Virus record (IMG/VR): IMGVR_UViG_3300020042_003994
Location: 1 to 26,051 of that record
Direction: 5' to 3' (one strand)
DNA length: 26,051 nucleotides
From: a virus
Lineage: Duplodnaviria; Caudoviricetes
The notes under the pieces were generated by a model. That model made no database searches and was not told where the DNA came from. It worked only from the letters and a program-made list of their open reading frames with translations. This document shows, one piece after another, positions 1-26,051 of this stretch (the first letter of the stretch is position 1; the number at the start of each line of letters is the position of its first letter). The position numbers and the translations under genes were made by a program.

Positions 1-2
1 AC

Positions 3-74
3 AACGAGTGCAACATCCGCATCGACTGGGGTGTTGATGGTGGCATATACAAAGTGGAGTGGCAAAATGAATGA
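3..74 (+). CDS. Partial hypothetical protein (3' end: ...NECNIRIDWGVDGGIYKVEWQNE*)
   Basis: Open frame from the window edge to TGA 72-74, overlapping the ATG at 67 of the next gene, as seen throughout this operon. Confidence 0.55.
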   Translation, partial: NECNIRIDWGVDGGIYKVEWQNE

Positions 75-279
75 AGAAGACGAAGCATTTGCAGAGATTG
101 AGCGCAAGCAAAACTGGCGGGTAGAAGATAACGTGCGCCGCGAGGCGCAGCAGAAAGCCTTTAACTTTGTGATGGACATGGGCAGCATCGACTTAGGCAG
201 CATGACGCTACAGCGAGCCTATGAGATCGGCTATCGTGCAGGGGTGTATGCAGAGCAGAGGAAGCATGGAAAAGACTGA
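67..279 (+). CDS. Hypothetical phage protein (70 aa)
   Basis: GGAG at 56-59, 7 nt before ATG 67; overlaps both neighbours; MNEEDEAFAEIERK start. Confidence 0.7.
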   Translation: MNEEDEAFAEIERKQNWRVEDNVRREAQQKAFNFVMDMGSIDLGSMTLQRAYEIGYRAGVYAEQRKHGKD

Positions 280-592
280 CATACCAAAATTCACAACGAT
301 TAAAGGCTCAACGGTAGCAAAGGTTTTGCAGGCGGTTGGTCGTGCTACAACAAGTGCGTTAGTGAAGCTAACGGGTAGACCCGTCAGGTCTGTGCTGTCT
401 ACGGTCAAATCATTGCATAGCCAAAGCAAGATTCACATCGGCAGCTACGAGCTTAGTGGTCGTGGCAAGGTATCAAGGGTATGGTACTGGGGTGACGGTG
501 ACGATGCACGAGAACCTGTAGATAGCAACGGCAAGCCAACATTTATCCCCCGCCCCGATGCGGCAGCAGCATGGTTAAGGAACCCGATATGA
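266..592 (+). CDS. Putative winged-HTH DNA-binding phage protein
   Basis: ATG 266 after AGAGGA; HTH-like TTSALVKLTGRPVRSVLSTVKSLH followed by a wing KIHIGSY...RVWYWGDG; ATGA overlap with the next gene. Confidence 0.6.
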   Translation: MEKTDIPKFTTIKGSTVAKVLQAVGRATTSALVKLTGRPVRSVLSTVKSLHSQSKIHIGSYELSGRGKVSRVWYWGDGDDAREPVDSNGKPTFIPRPDAAAAWLRNPI

Positions 593-876
593 AAAACGAA
601 GAATTAGGTAACCACATCAAGAAACTTGTAGACAACTACAAGGAACGAGAAGGCATTACGACACGGGCTAACGAGCAACAGGTAGGTGGCGCACACTACG
701 CAGTCAAAGCCATTCAGCCGTGGGACTACATTATTGCAAACGACCTTGGCTATCTTGAAGGTAATGTTGTAAAGTACGTATCCCGTTGGAAAGACAAGGG
801 CGGTATCGAAGACTTAAAAAAAGCACAGCACTACTTGCAGAAGTTAATTGAAGTCACGGAGAAAGCTAATGGATGA
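589..876 (+). CDS. DUF3310 family protein (SaV-like / T7 gp1.7-like nucleotide kinase domain)
   Basis: Signature QVGGAHY...IQPWDYI...GYLEGNVVKYVSRWKDKGGIEDLKKAQHYL; AAGGA upstream and ATGA coupling. Confidence 0.88.
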   Translation: MKNEELGNHIKKLVDNYKEREGITTRANEQQVGGAHYAVKAIQPWDYIIANDLGYLEGNVVKYVSRWKDKGGIEDLKKAQHYLQKLIEVTEKANG

Positions 877-1072
877 CGAAGACCTGCGCGACTTGTTTGC
901 GGGTATGGCGTTGCAAGGATTGGCTAGTAGAGGTGTCATGGATGGGAGTGAACCGCGTGTTGCTACGTGGTGTTATGTCCTAGCCGATGCAATGATCGAA
1001 GCCAAGTACGCAACACCCGAAGTAGGTATTGCCGCAGTTAAAAAACCACGTAAAACCAAGGAACAACTATGA
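869..1072 (+). CDS. Conserved small phage protein (LRDxFAxxAxQG...YxxADAM family)
   Basis: Motif LRDLFAGMALQGL...CYVLADAMIEA is common in proteobacterial phages; GGAG upstream. Confidence 0.75.
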   Translation: MDDEDLRDLFAGMALQGLASRGVMDGSEPRVATWCYVLADAMIEAKYATPEVGIAAVKKPRKTKEQL

Positions 1073-1218
1073 TCTACAGAACACTAACGGACAAAGAACT
1101 CATCCACGCCGCTGACAACGACCCACCCTCAAAAGAGTTGCAACAAGAACTGGCTAACCGCCTGTGGGATGCGCTGCACAGAATGCGCGAAGGGGAAGCA
1201 CGTGGCACTAACCCCTGA
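1069..1218 (+). CDS. Small hypothetical protein, 49 aa (MIYRTLTDKELIHAADNDPPSKELQQELANRLWDALHRMREGEARGTNP); not in the ORF track
   Basis: ATGA overlap at 1069-1072, AAGGA RBS at 1058-1062, fills the gap to the next gene, TGA 1216-1218. Confidence 0.7.
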   Translation: MIYRTLTDKELIHAADNDPPSKELQQELANRLWDALHRMREGEARGTNP

Positions 1219-1486
1219 GGGTAAGGTTAAGGCGCGGGTCAGGCGCATGTTAGACGCAGCCAGTGTGTACCACTTCATGCCCGCCACAGGTGGGTATGGT
1301 CGCTCAGGCGTGCCTGATCTTGTCGGGTGTTGCAACGGCAAGTTCTTTGCTATCGAATGCAAGGCGGGTAAAGGCAAGACCACAGCCCTGCAAGAAAACG
1401 AATTGCGCAAGATCAAAGAAGCAGGTGGCATCGCCTTGGTCATCAACGAAGACAACATCATGGATGTGAGTTTGATATGGACATAG
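1202..1486 (+). CDS. VRR-NUC domain nuclease (Holliday junction resolvase-like)
   Basis: GTG start giving MALTPEGKVK; PD-(D/E)XK motif GVPDLV...FAIECKAGKG...LQ; typical phage VRR-NUC length. Confidence 0.88.
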   Translation: MALTPEGKVKARVRRMLDAASVYHFMPATGGYGRSGVPDLVGCCNGKFFAIECKAGKGKTTALQENELRKIKEAGGIALVINEDNIMDVSLIWT

Positions 1487-3354
1487 TTGTGCTCGACTTT
1501 GAAACGTATTACGACAACGCCTACAGCCTAAGCAAGATGACCACGGAAGAGTACATCCACGACCTTCGATTTGAAGTGATCGGCTTTGCCTATAGGCGCA
1601 ACGATGAGCCTACCGTGTGGGTGTCAGGGCGCAACGAGTCCGAGGTGAGCTATGTTCTTGATTCAATTGATTGGGCTAACACCGCGCTTGTGGCGCACAA
1701 CGCAGCGTTTGATGCGGGCATACTGGCGTTCAGGTACAACATTCACCCCAAGGTCCTTATAGACACCCTGAGCATGGGGCGTGCAGCCTTGGGTGTAGAT
1801 GCGAGCGTATCCCTTGCAAGTATGTCCACGCACTACAAGGTGGGCGTAAAAGGCACGGAAGTGCTAGATGCTAAAGGCAAGCACATAGAAGATTTCACCC
1901 CACTAGAGCTAGTTTATTACGGCAACTACTGCGTCAATGATGTGATCCTAGCCCGTGCAATCTTTGATCGCATGATGGATGATGGCTTTCCACAGCCGGA
2001 ACTTAAGCTCATTGATATGACCATCAGGATGTTTACCCGCCCCCTGCTTGAGCTTGATGTAGCCATGCTCAATGTGCACTTGGTCGAGGTCAAAGAGTCT
2101 AAGCGCACGCACTTGATTAACACGCTCAAAGCGGTCGGGCGTGATGACCTAGCAGCGGTAGCCATCGTGGGTGGCACGGATCACGAACACGTGCAGAAAG
2201 CCCTGCGATCCAGTGCGCAGTTTGCAGCCATGCTAGAGGGGCTAGGCGTGGATGCACCGATGAAGGTAAGCCCCACTACGGGCAAGCCTACGTTCGCCTT
2301 TGCTAAGACCGATGAGGGGTTCCGTGCATTGCTTGAGCATGACGATGTGCGGGTGCAGATTGTGTGCGCAGCACGGCTTGGGCTTAAATCCACGCTTGAG
2401 GAAACCCGCACCCAACGCTTCATCAGTATGGGTGGGCGTGGCAATCTTGCAATCCCCCTGCGCTATGCAGGTGCGAGAACCTACCGATGGTCGGGCGCTG
2501 ACAGCGTGAACCTACAGAACCTACCACGCAAGTCCAAGATTAAAGAGGCTATCCGTGCACCTGAAGGCTACACCATCGTGGGTGCGGACTTATCCAACAT
2601 CGAACTACGTGTGGGTTTGTGGTTAGCCGGGCAGATGGATAAGCTGCGTGCCTTGGGTGAGGGGCGTGATCTGTACAAAGATTTCGCATCTACGGTGTTT
2701 GGTGTGCCCTACGACGAGGTGACAGACGATCAGCGGTTCATCGGCAAGACCTCGCAACTATCCTTAATTTACGGGGTCGGGGCTAAAAAGCTACGTGCAG
2801 CAATCAAGTCGGGGTCAAAGGTTGACATTGGTGAGGCTGAGAGTCAGCGTATCGTGAGCTTATATCGGCAGGAGTATGTGCACGTAAAGGCTGCATGGGA
2901 TCACGGCGAACGTGCGCTTACCGCAGTGCACCAAAACAAAGAGATGAGCTACGGTAGGCGCGGGCTTGTACAGGTTTTAGGTGAAGAAGGTGTGCGGCTA
3001 CCCTCTGAATTAGTCCTGCGCTACCCCAAGCTGTGCCGTATCACGGTAGAGGATAAGACCAACTGGGCGTACATCACCCGCAAGGGGCAGGAGTTCATCT
3101 ACGGAGCTAAATTCTTTCAAGGTGTGGTGCAGTCGCTAGCTAGGTGCGTGATCGGTGAGAGCATGATCCGTATTGATCGGCGTTACCCTACGTTGCTTAC
3201 CATTCACGATGCGGACTACGTGCTTGCACTTGACAAAGATGTTGAAGCTGCAAAGTCCTTTGTGTATACTGAAATGTGTAAAGCACCGAAGTGGATGCCT
3301 GATATACCCTTAAATGCCACAGTTAAATCCGGCAAAACCCTAGCGGAATGTTGA
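1477..3354 (+). CDS. polA: Phage DNA polymerase, family A, with 3'-5' exonuclease domain
   Basis: Exo I LDFETY, Exo II AHNAAFD, Exo III YCVND; NLQNLPR; motif A DLSNIELR, motif B RFIGKTSQLSLIYG, motif C TIHD. Confidence 0.95.
   Translation: MDIVVLDFETYYDNAYSLSKMTTEEYIHDLRFEVIGFAYRRNDEPTVWVSGRNESEVSYVLDSIDWANTALVAHNAAFDAGILAFRYNIHPKVLIDTLSMGRAALGVDASVSLASMSTHYKVGVKGTEVLDAKGKHIEDFTPLELVYYGNYCVNDVILARAIFDRMMDDGFPQPELKLIDMTIRMFTRPLLELDVAMLNVHLVEVKESKRTHLINTLKAVGRDDLAAVAIVGGTDHEHVQKALRSSAQFAAMLEGLGVDAPMKVSPTTGKPTFAFAKTDEGFRALLEHDDVRVQIVCAARLGLKSTLEETRTQRFISMGGRGNLAIPLRYAGARTYRWSGADSVNLQNLPRKSKIKEAIRAPEGYTIVGADLSNIELRVGLWLAGQMDKLRALGEGRDLYKDFASTVFGVPYDEVTDDQRFIGKTSQLSLIYGVGAKKLRAAIKSGSKVDIGEAESQRIVSLYRQEYVHVKAAWDHGERALTAVHQNKEMSYGRRGLVQVLGEEGVRLPSELVLRYPKLCRITVEDKTNWAYITRKGQEFIYGAKFFQGVVQSLARCVIGESMIRIDRRYPTLLTIHDADYVLALDKDVEAAKSFVYTEMCKAPKWMPDIPLNATVKSGKTLAEC
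3242..3270 (+). promoter_or_regulatory. Possible internal sigma70 promoter near the end of polA (TTGAAG-N17-TATACT)
   Basis: 4/6 and 5/6 consensus matches with a 17-nt spacer, ~85 nt upstream of the exonuclease ATG; lies in coding sequence, so it may be chance. Confidence 0.3.
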
Positions 3355-3355
3355 T

Positions 3356-4033
3356 ATGGACAAAGCAGTAGCATGGTCGTATTCTGCGCTTAAAACTTTT
3401 CAGTCGTGCCCCAAAAAATACTACCACCTGAAAGTTGTTAAAGACGTAAAAGAGTCAGCCTCACAGATCATGCTGTACGGCATTGCGGCGCATAAAGCTG
3501 CTGAGTTGTATATCAGAGATGACGTGCCACTGGCATCGCAGTACAGCTATATGCAGGAGCAGCTAGACCGCTTAAAAGCAATTGAGGGTGAGAAGCTGTG
3601 TGAGTTGAAGTTTGGGTTGACTGCGGCGATGGAACCCACAGGATTCTTTGCCAAGGATGTGTGGTTGCGTGGTGCGGTTGACCTGCTCATTATCAACCAC
3701 GACAAAGGCACAGCACGCATGATCGACTACAAGTTTGGTAAATCTAAGAACGCCGATAGCAGTCAGTTGCACCTCATGTCGTTAGCAGTGTTTAAGCTGT
3801 ACCCGCACGTGAAGTCCGTCAAGGCAGGGTTGTTGTTCTGCCAAGAAGACAAGCTAGTACCCACCAAGTACGCAGCAGTTGATGCACCGACTATGTGGAT
3901 GGATTGGCTACCAGAAGTGCAGCGCCTTGAGGGTGCGTACAAGCACGGTGTGTGGAACGCAAGCCCATCGGGTTTGTGCCGTGGGTGGTGTCCTGTCACA
4001 AGTTGCGAACATTATGAACCACGGAGAACGTAA
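3356..4033 (+). CDS. PD-(D/E)XK exonuclease, Cas4/AddB-like, with probable 4Fe-4S Cys ligands
   Basis: WSYS..K.F..CPKKY, G...H, RGAVDL...MIDYKFGK, QL; C-terminal CRGWCPVTSC completes four Cys. Confidence 0.88.
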   Translation: MDKAVAWSYSALKTFQSCPKKYYHLKVVKDVKESASQIMLYGIAAHKAAELYIRDDVPLASQYSYMQEQLDRLKAIEGEKLCELKFGLTAAMEPTGFFAKDVWLRGAVDLLIINHDKGTARMIDYKFGKSKNADSSQLHLMSLAVFKLYPHVKSVKAGLLFCQEDKLVPTKYAAVDAPTMWMDWLPEVQRLEGAYKHGVWNASPSGLCRGWCPVTSCEHYEPRRT

Positions 4034-4332
4034 TGCCATACAAGAACAAAGAAGACCGTAATTACAAACGCGAGTATGCGCTGTACCACGGCAAGCCTGA
4101 GCAGATCAAAGAACGCGATGAGCGTAACAAAGCTCGTACCACCTTGGTCAAAGCGGGTAAGCTGCGCAAGGGTGATGGCAAGGACGCCGCACACGTGAAG
4201 GCTGTCGATAAGGGCGGCTCAATCAAAGACGGTATCAAGGTTGAAGATTCAAATAGCAATCGGTCATTTAAACGTGACTCGAAAGGCAACTTAGTATCAG
4301 AAGTTAGCAAGCGCGAACGTAAGAAGAAGTAA
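4033..4332 (+). CDS. HNH-like small basic protein (putative endonuclease)
   Basis: GDGKDAAHVKAVDKGGS...SNSNRS resembles the DxDHxxPLxKGG...N..NR HNH core; TAATG coupling. Confidence 0.65.
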   Translation: MPYKNKEDRNYKREYALYHGKPEQIKERDERNKARTTLVKAGKLRKGDGKDAAHVKAVDKGGSIKDGIKVEDSNSNRSFKRDSKGNLVSEVSKRERKKK

Positions 4333-4338
4333 ATAATC

Positions 4339-4396
4339 CGTAGACACATAGTGTCTACGCGTAGTTCTCAGACCGTGCACATTGTGCTTTCGGTCT
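4339..4396 (+). promoter_or_regulatory. Two tandem stem-loops in the helicase leader
   Basis: CGTAGACAC-ata-GTGTCTACG (4339-4359, perfect 9 bp), then AGACCG-t-GCAC-att-GTGC-ttt-CGGTCT (4370-4396), just 5' of the GGAG RBS at 4407-4410. Confidence 0.6.
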
Positions 4397-4414
4397 ACTT
4401 TGCATCGGAGCCGT

Positions 4415-5968
4415 ATGGAAGTCATTGAAAATCGAGCGTTGAAATTACGTCTGCGAAACCCCGCTAGGGTGCTGAACGTCATACCAAAGAGTGCAATTGT
4501 TGATGAGGTTGATGGGTTGTACGAAGTGCTAGTGCATTGGGATATAGACACCGCACAGGTGTTAAAGAACCTGAATATCCGCAACGTACCGTCACCCATC
4601 ATTGCCAAGTACAAGTGGACAGGCACGCGCCCACCCTTCGCGCATCAGAAGCAAACCGCAGCATTTCTCACTCTCAATCGCAGAGCCTTTTGTTTTAACG
4701 AACAAGGCACTGCTAAGACTGCTTCCGCTATCTGGGCAGCGGACTACCTGATGAACATAGGGCGCATCAAGCGCGTACTGGTGATCTGCCCTGTGTCGGT
4801 TATGCAAGCCACATGGGTAAGTGATTTGTTCTTGTGCGTCATGCACCGCACCGTGTCTATTGCGCATGGTAGCAGTGACAAGCGCAAGAAGATTCTGCAA
4901 GCCAATACGGAGTTTGTCATCATCAACTTTGATGGTGTTGCAGTCATACAGAAAGAACTGATGGCATGTGCCTTCGACCTTATCATCATTGACGAAGCCA
5001 ACGCTGTGAAGACTGCTACGACTGAACGATGGAAGCAAATCAATAAATTAATTCGACCCGACACTTGGGTATGGATGATGACGGGCACACCTGCCTCACA
5101 GTCACCGCTTGATGCGTTTGGTTTAGTCAAGATGATGCACCCAAGCACCGCGCCTAGATCGTTTGGTATGTTCCGTGATTCTGTAATGTCTAAGATTACA
5201 AACTTCAAATGGATACCCAAGCCTACCGCGATCACTACGGTCAACAATTTGCTACAACCCGCAATACGGTTTACCAAAGAGCAGTGCCTAGACTTGCCCG
5301 ACATTATCTACACGACTCGCGAAGTGCCGCTCACGCGCCAACAGAAAAAGATGTATGACGATTTGCGCAAGAACCTAGCCGTGCTTGCAGCAGGTGAAAT
5401 CATCTCTGCGGTCAACGCAGCAGCGGGGCTTAACAAGCTGCTACAGATCAGTTGTGGCGCGGTGTACACCGATGACCACCAGACCGTAGAGCTTGATATA
5501 CGCCCGCGCTACGATGTGTTGCGCGAAGTAATTGATGACACGCCACACAAGGTGTTGGTCTTCGTGCCCTACACGCACACCATAGAACTACTGCTAGAGA
5601 AGCTTGCCGCTGACGGGTATACGGTTGATACCATACATGGGGGCATCACCCCAACAAAACGCGCAGTGGTTATTAAAACGTTTCAAGAGCAAGCGAACCC
5701 CAAGGTGCTAGTCATCCAACCACAAGCAGCCTCCCACGGGATTACCCTACATGCGGCAAACACTATTGTGTGGTGGGGTCCAATCATGTCGTATGAAACC
5801 TACGCACAAGCCAATGCGCGTATCCACCGCGCAGGGCAAAAGAACAAGTGCTTGGTCGTAAAACTACAGGGTAGTCCCGTAGAGGTGCAGCGTTACAAGG
5901 CACTTGATAATTGTGAAGATACTAATGTAAGCTTACTAGCCCTATACGAGGAGATCATCAATAGCTAA
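4415..5968 (+). CDS. SNF2-family (superfamily II) helicase
   Basis: PFAHQ Q-motif, NEQGTAKT (motif I), VICPVS (Ia), IIIDEAN (II), MTGTP (III), SHGITL (V), QANARIHRAGQ (VI); GGAG RBS before ATG 4415. Confidence 0.93.
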   Translation: MEVIENRALKLRLRNPARVLNVIPKSAIVDEVDGLYEVLVHWDIDTAQVLKNLNIRNVPSPIIAKYKWTGTRPPFAHQKQTAAFLTLNRRAFCFNEQGTAKTASAIWAADYLMNIGRIKRVLVICPVSVMQATWVSDLFLCVMHRTVSIAHGSSDKRKKILQANTEFVIINFDGVAVIQKELMACAFDLIIIDEANAVKTATTERWKQINKLIRPDTWVWMMTGTPASQSPLDAFGLVKMMHPSTAPRSFGMFRDSVMSKITNFKWIPKPTAITTVNNLLQPAIRFTKEQCLDLPDIIYTTREVPLTRQQKKMYDDLRKNLAVLAAGEIISAVNAAAGLNKLLQISCGAVYTDDHQTVELDIRPRYDVLREVIDDTPHKVLVFVPYTHTIELLLEKLAADGYTVDTIHGGITPTKRAVVIKTFQEQANPKVLVIQPQAASHGITLHAANTIVWWGPIMSYETYAQANARIHRAGQKNKCLVVKLQGSPVEVQRYKALDNCEDTNVSLLALYEEIINS

Positions 5969-5971
5969 CAC

Positions 5972-6000
5972 TTGACAATGTAAATATAAACAATTACTAT
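5972..6000 (+). promoter_or_regulatory. Strong sigma70-type promoter TTGACA-N17-TACTAT
   Basis: Perfect -35 (5972-5977), 17-nt AT-rich spacer, -10 TACTAT (5995-6000); intergenic; GGAG at 6012-6015 and ATG 6022 follow. Confidence 0.85.
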
Positions 6001-6021
6001 AGCTACTCACTGGAGAATCAC

Positions 6022-6417
6022 ATGGACATAACCGCAGACAAAATGGTTAAAGCATATATAAAAATGCGTGACCACAGATCAGCACTAAAGGCGCAGTACG
6101 AGGATGAAGACGCTAGCGTTAAAGATCAGATGGCGTTTATTGAGACCGAGTTACTAGAGTTGTGCAAGACCGTTGGCACAGACGGACTAAAGACACAGTT
6201 TGGCACGGTATCACGTTCAGTCAAAACCCGCTATGACGCAACAGATTGGGAAGCGATGCACAAGTTTATCCTTGCGCAAAGCGCACCTGACTTGCTTGAG
6301 CGGCGTGTCGCACAACGTGCAATGAAAGAGTTTATTGAAAACAACCCTGAGCTTATGCCGCCCGGTTTGAATGTCACAAGCCAGTACGCCATAACCATCA
6401 CACGGAGTCGCAAGTGA
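6022..6417 (+). CDS. Conserved phage coiled-coil protein (Gam/gp157-like architecture; function uncertain)
   Basis: N-terminal coiled coil, then GLKTQFGTV...DWEAMHKFI...DLLERRV...PPGLNV, typical of the gene preceding SSB in such phages. Confidence 0.7.
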   Translation: MDITADKMVKAYIKMRDHRSALKAQYEDEDASVKDQMAFIETELLELCKTVGTDGLKTQFGTVSRSVKTRYDATDWEAMHKFILAQSAPDLLERRVAQRAMKEFIENNPELMPPGLNVTSQYAITITRSRK

Positions 6418-6638
6418 TGCTAGAACGCCCTATGACGACCACGCAGGTCGCACACGCAATGAACATAAGCAAGACCACTGTTGCAAACCTAGCAAAGAAA
6501 GCCGTAAACCCACTACCGTCAATTCGCATTGGCAAGCATTACCGTTTCTTTTTAAGTGACGTACGAAAGTATTTTGGCATTCCCGCCGACAAACTTGTAG
6601 AATCTATTTCCCAACCAACAGGAGTTACACATGAGTGA
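6414..6638 (+). CDS. Excisionase-like / HTH_17 (MerR-type) DNA-binding protein
   Basis: MTTTQVAHAMNISKTTVANLA...LPSIRIGKHYRF; GTGATG coupling (start at 6414 or 6417). Confidence 0.8.
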   Translation: MMLERPMTTTQVAHAMNISKTTVANLAKKAVNPLPSIRIGKHYRFFLSDVRKYFGIPADKLVESISQPTGVTHE

Positions 6639-7530
6639 TCTCAGTCTTTTTAATCCGGCGAAGCTACCCGCATACCTGAAAGGTATTACGATGGATGAAA
6701 CCACCCGCAATTTGATGGGTGGTGGCGGCTCAATACCCCGCATTTCTATTCGTGGCGGCGTGTTTCGTAAGATTGTGAACGGCGAAGAAGTCATGCAGAA
6801 CGACGACCGCGCTATGAACATTATCATTGTTAAGAGCGCCTCAAACGTACACCGCACGTTCTACGCAGGTACGTACAAAGAAGGTGAGAACGCCGCACCT
6901 GATTGTTGGTCATCAAACAACGAAACACCTGATGTTATTGTGCGCAATCCGCAAAGCCCGAAGTGCGCCACATGCCCACAGAACATCAAAGGTTCAGGTC
7001 AGGGCGATAGCCGTGCATGCCGCTTTACACGCCGCCTTGCTGTCGTGCTTGATAACGACATTGCAGGTGATGTGTTGCAACTCGCACTACCCGCACAGTC
7101 TATTTTTGGTAAGGGCGAGAAAGGTAAGCTGCCCCTTGAGGCATACGTTAAGTTTCTTGCAGGGCATAACCTGCCTGTAACGGCTGTGGTGACTGAGATG
7201 CGTTTTGACACCAACTCAGCAACACCTAAGCTGACGTTCAAACCTGTGCGCCCACTTGAGCAAGACGAGTACACCGCTGTAACCGAACGTGCGGATACCA
7301 CCGAGGCGTTAGCCGCGATCACCATGTCGTTTACTCCAAAATTGGATAAGCAAAGCTCCGGAGACGCAGAGTCAGATAGCGTAGCTGCTGCGGCTGCTGC
7401 CAAGCACGCCAAAGTAGATGCGCCTGAAGAGGACGCAGCGCCCGAAGCTGCTGCACCTAAGGTACGTGGCAAGACCAAGGCTGTTGACGTTAAGTCCGTG
7501 CTAGACAACTGGGCTGACGACGACGAGTAA
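6631..7530 (+). CDS. Putative single-stranded DNA-binding protein
   Basis: PRISIRGGVFR, PDCWS, CATCPQN..GSG...RACR, PKLTFKPVR; flexible Ala/acidic tail ending WADDDE; AGGAG RBS; located in the replication module. Confidence 0.75.
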   Translation: MSDLSLFNPAKLPAYLKGITMDETTRNLMGGGGSIPRISIRGGVFRKIVNGEEVMQNDDRAMNIIIVKSASNVHRTFYAGTYKEGENAAPDCWSSNNETPDVIVRNPQSPKCATCPQNIKGSGQGDSRACRFTRRLAVVLDNDIAGDVLQLALPAQSIFGKGEKGKLPLEAYVKFLAGHNLPVTAVVTEMRFDTNSATPKLTFKPVRPLEQDEYTAVTERADTTEALAAITMSFTPKLDKQSSGDAESDSVAAAAAAKHAKVDAPEEDAAPEAAAPKVRGKTKAVDVKSVLDNWADDDE

Positions 7531-7538
7531 GCACTGCG

Positions 7539-7569
7539 GGGTCACTGCGAAAGCAGTGACCCTATGTTT
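7539..7569 (+). terminator. Perfect 10-bp hairpin with GAAA tetraloop (weak terminator/attenuator or mRNA stabiliser)
   Basis: GGGTCACTGC-GAAA-GCAGTGACCC at 7539-7562, followed by TATGTTT, immediately after the ssb stop codon. Confidence 0.7.
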
Positions 7570-7585
7570 AACCTTGGAGATATAC

Positions 7586-7804
7586 ATGAGTGGCTATTCA
7601 ATCACGCTTGCAAAGCGTATCAGCACGGCAAAGAACACCGTTGGCGGTGCATTAGGCATGTTGGCAGTGCGCAAAGAGATCGGTGTAGCGGCGATTGCAG
7701 CAAAGTTAGGTGTGTCACGCACGTGCGTATACGATTGGTTTACAGGGCAGTATGCACCCGCCCCCGATAAGCTAAAGCGATTGGAAAAATTGCTAGGCAA
7801 ATAG
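7586..7804 (+). CDS. Cro/XRE-like HTH protein
   Basis: IGVAAIAAKLGVSRTCVYDWFTGQYAP HTH; GGAG at 7576-7579 before ATG 7586. Confidence 0.82.
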   Translation: MSGYSITLAKRISTAKNTVGGALGMLAVRKEIGVAAIAAKLGVSRTCVYDWFTGQYAPAPDKLKRLEKLLGK

Positions 7805-7843
7805 CCCCTCGCGGGTCTGTCATCGTATAAGAAGAAGCACTAT

Positions 7844-10672
7844 ATGACACCTACAGAATTTCTGCGCCTTGTGCTTCCTGAATCGGGAACATACTGTCTC
7901 GCAGCCATAGCAAACAAGAAGGTTGAGCAACTATTTCTACCGGCTATTGCAGATTTTGAACCCGCGAGTGGCGCACTAGATGCGCCCGTAAATCAGTATT
8001 TTGCATGTGCATCTTTTAATGATGGCTCATCGCGCAAACAGACAAACGTTGCATGGCTCAAATCGTTTTGGTTAGATGTTGACAGCAACAAGCCTGACGG
8101 TAGCGGATACCCCACGCAAGAAGATGCAGCTAGCGCTATCGTGGCGTTCATCAAGGCTACGGGATTACCCCGTCCGGTCGTTGTAAACTCAGGCAACGGC
8201 TTTCACTTATATTGGCCTCTAGAGCAAGAGATTAGCCCTGACGTGTGGCTACCGATAGCCACGCGCTTTAAGGCAGTGTGCGACGAGCAGGGGCTTCGCG
8301 TAGACCAAACATGCACAGCGGACTCTGCACGCATACTGCGTATTCCGGGCACATACAACTACCGTGACCCAAGCAACCCCAAACCCGTTGAGATACTGAA
8401 GTCACGCAAGACCCCCATCAAGCTCATAGCGTTTGCAGAGAAGTTGGGTACGGGTGAAGCGCAAGCCCCTGATAACGTGTTGCCGTTTGCTGTGCCTAAG
8501 CACATCAAGTACAAGATGGATGACACCACCAAGACGTTTTTGCAAAACCACGTTACGCGGTTTAAGAACATCATGGTACGTACTGAGACATGCTTGCAGC
8601 TAAAGCACATCTGCGAAAACCAAGCCACAATCAGTGAACCGTTGTGGCGTGCAGGATTGTCTATTGCACAGGTCTGTATCGACCGTGACGAAGCTATCCA
8701 TGCAATGTCCGACAAACATCCCAACTACTCCCACGCAGCGACAGACGCTAAAGCAAGCAAGACTGAGGGACCCCAATTCTGCAAGACCTTTGAAGGATTA
8801 AACCCTGATGGTTGCAAAGCGTGTCCGCTTAAAGGTAAGATTACAACCCCCGTAGTGCTTGGGCGCGAGATACAACGCGCAACAGACGAAGACAACGTTG
8901 TTACAGTTGCCGACCCACTGACTAAGCAAGCCGTGCAAGAGGTTATTGAGCCGTTTCCGTTTCCGTTCTTTCGCGGTAAAGCAGGTGGGGTGTATGCGGA
9001 AATGGGTGAGGGTGAGCAGCGCACTGAAACGTGCGTGTATGAACATGATTTTTACGTAGTTAAACGTATGCAAGACCCTATGTTGGGGGAATCCATATTG
9101 GTACGTTTGAAATTGCCCCACGATGGTATTCGTGAATTTAGTCTACCGCTCCCCGTAGTGGTGGCTAAAGACAAATTTCGTGACGCTATTGCGGAGTATG
9201 GTGTTATGGCTAGTGGTAAAAACTTTGATGCACTTATGACTTATATCCAAAAATCTACTAAGAGGCTACAAATGCGTGAACGCACTGAAAACATGAGAAC
9301 CCAAATGGGTTGGACAAGCGAGGGTACATTTTTAATTGGTGATCGGGAGATCATCCCGACAGCCCTCCCGACAACTGAGATAAGCAGGTATAGCCCCCCG
9401 TCTACGGCTACGCTACGCGTGACGAGCATGCTGCAAAAGAAAGGCACGATGGATGAGTGGCGCAAGGTCGTAAACTTCTACGACACCCCCGGACTTGAAC
9501 CGTTTGCCTTTGCTGTGTTTCTGAGCTTTGGTGCGCCGCTTATGTACCTCACGCAGTACCGTGGGGGCATCTACAACCTTATGAGTAACCAATCAGGTAT
9601 TGGCAAGTCCACCGCGCTCATGGTAGCCAACAGTGTCTGGGGTCATCCGGTTGATCTGTTGTTGCAGAAGGACGACACCTACAACGCCCGCATACACCGC
9701 ATGGGCGTACTGCAACATTTGCCCATTACCATTGACGAAATCACCAACATGTCCCCGATTGAAATGTCAAACATGGTGTATGCCGCAACCGCTGCACGAG
9801 GCAAGAACCGCTTGCAAGCCAGTACGAACGCAGAGCGTGTGAACAACACCACGTGGCAAGCACCGACCATCACATCATCAAACAGCAGCGTGATTGATAA
9901 GCTCTCTGCTGAAAAAGATTTCCCTGAAGGCGAGTTGATGCGCGTAATGGAGGTGGCGGTGCAACGTACGATGCAGTTCACTAAGGTGCATACCGATGCG
10001 TTGTTTGCTAAGTTGCACGACAACCACGGGCTGGCAGGGGAGTTACTGATGACCTACGTGGTTAACAATCCTGATAACGCAAAGGCGATACTAAGCACCA
10101 TACAGGCGCAGACTGATCTGAATGCGAACTTGACCCAACGTGAACGTATCTGGTCAAACATGGCAGCTATTGCACTTGCAGGGGGTACGATTGCCGCAAC
10201 GCTAGGATTGCACAATATTGATGTTGCGCGAGTTGGGCGTTGGGCATCCGCACACTTGGCGACCGCTGCCGAGGCTACACGTGGCTCAGTAGACGGGTCA
10301 GATAGCTTGGCGGCGTACATCAACCAGAACATCAACAACGTTCTTATCATTGACGACAGCGATACAACCTACAAACCCATCGCGCTACGTGAGCCACGAG
10401 GCGAGTTGCTGATCCGCTACGAGCCAAATACCAAGACCATCTTCCTAGCATCGCAGCCGTTCAAGGCGTGGTGCGTGAAACGTCAGGTAGGTTACAACGA
10501 GTTGATCGGTGGATTGCAAGCTAGTGGGTTAGATATTAAGCTCGCCAAGAAACGCATGGCAAAGGGCACACTGCTCAGTACCCCACCTGCGAACGTGCTT
10601 GCCATCCATGACCCGCAGAGCCGTGTGTTTGATATGGACACCATAGCGGATGAGTCAAAACCCCAAGCCTAA
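7844..10672 (+). CDS. Primase-helicase fusion: RepB-like AEP primase, Cys-rich linker and DUF927-type P-loop helicase
   Basis: FWLDVD, VVNSGNGFHLYW, DSARILRIPGTYN (AEP motifs); C..F...NPDGCKACP; Walker A QSGIGKST, Walker B ITIDEIT. Confidence 0.9.
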   Translation: MTPTEFLRLVLPESGTYCLAAIANKKVEQLFLPAIADFEPASGALDAPVNQYFACASFNDGSSRKQTNVAWLKSFWLDVDSNKPDGSGYPTQEDAASAIVAFIKATGLPRPVVVNSGNGFHLYWPLEQEISPDVWLPIATRFKAVCDEQGLRVDQTCTADSARILRIPGTYNYRDPSNPKPVEILKSRKTPIKLIAFAEKLGTGEAQAPDNVLPFAVPKHIKYKMDDTTKTFLQNHVTRFKNIMVRTETCLQLKHICENQATISEPLWRAGLSIAQVCIDRDEAIHAMSDKHPNYSHAATDAKASKTEGPQFCKTFEGLNPDGCKACPLKGKITTPVVLGREIQRATDEDNVVTVADPLTKQAVQEVIEPFPFPFFRGKAGGVYAEMGEGEQRTETCVYEHDFYVVKRMQDPMLGESILVRLKLPHDGIREFSLPLPVVVAKDKFRDAIAEYGVMASGKNFDALMTYIQKSTKRLQMRERTENMRTQMGWTSEGTFLIGDREIIPTALPTTEISRYSPPSTATLRVTSMLQKKGTMDEWRKVVNFYDTPGLEPFAFAVFLSFGAPLMYLTQYRGGIYNLMSNQSGIGKSTALMVANSVWGHPVDLLLQKDDTYNARIHRMGVLQHLPITIDEITNMSPIEMSNMVYAATAARGKNRLQASTNAERVNNTTWQAPTITSSNSSVIDKLSAEKDFPEGELMRVMEVAVQRTMQFTKVHTDALFAKLHDNHGLAGELLMTYVVNNPDNAKAILSTIQAQTDLNANLTQRERIWSNMAAIALAGGTIAATLGLHNIDVARVGRWASAHLATAAEATRGSVDGSDSLAAYINQNINNVLIIDDSDTTYKPIALREPRGELLIRYEPNTKTIFLASQPFKAWCVKRQVGYNELIGGLQASGLDIKLAKKRMAKGTLLSTPPANVLAIHDPQSRVFDMDTIADESKPQA

Positions 10673-10889
10673 ACTTCCTACGGTGTGCATCGTTGATGCA
10701 GAGGGTGTTACCTATTCGTTTGATTGGGCAACATTCTCAGTGGGGGCTAGTGTGTTCATACCTTGCGTGGCAACTAACCGTATTACAGAGATGTTGGTAG
10801 GTAGTGCCCGCAAGCACCGCATCAAGCTGCACATTGCAGTGGGCGAACGCAACGGGCTTTGGGGGGTTGGTGTCTGGCGCATGCGCTGA
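10650..10889 (+). CDS. Small conserved phage protein (FDW.TF.VG.SVFIP...GVGVWR)
   Basis: Overlaps the primase 3' end; motif pattern resembles small proteins that follow the primase in such phages. Confidence 0.7.
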   Translation: MSQNPKPKLPTVCIVDAEGVTYSFDWATFSVGASVFIPCVATNRITEMLVGSARKHRIKLHIAVGERNGLWGVGVWRMR

Positions 10890-10895
10890 TATAAT
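10867..10895 (+). promoter_or_regulatory. Sigma70 promoter: TTGGTG-N17-TATAAT with extended -10 (TGaTATAAT)
   Basis: Perfect TATAAT at 10890-10895, TG at 10887-10888, TTG at the -35 position with a 17-nt spacer. Confidence 0.7.
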
Positions 10896-10901
10896 TGAGC
10901 A

Positions 10902-10965
10902 ATCAGCACGTCCATGCTGATACTCCTTGGTTGTGTTTACCCCGGTCTAGCACCGGGGGTTTTTT
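10902..10965 (+). ncRNA. Predicted ~64-nt small RNA with an anti-Shine-Dalgarno core
   Basis: Starts 7 nt after the -10; 5' hairpin ATCAGCA-cgtcca-TGCTGAT (10902-10921), unpaired ACTCCTTGGTTGTGTTTA, then an intrinsic terminator. Confidence 0.6.
10940..10965 (+). terminator. Rho-independent terminator
   Basis: CCCCGGT-ctagc-ACCGGGG, then G and TTTTTT, at the convergence of the two arms. Confidence 0.9.
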
Positions 10966-13900
10966 ATTTAGGACCCGCTTTTTGTATCGCAGAGCGCATC
11001 GTCCGCATGTCACTCAACATCACCTTTTCAATCTTGTTGATCTCATCAATGTTCTTGCGCTTTTCGGCAGAGGTCATGGCTGATGCAGGCATGTGGGTAA
11101 ACATTGCTTTTGTTGCGCGTAGCTCAGATAACACCTTGAGTTTCTGATTCACATAAGGTGCTGCGGCAAGTAAGTGGTAGTTCTTTTGCACGAACTCAGC
11201 GTACTTGACTGGGTTTTCTTTTTCAAGCATGTTCTTTGCTGCCACGGCTTCCGTGATCTTCTGACGGAAATCATAGAACTCATCCTTGACACGCGACCCT
11301 GCGGGGTTGACCAACGCAATACTCATGAATGGTATTTGCGCAAGTGAACGATCAGGTCGTGCAGGGTTCATCATCGCGTCAGTCATGAGCAGACCAGACG
11401 CACCCATTAGCCCGAACGTGCCACGTATCCAGTTATCGACCTTAATGGGTGATACGTCAGCAGCTTTACCAATTGCCTTACCAAGCTCTGAGGTGTTGGA
11501 TGTGTATTGCAGGGCGGACGGGCGTTCCTGCATGGATTTAGGCACAAGCTCTCGCTGCGTAAAGAACGAGTAGTTAGCTGTGTTCTCAATCGCTGATTTC
11601 ACTACAGGTGGGATTGGTACAGTACTGTAGTTTTTTAATCCCGCTAAAAGAGCGTCAGTTGCCGCACGCCCGACACCTTGATCTTCATCCTTTGATGCAG
11701 ATTTCCTGTAGCTCATGACACGCTCTGGGATTGACTTAAAGATAAACCCAAGTTCTGTCGGCACAGGGATTTTAATTGCAAAATTAAGCCCTAATCCTTC
11801 ATTGATTGACTTAGGCAGAATCCAATTGCGATCCCGCACTTCATCAGTCAGGTCTTCATACTGGTCATCCTCTGACATAGCTGCGGCATACAAGAATCCC
11901 AAGCCCATCATTACCAACATACGACTAATAAAGAACCTACGCGCAGCAGATTTGTTTAAGCCCGTGGACGAGTCTTTGCCGGACACCCCGCGATACATTA
12001 AGTCTAACCCCTGTGCGTACGCATTAAAGAACGGAACGGTTTGCGACATTACGTTCATAGCCGTGGATGACCCACGGCGGTTAAAGTTAATCAATTCACG
12101 CGCACGGACTATTGCAACAGCTTGGTCGCCGGTTTCTTTTAGTGTTTGGTCATACACCGCCATACGTGCAGCCATATCAGATGCTTTGGTAACCTGCTCA
12201 AGCTTGTTAATTAACGCCCGAACAAAACCGCGTTTCTCTGCACCTGTCTGATACTCAAGCGTTTCAATAGGGTTGATTGGGTTAAAGTCATAGTCCCCGA
12301 TAACACCTAAGCTTGTTAACCTACGCTCAGTAGACGATTGCTTACCAAACCACGCACCAAACCATGCACGAGGGAAGTTGTATAGAGTTTTGCCTAATGC
12401 CGCAACGGGGTTTTTAACCCCCGACAAAAACATTGCGCGTTGCGCATCGTTTATAACCTGCAACATTGCAAACTGGGGTGTTGCAGTAACGGTCGTGCGC
12501 AACAGGCGTGAGGATGCGCCGAGCAACTTCAACGCGCTTGATTTGATCTCAGGGGCTTGCACAAAGGCTGCAAAGTCATACGGGCTGTACAGTTCAAAGT
12601 AAACCGGCTCACCCTTCTCGTAGAGCTTAGGCACAACCATGCCGGAATTAGATGCTTGATTCATGGATGGCAACTTCGTAGCCATGTCCACACCCGGAGT
12701 TGCCATTAGATTCAGCACGCGCACAGCGGCTGAGTTGCGCATGGATTGGTCAACCATCCACGCCATCGTGTTCATGTAACTGTCCACGGTGTTTACTACA
12801 GGGCGCTTAAGCGACCCACGCAGCGCGGGTAATTCGCCTAGTGCAGAGATACCTTTGCGGGTTGGGCGTTGCGTGAGTGACGGGTCTTCATACACGTTTT
12901 TCTCACGATCAAACGGCACGTAATTAGTGACCGCCTTCCATAGGTCGCCACGGTCTTGACTGATGCGACCTGAAGTCACCATAGCGTCCACTGCGGACTC
13001 ACGCGAGGTGTTCATGATGCGTTGAATTTCTTGTATCTCAGGCGATGCTTGAAACACCTGCTCAAGCGCATCAATCTCAGCAAAGCTCATGTGCAGAAGA
13101 ATTTTCTTTTCACGTTCTTTATCGGCTTTATCAAACTCGCCACGTGCTTCATACGCTTGGGCAAGTTTTTCCCTATCTGCGTTTTCTTTGCGCAAATCAA
13201 ACAGGCGCATACCTTCTAGGACGGTTGCAACTTTGCCTTTGGTGACGTTGTAGGCTTCGTTGTTCTTCTTAGACAGTGCGTCAATATCTTTGACCACCTG
13301 CTGCGCCGACATTTCTTTGCCGTTGGCATCTTTAAGTTGATAGCTTTCCCAGAAGCCATCCTTGTTCATGCGCAAGCCACCTTGCCTGAACACATCAAGT
13401 GCCACACGTGCGTGGTCAAAGGCTTGCCGAATAAACTGCACGGGGTTTACATCACCAAACGAATCACGCACGCCCTGATCGAAACGCGCACCGAGCTTGG
13501 TAGCGATTGGCGCAAACACGTCCACAGTCTTTTGGCGGAACCAATCTGTCCAGCTAATATCATTTTGCGCTTGCACGGCAGCAAACTGCGTCATGGCTGT
13601 ACGCTGTGGCTGCGACTTGGCTTGGTTAATGCTGTTCCATGTAGCAGGTGTGATTTGCCCCACAGGAGTGTTAATGCTCTGCGAGGTTTGCATGATGGTT
13701 GACTCATCCATCTGCTGTTGGTCTACGAGTGACTCTTCACCACTAATGTCATTAACGTCAGTCGGCGTTTGGTTGTATGCGGATTTGATTTGATTTGGTT
13801 CAAACGCCACAATGTGTCGCCCACCATCAATCAACCCGTCATACCCACCAACTTGAAACACACGTTGCATTGCGTCTGTTGGAAAAGATATGTTAGGAAA

Positions 13901-16900
13901 GGGCATCCCACCCCGTGCAGCTTTTTCTTTAAAAAGTTTGACCTTTGACTGTATCCAATCAAACCCTAAATTTGGATTGTCTTTTCGCAACTCATCTCTG
14001 AATTGCATCACCATTTCATTGGTAATCTTGTTTTTTCCGGTTAGATTAAACGGATTTTTTACATTTAGATAGACCGGAACAACATTAGCATTTTCGTCGT
14101 TGGTAGCATAATCACTTGCTTCTTTTGGGTCAGAAGTAAAGTAAAACCCATCAGGCATGCTAGTGCGATTTTTCTTTTCTGATATTTTAAATTCACTGAT
14201 GTTGCCGGTCGTGCCGTGATACATCGCCTTCGGTGTGCCATCTTCATTGACAATCTTACTACCCTTAAACCACTTCTTAAACTCAGGTGTGTCGGGCGCG
14301 GTGGGTTTTGTTTCTGCTAGTGACTCTTCATAGCGCACGCGACTATTGCCCGCTGCTCTGTCTGCGACAGCGCCTTGCCACATCACGGGGTTAGCAGGAC
14401 TCATTGAATTAAGGAAATCCGCAACGCTTGTTGCTGGATTAAACTGCTTGCCTGTAACCGCTGCCACAAGTGCCCGCATCTGTTTAGCAACGGCTTGGAA
14501 GAACTTGGCTACAAGGCTTGTAGCTTTAGCGTCTGTGGTTGCCCAACGCGAAACGTTATCCGCAAACCATTCAGGAAAGCTCGCCCAATACGATTCAAAA
14601 TTAGGGTTGCCTTCCCCATCGGTAATGTTTTGTGCGGGTGAAGCTAAGGTTGCAGGCGAAACATTTGCAAGATTTAATGCGGCTGTTTCACGATTGCGCA
14701 GGGAGTTCATGAACTGCTCAACGCTCATCTTGCGTGCGGCGTCTCGCCATGCCGTGTACTCTTTTACAATAGCGTCTTTCGTAGCAAATCGCGCATGCAC
14801 AAAGGATGTGTACTCAATGCCATGCCCAAGCTCATGCGCAATGGTCTCAATCGCCTTAGCTTCAGACAACGTAGGATCAAGGTATATAGCAAGGGTATCT
14901 TGGCGTGGTCCAAACGGTATAAGCATGCCGTTTCTGCTTGCGCTGTTACCGGCTGTTGACAACGTGCCGTATGCACCGTGCAGATGATACTTATCATTAT
15001 TGCCAACTAAGTCCTTGCCCGCTACTAAGAACAGATTTACATCACCCATGCCAAGCTTCTGCATAAGCGCAGTTAGGTATTGCGTGTAGCGTGGGTCAAC
15101 GTTCTCTGTGGCGACTACGTTATTTGTAGCATTTGTAAACGGTCCATCGGGAAACTGTGTAAGCAAGGCGTTCTCACGCGCCTCAATTAGATTACGTGCT
15201 TCAACCAACTCCCGCACGTCCTGTGGCGTTAACCCCAACGTGCCTTGATTAACAAAACTTAGTTGCGATATGTCTTCCTTAACAATCATCGTGGCGGTCA
15301 TGGGTCTGTACTGAATTACCCCATTGTTTAACTGCACCCGTACCAACCCTTTCGTAGCATCTGCGTACACCACATCACCGTTCCCAATATACGGATTAGT
15401 GGTCTGCGCCCAAGACTCAATCTGCCCAGACTCAACACGCTGCTCAACAGGCGATTTGGGAGGAGGGGGCGGTGGTGTAGGTGCAACGGGTGCAGCCGCT
15501 TTAGTTGCCTTCGCTGCCTTCGGTTGTTTAGTTGCCTTAGACGCAGGCGCGGGTGCAGCCGCAGGTGTAGCGGCTAGGGGGAACCGTGCAAGATATCTGT
15601 CGATATTCGCCTTAATGCGGTCACTTCTAGACGCAGCACGATAAGCCTCAAGTGCTTGGCGTACAAACGCACCGTCCGTCGGATCGGTGATGTCCTTGCC
15701 GTTAACGTCCACGTTCCTGCGGATAGCCGCAGTGGGTCCGATGCCGAGCGCCCTCCACACGGTCGCATCAATGACCGGAGGCGCATTGTCAGGTGTGACA
15801 GCCGTAGGCGGTGTAATAGGCGCAGCAGGGGGCGTAGGGGGCGCTGGAGGGGTGATAGGCGCAGCGGGCGGTGTAGGTGGTGCGTCTTGCACCAACGGTT
15901 GTGGCTCGCCTAAGTCTAAGCCACCCTGACCCTCAGGCGCGGGTTGTGCAATATGTTGATCGTAGAACGCTTGGATGGCAACTTTCGTCTCAGGTCTAAC
16001 GTTCTTGTTCTCAAGTGCCGTGGCAATAAACTGCGCTGCCGCCGTGCGGTCAGCCTGCTGTGTGAGGTCAAGTTTCTTTAGCTGTTGTGCAACGGGCGCA
16101 CTGGCAGGGATACCCGCTGCCTTAACCAAGGCACTTGTCGTGGGCGCAGGAGCCGCAGGTGCGGCGGGCGTAGCTTGTGTAGGCTCTGCACTAGGCACAA
16201 CAGGTAACGCGCCCTGTGTGCCCGCAGGTACAGCCTCTGCGGTTTTAATCAGCTTGTTTAACTCACGGATACGTGCTGCCATCTGCGAACTAACCGCCCT
16301 GCTCTCTGGGGTATCAGGCAAGTCGTTTAGTTGTTGCAGCAAGCCATCGCGCTCTGCGCGGTGTTGTTGTGTAGATTGCGTGGCATCTAACGCCTGCGTC
16401 ATTGGTGTAGCGGTACTGCCCATTGGCATGGGTGCAGCAGGTGTGGGTTCTTCTGCTTTTGGGCGACCGTAGGCATCAAAGCCTGCCCTACGCTCTGGCA
16501 ACTCACCGCCTTGCACCGTCTCAGTGGGTGCTACGCGTCTGCCGCCTTCTAGGTTTAGACCGAACTGACCCTCAGGGGTTTCTTTTTGCCCAATGAACGG
16601 AGCTTGTGCAGCCTTTGCCGCCTCTTGCTCATCGCGCTGCGCACGCATGTACCCAAGGGTTTGTTGTTCTTTCTCGCGCTCTGCTTTGTCTTCTGGGGAT
16701 AGTTCCTGCCCCTTTGCGGCAGCTTCCGCGTCTTTGCCACGTGCACGGTATTCCCGCACACCCTTGACCCCTGCACCCAACCCGCCTTCTACAATAGCGC
16801 CTTCGACTATGGACTCAAGCAACTCTGTTTTATCAATACCCCGCTTGGTGTCAAACGTACCACCCAAGTACCCGATGCCTTCTTCTGCACCGCCTGTAGC

Positions 16901-17656
16901 CGACTGTAGCGCACCCTCTTTTAAGATACGCGTACCGGCGTTTTTACCCGATATGTTTGCGCCTTTAAGCAATCGTTTTGTGGTGAATTGCTCTAATTTA
17001 GCTTCGGCTACTGCCGCTGCGGTTGCAAGGGTTACGTCTTTAACAGTCAGGTCTTCGTATGCTTTGCTGTCGTTTTTAATACGCTCATTAAGGATTTCAT
17101 TTGTTCGCGTTGCCATGTACGCCGGAGACGCCAAGACCGCCGCAGCCATGTCGGGAGATGACGAAATCACACGCTCTGCAATAAACGGTATTACCTTTAA
17201 CGGATTGTCACCAAGATCACTTAGCTTGGTTGATGGTTGGTAGCCGAGGCTTGCATCCCAATCGCGCAGTTGATCCGCAACCTTAAACATAGGTTCAAGT
17301 TGGCGTTTATTCTTAATATCTTCTGGGGATATGCCTGATAGCGGCAGTTTGGTTTCAAGAAAATCACCTATAGGCTCCGCCACCCGCGCAACACCTTCGA
17401 TCAGTGACCCCAAGCCCGCAGCCGCACGCCCCGCCATACCCACCAACGGATTGCTAGTAGGGGTTGCAGCACGCGCAATAGCCGCACGCTTGTCGGCATA
17501 GTCGTACCCACCGGCTTCTGTAGGAGACACCCACGCATCATTCACAAGGTAAGCATTGGCTCCCGCCGCGTTCTTAGCAGTTTGCGATGGGGCTACCCAC
17601 TGGTTATCGACCAAGAAGACAACTTCGCCCGTGGTAGGATTAACTGCACGTTCCAT
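10964..17656 (-). CDS. Large polyvalent / internal virion protein (~2230 aa): zincin metallopeptidase, ART-PolyVal-like and C-terminal LPD38-like domains
   Basis: AAAGGA RBS 7 nt before ATG 17656; IAHELGH...PEWFAD (HExxH+E); FKKWF..SKIV..DG.P..MYHGT...GFYFT...PVYL..KNP...GYDG; NF.R.G, PFFNAY.QG, YEDL...RDRNW.LP...KIPVP.ELG (LPD38-like). Confidence 0.88.
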   Translation of the reverse strand: MERAVNPTTGEVVFLVDNQWVAPSQTAKNAAGANAYLVNDAWVSPTEAGGYDYADKRAAIARAATPTSNPLVGMAGRAAAGLGSLIEGVARVAEPIGDFLETKLPLSGISPEDIKNKRQLEPMFKVADQLRDWDASLGYQPSTKLSDLGDNPLKVIPFIAERVISSSPDMAAAVLASPAYMATRTNEILNERIKNDSKAYEDLTVKDVTLATAAAVAEAKLEQFTTKRLLKGANISGKNAGTRILKEGALQSATGGAEEGIGYLGGTFDTKRGIDKTELLESIVEGAIVEGGLGAGVKGVREYRARGKDAEAAAKGQELSPEDKAEREKEQQTLGYMRAQRDEQEAAKAAQAPFIGQKETPEGQFGLNLEGGRRVAPTETVQGGELPERRAGFDAYGRPKAEEPTPAAPMPMGSTATPMTQALDATQSTQQHRAERDGLLQQLNDLPDTPESRAVSSQMAARIRELNKLIKTAEAVPAGTQGALPVVPSAEPTQATPAAPAAPAPTTSALVKAAGIPASAPVAQQLKKLDLTQQADRTAAAQFIATALENKNVRPETKVAIQAFYDQHIAQPAPEGQGGLDLGEPQPLVQDAPPTPPAAPITPPAPPTPPAAPITPPTAVTPDNAPPVIDATVWRALGIGPTAAIRRNVDVNGKDITDPTDGAFVRQALEAYRAASRSDRIKANIDRYLARFPLAATPAAAPAPASKATKQPKAAKATKAAAPVAPTPPPPPPKSPVEQRVESGQIESWAQTTNPYIGNGDVVYADATKGLVRVQLNNGVIQYRPMTATMIVKEDISQLSFVNQGTLGLTPQDVRELVEARNLIEARENALLTQFPDGPFTNATNNVVATENVDPRYTQYLTALMQKLGMGDVNLFLVAGKDLVGNNDKYHLHGAYGTLSTAGNSASRNGMLIPFGPRQDTLAIYLDPTLSEAKAIETIAHELGHGIEYTSFVHARFATKDAIVKEYTAWRDAARKMSVEQFMNSLRNRETAALNLANVSPATLASPAQNITDGEGNPNFESYWASFPEWFADNVSRWATTDAKATSLVAKFFQAVAKQMRALVAAVTGKQFNPATSVADFLNSMSPANPVMWQGAVADRAAGNSRVRYEESLAETKPTAPDTPEFKKWFKGSKIVNEDGTPKAMYHGTTGNISEFKISEKKNRTSMPDGFYFTSDPKEASDYATNDENANVVPVYLNVKNPFNLTGKNKITNEMVMQFRDELRKDNPNLGFDWIQSKVKLFKEKAARGGMPFPNISFPTDAMQRVFQVGGYDGLIDGGRHIVAFEPNQIKSAYNQTPTDVNDISGEESLVDQQQMDESTIMQTSQSINTPVGQITPATWNSINQAKSQPQRTAMTQFAAVQAQNDISWTDWFRQKTVDVFAPIATKLGARFDQGVRDSFGDVNPVQFIRQAFDHARVALDVFRQGGLRMNKDGFWESYQLKDANGKEMSAQQVVKDIDALSKKNNEAYNVTKGKVATVLEGMRLFDLRKENADREKLAQAYEARGEFDKADKEREKKILLHMSFAEIDALEQVFQASPEIQEIQRIMNTSRESAVDAMVTSGRISQDRGDLWKAVTNYVPFDREKNVYEDPSLTQRPTRKGISALGELPALRGSLKRPVVNTVDSYMNTMAWMVDQSMRNSAAVRVLNLMATPGVDMATKLPSMNQASNSGMVVPKLYEKGEPVYFELYSPYDFAAFVQAPEIKSSALKLLGASSRLLRTTVTATPQFAMLQVINDAQRAMFLSGVKNPVAALGKTLYNFPRAWFGAWFGKQSSTERRLTSLGVIGDYDFNPINPIETLEYQTGAEKRGFVRALINKLEQVTKASDMAARMAVYDQTLKETGDQAVAIVRARELINFNRRGSSTAMNVMSQTVPFFNAYAQGLDLMYRGVSGKDSSTGLNKSAARRFFISRMLVMMGLGFLYAAAMSEDDQYEDLTDEVRDRNWILPKSINEGLGLNFAIKIPVPTELGFIFKSIPERVMSYRKSASKDEDQGVGRAATDALLAGLKNYSTVPIPPVVKSAIENTANYSFFTQRELVPKSMQERPSALQYTSNTSELGKAIGKAADVSPIKVDNWIRGTFGLMGASGLLMTDAMMNPARPDRSLAQIPFMSIALVNPAGSRVKDEFYDFRQKITEAVAAKNMLEKENPVKYAEFVQKNYHLLAAAPYVNQKLKVLSELRATKAMFTHMPASAMTSAEKRKNIDEINKIEKVMLSDMRTMRSAIQKAGPK
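13728..14330. repeat. Exact 12-bp direct repeat AGTGACTCTTCA (13728-13739 and 14319-14330) flanking the ART domain
   Basis: Read directly; the copies are 591 bp (197 codons) apart and both fall in EESL codons on the - strand. Confidence 0.85.
15803..15884 (-). repeat. 39-bp (13-aa) tandem duplication (PPTPPAAPITPP core) in a Pro/Ala linker
   Basis: ATAGGCGCAGC recurs at a 39-bp spacing; peptide APPTPPAAPITPPAPPTPPAAPITPP. Confidence 0.75.
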
Positions 17657-17667
17657 AGCCAATTCCT

Positions 17668-19023
17668 TTATGGAGTTACGTTAAATCCCGGCGGTGGGGG
17701 TGGTCTTTGACCTGAAGATTGTGATTGCACGGGCGGTGGGGCTATGGGTGGCGCGTTTCCTACCGATGCAACGCCCGGCTGCAACTCTCTATGCAGTTTA
17801 TACAATTGTTGAGTTAGTGTCTGTAGCGAAAGTTGTTTCTGATCGCGTGCGGTTATCATTTTTGGGTCGTTGCCCAAAGCCATCTGATTTGCTTGTTCCA
17901 GTGCTTTTGAAGCAGCAACATACGCAGGGTCTCTCATAACGGACTCAAGCGTTGTTTTGTGTAACAAGTTAACCCGCGCATCTGCCCTACCACGCTCCGC
18001 ATCTTGCGCAATCTGCAACCGACCTTCCAACGCATCTTTAGCCGCCTGCGCACGGTTTGCCCCTGCTTCACTCGTTGCTGCCATTCTAGCTGCGGCATCC
18101 ACACCTGAAGTTAACCCCGTCATGCCATGTCCGTATGCAGTCTCACCCGCCTTCATTCCTGCCATGCGTGCTGCGGGTCCAATATCAATTAACCTACGCT
18201 CATCACTTTGGCGCTCTCTCATAAAGCGGTCTTCATCATTTACGGCTGTTGCACCGCCGCCTTGAATAGCACCATAGTTAGTGCTGTAACCACCCATGCC
18301 TAGTAGCATACGATTTAATTTGTTTTGATCGTATGCCGCTCTTTTCTCATCTGCCTGACGCGCATAAGCCGCACGCTCTTCGGCGTTGTAGTTGGCATCC
18401 CTAGCAGCTTCTTCGCGGCGACGCTGAAAGAGTTCTTCAGGTCGGATGGCTAATAGCGAATCTAGCCCTGCTTGCATACCGCCTCTTGGTGCTGCTTCGC
18501 GTGTTTGTTGTGGTGCGGGTTGTTGACGCCGTTGTTCCATCACTCGACGCGCTTCTTCCTCGCCTGTAGTGCCGCCTTCATCAAACGCAACAATGCCACC
18601 ACCTGCCATGCCCTGAATATTTGGCGCAGGCAAGCCTGCCAACCCTGCCGATGGGGGCTGTTGTGGTTGAGGTGAGGATTGACCGGGCATAGGAGGCGCA
18701 CCGGCGGCTTGCAAGACTTTACGCTGCGCGTCCTGCATCTGCTTCATCTTGTTCTGCATGACACCGGCTTGCTCGTCAATGACTTCTTTCTTAGTCATAT
18801 CTAAGACTTGCGACTCGCGCTGAGCGGCAACGGTTGGGGGTTTACCCTGATTGCCCATTTGTAGCGCTATCTGACGCGAGGCTTCTTCTTTGTCAGACTT
18901 GAGCTTCTGCAATGCCAACAAGTCAATAAGCTGTTGGTTCTGCGCGTATTTCTGCTGAAGCATCTGAGGCTTGCCACGGTACGCATCTGCCGTTTGCTGA
19001 ACTTGTTGGTCAATACCGAACAT
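17668..19023 (-). CDS. Putative internal virion (ejection) protein
   Basis: Gln/Ala-rich helical protein with MAGGGIVAFDEGG motif; AAGGA RBS; lies just upstream of the large polyvalent gene. Confidence 0.65.
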   Translation of the reverse strand: MFGIDQQVQQTADAYRGKPQMLQQKYAQNQQLIDLLALQKLKSDKEEASRQIALQMGNQGKPPTVAAQRESQVLDMTKKEVIDEQAGVMQNKMKQMQDAQRKVLQAAGAPPMPGQSSPQPQQPPSAGLAGLPAPNIQGMAGGGIVAFDEGGTTGEEEARRVMEQRRQQPAPQQTREAAPRGGMQAGLDSLLAIRPEELFQRRREEAARDANYNAEERAAYARQADEKRAAYDQNKLNRMLLGMGGYSTNYGAIQGGGATAVNDEDRFMRERQSDERRLIDIGPAARMAGMKAGETAYGHGMTGLTSGVDAAARMAATSEAGANRAQAAKDALEGRLQIAQDAERGRADARVNLLHKTTLESVMRDPAYVAASKALEQANQMALGNDPKMITARDQKQLSLQTLTQQLYKLHRELQPGVASVGNAPPIAPPPVQSQSSGQRPPPPPGFNVTP

Positions 19024-19032
19024 GATGTTTCC

Positions 19033-19872
19033 TTATTTTCCGCCGAACAATTGGTTGTACATAGCGCCTAGTCCACCGGCTGTTCCTGCTATATTAGAAA
19101 TCGTACTAGGTTGTTGATATGTGTACGATTGCGTAGCTAGCGGCAAGCCTTGCAATAATGACTGCTGATACTGAACTTGCTTGTAGGGGAAGTCACGTTC
19201 TTGGTTAAACTGTGCCATGTCTGCTGCAATCCCTTCGCTTTCGATGCCACGCTGCACACCACCAAGTTCCGCTGTTTTACCCAATGCCGATAGCCCGTAC
19301 TGGTTGGTTAAGTTTTGAGCATTTAAACCCAAGCCCTGCTCAGTATTAAACTGAGTTGCTGCCTTGTCGTATGCGGTGTTGTAACCCTGCCCAGTAGTCG
19401 CAGCAAGTTGGGTCGCAAGATTGCGGTTGTTTTCTGAGTCCATGATGGCTTGACGACCCCCGCCGTATGCACCTGCCTGCGTGAGCCTGCCCGTGTAACC
19501 CAATCGGTTGATGTCCGACTGCCTACGAATTTCTGCAAGTTGTGGGTCAAGGGACTGCTGCAAGTACGGGTTCATGTACTGCTGCGCGATGCCCGGACTC
19601 GTAAACGATTGAGGCGTATATCCACCCATCGTGCTTGGCAGAGTTAGTCCGGCAACACCTTGGAACGCTTGGTTCTGTAGGTTAGACGAACCCGCAGTGA
19701 GCGGTCCCATGTACGCTTGATAGGGCGTTTCGCTTAGTGCCTGACCCTTGCCAAGCATGTCCGTGACGTAAGGACCCGCAAAATTAGATAGCGAAGATTC
19801 TGTAGAGGTTTGCACCCCCGCCAGAGGATCAGGGATTTTAATTGGTGCAGTTGTGGGAGTAGCTTCAGCCAT
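19033..19872 (-). CDS. Putative DNA-transfer / pilot (ejection) protein
   Basis: PYQAY.GP..AG, YMNPY.Q..LD, AGAYGGGRQAI, GY..A..QF and a Gly-rich amphipathic C-terminus; GAGGTG RBS (alternative ATG at 19875). Confidence 0.7.
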   Translation of the reverse strand: MAEATPTTAPIKIPDPLAGVQTSTESSLSNFAGPYVTDMLGKGQALSETPYQAYMGPLTAGSSNLQNQAFQGVAGLTLPSTMGGYTPQSFTSPGIAQQYMNPYLQQSLDPQLAEIRRQSDINRLGYTGRLTQAGAYGGGRQAIMDSENNRNLATQLAATTGQGYNTAYDKAATQFNTEQGLGLNAQNLTNQYGLSALGKTAELGGVQRGIESEGIAADMAQFNQERDFPYKQVQYQQSLLQGLPLATQSYTYQQPSTISNIAGTAGGLGAMYNQLFGGK

Positions 19873-19880
19873 CATTCACC

Positions 19881-20642
19881 TCACGCGGGTAGCGTTTTCT
19901 TTAAGTTAGCAGGTTTAATCTGCTTGGTTGTACCGTGTGCATGCTTACGGATTCTGTCCATCATGTCGTATAAAACTTTAGCGCCTGCGCTTGAATTGCC
20001 ACTGCCTAATGCGCTAACCACGTCCGATGGAATTATGAACTCCCCGTGACTTAATTTTGCCTGCTGCTTATCGTCAATCTTTGCAGGTATTTTATCAGCC
20101 ATTCCGTCTGTTTTACCGCCTAAATAATAACCAAGATCAGCAAGCCCGCCTTGGGCATAACCAATCATCCCGCCATGTGCAGCCGCAGTGAATGCATCGT
20201 TAGGATTAGAAGACGCGGGAGGCGCTTGAGTGACAGGCGCTTCTACAACCGGTGCAGCAGGGGCTACAGCAGCAATACCTGCTTTAGGCGCATACACCAT
20301 GTCAGTAAAGTAACGTCTACCACCACTTCCGGGGCGGCGAGGTGCGTTGTAATCAATCGGTAGTTGCTGGCGTGTAGCCGTAAGCGATGGAATTTTTCCC
20401 TGATAGCCAGTTTTTTGTTGACCACCACCGAGCAAGCCTGACGCACCTAGTCCTGCACCAATTAAATTGGCTGCGGTGCTGCCATATTTTTTAACAAGAT
20501 CACCGAAGTTGATGCCTGAACCAGCGTTCGCCATAATGTTGTTGGCGTAAGTGTCCCATTGCGTTGAGGTCATTGCGTTGACTTTATCAACAGCCGCTAA
20601 GTCTTCAAAACTACCAAGATCATCTGCACTGTAATCAGCCAT
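19881..20642 (-). CDS. Virion protein with a C-terminal AxGG...DG.AD.IPA...LSxGEF domain
   Basis: YAQGG...GGKTDGMADKIPAKID...AKLSHGEFIIPSDVVSALGSGNSSAGAKVLY; AAGGAG RBS (alternative ATG at 20645). Confidence 0.7.
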   Translation of the reverse strand: MADYSADDLGSFEDLAAVDKVNAMTSTQWDTYANNIMANAGSGINFGDLVKKYGSTAANLIGAGLGASGLLGGGQQKTGYQGKIPSLTATRQQLPIDYNAPRRPGSGGRRYFTDMVYAPKAGIAAVAPAAPVVEAPVTQAPPASSNPNDAFTAAAHGGMIGYAQGGLADLGYYLGGKTDGMADKIPAKIDDKQQAKLSHGEFIIPSDVVSALGSGNSSAGAKVLYDMMDRIRKHAHGTTKQIKPANLKKTLPA

Positions 20643-23600
20643 CATTTACTCCTTAACAAATCAATTATTCCGCCAGAGGCGCGTTTTATTTTAGGGTCGT
20701 AATAGTCTTCACGTGGCTGGTATTTGCTCTGCCCTTTCATGGGTGCAAAGATACTCTCGCCACCAATATCGTATAGGTAGTCAATCTCCGCACCGGGCGG
20801 GGTTTTAGCTGATACGGTTTGCACCGACTGTAATGCCATATTAAGTGATTGGTTAAACCTAAGGTTGGCGGCTTTTTTAGCAGCAGCTTTTTTAGCAGCC
20901 GCCGTGCCACCCGGACCGCTACCCGGACCGCTACCCCCACCAATTCCGCCACCCGTACCGCCGCCACTCCCACCACCTGTACCCGTGCCTTCGCCGGGTC
21001 CTTCCCCAGTTCCGGTTCCTGTCCCAGTGCCACCACCCACGCCGCCACCTGTGCCGCCTGTGCCACCACTCCCCGGTTCTGTGCCAGTTCCACCAGAGCC
21101 AACCCCGCCAGTACCCGCACCAGCGAGAATTTGCCTGCCTCTAGGTGTTAGGTATCCGTTGTAGTCAACATAATTTTTGTTGGCTAATTCGCGCTTTACA
21201 CCATCTGGCGCGGCAATATAGTCAATAGGTTCAAACTCACCCACAATGTTATCTGCAAACCATTGGTCTAAAGCCGAACTAGGCGCAGCAGTTGAGGCAG
21301 CAGAGGGACTAGGCGCACCTGTTGTACCGCCGCCACCGCCACCACCCGCCACTTGTTCTGTTGGTTTTGTTTTGTCCGGCTCTGTTACCACCGGAGTAAC
21401 GGGAGGAGTAACCGCAGGAGTAACGGGCGCTTTTATATCGGGATAAACAATGGTTTGCTTATCCATTTGGATTTGGTCGTAGATTTCTTTTAACAAATCC
21501 TGTGGAGATGTTGTATTGCTATTTGAATACTGGTCTATAAAGTTAATGCGCTCTTGCGCCGTAGGTTGCCGCCCTGCAAGCTTGGGGTACACCGCGTCTA
21601 CAAGTGCGCCGGGGTCTTGCGTAAACTGATCTAGCGTTTTGTATGTAACATTTAATCCTGCGTCTTCTAACGCTTTTTGCACCGGATCATACGCACTTGC
21701 AGGGAGTTGCGGTTTAAACGGCGAATCAAAAGGCGCGTTAGGATTGGTAATTGGTTCTTGTTCAACCGTTACGCTTCCAACATCAGGCGTGGTTGTTCTA
21801 GACAACGCCGCTTGAAACCCCGGATCGTCAATGGTGGCATTGGGGTTAACTTCACTTTGGTAAGCCGCTAAAACGTCCTCTACAGGAATCCTAGTTGGCA
21901 CGCCTAATAAGTTTGCAATAACGTAGTCGCCTGCGCCTGCACCAAACTCCTCTTCGGTGTCACGACTAAATATGTTATTTGACGCAGGGAGTCCACCCGC
22001 GCCATCATCGGATTCACTACTACCCGCGCTCCGGCTATCAATATAGTCTTTGTAAGTTTGGCTATCGGTGTAGTCGCCCATTACGACATTGGCTTTAACA
22101 TCGTTGAAGTAGCCATCAACCTTATTGGCAGCTTGCTTGAGCGTTAATCCTTTAAACCCTGTTGCCTCTGCCACGTAATCCATCGCAGCATCTGCCGCAC
22201 TACCAACAATCCCATTGAGCGCCGCATCAGAAATATCCCCGCCTGTTGCAGCGGCGGTCACCGCCCTAGCGGTCGCGCTTGTTAAAGCGTTTTTAAACAG
22301 TGTGGGCAATCCGTCAAACGTACCTTCAGGGATAATCTTGTCCAATGCTACGGGCAGCGCCGCACCCACCGCACTAGCAATTAAGGAGTTTGCTACATTG
22401 CCACCGGTCAACCCAGTAATACCTGCCTGCACGCCTGCTTTAGCCAGCGTTGTGCCAAGCGACCCTAACCCTAGATCACCAATAGCAGACCCTGCGCCAC
22501 CGCTCACCGCACCAATAACGCCCGCCTTAAGAATATCTCCGGGCTTGCCGCCTTGAATTGCAGTCATCCCTGCGTTCATTACAGCGTTTTTAATTGCTGC
22601 ATCAGCTAAGGCGCTACCCGTAGAAAATGCACCTGCCCCACCTGCGCCCATTGTTGCCGCAGCACCTGCCTCAGAAAGCGTACCGCCCATTAAAGTAGCT
22701 GCCTCTGCTGCTGTAAGACCCGCACCTCCTGCTGCGGCAGCGGGGGCTAAATACGCAAAAAGTTGAGGTGCAAGCACAGTGCCAGCAACCATAGCCGCGC
22801 CTTTTGCTAAACTACGCCATTCAGCGCCCACATCGCGCTTTGACTCTTGGGCTAGGTAAACCTTTGCGTCAGGAATGGCACGTAGCTCATCGACTGTGTG
22901 CCAAGTGTAGTCATCGGTCTGCATGCTATCGCCTAGCGTGCCAAACCATGCTGCGAGCTTGCCCGTTTTAGGATCAACGTAATGCGTAGGCAACCCTTCA
23001 AGATACCCCTCGCGAGACAATCCTTTTGCGTCAAACCCACGCACGCCTTGTTCAAACTTAGTATTTACATCGGCGTTTGGATCAAGGAACGGCATCACTC
23101 GATTTAGGCGTTCGGGCGACTGCATGAACCCTTGGTACACATCCCCTAAGTTAACCTCACCGCTTTTTAGTTGATTGTTATATGCAATGACTTCACTTAC
23201 GTCTGGCGCACGACCAAGTAAATTTTCGTACAGATCAGTAATTTCTTTGTCGTAGCCCGTGATGCTTTTGTTAAGCGTTTTTAAGTCAACGTACTCGCCC
23301 GTATCTGCGCGGTTGTACCCAGAGATATTCCCGCTGTCGTCGCGGATTGGGGCAACGTTGTACACCAACTGATTGCCCTGCATGAGCATATTGCCAACAA
23401 TCGAATACGGATCAGCGTTCTCTGCACCATACCCCGGCATATCAAAGAAACCACTAGGCGGCGCTTGGTTCTGGTACTCCGCAGAACCAAAAATGCTTTG
23501 CCGAATCTGTTCCGGTGTAGCACCGGCGTTGGCTGCAATCCCTGTCGGATCAGGTGCGCGACCTAGTAAGTCCTGATAGATAGTGTTGACGTTCTGGTTG

Positions 23601-23812
23601 TTGTACTCAGGAGAAGACAGAATGCTTTCACGAATTGTGTCGGCAGAAGCCCCTGCGTTTGCAGCGATACCAGTAGGATCAGGTGCGCGACCTAACAACT
23701 CCTGATATAAACTATTTATATCAGCGGCAGGAGCAGGTGCGTGATACGCCTCATACGCCGCATCATCGGCTGCTTGTTGGTCGAAGTAGTACCCGTCATT
23801 ACCCTCGCTCAT
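20642..23812 (-). CDS. Large virion-associated protein (1056 aa) with DUF4214-like repeats, an Ala/Gly-rich hydrophobic region and a Gly-Thr linker
   Basis: Three I..LY..LLGRAPD...SPE repeats; long GA-rich helices; GTGTG tract; ATGA coupling with the upstream gene. Confidence 0.7.
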   Translation of the reverse strand: MSEGNDGYYFDQQAADDAAYEAYHAPAPAADINSLYQELLGRAPDPTGIAANAGASADTIRESILSSPEYNNQNVNTIYQDLLGRAPDPTGIAANAGATPEQIRQSIFGSAEYQNQAPPSGFFDMPGYGAENADPYSIVGNMLMQGNQLVYNVAPIRDDSGNISGYNRADTGEYVDLKTLNKSITGYDKEITDLYENLLGRAPDVSEVIAYNNQLKSGEVNLGDVYQGFMQSPERLNRVMPFLDPNADVNTKFEQGVRGFDAKGLSREGYLEGLPTHYVDPKTGKLAAWFGTLGDSMQTDDYTWHTVDELRAIPDAKVYLAQESKRDVGAEWRSLAKGAAMVAGTVLAPQLFAYLAPAAAAGGAGLTAAEAATLMGGTLSEAGAAATMGAGGAGAFSTGSALADAAIKNAVMNAGMTAIQGGKPGDILKAGVIGAVSGGAGSAIGDLGLGSLGTTLAKAGVQAGITGLTGGNVANSLIASAVGAALPVALDKIIPEGTFDGLPTLFKNALTSATARAVTAAATGGDISDAALNGIVGSAADAAMDYVAEATGFKGLTLKQAANKVDGYFNDVKANVVMGDYTDSQTYKDYIDSRSAGSSESDDGAGGLPASNNIFSRDTEEEFGAGAGDYVIANLLGVPTRIPVEDVLAAYQSEVNPNATIDDPGFQAALSRTTTPDVGSVTVEQEPITNPNAPFDSPFKPQLPASAYDPVQKALEDAGLNVTYKTLDQFTQDPGALVDAVYPKLAGRQPTAQERINFIDQYSNSNTTSPQDLLKEIYDQIQMDKQTIVYPDIKAPVTPAVTPPVTPVVTEPDKTKPTEQVAGGGGGGGTTGAPSPSAASTAAPSSALDQWFADNIVGEFEPIDYIAAPDGVKRELANKNYVDYNGYLTPRGRQILAGAGTGGVGSGGTGTEPGSGGTGGTGGGVGGGTGTGTGTGEGPGEGTGTGGGSGGGTGGGIGGGSGPGSGPGGTAAAKKAAAKKAANLRFNQSLNMALQSVQTVSAKTPPGAEIDYLYDIGGESIFAPMKGQSKYQPREDYYDPKIKRASGGIIDLLRSK
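23547..23694 (-). repeat. 129-bp (43-aa) tandem duplication with a 19-bp exact core GGATCAGGTGCGCGACCTA
   Basis: Cores at 23547-23565 and 23676-23694; peptide LLGRAPDPTGIAANAGA is identical in both copies. Confidence 0.85.
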
Positions 23813-24063
23813 ACTTTTACCTTCAAGACGTTACCCGCTGCGGTGTCTCTGTACACATCACCCACACGCAAATTAGCAAGGTCTGCTTGAGTCGGCAACG
23901 TATTTAAATCAATGTTTAACTGGGCAATACTAATAGGTTGAATTGCATTTAGTTGTTGAAAGAACAAGTTCAAGACGTTCACAAGCCTGTCAAAGTACGG
24001 TTTATTGTATTCTTCTGGCGGAAGCGGCGGATTCGGTGGCGCACGGTTAGCAAGTAGTCCCAT
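23809..24063 (-). CDS. Small tail-associated hypothetical protein
   Basis: PP.PP.EY...YFDRLVNVLNLFF...LRVGDVYRD..LKVK; tightly coupled between the tail gene and the 1056-aa gene. Confidence 0.7.
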   Translation of the reverse strand: MGLLANRAPPNPPLPPEEYNKPYFDRLVNVLNLFFQQLNAIQPISIAQLNIDLNTLPTQADLANLRVGDVYRDTAAGNVLKVKV

Positions 24064-24064
24064 G

Positions 24065-25933
24065 TCATCTCAACCCATCTGGACGCAAATCAACACGCGG
24101 GCTACCTAGTTGCCAGCCCGTACCTAATTGATTGGCTTCTATCGTAAAGATAAACTGCCTGCCGCGCACGCGAATAAACACCTGCCCCGTAAATTCTTCA
24201 ATCGGCACGCTTGCCGTTCTAGTGACCGTTGCATCACTACTTCCACCCAGAGACTGCGGGTTGTTAAACCCAGAGCCTGAATTCTTCATTGGGATAATGC
24301 TCATTGTGACTTGAGGACTGCCACCTGTGTCAGAGCTTCTAAACGTAATATCAGGCAACATACGATAGATAAACGAAAACTTATGCCCGTCTTGTGGGTC
24401 CCACTCAGCCGATTCAATGTACGAATTGATAGCTGTGAGCGTTGCAGTCTCGCCGTTATCCACGCCAGACTCGTGGTTGACAAGGTTGTAGCTGTAGGTT
24501 GCTGCCACGGGGTTGTTGCGTGTGCCGCTATCAACCCAAGCTGTGCGTGCCAATGACCCGTAATACCAGATGCTTTCGGAATAGTTAAACACAACGTATA
24601 AGTCAACGGTTGTCGAGCTTTCTGAGCAGTAGAACCACCAAATTTCGTTAAAGGCTTCATTAGTGCCTGAAAAGACCTGAAGGGACTGCTGTAAGTTGAT
24701 GTTGCTAAATACGTGTTGGCGCAAATCGCATTTCAATGTCTGCACCGTACCGTCGTATTTATAGAACTTATCTACACCCATCCAGTACGCCACGCCAGAT
24801 GCCAAGGACACCGCGTTTGGTCCAATACATGATAAGTTGTCCCCAAGCAGGGTTGCACCCCACACAATCGGTGCGCCTACATACTGCATTGAATACAACG
24901 ATGTGTCGGTAAATACCAGAACCTCTTGGCGTACTTGCAATGCCGTTTGAATCGACGAGCCGTGTGAGAGCCTAAGATTGCCTGCTTGATTCGTAGCGGC
25001 AGGTGTCCAATCGACTGCTGATTCTTGGTCTGACCAACGAATAAACAATGGGTCTTGTATGGCACTACCTATCTCATTGCAACCAAATGCAAACACAAAT
25101 CGCGACACGTCTGAAACTAAAATAAAGTTTTGCACAACCGGCACATTGGATGCCGAGGGTCTAGAAGTTAGCGCTACACCTCTTACGGTTACGCTTGTAG
25201 CAGCTACCCAGTAGAACATTGCCCCGCCGCGAGGACCAAAGATTAAATCCTCGCCAAAGTTGTTTTGCGACCAAAGGCGCAATGCCGCGCTTGAAGTCCC
25301 GCCAACACCCCAAAACCCAGAACTCCATAATCCTGCGCCCCAGCCCACAATAGGGATTTGGTACTCAGGACCCACATTGAGTTGATATGCTGCTACCGTT
25401 AATGCGCCACCGTTACCTGTATCGCTTGCATTGGCTAGGGTTGTGACGTTAATGGTGTAAGTATTTACTGTGGGTACAGAAACAATTTGGCGTTCTTGAT
25501 TAAGCACCGTAGCGGTAATAGCACCGCCCAAAGACACAGCAAGCGTGTAAGTTACAAAGTCGCCCACAATACATCCGTGAGCAGCATCAGTCACTGTTAA
25601 TACCGCTGAACCGTTTGTTGCTGCAAAGGTAGCTGTGCCAGTTCTGGTAGATCGAATCGGTGTAATGTCGTAATAAACACCGCCGTTCTCAATGTAGTAT
25701 TTGAGGTTTGTGCCAACCGCCATAAGGTTTGCGCCACCCAGCGTAATCCAATTCCATAGCGCACGGCAAACGCCTTGAAACGTACTTACTGACAAACGCA
25801 CCCAACCGCCAATAGACTCAGGTGCGCCTTGCCGAAAACGAATTTTGTCGCAGACGTACCAACCCGACTCGCTTGCATAGCGGGTATTTTCTCTGTTGAC
25901 CCCGGGTTTAAGTGCAAGTTTCGTTAACGCCAT
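24065..25933 (-). CDS. Tail nozzle / virion stabilisation protein (P22 gp10- / T7 gp12-like beta-propeller)
   Basis: KPGVNRE.T.Y..E.GW...DKIRFR.G.PE.IGGW start; IRWSDQE...W.P...NQAG; beta-rich; ends RVRGRQ...WQLG.PR.D..PDG.R. Confidence 0.75.
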   Translation of the reverse strand: MALTKLALKPGVNRENTRYASESGWYVCDKIRFRQGAPESIGGWVRLSVSTFQGVCRALWNWITLGGANLMAVGTNLKYYIENGGVYYDITPIRSTRTGTATFAATNGSAVLTVTDAAHGCIVGDFVTYTLAVSLGGAITATVLNQERQIVSVPTVNTYTINVTTLANASDTGNGGALTVAAYQLNVGPEYQIPIVGWGAGLWSSGFWGVGGTSSAALRLWSQNNFGEDLIFGPRGGAMFYWVAATSVTVRGVALTSRPSASNVPVVQNFILVSDVSRFVFAFGCNEIGSAIQDPLFIRWSDQESAVDWTPAATNQAGNLRLSHGSSIQTALQVRQEVLVFTDTSLYSMQYVGAPIVWGATLLGDNLSCIGPNAVSLASGVAYWMGVDKFYKYDGTVQTLKCDLRQHVFSNINLQQSLQVFSGTNEAFNEIWWFYCSESSTTVDLYVVFNYSESIWYYGSLARTAWVDSGTRNNPVAATYSYNLVNHESGVDNGETATLTAINSYIESAEWDPQDGHKFSFIYRMLPDITFRSSDTGGSPQVTMSIIPMKNSGSGFNNPQSLGGSSDATVTRTASVPIEEFTGQVFIRVRGRQFIFTIEANQLGTGWQLGSPRVDLRPDGLR

Positions 25934-25942
25934 AACTAAACC

Positions 25943-26050
25943 TTACGGTAAATTACCACCGACTGGGAAGGTTGCACCTACTGGCGCTTGAGTAATAACA
26001 GTCGAGCCAACTTTAACATGTCCACCATCAAAGGGCGACTCATTTAGTGG
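25943..26050 (-). CDS. Partial hypothetical protein (3' end: ...PLNESPFDGGHVKVGSTVITQAPVGATFPVGGNLP*)
   Basis: Open frame from the window edge to TAA at 25943-25945; the stop overlaps the AAGG RBS of the next gene. Confidence 0.5.
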   Translation of the reverse strand, partial: PLNESPFDGGHVKVGSTVITQAPVGATFPVGGNLP

Positions 26051-26051
26051 T

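Follow-up and report, generated by a model that had tools for sequence, protein, structure and literature searches.

The window, the whole 26-kb stretch of DNA analyzed here, is a fragment of a virus record and is organized as two convergent arms. The plus-strand arm codes for a family-A polymerase, a PD-(D/E)XK nuclease, an SNF2 helicase, gene 6022 (positions 6022 to 6417; 131 aa), an HTH gene, a 299-aa gene (6631 to 7530; phrog_27714), a second HTH gene (7586 to 7804; 72 aa, HTH_3), a primase/helicase-like protein with a DUF927 domain match (7844 to 10672), and a conserved 79-aa open reading frame, orf79 (10650 to 10889), whose predicted fold has no PDB match. The minus-strand virion arm terminates in a 2,232-aa LPD38/ART-PolyVal protein (10964 to 17662). 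The 299-aa gene is considered SSB-like from its position and acidic C terminus. The predicted fold of gene 6022 has no PDB match and is weakly similar to Gp157 and Mu-Gam host-nuclease inhibitors (E values of 1.5e-3 and 2.8e-3), and DUF7307 is present in 14% of one Atlas cluster for this gene; it may code for a Gam/Gp157-like DNA-end protector.

Relatives account for 591 of the 599 pattern matches in the scanned eighth of IMG/VR, extrapolating to a family of ∼4,900 IMG/VR stretches, and complete relatives are ∼60 to 68 kb. GTDB genomes gave four matches only, all of them MAG contigs of less than 17 kb, and a tyrosine integrase was found in none of five near-complete genomes; the phage family is likely non-integrating. 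The cultured relatives (Rollin, the RHph_TM3_14A group, and Xp15) are all distant, and the cassette described below is absent from the stretches examined in Rollin and RHph_TM3_14A.

Organization of the predicted small RNA cassette

The convergent stop codons are separated by a 74-bp gap (10890 to 10963), in and around which an earlier note on this DNA had read a complete transcription unit, with the gap given as 75 bp. The elements that it described are all present. The extended −10 motif TGaTATAAT (10887 to 10895, with TGa at 10887 to 10889 and TATAAT at 10890 to 10895) is the only TGnTATAAT in the window on either strand, and the hexamer TTGGTG (10867 to 10872) is spaced 17 nt from TATAAT. 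Two corrections apply, in that this −35-like hexamer is weak and lies within the orf79 coding sequence, and the TGA of the extended −10 doubles as the orf79 stop codon. The −35 agrees with the consensus at only three of six bases and is therefore not listed by a promoter scanner with a threshold of four of six; it is not kept in distant relatives.

The predicted small RNA is ∼64 nt long (10902 to 10965, plus strand), with its start placed from the −10. It begins with a perfect 7-bp hairpin (10902 to 10921; arms at 10902 to 10908 and 10915 to 10921), the loop and 3′ strand of which match, in antisense, the gene 6022 spacer and start codon. An unpaired seed, ACTCCTTGGTTGTGTTTA (10922 to 10939), follows and contains an anti-Shine-Dalgarno (anti-SD) CUCCUU and a U-rich linker, and the unit is closed by an intrinsic terminator (10940 to 10966) with a 7-bp stem (10940 to 10958) and a T run (10960 to 10965), overlapping the convergent late gene at its stop codon. 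The computed fold reproduces exactly this layout of hairpin, seed, and terminator (−21.9 kcal/mol; z of −2.4; 4 of 200 shuffled sequences equally good).

Conservation across lineages

Conservation was examined in two sets of loci. Set 1 derives from 80 loci together with L209, L217, and the window (83 in total, 78 of which have a terminator after orf79); 53 non-redundant loci with a target site were kept, reduced to 52 when the mis-parsed L377 was dropped, and these form 13 lineages at a cutoff of 65% primase identity. Set 2 was fetched afterwards via gene 6022 and has 163 loci, of which 75 extend past orf79, 57 with a cassette and 18 unparsed. Removal of bodies identical to those in set 1 and of three known repeats gave 50 non-redundant loci in 27 lineages. 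Set 2 may include sister lineages of set 1, and the total of 40 lineage clusters covers possibly overlapping groups.

An extended −10 lies within −14 to +30 of the orf79 stop codon in 11 of 13 set 1 lineages and 14 of 27 in set 2, the strict motif being missing from the other 13; following seven other genes it is found in none of 10 to 13 lineages (set 1) and in 0 to 5 of 19 to 27 (set 2). Its offset to the orf79 stop codon in relatives is −5, 0, +6 to +8, or +17, with at least five registers represented, and the motif is therefore independent of that stop codon. CUCC or UUCCU is near-universal in the cassette body (12/13 and 27/27 lineages), a body hairpin is common (11/13 and 24/27), and the predicted RNAs have a median length of 71 to 72 nt across lineages. 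The anti-start-codon part (CAT) of the core proposed in the earlier note is not family-wide; in these sequences it is confined to some lineages, where it reflects the start of the target itself. In homologues the −10 and CUCC persist along with the terminator, a terminator alone being the pattern named beforehand as speaking against a small RNA.

Compensatory changes are present in both stems. Two-sided changes occur at 4 of 14 stem pairs among eight close sequences, with 3 of the 7 pairs of the 5′ hairpin changed in this way in close sequences, and at 5 of 13 stem pairs among 14 sequences of another clade, although both counts are inflated by kinship. The seeds diverge between lineages too much for a covariance model. 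Pattern scans returned mostly ordinary gene starts, and among 25 viral pattern matches the full cassette is present only at loci already found through orf79.

Predicted targets in the window

Gene 6022, 4.9 kb upstream of the cassette, is the first gene behind a conserved sigma-70-type promoter, TTGACA-17-TACTAT (5972 to 6000, plus strand), which heads the predicted target operon. A like promoter precedes gene 6022 in 9 of 13 set 1 lineages and 19 of 27 set 2 lineages and is found before six other genes in none or one. The main predicted target is the SD, spacer, and first codons of gene 6022 (6012 to 6027), with 15 bp, one bulge, and one mismatch. This duplex is of moderate strength (−14.1 kcal/mol, a value reached by 13 of 500 shuffled bodies), and within the window's lineage there is no gene 6022 specificity (−17.3 versus −17.3 kcal/mol). 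A second predicted target is the ribosome-binding site of the SSB-like gene (6612 to 6625), with 12 bp and a 2-nt bulge, the 5′ hairpin staying closed (−13.3 kcal/mol; 2 of 500 shuffled bodies equally good). Pairing is predicted to be weaker at the ribosome-binding site of the HTH_3 gene, also a candidate target (−12.1 kcal/mol, in the window alone). Gene 6022 and the SSB-like gene are near the top of the 60 SD-bearing candidate starts in the window, and those outranking them are two that overlap the cassette, an internal primase ATG, and an ATG at 266; a plain duplex scan over the whole window was uninformative.

Covariation of the seed with its predicted targets

The bases adjoining CUCC vary by lineage and mirror the ribosome-binding site of each lineage's own gene 6022 orthologue. 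Start codons were picked by alignment position and SD strength, blind to the RNA, and co-folding energies of own and swapped pairs were compared by permuting lineages after correction for row and column effects (20,000 permutations, with a floor of P = 5e-5); the P values are optimistic because the lineages are related. For gene 6022, own pairs average −10.8 kcal/mol against −7.5 for swapped pairs in set 1, and −13.0 against −7.9 in set 2 (P = 5e-5 in both). Cognate advantages are also seen for the SSB-like gene (P = 2.5e-4 and 5e-5 in sets 1 and 2, respectively) and the helicase (P = 0.02 and 5e-5), with one set each reaching significance for the primase (P = 0.003 and 0.07) and the polymerase (P = 0.11 and 0.04). 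The exonuclease, g4033, and orf79 sites have no significant cognate advantage in either set, and the nonsignificant genes span P values of 0.06 to 0.8 in set 1, the polymerase included, and 0.07 to 0.19 in set 2. Two late-gene controls gave P values of 0.40 and 0.69, against 0.0001 for gene 6022 at the same loci.

The signal extends beyond the SD core, where contiguous matches to gene 6022 are 2.7 versus 1.3 nt and 3.2 versus 1.1 nt (P = 5e-5 in both sets); it is also seen for the helicase (P = 0.002 and 0.005) and, in set 1 only, for the SSB-like gene (P = 0.22 in set 2). A within-lineage test of 57 loci gave P = 0.0006, driven by a few lineages, the window's not among them. Individual loci illustrate the correspondence: six have perfect complements of 17 to 18 nt (L384, L391, L400, L410, L414, and L421), in three (L397, L416, and L419) an additional U in the RNA is matched by an additional A at the SSB-like site, and where a 93-aa gene is inserted before gene 6022 (L402 and L419) the matching site is on the inserted gene. 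The cassette is 0.56% of locus length in set 2, and it holds the longest antisense match to the gene 6022 site in the entire locus in 25 of 50 set 2 loci and 19 of 50 in set 1. Of the 36 best-scoring starts in six near-complete genomes, 31 belong to the early strand, on which 127 of the 276 SD-bearing genes are located; the excess of early over late is significant (P < 0.05) in only two of the six genomes taken singly. Some lineages pair poorly, with the cognate RNA ranking 13th of 13 in set 1 and 16th, 19th, and 27th of 27 in set 2.

There is no G-U bias among the gene 6022 mismatches (6.2 compatible versus 5.6 not, and 11.3 versus 11.2), and those of the SSB-like gene are inconsistent (4.1 versus 0.5, yet 7.0 versus 15.3). 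The asymmetry was mixed in a first test and null in the later one, and this test therefore gives no demonstration of pairing at the RNA level. Together, these comparisons lend good support to two ribosome-binding sites as predicted targets, those of gene 6022 and the SSB-like gene, to which that of the helicase is added in relatives.

Relocation of the cassette and alternative explanations

Among the 18 unparsed set 2 loci, three have an extended −10 with an atypical terminator, and 15 are gapless at the junction. Ten of these 15 include enough upstream DNA to look for a relocated cassette, and in nine there is one before the helicase, 1.6 to 2.0 kb upstream of gene 6022, closed by its own terminator and upstream of the target promoter; a similar element is before the helicase in only 1 of 42 junction-type loci. 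The cognate advantage of the relocated clade is small overall (−11.7 versus −10.3 and −9.5 kcal/mol) and is strong in L527, L506, and L470. With a single copy that may occupy one of two locations, a diffusible RNA is a better fit than a fold-back within one transcript or a DNA bracket, and the relocation is thus evidence favoring a free RNA, as judged from the arrangement of these loci.

The relocation bears most directly on the idea that the core acts in cis, either because the 3′ end of the transcript from gene 6022 to orf79 folds back on its leader or because a promoterless piece is processed from it in the manner of CarZ and OppZ. The cassette does close the operon that begins with the gene it matches, its −35 is weak, 13 of the 27 set 2 lineages lack a strict extended −10, and CarZ has this geometry (PMC7398697). 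However, lineages retain the extended −10 while its position shifts through at least five registers against the stop codon, and the relocated cassettes, with their own terminators, lie 1.6 to 2.0 kb upstream of the target promoter, making action in cis unlikely. A match that is historical or acts at the DNA level is similarly improbable; here a lineage-typical ribosome-binding site copied in inverse orientation, or a site bound by a protein, would be retained next to a terminator, and no regulatory RNA would be involved. The lack of G-U bias and of transcript support fits such a match, and the resemblance among a lineage's early ribosome-binding sites could also be caused by a binding protein. 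Yet the copy is always antisense, is located between a conserved −10 and a same-strand terminator together with a covarying 5′ hairpin, and preserves its antisense arrangement after relocation, whereas the junction of the distant cultured relative RHph_TM3_14A has the terminator only.

That the RNA serves mainly to silence mRNAs of the host, whether as a toxic RNA with general anti-SD action or through a specific target such as prkA, with the phage matches secondary, has a quite low probability. The case for it consists of sub-threshold Rfam likenesses (at most 31.6 of 50 bits to the Betaproteobacteria toxic small RNA and 27.5 of 46.6 bits to SorX) and of 26 prkA-type starts among 120 genome matches to the hairpin-seed pattern (one of the 26 checked with Pfam), found in Roseateles/Rhizobacter-group genomes among the titles listed. 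But an 18-base pattern with eight variants gave ∼300 matches in 596 Gb, near a rough chance expectation of ∼140 before SD and ATG bias, the prkA matches represent one clade, and the seeds differ by lineage exactly as the phage's own sites do. Host silencing, suggested in the earlier note, therefore finds no real support, and host prkA was set aside as a target, its match being near chance. The same note had read the reverse complement of the core as a translation initiation region, and AAGGAG-N7-ATG is indeed present on the minus strand, where it opens a 67-aa frame (10712 to 10915) that could be a small gene read through from the late arm. The motif and frame are shared by the window and three close relatives, and one RNA contig spans 10891 to 11097; however, two other close relatives have shifted frames of 29 and 40 aa, elsewhere the frame varies from 1 to 100 aa or is absent, and there is no PHROG or Pfam match. 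A minus-strand gene is thus highly improbable, and the peptide was rejected as its frame is not conserved.

Two metatranscriptome contig sets share 6 to 7% of the query words. The contig noted above is 208 nt long and extends from 11 nt before the predicted +1 into the late gene, but such contigs have neither strand nor ends and may be DNA, so it counts neither way; the other contigs from these sets map elsewhere.

Proposed role in phage gene expression

Positions 10902 to 10965 are probably a phage small RNA gene whose product would base-pair with ribosome-binding sites on replication genes of the same phage, gene 6022 above all, and is predicted to block them. The host sigma-70 polymerase would initiate at the extended −10 and stop at the terminator, and read-through of the operon from gene 6022 to the primase, followed by processing, could supply additional RNA. 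The unpaired CUCC would nucleate on the target GGAG, with pairing then spreading into the loop and 3′ strand of the 5′ hairpin, the mirrors of the spacer and start codon, and opening the hairpin, so that a firm hold would be gained only on sites with the lineage's own sequence. Loading of the 30S subunit would be blocked, capping the output of the Gam-like, SSB-like, and helicase proteins as the RNA accumulates, and the outcome may be negative feedback, early shut-off, or late shut-off of the strongest early unit. A U-rich linker and tail are features linked to Hfq, and a role for Hfq is plausible.

The feature is real and conserved, and it represents a new family of likely trans-acting RNAs directed against ribosome-binding sites with nameable phage targets. 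The earlier proposal of a trans-acting anti-SD riboregulator thus gains comparative support and replication-gene targets, with its anti-start core restricted to particular lineages. Across the 40 lineage clusters of the two possibly overlapping sets, naturally occurring compensatory changes that link a small RNA to ribosome-binding sites far from it name the targets without experiment. They suggest that replication genes are shut off post-transcriptionally in an abundant, uncultured family of aquatic phages, and they offer natural orthogonal RNA-leader pairs. A broader and more speculative reading, which we consider possible but doubtful, is that one portable, re-programmable antisense RNA is the family's early-to-late switch. 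Early genes would then bear a lineage-private ribosome-site barcode of which the RNA is the mirror image, accumulated RNA would silence superinfecting close kin but not other lineages (an RNA-encoded heteroimmunity), and the scaffold may descend from host toxic-small-RNA- or SorX-like genes.

Relationship to known small RNAs

As in trans-acting small RNAs, the cassette seed is complementary to a distant ribosome-binding site and changes in a compensatory manner, although the G-U test is negative; its own promoter, intrinsic terminator, size of 50 to 100 nt, and conservation are likewise as in such RNAs, as read from sequence. P22 sar, lambda OOP, and aQ are cis-encoded, perfectly complementary, and single-target RNAs. 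The cassette, in contrast, does not overlap a target on the opposite strand, where the minus-strand frame is unconserved, and its predicted targets are 4.3 to 4.9 kb away and paired partially. Catalogues of predicted phage RNAs exist, and an unnamed prior prediction of the cassette in them is possible. A literature search, with subscription papers mostly outside its scope, gave no description of this cassette, and the available part of PMC5737381 has no matching motif.

In the parts of one review covered here, most phage small RNAs of known action belong to temperate phages and have a target that they overlap or that is a host gene, and sar, OOP, and aQ are small phage RNAs that have their own promoter and lower the expression of a phage gene (PMC12197685). 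The same review describes the c4 antisense RNA of P1 and P7, which pairs around a phage gene's ribosome-binding site from a distance, controls an antirepressor in temperate phages, and has differences in RNA and target that underlie specificity between kin (PMC12197685). The cassette resembles this c4 account in being a phage RNA with predicted pairing to a distant ribosome-binding site and kin specificity through RNA and target differences, but its predicted targets are replication genes, its family lacks a tyrosine integrase in the five genomes noted above, and the window and relatives scanned have no match to Rfam C4. CarZ and OppZ of Vibrio cholerae are RNase E products from an operon 3′ end without a promoter of their own, and they pair with the translation start of a gene in that operon (the first gene for CarZ) to give negative feedback (PMC7398697). 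The cassette is also at the 3′ end of the operon that it is predicted to target in the window and most lineages, taking the operon as continuous, though not in the relocated clade. Unlike them, it belongs to a phage, is predicted to have several targets, can change its location, and is known here from sequence alone, and the conservation of its extended −10 speaks for a promoter of its own. In its predicted mode of working the cassette is like CarZ/OppZ or c4.

An Rfam search, also proposed earlier, gave no family at cutoff for the cassette in the window or in family loci, only sub-threshold scores. The Betaproteobacteria toxic small RNA has an anti-SD mode of action. It is chromosomal, with its function described as not known in one study (PMC4603805). 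The window scores 13 bits against its model (RF02278; cutoff of 50 bits) and the best relative among 17 family loci scores 31.6, with none at cutoff in 24 further loci. The best relatives (29 to 32 bits) share its length of 55 to 90 nt, CU-rich core, and a similar terminator flank, but the cassette seed is variable and tracks phage sites. SorX of Rhodobacter sphaeroides is described as processed from a 3′ untranslated region and repressing host potA (PMC9438474), features of SorX that set it apart from the cassette. It is nevertheless the window's best Rfam match (RF02784; 21.7 bits, with an E value of 0.003 for 201 bases, and 27.5 bits at best in relatives, below the 46.6-bit cutoff), and both have a hairpin, a CU-rich single strand, and a terminator.

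Position and form of the cassette across lineages

The predicted ~64-nt small-RNA gene (window positions 10902 to 10965, + strand), referred to here as the cassette, is not fixed in place or form among the phage relatives. It precedes the helicase gene in nine loci (L451, L452, L470, L471, L477, L506, L527, L532, and L540), and in this helicase-side clade the early and late arms abut at their junction without a gap. A palindromic hairpin also lies before the helicase gene in the window (4339 to 4359), at the place that the cassette occupies in this relocated clade. In L013/L357, L033, L037, L045, and L054, either the cassette is shortened and lacks a clear -10 element, or there is an additional gene past orf79, the 79-aa ORF just upstream of the cassette. 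The late arm of the window includes an LPD38 protein (10964 to 17662) with an ART-PolyVal ADP-ribosyltransferase domain.

Predicted targets

The main predicted target, gene 6022 (6022 to 6417, + strand, 131 aa), carries the PHROG label "minor head protein," which looks doubtful because the gene heads the replication operon and its predicted structure has a weak likeness to Gp157/Gam-like proteins. In two relatives, L402 (821 to 1102) and L419, an inserted 93-aa gene separates the early promoter from the gene 6022 orthologue, and the matching ribosome-binding site in both belongs to this insertion. Further along the early arm, a strong hairpin (7538 to 7561) lies 3' of the SSB-like gene (6631 to 7530) and is followed by an HTH_3 gene (7586 to 7804).

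The loop and seed of the window RNA are also complementary to the prkA translation start, over about 14 plus 5 bases. Start matches of this type occur in L230, in which the prkA identity was checked with Pfam, and in 25 others among loci L227 to L346. If the host belongs to that group, prkA might be one of the RNA's host targets; otherwise, the match would be a chance one.

Other known and candidate RNAs

Three relatives, L496 (2355 to 2427), L480 (4663 to 4730), and L484 (3457 to 3524), have an int-alpA RNA (RF02996) that scores above the Rfam cutoff and lies immediately 5' of their primase gene; in each of them it is distinct from the cassette.

A 16-base motif recovers 119 IMG/VR loci (L081 to L199), 50 of which share one layout (e.g., L100, L119, L141, and L156): a TAAATA/TATATA box, a first hairpin containing the complement of a start codon and Shine-Dalgarno sequence with CUCCUU within its loop, and a second hairpin. 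The element lies antisense to ORF starts, and the ORFs concerned resemble homing nucleases; two 99-aa pieces of these ORFs had no Pfam match, and 20 of the elements had no Rfam match at an E value of ≤0.1. It is a candidate RNA family apart from the window cassette.
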